From the NCBI GenBank assembly GCA_964016885.1, contig OZ024757.1, forward strand, positions 40,362,001 to 40,426,000: a DNA stretch of 64,000 nt, read 5' to 3'. The position numbers were made by a program, and so were the translations under genes. Under the pieces are notes generated by a model. The model searched no databases and had not been told where the DNA came from. It worked only from the letters and a program-made list of their open reading frames with translations. Of this stretch, positions 1-64,000 are shown in pieces (within the stretch, counting starts at the first letter, position 1; each line of letters starts with the position of its first letter). This stretch comes from Eledone cirrhosa. Lineage: Eukaryota.

Positions 1-163
1 CCACGTCGGCCATAACGCACCAGAATACGCAATACTTACGATAGAAGAGTGGGTAATAGGAAAAGAGTCAGGACCCCCACGGCTGAGCTCCGGCCGTTTC
101 GACAGCTAGTTCGGATCTAGCTGTCAAAATGACCGAAGCTCAGACGTCGGGGTCCTGACTCTT
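1..163 (+). repeat. Dispersed repeat ending in a ~100-bp GC-rich hairpin (63-163); 5' part runs off the window
   Basis: aagagtcaggacccc...gacagctag ttcgga tctagctgtc...ggggtcctgactctt is self-complementary. The flank matches 5205-5336 and the reverse complement of 40536-40725. Confidence 0.8.
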
Positions 164-208
164 CAGAGAGAGAGAGAGAGAGAGAGGCTAACTAATAATC
201 GAAGCTTC

Positions 209-398
209 GCGGTGGATTGGCAGTATCGGTAGAGGGTCGGACGCCATGCTTTGACGTATAGAGTTACGGCCCTTGCCATTCTGGGTTCAAATCCCGCCGA
301 GGTTAACTTTGCCTTTCATCCTTACGGGGTCGATAAAATAAAGTACTAGTAATGTACTGGGTAATTGCTGGCCTTGTGCCAAAAGTAGAAACAATTAT
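209..398 (+). mobile_element. tRNA-derived SINE, family 1 (near full length)
   Basis: A-box-like tggcagtatcggtagag, B-box-like ggttcaaatccc, core gccgaggttaactttgcctttcatccttacggggtcgataaaataaagtac, tail ggccttgtgccaaaagtagaaac. More than 10 copies in the window. Confidence 0.85.
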
Positions 399-1215
399 GT
401 TGACTAGGTAATATAGTTTAATAATGGAGCGTTGAAAGCGTATGAACAGGAAAAAAAAAAATACATGTGAATGTATGTTATTGTTCTCGTGATATGTAAT
501 GGATGAACGCCATCTAATCCTATTTTAATGCATTGGAATCTTTTTATCGAGGAAAATCAGTAGTAACAAGTTTCTATTGTAGGAATAATTTATTTCTTGT
601 CAAAGTATCTCTTATAAGGATGCAGCTGTAAGAGGATCTTTGAAGAGAAATTGCGGCGGGCGCTTGCTATATAACCAGATTGTCATAAGATATAAATACA
701 TTTAGAATATTCAAAGAGTAATGGTAAGGAAATAAATGAATGGATATTATACTGAAACCAGATTTTCATTTCAATCAGCTCAAAATGACAGAGAATTGTG
801 TTAGGAATCCCCGTGGCACTCACAATGATGAAACAATTCATCAAGTATCGTCTACAGTATTGAAAAGAAAACAATTGCATAGAAGGAAAGGAATAAATAC
901 GAGAGAGGGGGGTATAGATAAGGGGTACAAAGAGGGGGAGAGGGTATAGATAAGGGGGACAGAGAGAGGGGGAGAGTATAGATAAGAGGGACATAGAGGG
1001 GGGTGAGTATCAATGAGAGAGAGAGAGAGAGCGTATGTGTAGATAAGAGAGAAAGATATTGGAGACGAAAAATGTGAGATTTTGTGTGAGAGTGGGAGAG
1101 AGTGTGATATCTGTACATAAAAGTATATGAGAGATGTGTGTGTGTGTGTGTGTGGAGATAAATCTATGTGAGTGTGTATGTATAAGTACGTGTGTGTGTA
1201 TGTATCTCTCTCTCA

Positions 1216-1246
<31 letters not shown>

Positions 1247-1858
1247 TGAGTGAAAGAGATGGGAAGAGAGAGGTGGGAAGAGAGAGAGAAGAGAAAGTAA
1301 AAGCAATGGATATATATATATATATATATAACAGTCGACAGATTATGATTATTTACAGTATAATGAAGAGGAGAGGGAGGTAGAGGAGGTGTATATGATA
1401 TAGATTTGGTGGATTGGAAATAGAGGCGTTGTAGAGAAGGAGGAGGTTAGAAGAAGGGGAGGAGGTTACAGAAGGGAAAGAGAAGTGTGAGAATGGAAAA
1501 ATAGAAAGGAGGGTAAGAAAACGAAAGGAGGGAGGGTGAGAGAGAGAGAGAGAGAGTCAGGATGAGATAGTAGAAAGAGAAGCAGAGACAGAGAGAGAAA
1601 GAGAGAGAGAGTCAGGATGAGAGAGAGAGAGGATGAGATATAGAGAGAGAGAGGATGAGATATAGAGAGAGAGAGGATGAGATATAGAGAGATAGAGGAT
1701 GAGATATAGAGAGAGAGAGGATGATATATATAGAGAGAGAATGAGATAGAGAGAGAGAGAGATGAGATAGAGAGAGAGATAGAGAGAGAGAAAGGATGAG
1801 ATAGATAGAGAGAGAGAGAGAGAGGATGAGATAGAGAGAGAGATGATGAGATAGAGAA

Positions 1859-1894
<36 letters not shown>

Positions 1895-2235
1895 CGAGAT
1901 AGAAGCAGAGAGAGAAAGAGCTAGAGGAGAGAGAGAAGGATAATACAAGAGAAAGTATACAGAGTAAGAGGAGAGAAAGAAGGATAATACAAGAGAAAGT
2001 ATAGAGAGTAAGAGGAGAGAAATGAAAAGATATGGAGACGACAATGTTTTGAAGAGTGAAGTGTGTAATCGGTGAAAATTGAAGAAAATATGACGGAAGC
2101 TGAAAAGGGGAAGAAATGAATGAATAAACGAATGATTGATTCCAAGTGTGAAAGAGATGAAGAGGATGGATACTTAAAGATTGGGAAAGATAGCGAAGAA
2201 GTATGGGAAAAGATGTGATATTAATAATGGGTTCT

Positions 2236-2408
2236 AGGGCGGTGGATTGGTAGTATCGGTAGAGGGTCGGACGCCGTGCTTTGCAGCAAAGAGTTACGGC
2301 CCTTTATGGGCTGAGTTCAAATCCCGCCGAGGTTAACTTTGCGTTTTATCCTTACGGGATCGATAAAATCAAGTACCAGTAAGACATTGGGATAATTGCT
2401 GGCCTTAC
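2236..2408 (+). mobile_element. SINE family 1 copy
   Basis: Colinear with 209-398. Confidence 0.8.
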
Positions 2409-2467
2409 GACCCCGTAAGGAGGAAAGGCAAAGCTAACTTCGGTTGGATAATAATGATAATAAAAAT

Positions 2468-2647
2468 AATTGTTTCTATATTATGCACAAGGCCAGCAAT
2501 TATCCAGTACACTACTGGTACTTTATTTTATCGACCCCGTAAGGATGAAAGGCAAAGTTAACCTCAGCAGGATTTGAACTCAGATCGTAAAGGGACGTAA
2601 CTATGCTGGAAAGCATGGCGCCCGACCCTCTACCGATACTGCCAATT
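2468..2647 (-). mobile_element. SINE family 1 copy (inverted; further fragments to ~2968)
   Basis: ctggtactttattttatcgaccccgtaaggatgaaaggcaaagttaacctc is the reverse complement of the core. Confidence 0.8.
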
Positions 2648-3930
2648 CTCGACAAGAAATGAGTCAAAACAGTAGGGAAAGGAAAAACACAAACAATAAC
2701 AATAATGATTTCTACTTTAGGCAAAAGACCAGCAATTTAAGGGAGGGAAAAGTCGATTGAATCGACCCCAGTACGTGACTGGTACTACTGATTCTACTGT
2801 CAAACCACCGCCCTAAAAATTGTGAGAAAATTTGGTGCACAAGAACAGTAATTTATAGAGAAGGGAAAATGATGAGAAGTCGATTTAACGACCCCAGTAC
2901 TTGACTGCTATTTTATTTTATCGGCCCAGAAAGGATGAAATTCAAAGTTGACCTTGGTGGGATTTGAACATGGAATTCACAGCAAAGCTGTACATTAACC
3001 CCGCAGGGCCTTTTATTCAACGCTTTAATAACTCTATCAGTCGACCACCCTCTGGAATGAAGTGGTTAACATTGCGGAACTAAACCAATTCTAAACCATT
3101 TATCTGCCCGCCCAAAATCAATTTTAGGCCTAGAGCAAGCAGATAGTAGTTTCACCAATATTACATCCTGTCTCATTCCATCAAAAACTTTACGACAGAC
3201 TTTCATTTAAAACAACCGTTCTCAATATCAAAATTATATTTTAGAAAATTGGAGAATTTACAGCTCTGTTCACTTCTGGACATTTTAAAATCAATCCTCG
3301 ACCTCCCCATAACTTCGATACTACGCGGGAGAGGAGGGCAACTCTATGGAGAATTGATTACATTAGAAATACAGAAGAATTCATTCGGGAAGGAGCAAAT
3401 ATATTAATACTCATCCCACATATTTTGTTCTGCGGTTTATTTTATTTAATACAAAAAAGACTAGTTGAAAAAAAATATCAACAAAGTTCTGTAGCTTCCT
3501 TGAAGCATTGTTGAACAGAAGACACAAATTTAAATATTTTGGAAAACCAAACAATGCGTTATGAAGAACATTAAATCGCCAAGATAACAAAAGAATCGTA
3601 CCTCAGCAAATTTAATGTTGAATTAAATAAAAGGAATAACATACGGTTGTTTTCCTTCTCCATTCTTTAAACGTAAATCCAGCTGAATAATATATTACAG
3701 CTTAGTACTCCATATTGTGTAGTATAAAATCCCTTCCATTTAGAATATTGGCACCTGACTGTCTATACAAAACAACGCCTCAGACTGAAATCTGTCTCGT
3801 GGAAGATCGGAATAGTCCAGTTTGGGGGATCAGTTCATTTAACGAATAAATGAATAAATAATTCAATCTTTCTATTGTTTTATTTTCTCAGGTTATTATT
3901 GTCCCTATCTCTTCTGGTGTGGCGTGAGTC

Positions 3931-3993
<63 letters not shown>

Positions 3994-4695
3994 AATATTA
4001 TATACCAATCATATGGTGGGGAGTTCGATATCAATCAATACCTCTGTCTACGAACAATTAACTGAGTATTTCACAGCTATATAGATATTGATTTTCTGAG
4101 GTGGACCTTACGTTGATAGAACGACTGAAAGACATATCGTGGGGAGAGAAGGTCGCTGTAATAATACACAGAGTCTTAGGGGTGCTTTGTTTTTAATTTT
4201 TAACCTGGTTGAATACATTTCTTCTCCAGATTTGAATACAGATAAATGTATTTAAAAAGTAAGGAAAGAGAGTGATAGAGAGAAAGTAAGAAAGAGATAC
4301 AGGGGAAAAATCGACACCAGTACTAGTCTGGTATATATATTTTTAATTTATCGACATCGAAAGGATGAAATGCTATCTAAACCTCGACAATTTTTGAACT
4401 CAGAAGAGCAGAGAACCAAGAACGATTACCTCAAAGACTTCTATCTTATATTCTAACGTCTCATAGGCATAATGATACAAGAGGTAAAAAAAACGAGGAA
4501 GACTTTTCAAGCGATGTTATCTCTGCTGTATGTTCTCACATAAGCTTTTCTAATTTAATGTAACGTTGTACACAGATTAGATTAAATGTTTACACACAAA
4601 CTAACATGAAGTATATAATCCTGTTATATAAACGTGTGAATTTTTATTGTATAAGAATATCATTTCTAGATCGATAAAACTGTATACGAAATCAA

Positions 4696-4768
<73 letters not shown>

Positions 4769-4781
4769 AATATATATATAT

Positions 4782-5109
4782 ATATTAATTCAAAATATTA
4801 ACAAAAATAGACATTCATGTGATCAAGTATATTTTATTATACATATTTCAGAGGTACTGAGCTAACTTCAACAGTAGGTCCTCATCCGATAAAATTAGAT
4901 GATGCATGACATACCCTGACATAGTAGATGGTTAAGATTCATTCATGACTGAATCTTAACCATCTACTATGCCACGGTATGTCATGCATCAACTTATTTT
5001 ATCTGATGAGGACGGTCTGTTGAAGTTAACTCAGTACCTTTGAAATATGTATAATAAAATATACTTGATCACATGAATGTCTATTTATGTTAATATTTTG
5101 AATTAATAT
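4782..5109. repeat. ~328-bp imperfect palindrome (fold-back) adjoining (TA)n and containing a hammerhead motif in each arm
   Basis: Arms are symmetric about tcatga at 4943-4948; atattaattcaaaatattaac pairs with gttaatattttgaattaatat. Confidence 0.9.
4996..5060 (+). ncRNA. Type I hammerhead ribozyme motif (family A)
   Basis: attttat-CTGATGA-[ggacggtctg...cagtaccttt]-GAAA-tatgta-TA-ataaaat; 7-bp stem I. The mirror copy at 4831-4895 (-) has a mutated core, CGGATGA. Confidence 0.75.
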
Positions 5110-5204
5110 TAATAACTCCGGAAAACCAAACTGGTGAGTGCTTCCAATCGATTGTAAAATTCATTATTTGATTTATTCATTGAACCCTGTTTAACCTTTA
5201 AATA

Positions 5205-5331
5205 GGAAATGTGGTAAGGAACCAGGTGGACCATAACGCAACAAAGTACTCAATACTTAGGGTAGTAGAGTGGGTAATAGGAACGAGTAGGACCCCGACG
5301 GCTTGAGCTCAGCCGTCGAGTCCTACTCGTT

Positions 5332-5336
<5 letters not shown>
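5205..5336 (+). repeat. Hairpin-terminated repeat with a shortened hairpin (5277-5336), abutting (TA)n
   Basis: ataggaacgagtaggac...gagctc...gtcctactcgttcctat; flank homologous to 1-60. Confidence 0.75.
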
Positions 5337-5414
<78 letters not shown>

Positions 5415-5830
5415 CGTGTTAGTGGGGTTTAGTGTGTGTGAGTGTGAGGCTGTGTGTGTGTGTGTCAGTGTGTGGGTTTGTGCGTCTGTGTGCATCTATG
5501 CATGTAGGTATCTATGAGTGGGTATATGTATGAACGTGTCTCCTAACACGTTGGATAATATAGAAAAAAATCTGCTGCTGGAGAAGCTGCCGTTCAAACG
5601 TGGGAAATGCATTTTTTGTTAGGCATATGTATAACGTAAATGGTGATGCAGACTGCGAGTCCCAGAAACCTATCGAATATTTTTATTGATTTCTATCAAA
5701 TTCTATTTACTCGAGACAGTTTACTTTAGTCTTCGACCGTTTTACATTTGTACTAGTTGAGGTATAAGTATGGCCATATGCATTTGGTCACCCTTTTTGG
5801 TGTCACACTTTCTTAACATTTATATATATG

Positions 5831-5916
<86 letters not shown>

Positions 5917-5975
5917 TGTCTTCTGTTATTAATTCTGGCAATATTACACAAATATGACCCTCCCCAAGTATAACA

Positions 5976-6062
<87 letters not shown>

Positions 6063-6227
6063 ATATATGGAGTAAGAAACAGTAAATCGTGTGTCTAATA
6101 TTACGAGGGTTGAAGAACCATATTTGTTTGAAATATTTAACCATGAAGCAGACAGGGTTTCAGTATGAGTCAACTCTAACTTTCATTTATATATATATAT
6201 TTATGAATATATATATATATATATTTA

Positions 6228-6292
<65 letters not shown>

Positions 6293-6341
6293 GAATATAT
6301 ATATATATATATTTATGAATATATATATATATATATATTTA

Positions 6342-6411
<70 letters not shown>

Positions 6412-6557
6412 TATATATATATATATATATATATGAATATAGACATAGAATATTCGAAAATATTCTGTATGTTTATAATAAACATTTTGAAGACCTAATC
6501 GCTATAGAATAGAATACGTCACGTATTACAATTAGATTCTCGATAAAAGCAAGGGAA

Positions 6558-6600
6558 GTAATCTACGCGTTTCATTCTTATTAGAAATCATCAGGACTAC
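6558..6600 (-). ncRNA. Minimal type I hammerhead ribozyme (mirror copy)
   Basis: Reverse complement of 6996-7038. Confidence 0.85.
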
Positions 6601-6995
6601 ATATCCAGTGCTTTTATCGAGAATGACACAGCTAGAGACTTATAGAATACTTAGCTGTGTACAGGAACTGGTTTGAAAGAGCGGTTGCCGGTCCGGCAGA
6701 AATTAGAAATTGGAATAAATGCTCTGAAATAGCGATATATATGTGAATATAGACATAGAATATTCGAAAATATTCTGTATGTTTATAATAAACATTCAAA
6801 ATGTTTATTATAAACATACAGAATATTTTCGAATATTCTATGTCTATATTCACATATATATCGCTATTTCAGAGCATTTATTCCAATTTCTAATTTCTGC
6901 CGGACCGGCAACCGCTCTTTCAAACCAGTTCCTGTACACAGCTAAGTATTCTATAAGTCTCTAGCTGTGTCATTCTCGATAAAAGCACTGGATAT

Positions 6996-7038
6996 GTAGT
7001 CCTGATGATTTCTAATAAGAATGAAACGCGTAGATTAC
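6996..7038 (+). ncRNA. Minimal type I hammerhead ribozyme
   Basis: gtagtc-CTGATGA-t ttct aata agaa t-GAAA-cgcg-TA-gattac; palindromic ACGCGT stem III; predicted cleavage after A7032. Confidence 0.88.
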
Positions 7039-7681
7039 TTCCCTTGCTTTTATCGAGAATCTAATTGTAATACGTGACGTATTCTATTCTATAGCGATTA
7101 GGTCTTCAAAATGTTTATTATAAACATACAGAATATTTTCGAATATTCTATGTCTATATTCACATATATATCGCTATTTCAGAGCATTTATATATATATA
7201 TATTTATATATATATATAGAGAGAGAGAGAAAGTGAAGGAGGGAGAGAGAGAGGGAGAGAGAGAGAGAGAGAAAGAGATTTATGAATGCATGTATGTATG
7301 TATGTATACATACATACATACACATATATAATCAGATCTGCTACACATCATAAAACTTATAATCAATAAAAGTCAACGATATAGAGAAAAAAAGATTGTT
7401 GTCATCTTCCAATTTTCCTGTATTTCGTTATTGGAAATTATAATTTCTTCTATTTCATTGAAAAATACAATCAAAATAATAAAGAAGCGCGGGGAAGGGG
7501 GGGGGGGGGGGGCTGGATGAGAGGGAGGTTTAGAAATTAAAGAAATCTTCGTTTATATTGAAGGAGCTGTTATCTTAACCAATGAACGAGATATGGGAAA
7601 ACAGTTTGACATATTGAAGATTAAAAAACACACAAAAACTAATGTAAACATTCCGGTTTTATTACAAAAGAAATGTATTGT

Positions 7682-7715
<34 letters not shown>

Positions 7716-7717
<2 letters not shown>

Positions 7718-7984
7718 GTTTCTGAATTTGTTTTGCAAGATTCTTTATCTGAAAACGAGTGTTGAAACCGATATTGTTATACTTTGGGAGGGTCATGTTG
7801 CCAATAAGAAACACACGCACCAGCTGCATTTACTTCAATTGATTATAATAAATTTATAAATTTAGGAATTTATAAATTTCCAGTTGGTTGGTTCCACAAC
7901 CAGATGGTTGTTTATATATTGTCAAAGTTCTTTCGTCACACATTATGTTACCTCTTCTGTGACTGGGGATTCTTTTCTTTGTTT

Positions 7985-7988
<4 letters not shown>
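7716..7988 (+). repeat. Dispersed repeat inserted in (TA)n ('tgttatactttgggagggtcat' family)
   Basis: Colinear with 37586-37917; shorter relatives at 14468-14590, 5912-5978 (-), 55948-56035 and 56115-56203 (-). Confidence 0.8.
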
Positions 7989-8050
<62 letters not shown>

Positions 8051-8103
8051 GTATATATATATATATATATATATATACGTATATTTATATATATATATGT
8101 ACG

Positions 8104-8130
<27 letters not shown>

Positions 8131-8134
<4 letters not shown>

Positions 8135-8775
8135 TCATCATCATTTTACGTCCGCTTTTCCCTGCTTGCAAGGGTGGGACGGGTCTTATTCAGCACAGCA
8201 TCTCTCCACTCGTCACGGTCCCTCGTCATCTCCACCGTGAGCTTCATTGATCTGAGGTCTGTTCTCACCACCTCCGCCCATGTTTTTCGTGGTCTACCTC
8301 TACCACGTCTTCCTTCAACTGGCATTTCCTGGCACTTCTTCACCCATCGGTCATCCTCCATGTGCATCACATGTCCATACCACCTCAGTCTCCTCTCCCG
8401 TACACTACATTCTATCCCTCTCAGACACAGTTTCTCTCTCAACACATTTATGCTGGGTCGTTCACGCACATTTACACTGCACATCCAACGGAGCATGCTT
8501 GCCTCATTTCTCTCCAGCCGTCCCATATCCTCTGCGGTTGCTGCCCATGTCTCACTACCATGCAGCATCGCGATCCTCACACAGGCATCATACAACCGGC
8601 CTTTCGTACGCAGGGAGAAACCCTTCTTCGTCAACAGAGGAAGCAGCTCCCTAAACTTCTTCCAACCCGTCCTTATTCTAGATACTATGGCCTCAGAACA
8701 CCCTCCTCCCATGCTAATCTGATCTCCTAGGTACCGGAAGCTATCCACCACTTCTATAGCGCCCTCTCGCATTTG
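8131..8775 (-). mobile_element. 5'-truncated RTE-clade LINE; open ORF for the C-terminal RT region, with a (TGA)n tail
   Basis: ORF 8146-8772: VDSFRYLGD...[16 protein letters not shown]...MLHGSETW...RLRWYGHV...[12 protein letters not shown]. The 3' tail is taaaatgatgatgatga, and both flanks are (TA)n. Confidence 0.92.
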
Positions 8776-8824
8776 AAAATATATATATATATATATATAT
8801 ATGTACGTATATATATATGTGTAC

Positions 8825-8880
<56 letters not shown>

Positions 8881-9000
8881 GTACGTATATATATATATAT
8901 AAATATATATATATATGTATGTATATATATATATATATATGTACGTGTATATATATATATATATATTTATATGTACGTATATATGTATATGTGTGTGTAC

Positions 9001-9051
<51 letters not shown>

Positions 9052-9218
9052 TATATATATAAATATAACAAAATAATAATAATAATGATAACAACAACAA
9101 CAACAACAAAGACAACAACTGTTATAATAATATTGAGAGCATTCGTTTGTGTTATATATTAAAACAAGCAGATGTTTGAAAAACTGTTGAAATAAATGGA
9201 AGATTGAATGCGGAAACA

Positions 9219-9406
9219 TGATGGTGATGGTGATGGTGATGATGGTGATGATGGTGATGATGGTGGTGGTGGTGTTGGTGGTGGTGGTATTGATGGTAGT
9301 GATGACTGTGGTGATGATGATGGTGGTGATGATGATGGTGATGATGATGGTGATAATGGTGGTGACGGTGATGGTGGTAATGATATGGTGGTAATGTTGG
9401 TGATGT

Positions 9407-9437
<31 letters not shown>

Positions 9438-9680
9438 GATGATGATGGTGAGGATGATGATGATGATGGTAATGGTGATGATGATGATGATGATGGTGGT
9501 GCTGTTGATGGTGGTGAGGAAGAGGAGAGCGTGGGCGTGAAGGAGGAGTTTGGGGGAAGAGGTGGATGATGATGATGATCATGATGATGATGAGGGGGAA
9601 GGAGGTGGAGATGAAGTAGGAGGAGAAGGCTGAGGAGTTGGATGATGATGACGATGATGATGATGATGATGATGAAGAGG
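9219..9680. repeat. (GAT/GGT)n low-complexity tract
   Basis: Visible trinucleotide repeats. Confidence 0.9.
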
Positions 9681-10759
9681 AGGAGTGTGAGGAAGAAGAG
9701 AGCGGTGTTTAACACAGTCTCAGTTGTCTATGAAAGGGACAGCTGTTATTGCTCAGAGATTTAACATCTAAATATAGAAAAGTAGAAAAAGTAGAAAAAT
9801 AATATATAAATATATTCTTTAAACATCTTTACAGAAGAAATAGGAACGTCTTAGAAAGTTAGACGAGATTTGTTATTGAACCAAGTGAAAATAACCATGA
9901 TTGCGCCATCTTGTTTTGTAGAGAAAGTGGAGAGAAAATAAGACTTGTTTCCTTATGATTTGGTAAATGTATCATATATGGTCGTTTTCATCGTCGTTTT
10001 CATCGTCGTTTTCATCGTCGTTGTCATCGTCGTTGTCGTCATCATCGCATCCATTGTCATGATGAGAGACAATATTGTTTTATTGTTGTTGTTATTGTTG
10101 TGGTTCTTGTTCTACATAATACTGGGAGACGGTGATGTAGAGAGAGAGAGAGAGAGAGAGAGCGCCAGAGAGATATAGAGGGAGATAGAGAGAGAGAGAT
10201 GAGAGAGGGATAGATAGATATAGAGATATAGAGATAGATAGAGTGATAACTCGATATAGAGATAGATAGATAGAGAGATAGATAGATAAAGAAATAGATC
10301 GATCGATAGATAGATATATAGAGAGAGAGAGAGATAGACAGATAGACAGATAGATATATATAGAGATAGACAGATAGATATAGAGTTAGATAGATAGATA
10401 GATAGAGAGATAGACAGATAGATATAGAGATAGACAGATAGATAGATAGATAGATAGAGAGATAGAGAGATAGAGAGACAGGCAGATACAGACATATGGA
10501 CAGACAGAGAGATAGATATATGTTTGAAAGAAAGCTGAAAACCAAGGAAGTGACTAAAGCAGCTAAAAGTCTGTTACTGAATCTTTCTAAATTCTACCAA
10601 AATATGTATTGACTGAAGAAGGAAAGAAAGCACAAATTGTGTAGCAGTCATACCTCTCTTATGTCAGCTGGTTATGATAAGATATTTTATCATCTTGGAG
10701 CTGGACATTAATATCCTCATTAGGCAATGATCTCAGGTAAAGACCAGTAAAGACCATCC

Positions 10760-11364
<605 letters not shown>

Positions 11365-11829
11365 AAATATGGTTACGTACATATGCATATCATACTTTAC
11401 ACGCACACATAGATGCACACAAACACATATATATATATACATACACATACACACATATACACACATATATACATAGACATATACATACATAAACACACAA
11501 ATGTACAAACAGATATATATATATGCACATATACACACATATATAGATATGCATACTTATTCACATATATATATATATACACATGCATCCATATGTACAT
11601 ATATATATATACACACATAGCTAAAAGGGAAACCATCAATGCATTTGATATGTTTATGCTCTGGCTGCGTGTTCGCTAGCAATCTCGTGGCAAGCCAGTC
11701 TTCTATTACATACATTATTCACGCGCATGAAGTTGACGTTTATCGAGTTAAACTCCCATCCCGGTAGGCGACAACCAACGAACAACTTTCACTACAGTGC
11801 AAACTATGTACAAGCCTTTCCACTCAAAG

Positions 11830-12805
11830 ACCACCACCACCTTCACTTCAAACATCACCACCACCACCACCATCACTTCAACCATCACCACCATCACCAC
11901 CACCACCACTACCATCACTTCAACCATCACCACCACCACCATCACTTCAACCATCACCACCACCACCATCACTTCAACCATCACCACCACCATCACTACA
12001 ACCATCACCACCACCACCACCATCAACACCACAACCACCACCGCCACCACCACCATCATTTCAACCACCACCACCACCACCATCACTTCAATCACCACCA
12101 CCACCATCGCTTCAACCACCATCACCATCATCATCAGCAACAATACCATCACCACAGCACAAACTATGTCCAAGCTTCTCCTATTACCAAGATCATCACC
12201 AACCCAGCTTCCAACACAGTCAAGCCTTACCGCCATCAATAGAACCACAGCCTTCTCGCCGCCATCTCACCACCACCAACCCACCACCACTTCAACGACC
12301 ACTACAACTAATATCATCAACAACGACACCATCACCACAGCTCCAACCATATCTAAACCTTCTCATTACCAAGACTACCATCAACCAAACTCCGACCACA
12401 ACCAAATCTTACCACTACCATCCCATCACAACTGGAACCACAACCTTTTCCTCACCATCCCACCACCACTATAACCTCAGCCTTCTCCCCATCCCACCAC
12501 CAACAACACCACCATCACCACAGCTCCAACCATGTCCGAACTTTCCCACTACCAAGACCAACACCAACCCAGCGCCCATGACCACAACCAAATCTTCCCA
12601 GCACCACTAGTATAACTACAATCGTCTCTCCACCAATAACACCACCACCACTCCTCCTCCTACACCACCACCACCTACTCCTCCATCCCCTCCTCCAACA
12701 CCACCACCACCACCACTACCACCTCCTCTATCCCCTCCTCCAACACCACCACCTCCGCCAACACCACCACCAACACCATCACCACCTCCGCCACCTCCTC
12801 CACTA
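11830..12805. repeat. (CAC/CAT)n-rich low-complexity tract
   Basis: Direct reading. Confidence 0.9.
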
Positions 12806-13560
12806 ATATGAGTCCATAATAGGAGACAGTTCCACAGACCTCTGACTTAATGTCGAAGAAATGAAGATAAAAGAAACGGTGATATAAAAGAGAAATAGAG
12901 AGAAAAGGAGATGGTGAGAGAGAGAGGGGGGAGAGAAAGGGAGAAGGTGATATAGAGTTAAAGAGAGAGGGAGAGAGAGAGAAAAAATGTGATACAGAGA
13001 GAGGGAGAGAGAGAATGTAGATAGATAGAGAGATAGCGATAGGTGAGATACGGAGAGATAGAAGGCAAGAGAGATAGAAATAGAGAGATAGAGATAGAAG
13101 GCGAGATAGAGAAAGAGAGAAGCGAGAGAGGGAAACTGAGAGAGAGATAGAGAGAAAGATAGGTAGAGAGAGAGAGAGTGTGTGAGAGAGAGAGTGAGAG
13201 GTCATCAAATTCAGAACTTTCCAGACAACTATGCGATTGATATCAATCTCTTTTAAGTTATATTATATAAAACTTTGATGGATGGCAGGGTACGCCTTTA
13301 GAATTTCAATGGCAATGTTGTTGTTGTTACAGTGCCTGTGTGTGTGTTGCAGTGCCTGTGTGTGTATATCAGCGTGTGTGGTTAGTCTATATATACGTGG
13401 TGAATCTGCATAACATATGACTCACATGCTGTTGTGATTAATTTATATGAAGGATATATTTTCAAGAGAGCCTAGATATTGTACTGAACAACAATACACC
13501 AGATCAACAATTGTTCTTCTTCTAGAAGTGGTACCGCAATGCATCTATGACCGAGATATG

Positions 13561-14000
13561 GGTGCAGACATGGCTGAATGGTGAAGAAATTCACTTTACC
13601 AAACTTGAGGTAGAACCATCTTCAATTCCATTGCCTGACTACTGAGATAAAATATATTTACCACAGCCTCGGGTTGAGCCATGTATTGTGAGTGAACTTG
13701 GTCAAGATGAAACATTGAAATAGCGCAAGAGGGGTTGTCAAAGACATACATCTGAGGTCGATGTCCTTACCGCATCTGGTTAATCCAAGCTTTGTGAGTA
13801 GAATTGGATAAGATGAAGAAGACACCCTTCGGTCAAGAATGACCATGTGATTTGAGCCTTGGCACCAGTAAGGTCGCAACTCTAGGTGAAAGACCATAAG
13901 GTGGATTGTCGAAGACATATGAGGTCAATGTCCTTACCACATCGAGTTAATCTAAGTTTTCTGAGTTGAACTGGTTAAGATGAAACTGGGTGAAAGAACG
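13561..14000 (+). mobile_element. Degenerate tRNA-derived SINE (different family) with a reiterated 3' segment
   Basis: ggtgcagacatggctgaatggtgaag head; ttgtgagtgaacttggtcaagatgaaac-like segment repeated near 13690, 13795 and 13965. Confidence 0.55.
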
Positions 14001-14271
14001 TAAGGTGGCTTATACTTGTAGTTCAAATGTTCAACATTGTTAGATATCTTATCATATTGATCCTCCGTTCAGTAATTCACTCAACTGAACGTCTAACCTG
14101 TAGTTTAATGAGTTTGTCACTGAACACTCCACAGACACGTGTACCCCTTACGTATATCTCATGGAGATGCAGCGTATCACAATATATATAACAAGGTTAG
14201 ACGTTCGAATTATTAATACAACTTATCTATCATGGTGTAAGTCGCTGAACATTCCACGAATATATATAAAT

Positions 14272-14469
<198 letters not shown>

Positions 14470-14594
14470 TGTTATATTTGGGGAGGGTCATATTTGCGTA
14501 ATATTGCCAGAATTAATAACAGAACACACTCACTGTTTGGTTGGTTTTCGCTTCTCGCTGTCTTTTATATATATATATCTGCGATCTAACTTAC

Positions 14595-14630
<36 letters not shown>

Positions 14631-14995
14631 GTAGAATAATCGAGTATCGAAAAATCGGCGCACGAGTTCACGATAAACAAAATTCGACATGAGTGGCAGA
14701 GGGCTCAATAATTCAGAAAATCAGAGCTATAACTATCGTTAAAATACCAACACACATAGATCATGTCTAAAATCAACCATACGACCGAAAAATTACGATC
14801 CGGAAGATTCGGGTCACTCAGATAAAATATCAATAAATCAATAAATCATATGAATGTAAAAAGCATATATATATATATATATATATATATTATCCAAGTG
14901 TGTTTATTTTCATAATTACGCACGAGGTGAACTAGCCAGCTTTTAAATTTCCTTTTTGGCATATTCTAGCAGTGTGTTAGGGTTATCGTGTTTGA

Positions 14996-15074
14996 GCTCT
15001 ACTGATGAACGATTTCAACCGTGACCATCCCCACTGAAAAGTTTCGTGAAATAGTCTTTAAGACTATATAGAGC
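14996..15074 (+). ncRNA. Canonical type I hammerhead ribozyme with a full stem III, inside a ~430-bp insert between (TA)n runs
   Basis: gctcta-CTGATGA-acga...tcgt-GAAA-tagtct(tta)agacta-TA-tagagc; stems I (6 bp), II (4 bp plus extension) and III (7 bp) all pair; predicted cleavage after A15068. Confidence 0.92.
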
Positions 15075-15319
15075 ATTTGTAGTTTTTCCAAATTGAAGGA
15101 TGAGTATTTAAACTTTATTTTATTCAGAGTTAGGGCTCTATTGGTTTTTCCCTCGATTTCACAAAATCTGTGGATAAATCTATGTCGTGATTTTTTAAAA
15201 ATTGAATTTGAATTATTTTCCCACATCATACGTTAATTATTTTTCCATTTTGACGTTATAGTCACTTATATATTATGAAATACTGTTGGCTTCATGCTCA
15301 CATTAATTTCTATATTTTC

Positions 15320-15478
<159 letters not shown>

Positions 15479-16197
15479 AGAAGAGAGGGACGCAAATCAA
15501 CGTGGAGCTGAGTTTTGGAAAGATCTTCTTCTCGATTAGGTCTGACTAAACAGAACAGTTTAACAACAACAGCAACAACAACAATAGCATCAAGATTAAA
15601 ACGCAGATAGAATTTGCTTTCTGGCCAGTCTGTATTAGAATAGGAGATATAGTATATATGAGGTTGTGTGTATATATGTATGTTAATGTAGTAATGTAGA
15701 TGTTACGTAATATATAAAAAAATATGTAGAAACTCTGCATGATTGTCCATTGGACATAGAGAGAGATAGAGAAAGAGAGAGAGAGAGAGAGTGAGTGTGA
15801 GAGAATGAGAGAGAGAGAGAGAGAGAGGGGAATAAAAACAGTGATAGAGAGAAAAAGATAAATTCAGAATATAAAAAAGAAGATAGCTAATCATCGATAT
15901 ATCTTCGAATCGATAATTCAATCATTCAATTAAGTAATCGATAATAACATAAAAGTACTATAGCTAGTAGAAGCTTTCATCTTGTTCCACAACAAAATAT
16001 ATTCTTATCAAGGAATTATTTAAGAATCAAACAGCCATGCCCATTCTATAGAGAAGAGAGGTGAACTAAAGTGGAGTGGATTCCTACCAAAACGAAGTCG
16101 ATTGTCCAGTTACTGAAAGAAGCAGACGACTGAACTGCCTCAACAAAACCAACTACAGACTATTTATAGACACCACATCGATTTCGTTTGACAATAC

Positions 16198-16249
<52 letters not shown>

Positions 16250-16394
16250 AGACGTATACAAACGCACACATACATACACACACACACATACATACACCCA
16301 CATACACACATATATATATATGGATAGATAGATAGATAGATAGATAGATCGGTAGATAGATGGATAGATAGATAGATAGCCAAGGAGATATGCT

Positions 16395-16471
<77 letters not shown>

Positions 16472-16915
16472 GGATGGACAGATAGACAAATAAATAATTA
16501 GATAGGAGACGGACAGATAAATAATTTTGAGATAGAGAAACAGACAGACAGACAGACCTAGAGAGAGAGGGAGAGAGAAGGTGGTGTTGTTAGTTTGATT
16601 GTTAATACTAGGCCAACAATCTGAATGGCATAATTAACAGCCCCAGTGCTGTGTATGTTAACAATACAACAATGTGTAAAGTTAACCTAATTTCAGGTAT
16701 ATATATATATATATTACATACGTATATACACACACGCACACACCTATATATATGTATGTATGTGTGTGTGTGTGTATATATATATATATTGAGGGAGACA
16801 GAGAGACACAGAAAAAGATAGAGATATAGAAAGAAGGATTGAGAGATGAATGACAGAAACTGAGAAAGAGAAACAGAAACAGAGAATGTCAGAGGGAGCG
16901 AGAGAGAGAGAGAGA

Positions 16916-16994
<79 letters not shown>

Positions 16995-17335
16995 AGATGG
17001 AGGAATTAGTTGGTTAGATAAAGCTGCAGCTTTACGACAGCTGGTTGAGCGAAGACCGTAAAAAAATTGGTAATATTGTGTCAAAACCTATTGATTTCCT
17101 GTGAAGTTTGCTACAGATGTGTATAGTATCGATACTATAATACAAATAGTTTTAACATATATGTAATTGTATCTGGCTTAAAACATAAATACAGACACCC
17201 TACTATTGGTTTTAGTCTTATATTCATATTAACACTTATTTGATGGCTATGTAATACATACGGCTAATGTAGTAGAAATCACTGGCTGTTTTTCCTATAA
17301 CGTTTTCGACGCCATCTTGTACGTGAGTCGTAGCT

Positions 17336-17373
<38 letters not shown>

Positions 17374-17494
17374 TATATAAAGATACTCAGCTCATGACTA
17401 CACCTCATCCTCTTTCAGTTTTCTGTTTATTTATTTCTACTTCTCTCTTTTCTTTTCTTTTATTTGTATTATAATATTGTAAACCATTCACTTC

Positions 17495-17980
17495 AGAATG
17501 TCTCTACATTCCAGAACTGCATCGTAAAACTTATGACTAGCAAGCGGCTCAGTGACCGTATATGTATCAGTGAGCTGGTTTGACTGTGTTAATTGGACGA
17601 CAAGGTCACTTTAGAAGCTCTCTACATTCCAGAACTACATCATGAGACTTATGACTGGCAAGCGGCTCAGTATCAGTGAGCTGCTCAACATTACCAAACT
17701 CAGACTACTCAAGAGTACTCATGAGTACTCAAATTATACGGCCATATAAAAAGGTCAACTCTTGGTGTGAGAAGGTTATGTTTGGAAGGAATGTTGGCTG
17801 GTAAGAGAAGCAGAGGCCGGCAGCCAAAACGATTGTTAATGTCAACTTATGGACTGGACTTGATCTTTGCTCTTTAAACTCTGCTGTTGGTGATCAAACT
17901 TTGTGGAGAGAGATATCACATGTTAATGCCCAGTCTGCAACTGGCGGAGTTTAGCGTTGCAAGGAGATGATTGTAAACCA
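17495..17980 (+). mobile_element. Degenerate RTE-like LINE 3' fragment with an internal duplication
   Basis: From 17728 it translates as LKLYGHIKRSTLGVRRLCLEGMLAGKRSRGRQPKRL. Confidence 0.75.
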
Positions 17981-17981
17981 T

Positions 17982-18340
17982 TAATCCCATATTCCTGCAG
18001 AACATTCCACAGAAGGGCCCGAGGGACGCAGTCATATATATGCCTTCCAAGGTCGACAAATCAAGAATGCAATTCTTGGCAATACTCACACGATTTCTCG
18101 AATAACTGCCGCAGTGTGAATATGTGGTTGACTGTAGTGCCTCCGGAGCAAAAAACCGCCCTGTTCATCAGCTAGCTTGGGTTCGACCGTCCCCCTGGGC
18201 TGCTTTGCTTGACACTTAGCGTAGACTTTATGATAAGTGTCTCGTTTTGGAGAGCCAACCTGATCAGTTGGATACGCTTGCTTCAGACTGATCCACTGGA
18301 AGGAGTGTTTCAGGACTCTGCCCCCACGACCCTCTCATCA
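17982..18340 (-). mobile_element. Degenerate RTE-clade reverse transcriptase fragment
   Basis: The minus strand gives DEQGGF...HIFTLRQLFEKSCEY...FVDL/AYDCVPRALLWNVLQEYGING, with a stop and frameshifts. Confidence 0.8.
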
Positions 18341-18390
18341 AGAAGAAGAAGAAAAAGACGAAGAAGAAGAAGAAGAAGAAGAAGAAGAAG

Positions 18391-18421
<31 letters not shown>

Positions 18422-18839
18422 CATTGGACTAAGACCATGCTGGAGCAAACGCCTAAAATTCACATGATGTTTGCTACACATGTGTAAAATAGTAATATCT
18501 AGATACAATTTAACATGTTTATATTTGCATATGCCTTAAAATCTAATAAAACCGCCTCAGTATTGGTTTTACTCTTGTATTCTGATTAATATGAAGTTTT
18601 CATTTTCCAATAAAATCTCAAATATGATTCCACTGCAAGATAATTAAAATATTGTAAAGTGTTATAGACCATAGAAACACTGAGGCAAAGAACCCTTGCC
18701 TGGTTTACTTTTTCCTTTATCTAACTGAGGCGAAAATTTCAATTTATAAAATTTATAAAGTATATTTTTTAGATCAATACACCGTTGAGTTCATTACAAA
18801 CTACTTGAATATGTATATATAGATATATGTGTGTGTGTT

Positions 18840-18912
<73 letters not shown>

Positions 18913-18935
18913 ATGTGTGTATATATATATATATA

Positions 18936-19028
18936 CAGGATTTCTCACAAAAATGTATACACGCTTCAACAACATTCTAATAAATATTGCTTGTATAGAT
19001 AATCAAAGTGTGTAATTTTGGGGGGACA

Positions 19029-19078
<50 letters not shown>

Positions 19079-19176
19079 GATGTCTCACAATAATGTATAC
19101 ACACTTCAACAGTATTCTAATAAATATTGCTTGTATAGATAATCAAATTGTGTGTACAATTTTGGCGACACCCTTT
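18936..19176. mobile_element. Two tandem ~100-bp Tc1/mariner-like MITEs in TA sites (18936-19032 and 19076-19176)
   Basis: Degenerate TIRs, TA-caggatgtctcacaataatgtatacac ... gtgtgtacaattttggcgacaccctt-TA; the two copies are colinear. Confidence 0.65.
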
Positions 19177-19744
19177 ATATATAGAGAAAGAGTGAGTGAG
19201 TGTGTATTTGTGACAAGTGTGTATATATATATATATGTGTGTGCTCGTGTGTGACAGGTGTGTTTGTATTCATGTTAGTCTTCGTATGTGGTTTTATGTG
19301 TATGTGTTACACATTAAAACCTTCTGAGCGTCAATATATGAGTTTCCTCATGAATGATATCGATTTGATACATTCTCTCGAAAGCAGAAGTTTATATACT
19401 GTGACGCAGGTTCAATCACCCGTCATCATGTCACACCTGTGTTCAAATGATAGGGTTTCTTTTAACGTCTGAATTATCTTCAAATAAGACACAGTGATAG
19501 TAGAATGTAGATACGCCAGATTACAAGATGTTCGACGATAGAAGTTTTATACTCTCAGTCACTTCCTGAGACGGTAACCGGGATAAGCACCAACCTAATG
19601 AAGGTCCGGGGCTCCAGACAGACTTTAGGCTTTAGACGTTTTTTAGAGGCCCCTCCCCTAAAGATCCTTGGCTTTGTGCCTGAATCAGTAACCATGTATG
19701 TTGTCCAACGGTCTACCGATACTGCTAATCCCCTGACAATGATA

Positions 19745-20010
19745 TACAACAAGCTGTATGGTATAAGGTTACAGCCCTTTACGATCTCAGTTCAAATCCC
19801 GCCGAGGTTAACTTTGCCTTTCATCTTTAAGGAGTCGATAACATAAAGTACCAGTAATGCACTGGAGTAATTACTGGCATTGTGCCAAACTTAGATGTTT
19901 TCAAATACCGTCGAGGTTATCTTCGCCTCTCATCCTAATAGGATCGATAAAATAAAGTACCAATAATACACTGGGGCTATTTGCTAGCCTTGAGCCAAAC
20001 GAGAAACAAA
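19745..20010 (+). mobile_element. SINE family 1, two tandem partial copies
   Basis: gttcaaatcccgccgaggttaactttgcctttcatc core present twice. Confidence 0.75.
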
Positions 20011-20478
20011 AATTTAAATAATTATATTGTTAAATTTCGTATGTAAAGCAGAGCTTCCTTGGAAAGGAACCCGTGATTAAATCATCTCTTTCCTCTCCTC
20101 GTGTCTTCCAACAGTTTTCACTTAATTTATTTTATTAATGCACTTAACTGAGACAAGAATATCATGCCAACTTATTTCCGATCCAGAGCTTCGTGAACAC
20201 GTACGAAATCAATATTATTAATTTTATTATTAAGCAAAAATAAAAAATCATAATCATTATATCTATTATTAATATTGTTAGTATTATTATTATTTTTATT
20301 GTTTTAATATTGATGTTAATATTAGTGACAGCGATAATACCATATGTACTAATAGCAAAAAATTCAAATTTACTAACACTACAGAAATATACACATACTC
20401 ACACACATCACTCTCTCTCTCTCTCCCTCTCTCTCTCACTTTCTCTCTCTCTCTCTGTTTATATATATATATATATAT

Positions 20479-20526
<48 letters not shown>

Positions 20527-20555
20527 CTACAGAAACTTCACGTTACACTCCCTAG

Positions 20556-20645
<90 letters not shown>

Positions 20646-20798
20646 GTATATCTGTGTATATATACATGTATATGTAAGTTCTGTATATGTACGTATGTAT
20701 ATGCAAATTATAAAATTGCATTATATCGTGTAATTGAACATATGTATGTATACATGTGTCTACATGTAGATTATGTAATTACAAGTAAGTTGGCTAAT

Positions 20799-20858
<60 letters not shown>

Positions 20859-21089
20859 ATCTACCTCCTTCTTTTCCTCATATACATATATATATATGTA
20901 TATGTGTGTGTTGTATAATTGTGCGAGTGTCTAGTTCTTTGTTCTTATTTCTTACAGTTAATGATTCTTTGATATGATAATCTCCAGGTAAGAGCATCAA
21001 CAACAACAACAACAACAAACTAATGAAACAAATAAAAGAAACTGAACAGCGGTGGTTGGTAAACTTCAAAAGAATCTAAAGTACTGAAA

Positions 21090-21900
21090 CACACTCAGAC
21101 ACATACAGATATATATTAACACATACACACACATATAGAAGCACATAACATACAGATATATATTAATACATACACACATATAGAGACACAGACACATACA
21201 GATATATCTTAACACATACACACATATAGAGACACAGACACATACAGATATATATTAACACATACACACACATATAGAAGCACATAACATACAGATATAT
21301 ATTAATACATACACACATATAGAGACACAGACACATACAGATATATCTTAACACATACACACATATAGAGACACAGACACATACAGATATATATTAACAC
21401 ATACACACATATAGAGAGACTCAGACACATACAGATATATATTAACACATACACACACATATAGAGAGACTCGGACACATACAGATATATATTAACACAT
21501 ACACACACATATAGAGACACAGACACATACAGATATATATTAATACATACACACACATAGAGAGACACCGACACATACAGATATATATTAATACATACAC
21601 ACACATAGAGAGACACCGACACATACAGATATATATTAATACATACACACATATAGAGAGAGACACCGACACATACAGATATATATTAATACATACACAC
21701 ATATAGAGAGACACCGACACATACAGATATATATTAATACATACACACATATAGAGAGACACATACACATACAGATATATATTAATACATACACACACAT
21801 AGACCTTAACACATACACCCATACACAGACACACAGACATATACAGATATATATTAATACATACACACACATGGACCTTAACACATACACCCATACACAG
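21090..21900. repeat. ~40-46-bp minisatellite (agacacatacagatatatattaatacatacacacatatagag)
   Basis: About 18 units visible. Confidence 0.9.
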
Positions 21901-22754
21901 ACACACAGACGCATACAGATACACACACACACAGGCGTTAACACATACACTCATACAGACACACACGCACACCTACAGATATACATTAACACATACACCA
22001 ATAGAGAGACACACACATGCATTAACATATACACACATACAAAGACACAAACCCGCATACACATATACATAAATACACACATACACACACACAGATACAG
22101 CCATACAAAGACAGATAGGGACACACATACACAGGCAGACATTAACACATATACCCATATAGAGACACACACAAAGACAGGCACACAGATAAACACACAT
22201 AGAGAGACACACACACACATATAGAGACACACACAGACTCGCACAGGCATTCACACAAAAACTCTGACACACACACAGATGTAGCCACACACAGCGACAT
22301 ACAGACACACACAGTGACACACACACACACTCCCACAACGACACACAGACATAGCCACTCACTGGTTATTATTAATCTTCATATAAATTATGTGTATTTA
22401 TTTTAATTTTATGAGAAAAAATATTTAACACAGCTAATATCATTTAAATACATTTTTTATCAGTATCATCATAATCATCATCATCTTTATCATCATCATC
22501 ATCACTATCGTCATCATCATCATTGTTATCGTCATCATCAATATCATAATCATCGGTATCACCATTATCATCATCAACATCAACGTCATCATTGAGGTTA
22601 CGGAACGGAGTATTGGAAAGTTACGCATCAAAGGGGCTATTCATATGAAGAGTTTTGAAATAAATTATTAATAACAAATTAAAGATACATGCTGTCGACT
22701 GCGCATGTTATCTTTCTACTGACCGACTTCTAAAAAGCCACAGGTCGTAAAATA

Positions 22755-23316
22755 ACGCTCCTCGGGCAAATTTCCCCTCGTTTGAAAAAGGTATTTAACC
22801 CCGAAATATGAGAATTAAGCTACATCTTCTTATTTTGTTTCTCCTTACTTTTCTCTACTCTAGTTTTAACATTAGATTTCTTATTTTCATTGCAGTGGGT
22901 TTCCCTAAACTTTCTTCACTAGGAATAATTTATCACCGCTCTTAAAATAGGGCTCCTCGCGCAAAATTTCCCCTCGTTTTAGAAAGTTATTTAACCCCAA
23001 AAAATAAGTTAGATCTTCCCATTTTGTTTGTCCTTATTTTACTGAAGTCCAGTTTTTACATTGCATTTCTTATTTGCATTGCAGTGGGTTTCCCTAAACT
23101 TTCTTTACTAGGAATAATTCATCACCGCTCTTAAAATAGGGCTCCTCGCGCAAAATTTCTCATCGTTTGAGAAAGGTATTTAACCCCCAAAAATAAGTTA
23201 GATCTTCCCATTTTGTTTGTCCTTATTTTACTCAAGTCCAGTTTTAACATTGCATTTCTTATTTGCAATGCAGTGGGTTTCCCTAAACTTTCTTCACTAG
23301 GAATAATTTATTACCG
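22755..23316. repeat. Tandem repeat, ~190-bp unit x3
   Basis: gctcctcg(g/c)gcaaa starts near 22757, 22951 and 23141; cagtgggtttccctaaactttct occurs three times. Confidence 0.9.
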
Positions 23317-23762
23317 GTGACAAGGCAGTGATTTAATAGCAAACTGCAGCGCCTACTGGACATGGAATAAAAGGAAGGAAAAACATGATTTATCCTCAGA
23401 ACGAAATTCTGGTTCAACTGCTTGCATATGCAAGCAAGGCTAATGATGTTTATGTTAAAACGTTGGACATATTATGTCTATCATATCACAGCCTCTACAA
23501 TTTATCCACAGAATGTACACACATATCCAGTCTGCAGTTATTCACTTACAAGTTGTAGGTTAAAACTACTAGTAACACACATATAGGATATATATATATA
23601 TCTTTACATCTATCTCTTTCTATATATATATACATCCATACATACATACATCTATGTATGTATACGTATACATACATATCTATTTATCTATCTATGTATA
23701 TATATACATGAATATATATATTGAGAGGGAGAGATGCACATGTGCGTGTATCTCTCTCTCTC

Positions 23763-23829
<67 letters not shown>

Positions 23830-23894
23830 TATATATATATAATATATATATATATATATAATATATATATATATAATATATATATATATAATAT

Positions 23895-23967
<73 letters not shown>

Positions 23968-24920
23968 AAGATGAATAATGACTTAGGAGATAAAACAACA
24001 CGACGGTGACAGGAATTCCAATGCTCCTTCGTAAACCCTGTCAGATCAAATGCAAAGTTAGTGATTTTTATCACGAAACACACGGTGACCCGTGGGACTG
24101 ACTTCATAGATAAGCATTTAAGATAGCGATAAACGGATTTTCAAAATATATGTACTCCTCTACATATTATATATGGACAACGACAACCTCATCTACACCA
24201 CCACACACACTACACCAATATCAATACCAACAGCAATACCCATTTATCGTCCCCGTCAACCCGCAAACCAGCTAGACAGCCAGCATTCCAGTGAGAAACC
24301 AGAAAGCAGAACGAATTATGTGGACTGATGAGAATTTTTTTGTGTGCCGTTCTCTTGGCATAAATGGATTTAAATAATGTCAAAGTAGCGACTAACTTTT
24401 AAACTAATGCACGAATTTCTGGCAGAAACTTTACCACGTCTGGGAGAATAATTGGCGGTATTTTTCTGGGGCTTTCTATTGTCGGGGTTCCTATCACACC
24501 GAGGTCAGTTATGCATTAATCGTGTTCGGATTTAGATTCTATGACTAGGATTGATTCCTGCTTCGTATCTCTTTCTCAATTCCTCTCCCTTTCGCTCTAT
24601 CTCCCTCTCTCAAAGAAATCAATGGTGCCCAGCTCACGATAGGGATGGGTACCGCCGAGTTTAAATGGCCAAGATACACTCAATTTCACGATTGTGCTCC
24701 TACGACTCTGTCGAGAGTTTAGGGCTTATTGATGGAATTTTACATTGATAAAACAAATGCCATTCACAGAACCATTCTAGTTCCTTCATCCTTTTCATCA
24801 AGTTTTAAAAGATGAAACAGAAGGAAAAAACGAAAGTGTGTGTGTGTGTATAATAATATATGTATATGTATAATAATATATGTATATGTATAATAATATA
24901 TGTATAATAATATATGTATA

Positions 24921-25107
24921 ATAATTGTTTCTACTTTTGGCACAAGGCCAGCAATTACCCAGTGCATTACTGGTACTTTATTGTATCGACCCCGTACGGA
25001 TGAAAGACAAAGGTAACCTCGGCGGGATTTGAACTCAGAATGGCAAGGGCCATAACTCTATGCGTCAAAGCATGGTGTCCCACCCTCTACCTATACTGCC
25101 AATCCAC
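24921..25107 (-). mobile_element. SINE family 1 (full length)
   Basis: Reverse complement of 209-398. Confidence 0.85.
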
Positions 25108-25325
25108 ATATATAATAATATATGTATAATCAATATTTGCTCTACGGGCTTATATATAGAATTCTTATCGAGCTCGAATATATGAAACAGCATGTGTATG
25201 TGTGATGAATTTATCTTTATATATCAGCACAGCTACACACACACACACTCACTCACACACACACGCACACACACACACATATATTTATAAATATACATAT
25301 ATATATAGTTATTCTCCACTTTTTC

Positions 25326-25427
<102 letters not shown>

Positions 25428-25720
25428 CTCGTGTATGTTCCTCTCATTGTTGTAGATATGTGTTAGAAGAATGAAATTTTTTAACCGTTTCATCTTTGAT
25501 ATGCATCCATATATATATACATATATATATATACATATATATACACATATATGTATATATATATGCATATATACATGTACATATATATACAAGACATTAG
25601 CGCGCTGTCAAGCATTAAGAATCATCTCAAGGTAACACATTTGCATATTATCCCCATCATAAATTGACTCATGTATATGTTATATTGGAACTTATGATGC
25701 TGAGTCATATATACACCATA

Positions 25721-25777
<57 letters not shown>

Positions 25778-26279
25778 TAGGGGGACAGATGGATAGATAG
25801 ATAGGTAGGTAGATAGACAGATAGATCGAGAGGAGGGAGAGATAGAGAGAGATAGAGAGATAGACTGAGAGATGAAACTAAACATCTAAATTACATTATT
25901 AAATGATCTCGGCAAATAGCAAATGGGCATGTGCATTTGTAAATTACGTGTTCTTCTAATGGTCGCGCAGTTCTTATTTATCATATATCGATTTGTTTGT
26001 TACATAATCAGAATTGGTTTTTGAATACCATTATGATTATTGATTTACTAAATGTTCTATCTCCATTTTCAGTTTCTCTAGTTCTTTCTCTCTACATTCC
26101 TCCAGTGTCCCATTATAAATATTCAAAGTTCTCTTGAAATTCACTCCAAATGTTTGCTGCCTCATTTCTTATATTCAACATTTAGTTAGATATTTCAATT
26201 GTAAATTTAGACTCTATTGTTTTGTATTTAAAGAAAGATCGCGTGAGAACTGATACACACATATACTGTCACTCTCAAA

Positions 26280-26590
26280 CACACACACTGAGTCAGTCTC
26301 AAATACACACACAGACAGTCAGTCTCAAACACACACACAGACAGTCAGTCTCAAACACACACACTGAGTCAGTCTCAAACACACACACAGACAGTCAGTC
26401 TCAAACACACACACATACACTGTCAGTCTCAAACACACACACTGAGTCAGTCTCAAACACACACACAGACAGTCAGTCTCAAACACACACACAGGCAGTC
26501 AGTCTCAAACACACACACAGACAGTCAGTCTAACACACTATCAGTCTATCACACACACACACACTGTCTGTCTAACACACACACACTGAG
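26280..26590. repeat. ~22-bp minisatellite (cagtcagtctcaaacacacaca)
   Basis: Direct reading. Confidence 0.9.
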
Positions 26591-26648
26591 GCAGAATGTT
26601 AGTAACACCCCCACCCACCTCAGTCACAGCCACACACCATTATAAAGA

Positions 26649-26837
26649 GCGGTGTATTGGCAGTATCGATAGAGGGTCAGACGACATGCTTTGCAGCACA
26701 GAGTTCCGGCCCTTTACGATCTGAGCTCAAATCCAGCCGAGGCTAACTTTGCCTTTCATCCTTACAGAGTCGATACAATAAAGTACCAGTAATGCACTGG
26801 GGACATTGCTGTCCTTGTGCCAAGGTAGAAACAATTA
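26649..26837 (+). mobile_element. SINE family 1 (full length)
   Basis: Colinear with 209-398. Confidence 0.85.
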
Positions 26838-26998
26838 GGTGTATGCGAGAGTGTATATGAGTGTGCGTGCGTGTGTGTGAGCGTATGTGCGTGTGTGTGA
26901 GCGTATGTGCATTATAGAAAGTCACACACAAACATGTAGCCACATGTATGATATACATACACAGACTAAAAAAAACTACATTTATATATATACATACA

Positions 26999-27030
<32 letters not shown>

Positions 27031-28217
27031 CAAACATATATACACATACTCATCCATACATACAGCCAAATACATGCATACATACTTAAATAAATACAAA
27101 TATATATACACACGTATACAATACATATGTACATACACACATACATGCAGACACACACATACATACATGAATACATACGTGTATACATACTTACATAATA
27201 TATGTATACATCCATACATATATACATGTATACATACGTTATACATACTTACATAATACATGTATACATTCATACATATATACATGTATACATACGTGTA
27301 TACATACTTACATAATACATATATACATCCATACATATATACCTCCTTCTTTTCCGTTTAATTTCTCCAGCAACGTTATTTACTTATATGTAAAACGATA
27401 AAACAATTAGATGTATCTCTGAAACAGCTTTAGTTTCATCAACCCTCTTATCCGTAGATCTGATGAATATATCGTGTTTGCAATAATAGGTGATTGAGAT
27501 TAATGCCTGTAGGGAGTTTCAGATATTTCCGTGGCAAATCAGATATAACAGTAACAACCCAACGGACGCTGCGTTTATCTACTTATTCAATTACAAGTTG
27601 TATTTTCGAATGATTTGTCGTCAGCCTTGTTTGATAACTTAAAGCGTACTGTTTTAGTAAAACGTAGATTTTAGGAGAACTTTAGACAAGCTAAACTGCC
27701 TCAGTTGTACAAGATCGAATCGAATTTTACATTTTACATTTCTTTGTTCGAAAATAGCCTGAATCAGTTCCAAGTTCTTTTTCATATGATATATATCGTT
27801 TTTTAAAAATGATTTTACTGCATTTATAATTATTTTAAAAAGTATATATTCCATTATAATTTCATGTAAGAACATTTGTTAAGCTATGTTCAGAACTGTG
27901 ACAAGGTTAGATATACCTGAGCTGGACAGTGGAGTCAGTTCTTGTTGGCTATAAAATGCCTCAGAGGTTTTGTTTATCACCTCTGCCAGCCAAACTCACT
28001 TCAATGCATTCCCCACGCGGCACTGACTCCACCTAATTGGGTTGGGTGTAAAAGCGAGAGCTTGGTTCTATAACCAATGCAATACTTGGATTGCACTAAC
28101 CTAAGATTATTGAGTGAGTGAAGAAACGACAGAAGCTGTGGCCATTCCATTCGATGATCTTCTTCCCTTATATATATTTATTTCCAATGAAACAGTTCTA
28201 GTCCTGTAGAAGCCAAT

Positions 28218-28248
<31 letters not shown>

Positions 28249-28249
<1 letters not shown>

Positions 28250-28610
28250 GTTTCAGAAGATCCCGTTAATGGTGAAAGCAGCGATTCGTTGCTTGCTCTA
28301 CGGGTTTGTGTGTAAATTTGTCGATCGACTTTCATCAAATCGGACCGAGAAAACAATGTTTTCGTTGGTCTTTCCAATTGCTAATACTATCTATCGGTCG
28401 AAACTCCAGGTAGAAATGAAGTGTCTTGCTCAAGGACATAACGCATCACCCGGTCCAGGAATCGATTTGACAACCTCACGATTGCGAATCCAGTTCTCTA
28501 ACCAATCAGCCACGCGCCTTCACTATGTTTTATATATATAAATATATTATATATCTCGAATACTTATCGAGCCCTCTTCGGATTTAGACTTCACATTAAT
28601 CATTACTATA
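28249..28610 (+). repeat. Family D repeat with a degenerate hammerhead, interrupted by a SINE-containing insert
   Basis: agtttcagaagatcccgttaatggtgaaagcagcgattcgttgc... resumes near 28560 as cttatcgagccctcttcggatttagacttc, matching 39790-39940. Confidence 0.65.
28413..28523 (-). mobile_element. tRNA-derived SINE head with a CORE-like motif
   Basis: Minus strand: gtgaaggcgcgtggctgattggttagag...tgtccttgagcaagacacttcatttc. Similar heads at 29853 (+), 40318 (+), 59836-59911 (-) and 62288 (+). Confidence 0.75.
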
Positions 28611-30874
28611 TATATATTTGCAAATCACGATTTGCTGTTTGGTATAGTTGATAATTGGGAAAAGGATGACTGTCACTAAGTTACCTTCAAAGTGATGTAC
28701 AAAACATGATTATAATGTTACTATATATTCAAAGTTGAAAGATATTGTTTTAGCAATATGTAGAGAACAAGAGCTAGATAAGTGATTTCTAGAGAAAGAG
28801 ATAAAGTTTCGGTCCCCAAACGCAGCAGACATTTCGAGTATTCTCACGTATCAAATACTAAAACAAAACAGATTTGCAAGTGGGTAAACAGGAAAAAAAC
28901 TACTACTAATAATAATAATTTCGATATTGATGAAAGATATAAATAACTAAGAGACGTCCATTCCCCAGATCAAACACCAACATTGTGGTTTCAATTCCCG
29001 TTTGGGGAAATGTAAGTTCGTATATACAGCTAATGTTCTCTGGTAAAAATATACGAACGTTCCATTTGCTCATATCGTTTAAGTTGTTAGAAACTTGAAG
29101 CTTTGAGATAATCAATCGAAAAATAGATAGAGTTTAGTGAAACAACTCCCAAAGCAAACATTTTATCTATTATTAGTATTTTAGTTGTCTTAGTTTTATT
29201 GTTTGCTTAGTTTTAGTGTGTGCCGACATATTACATAAAGTACTTTCGAAACAATAGAATGTAGAAAAGAAAGGATGCGCCCTAGATATCTAATTCCCAC
29301 AACGCAAGACTTGATTATACACATCTGAGCGCAGCTTTGTGAGTCTTGGCTGTGTTCAAAGTATTGTTTTTTTTTTATCTGGTTTTCTATTTTATCGAAC
29401 TTACTCGATGTAACACACGATTAGTCTTTTTTTTTTACATATAAAAATGAGAAAAATCATCGCTAGAACAGACGTTAAAACAGCTAAATGCTGTGAAAGC
29501 CAGCGATGGGGAAATATGCCTCAGAAGATAGAGACCAGCGGCCAGTGGTCAACAGAGAGACAATCAACAAGGTGAGTGACAGGCAGATGAAATATAATGC
29601 CTCAGAGGACATAGACCAGCGGCCAGTGGTCAACAGAGAGACAATCCACAAGGTGGGTGACATACAAATGAAATATAGAAATGATTGAAAGAGGAGGAGT
29701 TCATGGAGAAGGGGGTTGGTACACAGAAGTGACTGGAAGAGGAAATAAAGAAAGGTGATGTACAACACAACTTTACACACACACCCATCTTCATCCTCAT
29801 CAGCTCTCATGCCAGCAACATGGTTTCGCACAATATTTTGTTTTTAACGTATGTGAAGGCGAGTGGCTAAATGGTTAGAGAGTTCAGTTCACAATCTTAA
29901 GGTTATGAATTCAACCCGGGGATCGAACAATTAAAATAGAAGTCATTTACGGATGATTGATTTAATCGATTTTTTCCTTTGCCCCTCTTGTGCTTAAAGT
30001 AGGAACCTTTATTTTCATTGATCAGTGACCACCAAAGTTCTAATAGAGATGTAAGGTTTGCTGTTGGGATATATGCAACATAACCTAGGCATTTAGAACC
30101 TGGCGGCAAATATTCTTTAGAAAAGAAGAATCTATTGTGTAAATATATATTCATATGGACTGTCTAAATAATAGACAGGATGGTCACAGCTGGAGTGACG
30201 ATAGCTATAATATGTCCGCTCAATAAGATAAACACTGGAACATATCAACGATATATTTTCAAATAGATGATCTAAATTTCTAAACAACATCAAAATCTCA
30301 AAGCTCAGATAATAATATAAATATAGTTTATTGGAAATTATTTCAGCTCATAAAGAAAACGTTGTAACATCTGTTTTAGTTCTGAAATAGTCTTTATTGG
30401 TCTTTATTGGAGAATTCCATCCAAGCAATAGAGAATTTTCCATTCATTAAAGCTCTCAGGGCAACGTTCAGGAGAATCTTTATAAACAGACTAGGCATTG
30501 TCTATTGATTGTGCTGTGGTATATCACATAGAGTTTTATAGAGAATGTTCTGTACTGTTGTCTCTTCTCGTTTCATAATGCAACACTGACGTGTGTTAAG
30601 ATACAAACAATATGTGTATGTGTGTGTGGATGTGTGTGTGGATGTATATATGTGTGTTGGTGTATAGATGTGTATAAGTGTGTATGTATATGTGTAGAGG
30701 TGCGTATGTGTTGTGTAGGTGGTGATGATAATATTGTGTATATATTTTTCTATAGATATCTGTGGAGAAGGTTTCTCTTCTCTATGGGCAAATATTGAGT
30801 GAGTGTTTGTGAGTAAAGTAGGTGTGATTACTACACACATACACACACATGCTCATATATACACACACGCACAT

Positions 30875-30925
<51 letters not shown>

Positions 30926-30960
30926 TATACGTATATATATAAACATATACACACACACGC

Positions 30961-30991
<31 letters not shown>

Positions 30992-32196
30992 TATATACAT
31001 ATATATAATGTCATATATATATATATATTCAAATCATTACGTTTAGATTGCATTTCCTATTTATTACCACAAATAGTATATATTAATGATATTTTTCCCC
31101 TCGGGGAAGACATTTGACGGAGCTCCAAGACTGCTGTATGTTTGAATATGGAAATTTCCTCGCTATGGGAGCGAAATATCTCCTTTTTAGTATAACACAA
31201 ATTCTATTACATTTAAATTCTTGATAAGTTAATATATTTATACATTATAACAACCAAAAATATATAAAAATAATACTTTAGAGTTTCAATTTTTGGAACA
31301 TAAGTTAACGTGATATCATAAATGTGTGTCTATATATACTATGTATACATGTGCCCATGTATATACACATAGAAACACATACATATACACTATCATATAT
31401 ACATATAATATATAAACACGCATGTAAATGTTCGTGAATAAGATCGCCAATTACACAAACCTGAATGTAATTCTAAAACATTTTCTACGAACAGGATTAA
31501 ATGCAAAGATATTTTAATTCACCAAGGGACACTTATAACTTCTTAAGAAGGATCTCAGCTAACACAGTATCAAAGTATGACACACACACATACAGACATA
31601 TATATATATATACTACATTAAAGTATGAACACATATTTAATATGTAATGAGAGAATGGGGGGGGGGGGGTAACAACGTTTTGTAAAAGAAATAATTCCCC
31701 AACCAGGTTTCTTCTGTTGAACGAACAACTTAACCACTTGTCATTGGAACCAACCAAGATCAAACCTCATCAACAACAACAACGTGATGTTTATGTAGTA
31801 CATTTGACCGCAGAACTTTGCTAATCATCGCTGAATCAGACGTAGGTGCATTCAGAAATATGTTTTTTAACATATTTTTTTTAAAAACACGAGAGTATAT
31901 AAACCTGAACTGAAATCTTCTCTCCCACCCTCAAATCAAACGTCAAAATGTAAATGGAAATCAGAGGAAACCACAGAAGTTTCCATGATAAGTCCATTCT
32001 ACAGCTGTAGAGGATTAAAGATAGGGAAACCAAAATTATACAAGTCTTAACTTTGAAATTTGATACTTTTCTTCCTTATCATTATCATTGTCATTACTTG
32101 CTTTCATTATTATCAACAAATCCTTATTATAACGGGGACAAAACAAAATAAATGAAATTTAAAACGAAAGAAATACTTCTCATTACTATTATCACT

Positions 32197-32229
<33 letters not shown>

Positions 32230-32349
32230 GAATGGAAAAAAATAACAGTGTCGTCTCTGATCAAGACGAAGGGTGAGTGTATGTGAAGACATAAAATTGA
32301 GAAGACTCATCGCTAGAACAGGCTTTAAAACAGCTTATTATAATTAGTA

Positions 32350-32972
32350 AGGTCGACGAATTGGCAACATCGGTAGAGCCTCAGACGCCATGCCCTGCAG
32401 CATAGAGTTACGGCCCTTTGCGGTGTGTGATGCTTTGCAGCATAGAGTTACGGACCTTTAGGGTCTGCGTTAAAATCCCGCCGTGTTTAACTTTGCCTTT
32501 CATCCTCACGGGGTTGATAAATTAAAGTACCAGTCACGCACTGGAGTCGATTAAATCGACTTTCCCAGCCCCCAAAATTGCCGGCCTTGTGCCTATGTAG
32601 GAAGCCCTTATAATTAGTAAAGTCGGCGAATTCGCAACATCGGTACAGCGTCAGACACCACGCTTTGCAGCATAGAGTTATAGCTCTTTACGATCTGAGT
32701 TCATATCCCGCTGATAAAATCAAGTACTTGTCATGCACTGTTGTCGATTTAATCGATTTTTCCCCGAAAAAATCAATTGCAGTCCTTATGCCTATAGCAG
32801 AAATCATTGAGCGTCAGACACCATATTTTGCAGTATAGAGTAATGACCCTTTACGTTCTGAGTTCTAATCCCACCGAGGTTAACTTTGCCTTTCATCCTT
32901 ACGGGGTCGATAAAATAAAGTACCAGTAATACAATGGGGTAATTGCTGGCCTTGTGCCAAAAGTAGAAAGAT
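32350..32972 (+). mobile_element. Three tandem SINE family 1 copies
   Basis: Head, core and tail repeated near 32350, 32620 and 32810. Confidence 0.8.
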
Positions 32973-33597
32973 TATCATCATCATTACTAAAGTTCCATTT
33001 GATTTAGGCTAACATCACTCGAGTAAGATGCAAGATAATTAGATTAATGCCCTATATCCTAAGATGGAAAATATTTCATATTTTGAAAAGATATTTTGCC
33101 CTCGAAAGTCCTCGAGTTCTGGATATTGCTATCCAGGTAGCTGCAATGGACAACAAAACATGTGTATTTTACATATTACCTTCTTCAATGTTTTAGTTTT
33201 ATATTTGTAAATTTTTATATTGTCCTTACAATTTATTCAACACGTCTTCTGCTGCTAAAGGGAAATGTATTGTCCATAAGGAGATTTACACTGGGTGCAC
33301 CCGTTCAAAGGAAAGTGCTAAAATAATTTTTGAATACACGAAACCTAATTAAAAATATAATTGGAAATATTAACAATGACGAATCTGGTTATTCAAGCTC
33401 GGAATCACAATTTCTCTCCTGTACAAGTAACATTTGTTTACAAGTCCTATACAAAAATATTGACATCGGTAACACATTTTCTATTTACAGATGTAAACCA
33501 AAGGAATGTTGTAGGATATGATTGGAGACCGGTCTAAACGAACACTGTACACACACACACAAATATATATATATATATATGCGTGTGTGTGTGTGTA

Positions 33598-33644
<47 letters not shown>

Positions 33645-33648
<4 letters not shown>

Positions 33649-33840
33649 CTAAAGACATTTTTTCGAATTCCAAACCGCCCGTCCCCTCAATCTATCTTAT
33701 TTCTCATTCTTTCTTCTGATGAAGAACTAGCGTCCGAAACGCTAAGACCTTCTTCCTGCTATATCAAGCGTTAACCTAATATATCCATTCCACATACTGT
33801 ACCGATTGTGTTGTTATTGCTGTTTACCGTTTACATATAT
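33645..33840 (+). mobile_element. Penelope-like pLTR remnant with a degenerate minimal hammerhead (family B)
   Basis: ttCTGATGAa-gaac tagc gtcc-GAAAcgcTAaga...aagcgttaacctaat; homologous to 62345-62555 (-) and 63735-63860 (-). Confidence 0.65.
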
Positions 33841-33903
33841 ATATAAGATCCCGTTAAGGGTGAAAGCAGCGATTCTTTGCTTAAACTTTAATCTGTTATT
33901 TTA

Positions 33904-33934
<31 letters not shown>

Positions 33935-34499
33935 CTTACTACTGGTTTAGTTTGGATCTAGCTGTCGTTTACCACAATTACTACTGGTACCTTTAATACT
34001 ACCACCACCTCTACTACTGCTACTACTACTTGTAGTTATATAACTACCAATACAACTTCAACCACCACCACCACCATATCTACTACTAGTGATTGCAATG
34101 TAAAAATTGTCACCAACATGGCCGCCAAATCAAGACACGATACATAATAAAGGGAGATTTAATTGTCTATGGAGTTCACTAAAGCACGATCTTTTTATTT
34201 AAACTGTAGCAATTACTAACGTTGTGCCAGCTACATTTACAATGCTCTGATTGCCACAGGAAAACATATATATATATATAGAGAGAGAAAGAATATGTCT
34301 GTAGAGCTACCAAAACCCAGAGACACACCCATCTCTTCCCCCATCTCATACTCTCTAGTTCTGTCTATCTATCGTTCTATCTATCGTTCATCTATCGTTC
34401 TATCTATCGTTCTATCTATCACATAGTCTTGTTCTCTCATTCAATGATTGTTATGTGCAAGGCTTTGACAATATACACATGAAGGATGAGTGCATGCAA

Positions 34500-36465
<1,966 letters not shown>

Positions 36466-36595
36466 AACATTTGCTTTTTTGTGCCATGCAGCGCCTTCCT
36501 TTGTCCCCCTGCCCACCTGCTACACGGCCCTCTAGTGTTAACTCTGTATTTCCTTGTTTTATAACATAGTATTGAGAAGAGGAAGAAGTAGAAGT

Positions 36596-36870
36596 AAAAT
36601 AAAAAATAAAAAATAAAAAATAAAAAATAAAAAATAAAAAATAAAAAATAAAAAATAAAAAATAAAAATAAAAATAAAAATAAAAATAAAAATAAAATTA
36701 AAAATAAAAATAAAAATAAAAATAAAAATAAAAATAAAATTAAAAATAAAAATAAAAATAAAAATAAAAATAAAAATTATAATAAAAATAAAAATAAAAA
36801 TAAAAATAAAAATAAAAATAAAAATAAAAATAAGAGTAAAAATAAAATTAAAAATAAAAATAAAATCAAA
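36596..36870. repeat. (AAAAAT)n/(AAAAT)n microsatellite
   Basis: Direct reading. Confidence 0.95.
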
Positions 36871-37585
36871 AAGAAAAAGAATATTAGTATTAATGAAAAT
36901 AAATAAATATATATTTGATTAAATGTACATTAGCTTAGGTGCATGACGGCTTAATAAAACACCAAGTAAATTGTGTGTGCATATATATATATATATATAT
37001 ATAACCAAATGTGTGAGAGCATGTACCTATGTACGTATGCATGCACCATTATATACATATATATATACACCCATGGCTATTTATATGTATACATTTCCAT
37101 TGAGATTCGTGCTGGCACAACCATTGCATATGTGTCCATGTCATGTTTGCATACAATATTATCTTTCTTGGTAAATTGTGTAGTTACGTGAATGAGTGAT
37201 TGCGCATGCGCGAGCATGCTTGCTCTCGGGTTAATTTCTACTCTGTGTATGTATGCATGCTGTGTATGTTGTGTATGTACGTTTAGATGTCTGTGTGAAT
37301 CTCTTTACTGTATATATATGTATGTACGTATGTATGCGTGTATATACGGTTGACGTATATATGTATATACGTACGTATGTATACATATGTGCGTATGTAT
37401 GTATGACGTATGCATTTATCTATATATATATGATGTATCTATATATATGATTGTATTTAAGATGTATTTATGTATATATGATGTATGTATCTAACACTCT
37501 ATATGTATGTATGTATATATACATATATGCATACATATACGTACATATACTCATATGTACATATATGCATACCTATATATATATA

Positions 37586-37917
37586 TCGTTTCTGAATTTG
37601 TTTAGCAAGATTCTTTATCTGAAATCGTGTGTTGAAACCGATATTGTTATACTTTGGGAGGGTCATGTTGCCAATAAGAAACACACGCACCAGTTGCTTT
37701 CACTTCAATTTAATTTATTATATATTTATAAATTTACAAATTTATAAATTTCTGGTTGGTTGGTTGGTTCCACAACCAGATAGTTGTTTATATATATATA
37801 GTCATAGTTCTTTCGTCACACACTCTGTGACCTCTTCAGTGACTGGGGATTTCTTTCTTCGTTTCTGTGCCTTTCCTTTCTTCTATCCTACGACTATATA
37901 CATATATGTATCTAACA
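37586..37917 (+). repeat. Second long copy of the 7716-7988 repeat
   Basis: Shares the same start (tcgtttctgaatttgttt) directly after (TA)n. Confidence 0.8.
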
Positions 37918-38234
37918 TTTAATGATATGTTTCAATTCAAAGATGTCGCTGAAATCTACTAAATTATTAGTTTCCTCTCTTGGTATGGAACTCAGAACCA
38001 AACGATTGCAATCGAAATGCTTTAAACACTAAGCCCTGCGTCTTCTCAATAAAGTACTCATTACGTTTACTAGAGTGTACATAATCTATCTCATATGAAA
38101 ATTACTTCTACCGGAGTAACGCTGGTATATTCAGTTGAAATCGCCACTGATGATGTGATGTGAACCGAGTGTGAATGTGATAGTTTTGAAATAAATCATT
38201 ACCATTTGAAATAAACTATATAAATGCGTATGTT

Positions 38235-38365
<131 letters not shown>

Positions 38366-38749
38366 AAGAGAGATTGAGTGAGTGTTTATGTGGAGATAGA
38401 AGCTAAGTTTAAGAGAAATAGATACTTAAATCTGTAACACACATACATCGTGTATGTGTATATATGTATGTCTGGTATAAACTGCTATGCTATGCTACTT
38501 TAATGTGTGTGTGTGTGTGAGTGTGTGTGTGACTTTATGTATGTTTGTATGTACGTGTGTATTTATGTATAAGCGTGTGTTTGGTGTACTCTGCTATGCT
38601 ATGTGGCTTTACTAGGAATGTAATTATCTGTGCGTAATATGTGTGTGGAATGTTGTGTGAATGTGTGATTGTGTTCGTTTGATTGTGTATGTATGTGTGT
38701 AAGTGTGTATTTGCTATCCAATGCTATGCTATGTAGCTCTACTGTTTAC

Positions 38750-39170
38750 ATGAGTGTGTGTGACTGTGTATGTGTGCAAGTAACTGTGTGTAATATATGT
38801 GTGTGAGTGTGTATGACTGTGTATGTATGCAAGTAACTGTGGGTAATATATGTGTGAGTGTGTATGTAAATATGTGTGCAAGTAACTGTGTGTAATATAT
38901 GTGTGTGAGTGTGTATGACTGTGTATATGTGCAAGTAACTCTGTGTAATATATGTGTGTGAGTGTGTATGACTGTGTATATGTGCAAGTAACTCTGTGTA
39001 ATATATGTGTGAGTGTGTATGTAAATATGTTTGCAAGTAACTGTGTGTAATATATGTGTGAGTGTGTATGTAAATATGTGTGCAAGTAACTGTGTGTAAA
39101 ATATGTGTGAGTGTGTATGTAAATATGTGTGCAAGTAACTGTGTGTAAAATATGTGTGAGTGTGTATGTA
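38750..39170. repeat. ~40-bp minisatellite (tgtgcaagtaactgtgtgtaatatatgtgtgagtgtgtatg)
   Basis: Direct reading. Confidence 0.9.
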
Positions 39171-39520
39171 TGTATGTAAGTGTGTTTGGTCTGTTATTCT
39201 ATGCTATGTAGCTTTACTCTGAAATATCACAGTTGTTTCCGAACGATTTCTTGTCCTCCCAGCGAAAGAAAACAGATGTCTAAATATCTGAAGCGTCACC
39301 TTCAGTGTGATCATATTAAGGAGAGCAGACGATGTAGGTTGTATGTGAAATATCTAAGACGGTGGTGTACTGCTACTGATGCTGGTGGGAGGGGGGGGGT
39401 ACTGGTGGTAGAAGTGGTTGTACTTGAGTTGGTGTTGATGGTGGGGGTGGTGGGTAATGGCTGTGATGGTTTTGGTTGTTCGGTGTGTGGAGTTGGTGAT
39501 GTTAACCTTTCTAACATACA

Positions 39521-39586
<66 letters not shown>

Positions 39587-39694
39587 ATATACATAATTGC
39601 TTCTACAGGACTAGAACTGTTTCATTCAAAAGAAATCAGATGAATTATTTTCACTGAAACAGTTCTATTTCTGTAGAAGCAATTCTTAAATCAA

Positions 39695-39731
<37 letters not shown>

Positions 39732-39736
<5 letters not shown>

Positions 39737-39940
39737 TTTATTAAAATAACAGATTAAAGTTTAAGCAAAGAATCGCTGCTTTCAACCTTAACCGTTAAGG
39801 GTGAAAGCAGCGATTCTTTGCTTAAACATTAATCTGTTACTTTAATAAATATTTGCTCTACGGTTCTTATATATTTGATATATATTTATCCTTATCGAGC
39901 CCTCTTTGGATTTTAGTCTTCAAATTTATTATTATTACTA
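39732..39940 (+). repeat. Family D repeat with a 5' fold-back (palindrome 39732-39854), in (TA)n
   Basis: aaatatttattaaaataacagattaaagtttaagcaaagaatcgctgctttca / tgaaagcagcgattctttgcttaaacattaatctgttactttaataaatattt. Confidence 0.85.
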
Positions 39941-40535
39941 TATATAAATATATATATATATATATAAATGAAGGAATGTACGTATAGAAGCTTGGCGCAA
40001 ATCAAATGTGTTTTTTTCGTGTCTAGTCGGGTTTTGTTTCATCTGCTCCTCTGAGGAGTATATCTATACAGAAGGTAAGATGATATTTGGTGAATAACCG
40101 TTTAAGTTCATTTCTGCTGTCATGTATTATGGCAGGGCGGCCCAGAGGTGTCACAACGCCCATATCAGCTTCTTGAAAGAAGAAACTCTGAAGTATTTCA
40201 TGGCTACGTAGTCAGGGTAATTGGGTATATCCCCTAGTATATTGCTCCCAAAAGATTCTATTTTATTATTTTATTATACAGGAAACAAGGACGGTATTCT
40301 AGTTGTTACTCTTGAGAGAATGGAGCTACGTGGCCTACTGGTAAGTGTGTTAGACTTACAATCATATTCCCATAGCTTAGATTCCTGGACTGGGCTGCGT
40401 TATATTTTTGAGCAAATCTCTTTATTTCACATTATTGTAGTGGACTCGGCTGAAAACGAGTTTTAACCAGGCGTCCTGTCCAGAGGTTGCCTGGAACTCT
40501 CAGCCGCTTAACGCCACAAACATCGGGATGTATAT

Positions 40536-40725
40536 ATAGGAAAAGAGTCAGGACCCCGACTGCTGTGCTCCAGCCGTTTCGACAGCTAGATCCGAACTAG
40601 CAGTCGAGACGGCCGGAGCTCAGCCGTAGGGGTCCTGACTCTTTTCCTATTACTCACTCTACTACACTAAGTATCGAGTACTCTGGTGTGTTATGGCCCC
40701 CCTGGTTCCTTACCACACCTTCTTT
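40536..40725 (-). repeat. Hairpin-terminated repeat (115-bp hairpin at 40536-40650)
   Basis: Reverse complement of 1-163 and of 5205-5336. Confidence 0.8.
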
Positions 40726-40732
40726 GTTATAT

Positions 40733-40800
<68 letters not shown>

Positions 40801-41659
40801 TGAAATCCACGTGTATGATTATGAATAAAGCAACGCATGTAGGTTCAAAGAGATCGGAAAGAATGGCTGTGTGCATTTCTTGAAATCGATTGTTGTTTGT
40901 TGATTCCAAATCAAAGATGGAAGCGGTTGACTCACATAAAGCTACAGAATGTCTTGTTATTGTTGTTGTTATAGTTGTTGTTGATTGATGATCAAAGTAT
41001 TGAGTAATTCTGATAATGTTTGTGTCTCTCTGGTAGAGAGAGAGAGAGAAACAAAGACAGAGAAGGGGGAAGAGTAGAGAGAGAGAGCGAGAAGGAGAGA
41101 GGGAGAGGGAGAGTTAGTTAGAGTGACAGAAAGAGAGGGAGGAGTGTTGGTGGAGACCATTCAGATGATCCACTCACAGCCACATACACACATACACACA
41201 CACACCTACATACACACATACACTCACACACACACAAACACACATACACATACACACGCACTCTCTCTCACAGACACACCCTCTCTCACAGACACACACG
41301 CACTTTCTCTCACACACTCTCTCTCACCGACACACACACACTCTCTCCCACACACTCTCTCTCACAGACACACACACATACACACACTCTCTCGCACACA
41401 CACACACACACACACAGGCACACGCACGTACACACACTTTTCTATGTCTTATGAAGTTAACATATCAACGTTGCAACGCCATAGCAACAGGTAGGCCATT
41501 GATCCACGCTGAAAGAAGTCTCTCAAAAGAATGTCCACATATAAGAACAATAATTAAATTAGCCAAGTGTAAGAAATAATGAAATTCACGAATCTATAAT
41601 ATAATGTTGGGGATCCAAGATGGCGCAATTATGTAGCAAAGGGTGGTGAGAGAATTGAT

Positions 41660-41990
41660 GATAGGTAGATAGATAGGTAGGTAGATAGATCGGTAAGTAG
41701 GTAGGTAGGTAGGTATCGCTAGGTAGGTAGGTAGGTAGGTATCGCTAGGTAGGTAGGTAGGTATCGCTAGGTAGATAGATCGGTAAGTAGGTAAGTAGGT
41801 ATCGCTAGGTAGGTAGGTAGGTATCGCTAGGTAGATAGATCGGTAAGTAGGTAGGTATCGCTAGGTAGGTAGGTAGGTATCGCTAGGTAGATAGATCGGT
41901 AAGTAGGTAGGTAGGTACGTATCGCTAGGTAGGTAGGTATCGCTAGGTAGATAGATCGGTAAGTAGGTAAGTAGGTATCGCTAGGTAGAT
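41660..41990. repeat. Compound (AGGT)n minisatellite with atcgct/gatcggt units
   Basis: Direct reading. Confidence 0.9.
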
Positions 41991-42025
41991 AGAGGAAGAG
42001 ATAGATAGATATATACATATGTAGT

Positions 42026-42062
<37 letters not shown>

Positions 42063-42260
42063 GCAAGCGGATAGATAGATAAGTAGATATAGATAGGTAG
42101 GTAGGTAGATAGATATATTTCTTTATTTGCCACAAGGGCGCACAAGAAAAGGGAACAATACAAAGACACATGCCGGGGACTTTACATATAGGTAGATACG
42201 TAGATATATAGAGAGGTAAAGAAAGAGGGGGTAGATAGATAGATAAATAGATAAATAGAC

Positions 42261-42319
<59 letters not shown>

Positions 42320-44002
42320 TGCATAGATAAATATATAGAAAAGAGATATACATTGATAAATATATATAAATACATAATCGGAGAAAGCTACTAGCGATAC
42401 TCCGGCCAAATTCCAACTCACTCAACAAACATTGTAGATATATAGGTACGCACAAACAATATATAGGTAGATAAATAGATAGATACATAAATAGATAGAT
42501 ACATGGATAGATAGGTAATGTGAAAATGGAAGTGGGAAAGATAGAAAATGTTTATAGTTAAATCAGTGATTGATCCTCGTTTATATTATAGACGAAAATT
42601 ACAAGCGAAACAGTATATTAATAAGTGATTGATCATCTACGATCAAAAGGTCTTGTAATACATCTGTTATAACGACAAAGTATCCTGTTAGATGTTATCT
42701 AAGCTCAAAATATATTCTAATTATAGATTTCAAAAAGGCTTGTGTATAATCAACCAGCAAGGCAGGATCAAAATGATGCTTTCAAATCTGCATAGAAACT
42801 TATGGTTGATCCGTAATTCATATCATAAATGAACAAAAAATGCCAAGGATTTCTACAGCGAATCTGTCAAAGTTTCGCTGCCAAGCGAAGTACTAATATC
42901 CATTTTGTTTTCATTTATATTTGCTTGAACTACGCTAATGTATTCCTATCCTTGAAAAGAGCAGTGTACAGTAAACCAAGAAAAGTGGGATAAATTTGAT
43001 ACCTTCTATGCTCTATCCAAGATTTAGATTGGTTGAGAAATAAGAAAACTTAATATTGCTAGAATTGATACTACGTAAATATATTTCTAACCTTCAGCTG
43101 TATATAGATAACCAGAAAAGCAGGATCAACGGGATATTTTATAATCTAACTATGCTTGATCCAAGATTTAGATTTGATTATGAAAAAGAAAACGTGAAAA
43201 CATTGCCTCACAATCTCTCGCTGATAAACTAGATACGTCAGTTAAATTTTTTTCCCATCTTTTTCTGTTAAACTGTGTTAATTCTATGTCTAAAAGACAA
43301 CACATTCGTTACTGCATAAGATGAACATTTGTCACTAATAGTCTGTTTTCAATATCACATTATATTGAACACCATTTCTGGTAAATCATTCATTAATAGA
43401 ATTGATACTGTAATATAACTTTTCAGAGGTCACAGTATTATTGGAGTATTTCCGCTATTGATAGAACATTTCATTTATATTCAATTGCGTGACAACATAC
43501 ATCTAAAATTATGTTTGATAGAGATCACAAATCAAATATACAACATAACAGAGAGTGCTATGTGTACATGCAACATGCTCAATTAATACAAGGAACACTA
43601 CAGGATGGCGTGACAGACATATTCTAATAGCCTCAACAACTTCAAACTTGTTCCTTCATTCTCTTCCTGTACAATACACAAGTAAAAACCTATTGGCATT
43701 GAAAATATGAAAATTTAATTCGGAATGCAGGAATTCATGTAATATGACCTTCTATGACAGCTGGATATTATATCTGTGACCAATACCTTATGAATAATTG
43801 CTGCTGTTGCTGTTGCTCGTCTTGTTCTTGATGTTGTTGTTGTTATTGTTAATGTTATTTTACTCCAGATCAGATAGGAGTTAGAAGACTTAAAATCAAA
43901 AGACTATTAATATTTTCTTTTATATCGCTTTTATAGGACTGCATAAGGCGCGGAATTGGCAGAGTCCTAACAACGTCGTATAGAGTGCCTTGCGGTTTTG
44001 CT

Positions 44003-44029
44003 TTAACCCTTTAGCATTTACATTACTTT

Positions 44030-44126
<97 letters not shown>

Positions 44127-44432
44127 GATTTGCTCTACGGTTCTTATATATTTGATATATATTTATCCTTATCAAGCCCTCTTTGGATTTTAGTCTTCAA
44201 ATTTATTATTATTACTATATATATATATATATATATACTATGGTATTTTTGTAGTAAAGGCTTTATCTTTCATATTTATCTCACATAATATCGAATCTAT
44301 GAGAATTTGATGTTATTTATTTTGAGAACAATATCTTATCGTCAGTAAAAGCAACTAGTTACAGCCGGTTTGAACAGAAAAATGTGACAGAATTCTAGCC
44401 GGATACGGCCAGTTTAAATGCTAAAAGGTTAA
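44003..44432. mobile_element. piggyBac-like MITE with TTAA ends, carrying nested (CT)n and a family D fragment
   Basis: TTAA-ccctttagcattta ... taaatgctaaaagg-TTAA. Confidence 0.7.
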
Positions 44433-45039
44433 GAGTGATCAACCACTTTATGTTCTACCTTACTTTATCTAAGGCTAAAATAGTTAATGTAAGGGAGAAA
44501 GCCTAAGGATCCTTAGAGGAAGATCTCACATCAAGCAATTGTTTTGGCTCTTCAAATTTTCTATCACTCTAAGGGAGCTAAACCCATTTAAGCCATGACA
44601 CCTAGATGCCCTCCTGTTGCACTTTTTCCACCTCTTCCAGCGGTTGAACTTGTTCCCCATTCCTGTGGTTTATGACACTCGAACACGAAGTTCATATTTA
44701 GAACTAACACTTCGTATCTATTTAAAACAATAGCTTGTAAACTGAGGCGAATTTGGCTGCTATATCTAGAAAGCATGTGATAAACATTGTTGCACAATTT
44801 GTCAATACGCAATAGTTAGTGAAACAGGGCTAGGTTTTTTTATATTAGTTTCCTCTTGTTATTTTTACTAATGTTTGAATATAACCTACGGAAAAAATTG
44901 GTATAATGGAATGTGTTTCTAGCTGTTGAGATCACAATAAACGTACACAGAAGGTTTTACATACAGAAGTGTGATATCAACGAATACATACACAAATGCA
45001 ATACATCACATGTATAAAACACACACACACGTAACAGAT

Positions 45040-45070
<31 letters not shown>

Positions 45071-45131
45071 AATACATACATACTACACACAGACGTATAT
45101 ATATATATATACACACACCCACACACAGCCG

Positions 45132-45162
<31 letters not shown>

Positions 45163-45165
45163 CCG

Positions 45166-45251
<86 letters not shown>

Positions 45252-45270
45252 CATATATATATATATACAT

Positions 45271-45315
<45 letters not shown>

Positions 45316-45605
45316 CATATATATATATATATATATACATAGATATATATATATATATACATACATATATATATATATATGTATATTTATATACATACAT
45401 ATACATATATATATACATAGATATATATATACATACATATATATATATATATATACATACATATATATGTATATATATATACATACATATATATATATAC
45501 ATATATTTATATATACATACATGTATATATAAAATATATACATATATATATATACATACATATACATACATATATATACATATACATACATACATATATA
45601 TGCAT

Positions 45606-45656
<51 letters not shown>

Positions 45657-45785
45657 CATATATATATATACATATATTTATATATACATACATGTATATA
45701 TACATATATACATATATGTATATATACATATATATATATATACATATATACATATATATATATACATACATATATATATATACAC

Positions 45786-45816
<31 letters not shown>

Positions 45817-45845
45817 CATACATATATATATATATATATATGTAC

Positions 45846-45928
<83 letters not shown>

Positions 45929-45965
45929 GGGTAGATGTTGTTGATGTAAGAAATGTGCCTGGTTC

Positions 45966-46011
<46 letters not shown>

Positions 46012-46154
46012 CACAGAACCAGGCACATTTCTTATATCAACATCTACCCACTTTTTTTTTCATTCGTTTTCTTTCCATCATCAGCACATCCAGAGTTCTG
46101 CAGGCATTTGCCAGTTAGACAGTTGCCACATACACATAGATACGTATATACCAC

Positions 46155-46226
<72 letters not shown>

Positions 46227-46338
46227 CTATGACGAGACAGCCACACACACTCTCTCACAGATGAAGGAAAATAATGCAGTTGTGCAGTAGAGAAATCCGG
46301 AGGGACAATGATATATGCCCCCTCTCACTCTCTCTTTA

Positions 46339-46395
<57 letters not shown>

Positions 46396-46503
46396 ATGTG
46401 TGTATATATAAACATATATATGCATATAATGTGAATATATATACACATATATATACGCATATACTTACATATATTATTTGAATATATATATATATATATA
46501 TAT

Positions 46504-46566
<63 letters not shown>

Positions 46567-46860
46567 ATGGTAATATATATATATATATATTTATACACAC
46601 ACACACGTGTGGGTGTTAGCGTGTATTACAGTTTATATCTGCTGAAGTTCTGAATTCTATCACCCGACGAAGTACGTTCGATGTATTTCAAATAGCAACA
46701 AACTTTATTTTCTTTCATTAAACTTTACTTTATTTCATTTCAATAGTTTCTTGTTTTTTTTTTTTTCTTTTTTTTTTGCTTTCCTTAAAAGAATGTGTTG
46801 TTCTTGTTCTATATCTAATTAATCTTCTTCAATAATCCTTCTGGCTTGTGGTTGGTGTAT

Positions 46861-46916
<56 letters not shown>

Positions 46917-47137
46917 TATATATATATAAAAAGTAATTGTGTTTTGAAACAGAGAGCAGGTTTGAAATTAGAAAATAGAATAACTTTCACCGTATTTTTG
47001 ACTAAAGGAATTTTAGCCTGATAATGGGGTTTAAAACCCTCAATAAATAGAAAAAGATGAGTATTGACGTACAACTCATCTTTTTCCATTTATTTGAGGG
47101 TTTTAAACCCCATTATCAGGCTAAAATTCTATTTTCT

Positions 47138-47173
<36 letters not shown>

Positions 47174-47210
47174 CATTTACAATTATATATAAATATATAA
47201 GGATTAGCAC

Positions 47211-47244
<34 letters not shown>

Positions 47245-47275
47245 AACACACGCACACACACACACACAAACACAC

Positions 47276-47323
<48 letters not shown>

Positions 47324-47531
47324 CAAAACAAACCACATAGTACAATGGATATATTAGTTCAATCCTTGAAATAGTAGAAAAGGAATCTTAACTTTTCGGA
47401 CAAGAGTCCTTCATCATAAGATGGAATTAGAAATAAAATATGAAACAGAAATGAGATGAGACAGGAATGGAATAAAATTGAGGAAAAAAGAAACAAGCAT
47501 TTTTATACTGTCACACACACACTCACACACA

Positions 47532-47643
<112 letters not shown>

Positions 47644-48157
47644 CATACATACATACATATAAATGTATATATATATATATATTAAACCAAGAATTTACGA
47701 TCTTGTGCGCAACACCGAAATAACTACACAACGTCCTTTCTCTTCGCATTCCTTTACCTAAATCTATCCTTTGTGAGATTGCTGTGAGTCGATTCAGTAA
47801 CCGTTGGCTGCGTTTTCTAGCAAAGCGATTGTCTACATAGAGTCCCTCACCTTGTCTCTCATCTATTTCACCTTGTTTGTTTGTTTGTTTGTTGGTTTTA
47901 TGAAAGCACTTAGTTATACATACTTCACATAATTTCTTGAAGAGTTGAGGGAATTAGCAGCTCTTTGGGGAATTCAACTTACGAATGACTGGAGTCCTAT
48001 CCAGGATTGGTGAGTATTAAAGGATTCTAAAGAGACACAAGGTATGCTTCAAACTAACAAACCAGAACTAACAACCAATTCTCAGAGGACAACTTTCTAG
48101 TACTTAGCAGGTACCATTTAGATTCAGGTACAGAAATATGCATAGCAGTGTATTGCT

Positions 48158-48251
<94 letters not shown>

Positions 48252-48786
48252 CATACACACATATATACATACATATATATATATAAGCTATTATGACTGA
48301 CTATTTCTTCGTTTTCCTCTGACTACCACAACACCTTCTCCATCGTCTTATCTGTGCTTCTCTCTTCTCTACGTCGTATATGTTTATTTATTCTTAGCAA
48401 CTGCCATGATTGACAGAATAAGTCGGAACTAGTGTACTATAAGTAGATTCATAGTACTATTATTATCATTATTATTATTATTATTAAAATTATCATTTTA
48501 GTTCTTTGTCGATTTATTTTCTTTTATTATATATTTTTCTACTTTTTGTTTCATGTTTTGTTAGCCTTTGTTCTTTTTGTCTTTGTATTTCTTTCATAAT
48601 TTTTTTTTTAGTTTTCTTTTCTTTAATATTTCTATTTCACTCAACCCCCTCTCTTCCTCTCCTATCTACTACTCACCCCCATTCCTTTCCATCTGTTAGG
48701 TAGCTTGATAGGTGAACTTGATTACCTTAGTCAGCAGGGAGGAAGTACGAACATAAAAATAATATACACATACATATACATATTTA

Positions 48787-48851
<65 letters not shown>

Positions 48852-48977
48852 TAGTAAAAATATGTATATATGTATATATATATATATATATATAAAGTAG
48901 TAAAAACATGTATATATGTATAAATATATGTATATATATATATATATATATATACATCTGTTTTTACCACTGTGTAT

Positions 48978-49011
<34 letters not shown>

Positions 49012-49354
49012 TAGTAAAAAGCAAAATCAACATACTTCTATATCTATATAAATAAATAAGGAGAACTACTCAACGTGTGGTTTCAAGGAGCATGAAGAAA
49101 ATAAACGAGGGTGCACAGCGAGAGTTGGTTCTCTACCCTCAAACGAGAAATGCATATTCTCGGCTTCCATCGTCATCAGAACCAACAAGAGCAACACTAA
49201 TGAAAAGCAACAACGCCATCTTCTCTAGCGTAACAACCACTACCTAATATTATTACCATCACTGCCAAAACCACCAATACTATGAGGACTAAGACGACAA
49301 CTACGACCGCCCGGCCTGAGAATTGAACTCACACCCTCACGATTACGAGCCACA

Positions 49355-49386
<32 letters not shown>

Positions 49387-49388
<2 letters not shown>

Positions 49389-49640
49389 AAGGCGGGTAAA
49401 ATTCCCGAGATCCATGGACGAGTTCTCTCCAGCGGTCTCTGTCCCTCATTATCGCTGCCATGTCCTGCGTCTCCAACAGACCAGTGTCTGTCCTTAGGGC
49501 ATCAACATACGTTAACCTTGGTCTTCCTCTTCTAGTGTGTCCATGTAGGGGCTCCCAAAGGAGCACTGAATGCAATGTCAACTCTGGATGTCGGTGAGCA
49601 TGTCCAGCTAACCTCATTCTCCTCTGTGTCACTTTTGAGC
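49387..49640 (-). mobile_element. RTE/RTEX-like LINE 3' fragment
   Basis: KVTQRRMRLAGHAHRHPEL...LLWEPLHGHTRRGRPRLTYVDAL...MRDRDRWRELV. Confidence 0.85.
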
Positions 49641-49657
49641 TGACATACATACCCACG

Positions 49658-49695
<38 letters not shown>

Positions 49696-49746
49696 AGACT
49701 CTCCCGTCGATTCGACGTATGAGGGCTCCACAGTCTTTCCAGTTGT

Positions 49747-49778
<32 letters not shown>

Positions 49779-51599
49779 GTATATCACCTCAGTCTCTTGG
49801 TCATTCCTTCGCTATCTCCATCTACTACATATATGTCCAAGAGAGCTGGTTGGTCGACGAATTAACTACAACAACAACAACAACAACAACAATTTATCTC
49901 TTGTATTAACCTTGTAATCCGGTTCCTTCCTTATCATCCGCGATTTCTTGCCTCCTGCTACACCCGCTACATCACACCACCTCACACCCACCACTTCCCC
50001 CAACCCCTCCTCCCCCCTTCACAATATTCTCACCGATTTTATAACTTTTCACACTAATTGTTTTATTGTTGCTGTTGTTGTTGGTGGTGGCGGTGTTGCT
50101 GTTGTTGTTGGTGGTGGCGGTGTTGTTGGTGGTGGCGTTGTTGTTGTTGCTGTTGTTGTTATTGGTGGTGTTGCTGTTGTTGTTGGTGGTAGTGTTGTTG
50201 TTGGTGGTGGCGGTGTTGTTGTTGTTGCTGTTGTTGTTGTTGTTGTTATTGGTGGTGTTGCTGATGTTGTTGGTGGTGATGTTGTTGTTGTTGTTGTTGT
50301 TGTTGCTGCTGTTCGTGTTGGCATTGCTTTTAGTCAATGCTTCTCTGGTGTTTGCGGCATTTTTTATGCATGTGTGTATATGTGTGGTGTGTGGTGTGTG
50401 TGTATGTGTGTGTGGTGTGTGGTGCGTGTGTATATGTGTGTGGTGTGTGGTGTGTGTGTATATATGTGTGTGTGGTGAGTGGTGTTTGTGTATATATATG
50501 TGTGTGATTATATATGTGTGTAGGGTGTGTATGCATGTGTGCGTATATGTGTGTGAATATATGTGTGTAGGATGTGTATTAATATGTGTGCTTGTGTGCG
50601 GTGTGTGTATGTGTGAGTGTGTGCTCATAAGAGTGTTCATGATTGTGTTTGTTGGTGTGTATGTGCATGTGTGCGTGTGGATATATGTGTGTAGACATAT
50701 GTGTAGATGGGCATGTGTGTATGTGTGCGTGTGGATATATGTGTGTAGACATATGTGTAGATGGGCATGTATGTATGTGTGCGTGTGGATATATGTGTGT
50801 GAACATATGTGTAGATGGACTTGTGTGTGTACGTGTATGTGTGAGCATGAGTGAGGACATATATGTATATGGGCATGTGTGTGCGTGTGTGTGAGTAGGT
50901 GTGTGGACATATATGTATATGGACGTGTATGTGTGTGTGTGCATGTGTGTGGATGTATGTGTATATGAGCATGTGTGTGTGTATGAGCACGTGTGTGAAC
51001 ATGTGTGTATATGGACGTGTGTGTGTGTGTGCATGAGCATGTGTGTGGACATATGTGTATATGGGTGTATGTGTGTGCGTGTGTGTGTGTGTATGTATGT
51101 GTGAGGATGTCTGTGTGTATGTGTGTGCATGTGTGTGTGTGTGTGAGGATGTGTGTGTGTGTATGGTTGTGTGAGGATGTGTGTGCGTGTGTATGTGTGT
51201 GTGTGTGCATGTGCGTGTGTGTGTGTGAGGATGTGCGTGTGTTTATGTTTGTGTGTGCATGTGTGTGTGTGTGTAGCCATGTTTGTGTAAGTGTATGTGT
51301 GTTCATATGTGTGTGTGTATGTGTGTGCATGTGTGTGTGTGTATGTATGTGTGTGTGTATGACCGGCTATAGTAATAACCACTGCAGTCTATTTTGCTAT
51401 AGCTTATCACAGTATCGCCATGTCTACTGATAACATTCTCAATACCAAACTCTACAGACGTTCAAGCAATATAACTAATGGAGGAAGGGGGTAGGTCCGT
51501 TGTTAAGGGCTGGAGGTCTAGGGGTTATTGTAGTCGCGCCCTACTTTTATCACCACTACTTTCAACACCACCTCGGCCACATCATTAACTTCACTATTT

Positions 51600-52262
51600 T
51601 TATCACCATCATCGCTATCACCACCAACACCACCTTATTATCATAAACGACATCATCATCATCGCTAACATCACCATCACCACCAACACCACCTTATTAT
51701 CATAAACAACAACATCATCATCATCGCTAACATCACCATCACCACCGACACCACCTTATTATCATAAACAACATCATCAACATCGCTAACATCACCATCA
51801 CCACCGACACCACCTTATTATCATAAACAACATCATCATCATCATCGCTAACATCACCATCACCACCGACACCACCTTATTATCATAAACAACATCATCA
51901 TCATCATCGCTAACATCACCATCACCACCGACACCACCTTATTATCATAAACAACATCATCATCATCGCTAACATCACCATCACCACCGACACCACCTTA
52001 TTATCATAAACAACATCATCATCATCACTAACATCACCATCACCACCAACACCACCTTATTATCATAATCAACATCATCATCATCGCTAACATCACCATC
52101 ACCACCGACACCACCTTATTATCATAAACAACATCATCATCATCGCTAACATCACCATCACCATCGACACCACCTTATTATCACCAACATTATCATCATC
52201 ATCGCTAACATCACCATCACCACCGACACCACCTTATTATCACCAACATTACCATCATCATC
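51600..52262. repeat. ~60-bp minisatellite (catcatcgctaacatcaccatcaccaccgacaccaccttattatcataaacaa), about 10 units
   Basis: Direct reading. Confidence 0.9.
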
Positions 52263-53059
52263 ACCACCACAATCACCCCAACACCTTCACCCCCCTATGA
52301 CCAGTCAAGTGGAATATATAGTGTTAATGTTTTGTGCTATTTTACGATCAGTTCGCCTCCTATATGGAACTAGTAAGACATTCAGTCTAGCATTATCGAT
52401 AAAACCATTGCCTCTACAGTACTGTAAAACGATCAAATCGATTGAACAATGTTCCCAATAGATATCTTGCCTTCAGCTTCAACAACAACATTATCAGAAA
52501 CACCATTAACAACAACAACATCAACAACAATACGTGTTTTACGGCCACATTCTCTATTAAAACAGGGGTTGGCCTTGTACGCCCCGTGACAAACGTCTAC
52601 ACTTTGCACTATTGTATTCACCACTGCCTCGCTTTCATCTCCAACCGTGACTAACTCGGAGACTAGCCTAGAAAAAAATATATATTATTGTTAATTATGG
52701 TAAAGGAAAGAATTGTTAGAGCGTCGGTCTAAACACCTGGCGGCATTTAGGGTTGTTTGTTTTTGTTGTTGATTTTTGTTGTGGGATTATTTTTTTTTTG
52801 TCATTAATGCTCCGTAGTGAAACCTCGTCAACATCATCGCCAACATCATCGTCAACATCATCGTCAGTGTCATCATCATCTCTAACATCGAATGTCATCA
52901 CCATGTCATCACCGTGTCATCAAAATGTCCACCATCATCATTATTCTCGTCATGAAATCGTCATTGATATATTATCAAAAATCGAGACACACGAAATATG
53001 AAGAACTCCAACAAGAATATAAGGACTATTTTAAATATATCATTAATACACACACACAC

Positions 53060-53106
<47 letters not shown>

Positions 53107-53204
53107 CCTTAAAGCGATGGAATGCCTGGGACGGTTGGAGGGTCACTGATGAAGGACTTTTTTTTCATATGCACCCCATTTGCAACGCGCAGCTCATCAT
53201 TATT

Positions 53205-53275
<71 letters not shown>

Positions 53276-53323
53276 TTGTGTGTGTGTGTGTATGTGTGTG
53301 TGTGTATGTGTTTGTGTGTGTGT

Positions 53324-53408
<85 letters not shown>

Positions 53409-53592
53409 CACATATATACATAAACACATATACACAAAGATATAATTTAGTTTTACAAATTATTTGGCAGCTAAGCCCGATGTCAGTTCAGTTTGGTGCC
53501 TTCAAATTGTTAAGGTTTCTTCTAAACTTGGCCTTTTAGTTTCTGTGCAAACACATAGTAAATTTTACCTTCCAGCAAGTGTTTGACCTCAC

Positions 53593-53597
53593 TACTG

Positions 53598-53649
<52 letters not shown>

Positions 53650-54420
53650 TCACTACGAGTACTACCAGCGCTACTAATATTACTAACGCCAAAACAACTA
53701 CTAGTACTACTACCACCACTAACACTTATTTACCACCATTACCACAACCACCAATACTACCACCACCACCACCACCACCACCAACACTACTACCACCAAC
53801 ACCACCACCACCAACACTACCATCAACACCACCACCACCACGACTACCACCATCATCAATACTACCAACACCACCAACACCATACCACCACGATCACTAC
53901 TACCACCACCACCACCACCACCACAACCACCACCACCACCATCACCAATACCACCAATACCACCACCACCACAACCACCACCACCACCACTATCACCAAC
54001 ACCACGAATAGTAACACCACCACCACCACCACAACCACCAATACCACCACCACCACCACTATCACCACCACCACCACCACCACAACCACCACCTCTATCA
54101 CCAACACCACCAATACTAACACCACGACCACCACTACAACCACCAATACCACCACCACCACAACTATCACCACCACCACAACCACCACCACTATCACCAA
54201 CACCACCAATACCACCACCACCACAACCACCACCACCACTATCACCAACACCACGAATACTAACACCACCACCACCACCACCACCACCACAACCACCAAT
54301 ACCACCACCACCACTATCACCACCACCACCACCACCACAACCACCAACTCTATCACCAACACCACCAATACTAACACCACCACCACAACCACCAATACCA
54401 CCACCACCACCAATACTACA
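53593..54420. repeat. (ACT)n/(ACC)n low-complexity tract
   Basis: Direct reading. Confidence 0.9.
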
Positions 54421-54600
54421 GCTGATGACGAGAATGACGATGAAAGCAATAATAATAGAACTACTAACAACAACAACTACAATTCACCGTAGGTGTTTTA
54501 CACAGAAACTATTTCAATATTTGTCCTCTCCAAATATTTAAATATTTTCTATTTGTTTTGCCTTTGAGGCAAATGAATAAATCATTATTATTATTAATAA

Positions 54601-54790
54601 CGGCGGATTGGCAGAATTGGTAGAGGGTCGGACGCCATGCTTTGACGCATAGAGTTACGGCCCTTGCCATTTTGAGTTCAAATCCCGCCGAGGTTAACTT
54701 TGCCTTTCATCCTTACGGGGTCGATAAAATAAAGTACCAGTAATGACTGGGTAATTGCTGGCCTTGTGCCAAAAGTAGAAACAATTATTA
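54601..54790 (+). mobile_element. SINE family 1 (full length, close to 209-398)
   Basis: Colinear; flanked by attattattattaataa on both sides (TSD or tail). Confidence 0.88.
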
Positions 54791-55123
54791 TTATTAATAA
54801 CAATGGTTTCTACTATAAGCACAAGGCCAGCAATTTGAGAGGAGGGGGGGGGGGTAGTTCATTAACTCGATCCCTCGCGTGAGTGGTTCTCCTTTGTTTA
54901 TATTAATGTTTTAATAAAAAAAAAATTCGGTCTTGATTTGATTTTAAACCCTTGTTAAGTTATGTTCCAAATATTAGCATAATAATGAGAAAATTAGTTG
55001 TATTACTAAACGTTGCTTTTCTTAGTATCCTTAACAATTTTTACTAACATCCTTAACCTGCTCTTGGTTTTATGAGAGAGAGAAATAGAGACACGTATTG
55101 ATAGAGAGAGAGAGAGAGGTATT

Positions 55124-55158
<35 letters not shown>

Positions 55159-56349
55159 CGAGAGAGAGAGGGGTATTGAGTAAGATAGAGAGAGAAATCG
55201 GTAAAGATGGAGAGAGCAATTGAGAAAGAGATAAAGAGGAAGTGTCGGCCCCAGCAATGAACTTATTCTTTTCTTTCTTTATTTCTATCCCGCCGTTAAC
55301 ACCGGCGGGACTTGAAATCAGAGAACTCTAAAAAAAATAAAAAAATTATCAAAAAATAAACCTGAATCTTTCGTAATGTCATTTGTTTCAAGTTTTTTTC
55401 TAACAATTCCTCATGTCGTTAAATCAGTTATATTTGACCGCCATTTTTTATTTGGTCTCTAATCTCACATCGTCAGTATTTATTTTTTGTTTGTGATTTT
55501 TTAACCAAATATTAAAATTCAATGACATGTTACAATGTCATAGCTGCTATTTCAATTGACTTAAATATTTTCTTTTCTTTAAATTTGTATTAGTTTTCAC
55601 TCGTTATCATTATTTCAATTTCTTTATCACTTTATTACTATTATTATTTTTTCTTTGGCATTAATTCTATATTTTCTTGCGTTTTTGTGTCAAGTCATGT
55701 CGTTGTTATATCTCTAAGTTCTTCTTCGTTGTATCCTTTTAAATCATTACCATCGGCAAAACGGAGATTATTGGCTCTTCTGTGTTCAACTTTAACATTT
55801 CTTCAAAGAATTCAACGTTTTCTTCGTTTTGTATATTAAAAAAATAACCGTATTGGAAAAATGTGGCAGAACTATAAATTAATCCATTAAAAAACCACCC
55901 AACACCATCGACCCCGAATTTCTTTTATCATAAACTTCTTAATAAATTTATTGTTATATTTGGGGAAGGTCATGTTGTCCTAATGTTGAAAAACATAGAA
56001 CACACTCAGTGTTTCGTTTCGTTTTCACTGCACTTTCAATCCAATATATATATATATATCTGTATTTTTAACCGTTGGTCAATCAATGATAAACATTGAT
56101 TGCCAAATAATGATACAGAAGCGAAAACCAACCAAACAGTGTGTTCTGTTATTATTCCTGGCAATATTATTACAACAATATGCCCCTCCCCAAGTATAAC
56201 AATATATATATATATAATGTAGGAGGTGAGTTTTCTTGTAGCACAATAAAGCAATGCAAATATCGGATAAGTAGCACTCTACAGTTTGATATGTTGATTT
56301 AAAACTTCACTATTCACAAGTGTTTTTTAAGCTTCATATGATGTCTCCC

Positions 56350-56420
56350 TATTTTATCTGATGAGAACGCAGATATCATGCCATGATGATATTTGTTTTT
56401 GAAATGCGCATAATAAAATA
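56350..56420 (+). ncRNA. Type I hammerhead ribozyme motif (family A)
   Basis: tattttat-CTGATGA-gaac gcagatatcat..atgatatttgt tttt-GAAA-tgcgca-TA-ataaaata; 8-bp stem I, palindromic ATGCGCAT stem III. Confidence 0.85.
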
Positions 56421-56450
56421 CTTGGAACTCTTTTAACCATCTTTTGATCT

Positions 56451-56505
<55 letters not shown>

Positions 56506-56794
56506 ACATTAAAGTTTAAGCAAAGATCGCTGCTTTCACCCTTGTTAATGGTGATGATGTTGGTATCGGTGATGATGGTAATGTTGATGGCGATAATGAT
56601 GATGCTGGTGGTGATAATGTCTATGGTGATAATGATGCTGATGATGGGGACGATGATGATGGTGATAATGATGGTAACTATGGTAACGATGGTGATGATG
56701 ATGATTTTGGTTGTTTCCCACACAACTGTAATCCGAGACCAATTCCACCAAATTTTTCAGCCTTCAAAGAATCCATACAAAGACAATTACATTG

Positions 56795-56841
<47 letters not shown>

Positions 56842-57880
56842 TACACACACTATCTCTCTCACACACACATACTCACACTCTATCTCTCTCACACACACTC
56901 ACACACACACACTCTCTCTTCCACTCACACTCACACACTATCTCTCACACACACTCACACACACCCACTCTCTCTCTTTCACACACACGCGCACACACAC
57001 TCTATCTCTCTCACACACACATACTCACCCTCTATCTCTCTCACACACTCTCTTTCACTGACACTCACACACTATCTCTCACACACACTCACACACACAC
57101 ACTCTCTCTCTTTCACACACACACGCACGCACACTCTCTATCTCTCTCACACACACATACTCACACTGTATCTCTCTTACACACACTCACACACACACTC
57201 TCTCTTTCACTCACACTCACACATTATCTCTCACACACACACGCACTATCTCTCTCACACACTCACACACACACTCTCTCTCTCACTCACACACACTCTC
57301 TCTCTCTCACTCACACAATCTCTTACTCTTTCATTCAATATCTTAATCACTTACTCTCTCAATTTTTCATTCATTCCCTCTCTTTCTCTCTCACTCGCTA
57401 TAAATTAGCACCTCCACCACCTCCACCAACACCATCATCAGCACCACCAACCCCTCCACCGTTCTCATCGCCATCGCCGACACGACCACCACTACCACGG
57501 ACACCACCAGCAGCACCACCACCCTTTCCACCGTTCACGCCTCCATCACCCCCACCACCACCACCACTGACATTTTTCTGTCGTCCCCCATTCTATATAT
57601 ATCCCCTCTAGCCCTTCCTATGCACCTTACCACTCATTGTTTCCATTCCAAACCATTTTTCCAAGACTTCCATCCTTGGAACATTCAAAACACAGGAATT
57701 CCATTCCAGTCCAAAGAAATTCTTCATTTATTTCTATATTTATATATTTATACGTTTTATTACCAATCTGCAGACATCGATTTATAGATATTCTAGCTAA
57801 ATGTGGCACCGAATCGATCATACTATTATCGAACGACCTGCTAAGGTCGTAGGTACTGACCTAACAGTGAAATGTCTAAC

Positions 57881-57940
<60 letters not shown>

Positions 57941-57943
<3 letters not shown>

Positions 57944-58130
57944 GAGTTTCCAAGGATGGTTGAAGAAGATTAGTCCAGCCCCGCTTTTTGGAACACTTCA
58001 AAAAGCATACTTGCTGGGAACATCAACAACCCTCCGATACGTCCTGAATATCTGCGGCTGCAGGTAGCAACTTGATATTCATTTCAACAAACTTTCCAGT
58101 TAAATAACATCAATGACTGAGAATAAAGAA
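57941..58130 (+). mobile_element. 3' end of an R4/Dong-like non-LTR retrotransposon in (TAA)n
   Basis: Translates as KSFQGWLKKISPAPLFGTLQKAYLLGTSTTLRYVLNI, resembling the LQK..LLGT..ILR.VL C-terminus of the R4 clade; (TAA)n on both sides. Confidence 0.72.
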
Positions 58131-58148
58131 CAATAATAATAATAATAA

Positions 58149-58340
58149 TAATTGTTACTACTTTTGGCACAAGGCCAGCAATTATCCCAGTGTATTACTG
58201 GTACTTTATTTTATCGACCTCGAAAGGAAGAAAGGCAAAGTTAACCTCGACAGGATCTGAACTCAGATCATACAGAGCCGTAACTCTTTGCTGCAAAGCA
58301 TGGTGTCTGACCCTCTACTGATACTGCCAATCCACCACCC
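58149..58340 (-). mobile_element. SINE family 1 (full length)
   Basis: Reverse complement of 209-398. Confidence 0.85.
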
Positions 58341-58670
58341 TTATAATAATAATAATAATGACAACAATAACAATAATAAGATTTAACCCAGTTTCAACGT
58401 TCATTGGATGCCATTTCGTTTTGCATTTGATTCATTTTCTTGGCATCTAAGAAGCATGAAAGCCCGCAAATCCCATTTTGCATATATTTTATAATACGTG
58501 ATCTTATATTGAGAGGACATGAGCCATTAATTTGGAACATCCAGTATATTTGGGGGCTGATAAAATAAAGTACCAGTAATTCCCTGGGGTCGGTTTAAAC
58601 GACTTTCCCGTCCCCCCAAATTGTCTAAAACATAAAACATTTCTTTGTGCGTGTGTGTGTGTGTGTGTGG

Positions 58671-58757
<87 letters not shown>

Positions 58758-59346
58758 CTCGTGAATCACATTTTAGATTCAGGTTTGGTTTTAATGAAAA
58801 TGTTCCATTCTACAATATGTTCAAAAGCACACACACACGTAAATATCTACGCACCGATACACACACACACGCATGTAAATTTCTACACACACACACACAC
58901 ACACACACAACACACTTTATGCACAAACACCTCCTCATGCTCACAGACACATCCTTACGCAGTGCCAGTCACAGACACAGGAACACCTCACATTTACGTA
59001 AAGACACTGTTGCACACACACACCATACAATTACATAAATACACACACTGTCGCAGGCACACACACACACACACACACACAGCTATATAGTCAAAGAATT
59101 AAGAGGTAGATATGAGAGAGTGAGAACAAAGACAACACAGAGAATATGTGTAAGGAACAGACTTGTGACTGTCTTTAGATATTTCAACACTATTTCAAGG
59201 AATGTTTTATTTCCTATAAATTAGAAAGATATTCTTCATTTTTTTCAAATTGTTCCATTCTTGACACTATCAGTACAGAAAGACAGAAAGTCACATATAT
59301 ATTTTTACGCACATAACATGCGTCAGTCTCAACGTACAGACACAAT

Positions 59347-59397
<51 letters not shown>

Positions 59398-60399
59398 ACA
59401 GAAGTGACACTAACCGTATAGACAGACACACAAACTATGTTTTCACGTGTTACCTGTAGTTCTTCCAGATGTGACACTAACCTTACACACACACATACAC
59501 ACACACACACACACACGCACAGGCAGACACACATATACAAACAAACCCACACGCATCCAGACAGACAAAAACACACAAATACAGAGACGCACAGATACAC
59601 ATATGCAGATAGACAAGCACACATACAAACACAGACACACCATATTTTCACACGTTACAGGGTCGATAAAATAAAGTACCAGCAATGCACTGGGGGTGAG
59701 CAATCGACTCACCCTCTCTCAATAAAAAAAAAATGTTAGCCTTGTTTCTAAATCAGTAATTATTATTATTATTATTATAGCTGAATGGACTGGAGAGACG
59801 GGAAAAATATAACATCATGTTAAAAACTGAGACAACGTGTTACCGGGAATCGAACTCACAACATTACGACAGTCAGCTGAACGCCCTAACCATTAAGCCA
59901 CACAACTTCACAGTATGTGAGAACATTCAGTTATTTAAAATAAACAAAATATTAACAATATGTTTAAATGTTTATAGAGTAACGTAAAATACGTCAATTC
60001 TTTTGAAATGAACTTTTGTTTTCTTCTCTGAATTATTTGATATTTAAAGTGGTGTAAAATTCCACATATGTAGCACTCAATACATAGCAATCAATACATG
60101 GAATGCAATACGTGACACTCAATTTAAAGAACTCAATATATAGCACGGAATATGTGACACTCAATACATGGAACTCATTACATGCAGGTCAATATGTAGC
60201 ACACAATAGACAGACATATGTGAGAAGATCTTTGAAAAACCTAAATTCATTTGTCACCTTTTCTTATATGAGAGTTGTTATCTATTAAGTTTATCTTTAC
60301 ACAAAGAATTAAACACGGAACGAAGAAGAAATTCTTTCCAAGTTATGCACAACACCAGCAGATTGAGGGAAGGAAGAGAACATTTGATTATATTTATAT

Positions 60400-60880
60400 C
60401 AGCCCCCAAGATTTCACTGGTACTTCATTTTTTTTTTTACCCAAGAAGAATGAAAAACAATGTTAGCCTTGGCAGAATTTAAACACAGATCGTAAAGAGC
60501 TTTAATGATAATTCTTTCTAAATTAGACACAAGGCCAGCGATTTAGGGGAATGCGAAATTTGATTATATCTACTCCAGTAAATGACTGGTACGTTATTTC
60601 ATCGACCACGAAAGGTGGTCAGCGTAAATAGAACTGGGAGCGTAGAGAGCCCCAGCAAACACTGCTACGTGTTTGTGCGACGCTCTAACACCTCAGCCAA
60701 CATACTGATCTAAGCTTTAATTATAGTAATAATAATGTTTTCTTATATAGGCACAAGACCAGCAATTTTGGGGGAGGGGAAAGTCGATTAAACCGACCCC
60801 AGTGCGTGACTGGGACTTTATTTTATCGACCCCGTAAGGATGAAAAGCAAAGCTAACTTCGGCAGGATTTGAACTTAGAG
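60400..60880 (-). mobile_element. Cluster of three SINE family 1 copies of differing divergence
   Basis: ttttatcgaccccgtaaggatgaaaagcaaag core near 60820, with degenerate copies upstream. Confidence 0.7.
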
Positions 60881-60974
60881 TGTAAACAAAAAGCAGTTAC
60901 TTCGATGTTCTATCAATTCTTCCAATCCGACACACTAGTTTATCTATATAAATAATATTCTACTATAGTACGAC

Positions 60975-61130
60975 TGATTGGTGAATTAACAAATGTTAAG
61001 AGAAGCAGAGGTCGCCCACGGAAGCACTGGAAGCACTGCATTAAAGAACATCTCAAAACCTAAAGCTTCAAACTTCTCAACATTGTCCGACTTGACAGCA
61101 GAGCGCAGTGCTTGGAAGAAGCAAACAAAC
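60975..61130 (+). mobile_element. RTE-like LINE C-terminal remnant
   Basis: GELTNVKRSRGRPRKHWKHCIKEHLK. Confidence 0.7.
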
Positions 61131-61246
61131 AATGGCTGCGCTCTATCAGTAGTGCAACTGGCTTAGTGAGCGGAAAGGCGCCGAAGACTACAACATGATG
61201 AGAGACCCCATCGTCAATAATAACGGTAGGCGAGAATAAAATGATA

Positions 61247-61580
61247 ACACTGGTCTACAAGGTTTTTGGTGTTTAGGAAACAGACATGATTCCTATATAA
61301 AATCTGTCTCCTGATTCCAAATATAACCTTATTTATTACCTGTCAGATCTAGTTTTTAATTTATTGAACATCCTTATAGTTACTATGTATGTGTGTATGT
61401 CCAGTACGTAGTGTTCGTTACCTTATTCTAATTCTATATTGTTGTTTTTTTTTCAGAAAACTAGACCTGATAGAGAACAACTGAAGTTATTTTTGAATTT
61501 AGCAGGCAAAATCACTTAAGAATTTGTTGAAATATTCCAGTCACCAGACAAATATTTTTTTGTTGTTGTTGCCCACTGTA
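61247..61580. mobile_element. Old non-autonomous DNA transposon with ~110-bp degenerate TIRs
   Basis: Left end acactggtctacaa...ctgattccaaatataac...tcagatctagtttt matches the reverse complement of the right end (acagtgggcaacaa...ctaaattcaaaaataac...tcaggtctagtttt). Confidence 0.55.
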
Positions 61581-61775
61581 ATGCAACGACTACTTTAGCA
61601 ATGCCTTACCAATTCTTAATGTCACAAGGGTGGCAAATTAACAGAATTAACAGTTACAACGTTGGATGGAAAGCTTGGTGGTGTTTGTTTCGGTTCGCTG
61701 ATCTCTGAGTTCAAATTTCGCCGAGATCAAGTTTGCCTTACATTCATTCAAGGTCGATAAAAATGTACCTCCATT

Positions 61776-61827
<52 letters not shown>

Positions 61828-62344
61828 CTCTATCCTTCACTGGAAGAAATCTGCTGTATTCAGACTTGGAGAGGAGACGGGGTCAGCCAGATTTTAAAAT
61901 GGCCTCAAAATGCCATATATCAATACGGTGTCCCTACGGCACCCTTAGAAGCTACAGGATCATACATACATACACTATGCCACAATACAATATGTCACAA
62001 TACAGTAATATCCTACAATTATGTTAGCAATGCCTTAGTTCTTCATATTTTACAATATAACATCGTTCAACATAGCTACAACTGCATTAGTAAAGTTTTA
62101 ACAAGTCTAAATAAATCTCCTTGCTCGGGTTTGGGACTCAGAAGAGAAACTTTCTATGTGAAAATCCTATGCTTATTCCTGACCGAAGGTGGTCTTTGCC
62201 CTTTTAACATATTTTGGAGACGATAGATGAAAACCAAACAAGTTCTAGAGTTTAATTTTCATTTAATCAAACACACAAGCACATACGTGAGGGCGCATGG
62301 CTTAGTGGTTAGAGCATTGGGCTTGCAATCGAAAGGTTGTAAGT

Positions 62345-62555
62345 TAAAACCAAAAAACAAAAACAATAACGAAGAGTGCAGTACAAAGTGTTAGTATTAG
62401 GTTCACGCTTAAGATTAGGGGGTGGGGCGTTTCGAGCATAAGCCCTTCATCAGGAGAAAAGTGGGGAGGAAAAGAGTTCCGAGGGTGTGAGAGGCAGTGA
62501 TGGAAAGACATTAAAAGGGGTGGAAATTTAAGAAGGAAACAAAATTAATTATTAT
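62345..62555 (-). mobile_element. Family B Penelope-like remnant with a degenerate hammerhead (62425-62456)
   Basis: Minus strand: CTGATGAa-gggc ttat gctc-GAAAcgcc...aagcgtgaacctaat; cleavage triplet lost. Confidence 0.65.
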
Positions 62556-62657
62556 ATATATATGTGTGTGGGTGGATGTCTAAGTGTACACGTACGACAT
62601 GCTTATACAATTTCCATCTACCATATTTCACTAAACAAGACATAACATAACTGTTAA

Positions 62658-62732
<75 letters not shown>

Positions 62733-63045
62733 CTGATTAATCAAAAGAGAGGAGAAGGGTGTAAGTTACCCTTAAATCAAATAGCTTGGCTGGGCACATG
62801 CCCAAAATATGGACTCTACTGAACGTGACCAAGGGCTAGTTGGTGTTGTATTTTAAACAAACCAAATGGACTAGGTCTATCTACATAAAGTTCGTTGCTA
62901 ACGCGACACCACACCACAATTTTATTTCTATTGAAAAAGGGGCCTTAAAGACGAAATAACATGATAAATATATATATATATTCCTATTCCCATATATATA
63001 TATCATGATATTAATAAATGGAAACCATCTTTATAAAACCATATT

Positions 63046-63106
63046 TATTTTATTATATATATTTCAAGGGTACCAACATTTTGGTACGCACTCATCAGAT
63101 AACATA
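63046..63106 (-). ncRNA. Type I hammerhead ribozyme motif (family A)
   Basis: Minus strand: tatgttat-CTGATGA-gtgc gtaccaa aatg ttggtac cctt-GAAA-tatata-TA-ataaaata. Confidence 0.82.
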
Positions 63107-63587
63107 CAAACATTGTTTTACAGATAGTGACATATTCAAAACTAGAACTTAACGTTTTGAGTTCTTATATATATAAATGAATAATTTGGTGTTCGTTAAA
63201 CAATAATGTATACAATGGATGTTTACAATTTGAGTGAGATAATTCTCACTACTAATGCAGGGAGAGAGGGGGATAGAGAGAGAGAGTGCGGGAGAGAGAG
63301 ACAGAGTGAGAGGGAGAGAGGGAGAGAGAGAGAGAGATTGGTAGTTCAGCTAATTATTCGGTTCTTCAGAAAGTAAAGTGTATGTACTGTAAATAGATAG
63401 TGCCCGAAGGCTGAGCTCACGGTTCATCGACAAGGATACGGTGTGAGCTCAACCGTAGGGCAATTACTATTTACAATATATATATATATATATATAGAAA
63501 TATATATATATATATATATATATATTCCCAAGGCTCTGATACCATCAACACTATAAACACAGAGCTGGCATATCTAAGAACTGACTA

Positions 63588-63643
63588 ACTGCCTGATGAG
63601 GTCATAGCCATTCAATGGCTATCATCGAAATATATATAGCAGT
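63588..63643 (+). ncRNA. Type I hammerhead ribozyme in a ~165-bp insert between (TA)n runs
   Basis: actgc-CTGATGA-ggtc atagccatt c aatggctat catc-GAAA-tatata-TA-gcagt. Confidence 0.87.
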
Positions 63644-63688
63644 AAATAAAGGATTATGAGTTCATGCAATTGACTTATGTTTCGTCAC

Positions 63689-63734
<46 letters not shown>

Positions 63735-63739
<5 letters not shown>

Positions 63740-63860
63740 GCATTCAACAATAAAAGTAAACAGATAAACAATCCAATGATGATATTTATCAGTTTAACGC
63801 GTGAAATAGTAGGCAAAGTGTATGACGTTTCGGACAGTAGTCCTTCATCGACCACATATA
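63735..63860 (-). mobile_element. Family B remnant with a degenerate hammerhead
   Basis: Minus strand: tcgatgaa-ggac tact gtcc-GAAAcgTC-atac...cacgcgttaaactgat. Confidence 0.6.
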
Positions 63861-64000
63861 TATATATCAATGCCATATACATATGCGAGTGTATATAGTT
63901 GATATGTGACAATCATATATAAATATATTCTCGCGGTTGGTGTCACTGTCCCATATGTAATTCATAAGTACATTTTATAAGGTACTGTAAATAACAGACT

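Follow-up and report, generated by a model that had tools for sequence, protein, structure and literature searches.

Outer ends of a young, non-coding hammerhead repeat family in Eledone cirrhosa point to mobilisation by PLE machinery

The locus at 6434-7191 of the window, by which we mean the whole 64,000-nt stretch of Eledone cirrhosa DNA that was analysed (GCA_964016885.1, contig OZ024757.1, positions 40,362,001 to 40,426,000), is a single insertion from a large family of hammerhead repeats that are non-coding and of the non-LTR retrozyme type. The family is very young, and the structure of its ends strongly indicates that it is mobilised by PLE machinery, a conclusion drawn from genomic sequence and held with considerable confidence. 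With less assurance we favour a fuller account, in which a PLE RT would start synthesis at each end of a cut (TA)n tract, with one unit-length RNA circle as its template. The size of the family can be read directly, as can its head-to-head layout, the fixed positions, about 30 nt apart, of its two kinds of 3′ end, each of which occurs once per insertion, its free and independent 5′ ends, its short-overlap junctions and the single haplotype found at each locus. Both the retrozyme class and the circle model are already published, and the family is a new member of that class.

Table 1. Features of the locus and of its (TA)n flanks, in window positions unless a unit position is given
Feature	Position	Strand	Remarks
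Left (TA)n target tract	6188..6433 (tract to 6434)		six short interruptions
Left arm	6434..6796	(-)	1.17 units, 5′ end at unit position 4
Left arm, short ('untailed') 3′ end	unit position 56-65		continues into (TA)n
Mirror hammerhead, left arm	6558..6600	(-)	
Head-to-head junction	6795..6799		TT overlap (2 nt, 6795-6796) and templated CAA
Right arm	6795..7191	(+)	1.28 units, 5′ end at unit position 309
Repeat unit	6797..7106	(+)	310 nt, dominant young subfamily, non-coding
16-bp stem enclosing the ribozyme	6972..7060 (6972-6987 with 7045-7060)	(+)	
Hammerhead motif, type I	6996..7038	(+)	from sequence; activity predicted
Terminal redundancy	7105..7191	(+)	87 nt, identical to 6795-6881
Internal AC(AT)4 tract	7162..7171	(+)	unit 56-65, short 3′ end site
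'Tail', right arm only	7163..7191	(+)	
Right arm, long ('tailed') 3′ end	unit position 83-85		family mode 89-91
Right (TA)n target tract	7189..7218		

The inverted arms of the locus (Table 1), 6434-6796 and 6800-7162, are complementary over 363 bp without a mismatch and can be extended to 372 bp (6425/7171) with one mismatch, inside TA, and the 87-nt direct repeat is 100% identical at a period of 310. The sequence-only reading had described both, together with the (TA)n setting that is indeed present on either flank, and its view of a very recent insertion of a unit of retrozyme size with a hammerhead is also supported. It had taken CAA (6797-6799) for a 3-nt loop between the arms; these bases occupy unit positions 1-3, and the loop is thus templated. 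Since each arm has one ribozyme, monomer release by double cleavage is impossible from this locus alone, which is an ordinary copy and probably a dead end. The interruptions of the left (TA)n tract resemble the last bases of the arm, a weak but possible trace of repeated priming; such stutter occurs at 2 of 78 short ends and at none of 79 long ends, which is not significant (the background was 1 of 249 other TA runs, counted with a regular expression that missed one of the two cases). Folded as a circle, the 310-nt unit has z = -4.2 against 100 shuffles. Rfam miRNA matches in the palindrome, all far below the gathering score, are by-products of the palindrome.

In the hammerhead, as assigned from sequence, stem I is formed by 6996-7001 and 7033-7038, CUGAUGA lies at 7002-7008, stem II pairs 7009-7013 with 7018-7022 and has a U-U at its base, and GAAA lies at 7023-7026; stem III is weak, with a palindromic CGCG, and the cut is predicted at A7032/G7033. 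The 111-nt ribozyme region folds with z = -4.9, which none of 200 shuffles equals. An Rfam search of the whole window gave no gathering-level match, and the best hammerhead match, HH9, is weak (19.7 bits, E 0.049). Across 10 related sequences, young and old, the ribozyme stems and the 16-bp stem, drawn from the sequence of this locus, still pair in 88% of cells (slid controls pair in 40-50%), and 10 of 27 pairs have compensatory changes on both sides. The type I core and stems are found in the units of the family, with the Rfam match weak. Weak stem III and the stem II U-U would predict slow cleavage, which, given that stem III, would probably take place as a dimer. At L066 (3740-5614) the cut-site nucleotide is G (GUG) in 5 of 6 units and in both arms, a pattern that a self-cleaved circle does not easily yield and that could stem from later conversion or from a template that was edited or escaped cleavage.

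The family is large. One 22-nt word of the 310-nt type has 18,203 exact matches in the 3.0-Gb assembly and a second word 15,314, with 0 for the control, giving about 18,000 units, about 5.6 Mb and, by rough scaling, 1,500-2,900 loci. The notion that the window haplotype is rare proved wrong, as the word counts show the 310-nt type to be dominant. A minor 312-nt subfamily is 95-97% identical to the window unit, and 614 exact matches to a core word are mostly of this minor type. Units are 310-312 nt long, tandem and low in GC, in arms of up to 20 units; at least two tandem ribozymes are present in many loci, and the window locus has one per strand. Because the first DNA search skips common words it returned the minor 312-nt subfamily, a biased sample. 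The 92 loci analysed are the window locus, 64 obtained via minor-type searches and 27 of the young type; young loci other than the window's all come from the first 115 Mb of contig C1, and 9 young loci were picked by one variant word. The count leaves out the segmental duplicate L084 and treats L122 and L123 as one. L083 and L084 (C1, ~470 kb apart) have a common junction and flanks and differing unit numbers per arm; they are a segmental duplication carrying one insertion, and unit number can therefore change after insertion or in assembly. Exact matches to the unit numbered 0 in metagenome contigs and 0 in viral contigs.

An older relative, ~65% identical to the unit and 91-94% identical between its own copies, is arranged in the same way, and none of its 30 loci examined has a linked ORF. 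More distant or older relatives were noted at L154-L183, L041:3270-3571, L086:8661-8972, L076:7012-7318 and L061:5379-5573; one of them gave 2,643 first-look candidates, and some have decayed ribozyme cores. Other repeats with hammerhead or hammerhead-like motifs were seen as well. An abundant one, at window 7716-7990 (+) and 37586-37866, is 78-96% alike between copies, recurs in L039, L050, L069, L081, L082, L088 and L123, and has hammerhead-like motifs, one decayed near 7750-7772 and a second at 37839 (-); in L079, L088 and L097 its start follows (TA)n beside family ends. Five further hammerhead-core motifs of different families are found at 33716 (+), 56358 (+), 62453 (-), 63098 (-) and 63593 (+), that at 56358 matching a motif ~1 kb behind Hydra-like ORFs in L051, L053 and L087. 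A second hammerhead tandem family, with a period of ~466 bp, is present at L081:410-2274 (+), L094:1852-2835, L057, L032, L078 and L090, with minus and plus copies within one locus.

Head-to-head pairs account for 69 of the 92 loci (L052 was reassigned by eye), with 22 single-arm loci, one of two tandem pieces and none tail-to-tail. The outer ends follow a simple rule: a short end is matched with a long one in 68 of 69 pairs (67 by script and L088 by eye), two alike occur in none, and the remaining pair, L056, is eroded. The short end falls at unit 56-65, AC(AT)4, which we infer to be the first RT start site, and the long end about 30 nt further, at unit 89-91 in 46 of 79 cases; L049, L068 and L116 have atypical ends. 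Single arms have the short end in 12 of 22 loci and the long end in 10. With 142 of 157 ends entering TA, target-site duplication is unreadable in the family. Circular permutation of the copies, raised as a check on the earlier proposal, is seen at the 5′ ends, which vary, and fails at the 3′ ends, which are fixed. The accessible texts on PLE insertions describe a tail and an adjacent inverted 5′-truncated copy (PMC8557442, PMC3846280), and for an anole PLE the tail is the stretch between two internal RT start sites, the enzyme having cut and extended both target strands in vitro (PMC11167929); the origin of the inverted copies and of the one-sided tail is called undefined in PMC8557442. The family likewise has fixed 3′ ends with an optional tail, here of about 30 nt, and 5′ truncation with an inverted copy, and it is because of this end structure that PLE machinery is the probable agent of its mobility.

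The inner-end offset is uniform (KS p=0.68, n=67 measurable pairs), and 5 of 67 pairs lie within 10 nt where 4.5 are expected. There is a slight excess of offsets of up to 40 nt (23 of 67 pairs against an expected 17.5, p=0.08 pooled; older set 18 of 45, p=0.03) and a weak correlation between the lengths of the arms (rho 0.29, p=0.017). The short-ended arm is the longer one in 32 of 67 pairs, and 16 of 67 cannot be nested in either direction. Among the 67 junctions, 39 have a 1-6 nt overlap, 5 abut, 3 have a larger overlap and 20 have extra bases; L101 and L112 overlap by 16 nt via the unit's own 16-bp stem. An extra short inverted duplication (129 and 33 nt) at the junction of L096 (3837-4016) suggests repeated template switching. 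There is no pile-up of paired 5′ ends at the cut site (2 of 134 against 2.2 expected), and 4 of 22 single arms start at unit 242-248, just beyond the cut, a pattern noticed post hoc that hints at opened templates.

The likeliest partner is a (TA)n-targeting Hydra-type PLE which, judged by its sequence, is a candidate partner or ribozyme donor and no more. Its 758-aa frame in L202 has a C-terminal endonuclease, a DKT motif and a CxCX5C linker, along with a hammerhead and a (TA)n target; the Hydra-clade assignment comes from motifs read against the available text of PMC8557442, with RWR in place of RWK. Many 758-aa open frames occur among 119 scored matches, median identity is 98.4% (30 copies) and the ends lie in (TA)n. 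Copies were seen at L194-L223 (e.g. L202:1351-3624 (+)), with stumps arranged head-to-head. Pfam and PDB barely recognise the protein, which Atlas groups with HTH_animal and GIY-YIG proteins. Over the ribozyme core and stem II, the PLE and the unit agree at 26 of 28 bases, in a stretch where the older relatives differ. Apart from this 28-nt ribozyme core, no RT-start sequence common to the unit and the L202 PLE was found, and the RT-start region of the unit had no match in any coding PLE compared; the two ends of the PLE are about 70 nt apart, against about 30 in the unit family. A BLAST and profile search for a partner in ~1.5 Mb of flanks returned just non-coding older relatives and the ribozyme core. 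Copies attached to a coding PLE, which the sequence-only reading had named as evidence against itself, did not appear: among the matches listed for 92 loci of the family and 30 of its older relatives, which together sample it thinly, no ORF with RT and GIY-YIG is joined to the repeat. At L045:5143-5467 (-) an inverted Hydra-type PLE arm lies directly against the 5′ end of a family arm, for which nested insertion is as good an explanation as joint mobilisation, and further PLE families occur in the flanks of family loci.

The haplotypes bear on the template. In the young set (28 stretches from 27 loci, 196 full units) 36 variants are fixed through a locus, none is partial and 14 are singletons (0.02% per site). 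There are 16 haplotypes among the 25 young loci with a full unit, and both arms agree in 22 of 23 pairs, the exception being one base in a short arm. Genome-wide, a rare variant word is all-or-none: it fills three whole arrays, in which 9, 11 and 15 units in succession carry it through both arms, with 2 lone matches besides, and another, with 810 matches, gives whole arrays among the 100 listed. Strict privacy of variants was rejected, as two tested in non-nestable loci were both shared (810 and 37 matches). At the cut site, unit 234-237, no change was seen in 228 young units, nor any junction scar; in older units there are 4 scar events in 235, against ~0.9 expected. Partial variants do occur in the older 312-nt subfamily, where they make up 23 of 362 locus-variant cases and sometimes occupy adjacent units, which argues that local expansion, conversion or multimer templates act too. 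Since a new variant can take over a whole array only by way of one unit, a unit-length template is the simplest explanation, and this could be an RNA circle or a uniform multimer derived from one. Multi-lap RT of a circle is the route proposed for retrozymes, itself a proposal (also PMC7761336). For such lapping, as suggested for the window locus, the uniform haplotypes and the precise units across the cut site are indirect support, and the choice once posed between it and a PLE tail is not exclusive, the family having PLE tail ends and also the pattern to be expected of a unit-length template.

Several other origins of the inverted layout have to be weighed. A single cDNA could self-prime the inverted arm and end where its TA anneals to the target, as the earlier reading proposed and as has been suggested for PLE palindromes in the accessible text of PMC3846280. 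Such fold-back predicts inner ends close in phase and a short-ended arm that is never the longer; the uniform offsets and the many longer short-ended arms show that it is not the family rule, and the un-nestable pairs and the short ends that stand alone at single-arm loci count against it as well. L101 and L112 are joined via their own 16-bp stem, as fold-back would have it, while the stem at the window junction would be just 2 bp. Because the window arms nest, 5 nt out of phase, and have in common a private 72-nt word found nowhere else in the assembly, fold-back can still be entertained at this locus alone, where the near-symmetry also fits chance, in the tail of a flat distribution. Overall we consider fold-back improbable and two-ended priming quite probable. 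Palindromes are also a known class of artefact, and among the contigs listed none spans the centre of this one; a chimera of assembly or library is nonetheless extremely unlikely, given that the mirror ends at the element's own termini, that the two flanks are unlike each other and that 68 other loci follow the same end rule at different junction points. Finally, the unit might be the pseudo-LTR of a coding PLE and the loci its 5′-truncated stumps, since the ends obey PLE rules, the hammerhead core equals that of the coding PLE at 26 of 28 nt and, in the available text of bioRxiv 10.64898/2026.07.22.740005, Xenopus retrozymes match pLTRs. Arms that are pure multimers of up to 20 units, a family-linked ORF in 0 of 92 loci and 30 older relatives (in the matches listed, with a small share of the family read) and a family profile that finds nothing in the pLTR of the coding PLE make this very improbable.

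With two-ended PLE insertion retained, the template may still have been linear, a long transcript left uncleaved and made from an array that was uniform beforehand; this would also give uniform daughters, with new haplotypes coming from short insertions that later grew by unequal crossing-over. A local-amplification route has been proposed for retrozymes (Li et al. 2026, bioRxiv 10.64898/2026.07.22.740005), and in the same work only one of the 9 retrozymes from Xenopus cleaved; insertion in vitro could do without the hammerhead (PMC11167929); and the weak stem III and stem II U-U, features treated in PMC7229834, predict slow cleavage. The L066 cut-site change and the partial variants of older arrays also favour a linear template. 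The young arrays, however, with 14 singletons and no partial variant, give no sign of local expansion, their inverted arms carry one haplotype in nearly all pairs, and several haplotypes each reach 10-20 units per arm, whereas 5′-truncated linear copying only shortens arrays. We regard the linear template and its later growth together as unlikely, and a unit-length circular template as likely from the sequence pattern. A bolder reading would have each insertion record one RNA circle, lapped from two start sites by the halves of a PLE RT dimer, with circles that diversify as RNA, need no genomic source and behave as a viroid-like replicon able to reach other organisms. It is kept open by a window haplotype word with no other copy in the assembly, by the all-or-none haplotypes and by sequencing runs X4-X20, in which 17 further organisms contain 63-84% of the unit's words (window 6797-7191), a presence that may reflect carry-over, close kin or true spread. 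Among the listed runs containing the unit's words none is an RNA run, and run X23, with 0 reads in 1.9 Gb, does not serve as a test. X4 and X5, whose run kind is unspecified, yield one closed 340-nt contig each (310+30), with 2 differences; such contigs fit a low-level, carried-over collapsed tandem as well as a circle, and X1 fits genomic DNA of this species. We have withdrawn a reading of X1, X4 and X5 as the expressed circle, the contig variants being common genomic types of this assembly. The same data are explained equally well if a repeat of 18,000 copies was carried over and if a single assembly lacks some of the sources, and the replicon reading is improbable.

Under the account that we favour on balance, tandem arrays elsewhere would be transcribed, cut by their hammerheads (probably as a dimer) and closed by ligation into a circle of 310 nt. 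Both (TA)n strands would be cut by the RT-endonuclease of a PLE, which is probably dimeric; synthesis would start at unit ~90 from one DNA 3′ end and at the AU tract around 56-65 from the other, each RT would lap the template from less than 1 to 20 times and halt at a variable point, and the two cDNA ends would be joined by microhomology. At the window locus both RTs would have halted after ~1.2 laps, by chance 5 nt out of phase, leaving a near-perfect palindrome.

In LINE-1 twin priming, too, two primings give head-to-head segments with microhomology joins. It differs in its poly(A) end and in copying non-overlapping parts of a linear RNA, whereas the family has two fixed internal sites and repeated units. 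As far as the available texts go, endonuclease-bearing PLE insertions (PMC8557442, PMC3846280) and the anole Poseidon (PMC11167929) share with the family 5′ truncation, head-to-head inversion, a tail at one end (30-40 bp), AT-rich or (TA)n targets and an internal RT start. Unlike these PLEs, the family is without an ORF and both its arms are multimers of one unit; its one-tail rule is near strict (68/69), whereas with Poseidon both strands used both start sites in vitro (PMC11167929). Non-LTR retrozymes (PMC7229834; bioRxiv 10.64898/2026.07.22.740005) are described with a non-coding tandem unit of 150-450 bp and low GC, a type I hammerhead per unit, a self-paired fold and PLE co-occurrence, all as here. 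The family differs in that most of its loci are head-to-head with a one-sided tail in (TA)n, a matter on which the main texts are silent; it is known from genomic DNA alone, with circRNA and cleavage predicted, its unit matches no coding PLE pLTR found, and its young arrays look born whole rather than locally grown. By description, of the axolotl and newt satellite hammerheads HHR_Amex1 and HHR_Amex2, Amex1 likewise has a palindromic tetraloop on a minimal stem III, and Amex2 the U-U at the base of stem II that part of the family has; dimer cleavage is expected for the Amex hammerheads, as for the predicted activity here (PMC7229834). Chlamys MRC1 likewise comprises non-coding PLE dependants with multicopy head-to-tail insertions; according to the accessible part of PMC8557442, non-autonomous Chlamys members generally have the 3′ sequence of the autonomous family and most are without hammerheads, whereas our family has just the ribozyme core in common with a coding PLE. 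In the literature searched, with subscription journals mostly outside it, we found no report of PLE tail ends, head-to-head arms or all-or-none haplotypes for retrozymes; 'inverted' is absent from the main text of PMC7229834, and 'tail' and 'head-to' are absent from the available text of Li et al.

Retrozymes have been assumed to be mobile as circles copied by PLE RT, and in the texts available the support so far is co-occurrence and pLTR homology, not insertion anatomy. In the family, thousands of very young loci bear the marks of PLE insertion, tail and inversion alike, and the value of the result lies with the family and not with the window copy. That haplotypes are all-or-none favours arrays that arose whole, on a unit-length template, over local expansion. 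The near-strict pairing of a short end with a long one, while the inner ends are independent, suggests priming by both DNA ends, each at its own site, in place of fold-back. With a 310-nt RNA and a young, intact PLE ORF, one genome would supply a small, ready in vitro system.

Follow-up and report, generated by a model that had tools for sequence, protein, structure and literature searches.

A likely solo copy of a new 310-nt non-LTR retrozyme-type family bearing the insertion marks of PLEs

Introduction

Non-LTR retrozymes, as characterised in the main texts of two reports, are multi-copy, non-coding repeats with units of 150–450 bp, a G+C content below 50%, a type I hammerhead ribozyme and a predicted self-paired circle (PMC7229834; bioRxiv 10.64898/2026.07.22.740005), all of which are shared by the repeat described here. 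The canonical metazoan type I ribozyme is described as having a helix I of 6 bp, a helix II of 4 bp and a helix III of 1–2 bp with a palindromic loop, and as requiring a second copy for good cutting (PMC4209133). Axolotl retrozymes cut better as dimers (PMC7229834), and no cleavage was seen in eight of nine dimers predicted for Xenopus retrozymes (bioRxiv 10.64898/2026.07.22.740005). In the latter preprint, a retrozyme is called ‘active’ when two consecutive units each carry a complete ribozyme; according to its main text, the preprint's test did not cover non-vertebrates (bioRxiv 10.64898/2026.07.22.740005).

Insertions of Penelope-like elements (PLEs) are marked by an adjacent inverted and 5′-truncated copy, a one-sided tail of 30–40 bp and a bias towards microsatellites (PMC8557442, PMC3846280, PMC11167929). 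The palindromes at their junctions have been read as the result of self-priming (PMC3846280), and the tail has been tied to two start sites of reverse transcription (PMC11167929). In one PLE, insertion did not need cleavage, and unprocessed RNA was the main template (PMC11167929). The minimal ribozyme of PLEs has a helix II of 7–8 bp, a helix I of 4–5 bp and an extra base before G10.1–C11.1 (PMC4209133). From co-occurrence and pLTR phylogeny, PLEs have been proposed as the mobilising partner of retrozymes, the mechanism being left open (PMC7229834, bioRxiv 10.64898/2026.07.22.740005). The main texts of these two reports give no account of inverted copies, palindromes, tails or microsatellite targets on retrozymes. 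Our literature search, from which most subscription papers and the supplements of both reports fell out of scope, returned no paper on such insertion marks on retrozymes and none on cephalopod retrozymes.

A 310-nt unit with a canonical type I hammerhead

The window is the whole 64,000-nt stretch of Eledone cirrhosa DNA that was analysed. It contains a repeat with the following unit and ribozyme features.

6797..7106, plus strand: monomer unit, 310 nt, non-coding, 34% G+C
6996..7038, plus strand: type I hammerhead (descriptor scan, folding and Rfam HH9 alignment)
6558..6600, minus strand: second hammerhead, in the inverted arm
6996–7001/7033–7038, plus strand: stem I, 6 bp including one G-U
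7002–7008 and 7023–7026, plus strand: catalytic core segments
7009–7012/7019–7022, plus strand: stem II, 4 bp, closing a 6-nt loop (7013–7018), U.U at the base
7010–7013/7018–7021, plus strand: alternative stem II with a 4-nt loop
7026..7031, plus strand: stem III, a palindromic 6 nt by which two ribozymes are predicted to join as a double hammerhead
6988..6995, plus strand: 5′ side of two internal loops and a 3-bp helix (6990–6992/7040–7042) capping stem I
7039..7044, plus strand: 3′ side of the internal loops, with U7039 (position 1.7) as the candidate tertiary-contact U

The 310-nt period is backed by a direct repeat of 87 nt (6795–6881 = 7105–7191), and the longest ATG frame on the circularised unit is 30 aa. 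The descriptor scan of the window located the hammerhead motif at 7002–7032 on the plus strand and 6564–6594 on the minus strand, and cleavage is predicted after A7032. Judged from its sequence, the architecture of the unit's ribozyme is the canonical metazoan type I form. It shares with Rfam Hammerhead_HH9 (RF02275) the core, the 6-bp stem I, the 4-bp stem II with a 6-nt loop and the internal loop, and aligns over the whole model; however, stem III is cut down to a palindrome, and the 19.7 bits of the alignment fall far short of the gathering score, 52. At the gathering score, Rfam has no match in the 64-kb window, and the exact 20–21-nt motif had no match in the prokaryote genomes and viral contigs searched.

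The first-pass annotation, which was made from the letters alone, had placed an internal loop of stem I for a tertiary contact with loop II. The candidate residues agree with this placement, as U7039 comes after pair 1.6, A7018 is the last base of the 6-nt loop II, and each has its counterpart in the consensus of Rfam HH9. The conserved Hoogsteen pair of hammerheads is formed by residues at these two positions, U1.7 and the last A of loop II (PMC2553840, PMC11875169), and a stem I–loop II contact between U7039 and A7018 thus fits the sequence. The annotation had also extended stem I by a 16-bp helix beyond a single internal loop; this helix is present, but two internal loops and the 3-bp helix intervene.

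The closest described ribozymes are HHR_Amex1 and HHR_Amex2 of axolotl and newt, whose units are approximately 330–350 nt and whose cleavage is dimer-dependent (PMC7229834). HHR_Amex1 shares with the present ribozyme a one-pair helix III and a palindromic tetraloop, and HHR_Amex2 shares the U.U at the base of helix II (PMC7229834). Unlike in those two, both weak features are combined here in one ribozyme and a natural variant restores the pair; the likeness is one of described features.

In fold models, which leave out tertiary contacts and Mg2+, the active fold of the monomer lies 6.7 kcal/mol above its minimum. When two 89-nt domains are cofolded, the double hammerhead is the predicted minimum (−68.7 versus −62.6 kcal/mol for two monomers), and the ribozyme core behaves likewise (−20.7 for the double form versus −14.6). 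In the full 620-nt tandem, however, the forced double hammerhead is predicted to lie 6.4 kcal/mol above the minimum, which we count against the reading preferred below.

On the minus strand of the unit, a ribozyme was sought and rejected, the only core-like 7-mer having neither stem II nor GAAA in place. Hammerhead viroids (Avsunviroidae) carry ribozymes in both polarities and have no DNA counterpart. The present unit is like them in size and in its branched predicted fold, whereas its ribozyme is of one polarity and it is an integrated, high-copy DNA repeat. A viroid was therefore rejected on these two grounds, and of the earlier alternative ‘viroid-type or retrozyme’, only the second term is retained.

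Fold of the unit and variation among its copies

The unit had been described as extensively self-complementary, with six named helices. An exhaustive listing of perfect inverted repeats of at least 6 bp within 6797–7106 recovers all six where they had been put, along with a seventh.

6801–6808/6810–6817, plus strand: palindrome, 8 bp, 1-nt spacer, adjoining the inversion centre (pair probability in the circle ~0.44)
6820–6827/6832–6839, plus strand: hairpin, 8 bp, 4-nt loop (repeat listing and pair probabilities)
6860–6867/7091–7098, plus strand: long-range helix, 8 bp (pair probability in the circle ~0.6)
6898–6903/6905–6910, plus strand: palindrome, 6 bp, 1-nt spacer (a 5-bp hairpin as RNA)
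6936–6944/6962–6970, plus strand: hairpin, 9 bp
6972–6987/7045–7060, plus strand: helix of 16 bp closing the ribozyme domain 6972..7060
7069–7075/7077–7083, plus strand: palindrome, 7 bp, 1-nt spacer (a 6-bp hairpin as RNA), the helix missed at first

The linear 310-nt unit has a minimum free energy of −75.1 kcal/mol (z −5.54; none of 100 shuffles as good). The circularised unit, for which a z-score against shuffles had been suggested as the check, reaches −67.8 kcal/mol (z −4.23; 1 of 200). The fraction of paired bases is 0.60 compared to 0.54 in shuffles, a value reached by 14 of 200 of them; the observation of self-complementarity is confirmed, this fraction telling against the word ‘extensively’. 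The ribozyme domain alone (6972–7060) has z −6.5, and the unit minus the hammerhead domain has z −3.0. Five perfect inverted repeats of at least 8 bp occur in the unit (p 0.005), and the 16-bp helix arose in none of 5000 shuffles; helices of at least 7 bp are not in excess (7 versus 4.0 expected, p 0.11). Among 30 comparison tiles of 310 nt, sampled from the 62 high-complexity tiles of 206 in the window and tested with 20 shuffles each, 29 had z between −2.6 and +1.2 and one reached −6.1.

The minus strand is equally folded (z −5.43 linear, −5.14 circular). Of 76 confident pairs on the plus strand, 67 also form on the minus strand, and G-U pairs number one on plus, where the sole confident one lies inside stem I, and six on minus. 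The fold score is thus silent on which strand, or which polymer, was selected. The unit contains three perfect palindromes with a 1-nt spacer (6801–6817, 6898–6910 and 7069–7083), compared to 0.28 expected (p 0.003). Such a spacer is too short for an RNA hairpin to close its innermost pair, and the three palindromes could help the RNA to dimerise or could serve as sites for proteins on DNA.

Variation was taken from sequencing run X1 (organism A), which is possibly from the same source as the window and so is not independent of it. Three variants reach at least 5% there (7009, 7016 and 7017). All of them leave the helices intact, and no two-sided compensatory change, the second test named by the first-pass annotation, is among them or was seen among the pieces listed. 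At 7009, T>A (approximately 20% of summed depth) puts a Watson–Crick pair in place of the U.U, and the predicted probability of stem II rises from 0.15 to 0.93. The other two, 7016 T>C (approximately 70%) and 7017 A>G (approximately 20%), lie in loop II and spare A7018. A rare loss of one base near 7143 (depth 91) shortens a hairpin arm. That the common variants spare the helices weakly supports constraint on an RNA fold, the sites being three.

The annotation's inference of selection for a compact RNA fold hence survives the shuffle test, and it gains nothing from compensatory change in run X1 or from a fold that is symmetric between strands. In a retrozyme-type repeat, most helices outside the ribozyme might instead be by-products arising at the DNA level, from template-switch palindromes or protein-binding palindromes, and not a selected RNA fold. 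The near-pure Watson–Crick helices forming on both strands, the number of 1-nt-spacer palindromes, the lack of compensatory change in the run X1 variants and the z of −6.1 attained by an inverted pair of an ordinary dispersed repeat all accord with such an origin. However, the 16-bp helix sits exactly so as to close the ribozyme, four other hairpins have high pair probabilities, and the helices are spared by all three common variants, a weak point with so few sites. Self-paired circles are, moreover, reported as usual for the class (PMC7229834). We consider a DNA-level origin of most helices quite improbable. Since a strong branched fold is expected of animal retrozymes, the fold itself is ordinary for the class.

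The insertion locus

The repeat is inserted as a palindrome with arms of 372 bp, which the coordinates of the first-pass annotation omit and which is decisive for what this copy can do.

6795..7191, plus strand: right arm, 1.28 units, with the 87-nt terminal direct repeat, crossing the predicted cleavage site
6434..6796, minus strand: left arm, head-to-head inverted copy of 6800–7162, 1.17 units, identical over 363 nt
6795..6801, no strand: palindrome centre, with a 3-nt spacer (6797–6799) that is the unit's own sequence, two shared bases (6795–6796) and no foreign bases
7163..7191, plus strand: one-sided tail, on the right arm only, 29 nt, or at most 37 nt if the left-end microhomology 6434–6441 is target
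6188..6433, no strand: left target, interrupted (TA)n with six earlier copies of the 10-nt motif of the left junction
7192..7218, no strand: right target, (TA)n and then (AG)n

The match of the left arm extends to 6425 only through (TA)n, past a mismatch at 6433. The centre at 6795–6801 is likely the point at which fold-back priming occurred. Matches to miRNAs at the E-value level stem from this centre and were dismissed. Target-site duplications of non-LTR retrozymes exceed 4 bp when present; both flanks here are (TA)n.

The locus is a solo copy with one ribozyme per arm on opposite strands, and no two ribozymes lie on the same strand. In contrast to non-LTR retrozymes arranged as a tandem of two ribozyme-bearing units, it consists of a solo insertion of 1.28 units and an inverted partner. 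It thus lacks the two consecutive complete units of an ‘active’ element and fits the ‘monomer/solo’ class as the preprint's main text defines it (bioRxiv 10.64898/2026.07.22.740005); we accordingly do not file it as active. With one ribozyme per strand, this copy is unable to release a monomer by itself. A transcript across the locus is predicted to contain one sense ribozyme within a long perfect hairpin (−639 kcal/mol).

All three marks of PLE insertion are present, namely the inverted truncated copy, the one-sided tail of 29–37 nt and the (TA)n target. With EN+ PLE insertions the locus shares a partial tandem, a head-to-head inverted copy, a tail of approximately 30–40 bp, an AT-rich or microsatellite target and a hammerhead near the 3′ end (PMC3846280, PMC8557442, PMC11167929). 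Unlike those elements, it has no RT or GIY-YIG frame, and its ribozyme is of the canonical type. No PLE protein was found among the 82 of 107 window frames of higher complexity that were scanned. An autonomous PLE was rejected, as neither the element nor the frames scanned contain an RT/GIY-YIG ORF and the minimal ribozyme form does not match.

Both arms exceed one unit and cross the cleavage site, which a cut linear monomer would not allow; the template would thus have been either a circle or a multimer that had escaped cleavage. As unprocessed RNA can be the main template in a PLE (PMC11167929), the circle is one of two candidate templates.

Every one of these insertion marks is a PLE mark, and the unit may be only the terminal repeat (pLTR) stub of an autonomous PLE, in which case the locus would result from truncation of a PLE during insertion and there would be no 310-nt RNA of its own. 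Truncated PLEs are described with pairs of ribozymes on opposite strands 100–700 bp apart (PMC4209133). We regard this explanation as unlikely: the 310-nt period leaves no room for an ORF, and the ribozyme is canonical and not of the minimal PLE form. Further observations on either side come from the metagenome loci and from run X1.

Metagenome and viral loci with the same core

The same ribozyme core was found at 25 metagenome loci (L031–L055), 16 of them distinct by 90-nt context; the search pattern forced two pairs of stem I, and several of these loci have short flanks. The contigs resemble eukaryotic DNA and carry minimal hammerheads of the PLE type; several have additional palindromes close by. 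A GIY-YIG-like motif, sought by a simple pattern, is absent from their frames of at least 90 aa. At 9 of the 16 distinct loci the ribozyme lies in an inverted arm, and the centre is upstream in all nine, as at the present locus. With the unit they share only the ribozyme core and one weak 25-nt match in L045, and are thus unable to give covariation for it.

This recurrent layout bears on whether the palindrome might be an artefact, produced around a single copy by fold-back in the library or in assembly. The 363 nt of arm identity, as well as the lack of a strand-change joint among those listed for run X1, would be expected of an artefact. Nevertheless, the mirror ends at the ends of the element, its two end points do not coincide and the flanks are unlike each other; furthermore, the same layout recurs in those nine of 16 other hammerhead loci and in the older palindrome at 4782–5109 of the window. 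We find an artefact scarcely credible.

Single arms of these nine metagenome palindromes have z between −3.2 and +0.2, and the unit is more structured than all nine. It is thus more structured than ordinary PLE-type ends, which argues against its being a mere PLE stub.

Loose-core matches in viral contigs (30, of which 23 are distinct) have a stem I of 0–3 pairs and no inverted arm in any of the 23, and were treated as chance; in L025 and L029, stem II is plausible but stem I is missing.

Copies in sequencing runs

Of the 24 runs listed, 20 hold 63–94% of 32 sampled words of the unit, under 18 organism codes and in 17 studies. The words are almost absent from runs X21 and X22, which were left out, and no RNA run holding unit words is among the 24. 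Four runs (X1, X7, X8 and X23) were compared with 6838–7147.

Run X1 gave 638 contigs, of which 330 are at least 99% identical, 141 are 95–99%, 69 are 90–95% and 98 are below 90%. The family is high-copy and young in this run, contig depth yielding no copy number for it. Joints go back 310 and 307, and TA runs occur at two of the six loose ends listed. A 310 cycle in reads can arise from the 87-nt terminal repeat alone, and the joints and closed cycles may thus reflect this repeat as well as a true dimer. Some contigs, one of 646 letters, match only 6854–6918, which contains the tail sequence, at approximately 80–86% and then diverge; they are a candidate sister family or autonomous partner sharing a cis-element. 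A longer partner would diverge in this way if the unit were a PLE stub. Against a stub, the sole contig from X7 and the sole contig from X8 each close on themselves at 310.

Those two contigs consist of 340 letters each (310 + 30, a closed cycle), with depths of 14 in X7 and 34 in X8, and no flanks, and carry only alleles that also segregate in X1. Run X23, raw Hi-C of organism B, has no mapping read among 12.8 million; if organism B is present in the run, this excludes at least 10 copies in a genome of up to 5 Gb, but not one copy. In a thin sample of the X1 pool, a haplotype at 20% would come out on top 15–25% of the time (phase inferred). Resident insertions should bring flanks along, whereas flankless cycles should result when traces of a very high-copy repeat are carried over. 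The matches under 17 other organism labels, for two of which contigs were examined, thus look like trace carry-over, and horizontal spread between species is unlikely.

A viroid-like circle spreading horizontally and near-unchanged across many species would account for unit words in 20 of 24 runs under 18 organism codes and for two closed 340-letter contigs that are 99% alike. We hold it to be extremely unlikely, given that these contigs are shallow and flankless with only X1-segregating alleles, that thin sampling of X1 would put a 20% haplotype on top 15–25% of the time, that the ribozyme is of one polarity only, and that X23 lacks the unit, a result bearing on copies only if organism B is in the run. 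It is likewise very unlikely that the unit, as an animal retrozyme, additionally passes from species to species in the form of a self-contained circle that stays near-identical. If it did, the closed 310-nt cycles that lack flanks would represent either extrachromosomal copies or recent horizontal arrivals, and the element would be an animal counterpart of a viroid that retains a Penelope-dependent DNA phase. A very high-copy repeat is able to mimic horizontal transfer in public runs.

A scenario for the insertion

The helices, ribozyme motif, period, palindrome, tail, target and abundance were observed directly. Considering these results, we think it likely that the locus represents a new family of the non-LTR retrozyme type, as a young solo copy that PLE machinery inserted in trans, and propose the following scenario. 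Tandem copies at other sites in the genome would supply the transcripts, as knowledge of the family suggests. The palindromic stem III would bring two ribozymes together for cleavage after A7032, as folding predicts. The unit-length RNA would circularise, the 16-bp helix holding its ends together and the other hairpins compacting the remainder. A PLE protein would nick (TA)n, and reverse transcription would begin at the end of the tail, at 7191. The reverse transcriptase would copy more than one unit from the circle or from an uncleaved multimer. The cDNA would then fold back at 6795–6801 and produce the inverted arm, which would be joined to the target 29–37 nt short. Points against this reading are the lack of two same-strand ribozymes at the locus, the strand-symmetric fold, the low Rfam score, the absence of a PLE protein from the 82 frames scanned and of compensatory change from the run X1 pieces listed, as well as, in other elements, the Xenopus dimers that did not cleave and the PLE that inserts without cleavage.

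A single young copy thus displays, base for base, an inverted arm, a one-sided tail, a (TA)n target and copying of more than a unit across the cleavage site. It is thus a starting point for asking, over the whole family, whether PLE proteins insert retrozymes and whether they do so from circles or from uncleaved multimers. The T/A variant at 7009 is a natural switch for comparing cleavage as monomer and as dimer.

Other features of the window

An older head-to-head palindrome at 4782–5109, with arms 92.7% alike and its centre at 4945, adjoins (TA)n and is probably another PLE-type insertion. It has a hammerhead-like core at 5003 on the plus strand and a decayed one at 4888 on the minus strand, and its sequence is unrelated to the 310-nt unit. 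A solo hammerhead-like motif near (TA)n at 56350–56420 has an 8-bp stem I with the same letters as that of the 5003 motif, a long stem II and a palindromic stem III; two copies are predicted to cofold in a double-hammerhead-like form (−40.1 versus −29.2 kcal/mol). A short palindromic repeat adjoins (TA)n at 39732–39854, 33851–33911, 56491–56554 and 28263–28294, and may be the end of another PLE-like family.

The comparison tile with z −6.1 corresponds to 2246–2646, an inverted pair of a dispersed repeat of approximately 190 nt with approximately 20 full or partial copies in the window; ARAGORN found no tRNA in this repeat, which may resemble a cephalopod SINE. Two copies of a palindromic element of approximately 110 nt (63–163 and 40536–40650), 86–90% alike, are possibly a MITE. 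The minus-strand frames 8146–8874 and 49387–49788 have eukaryotic endonuclease–RT fragments as Atlas neighbours and no Pfam match, and are presumably the 3′ ends of RTE-type LINEs. Minisatellites occur at 22748–23316 (189 nt), 21096–21801 (48 nt) and 29516–29677 (81 nt).
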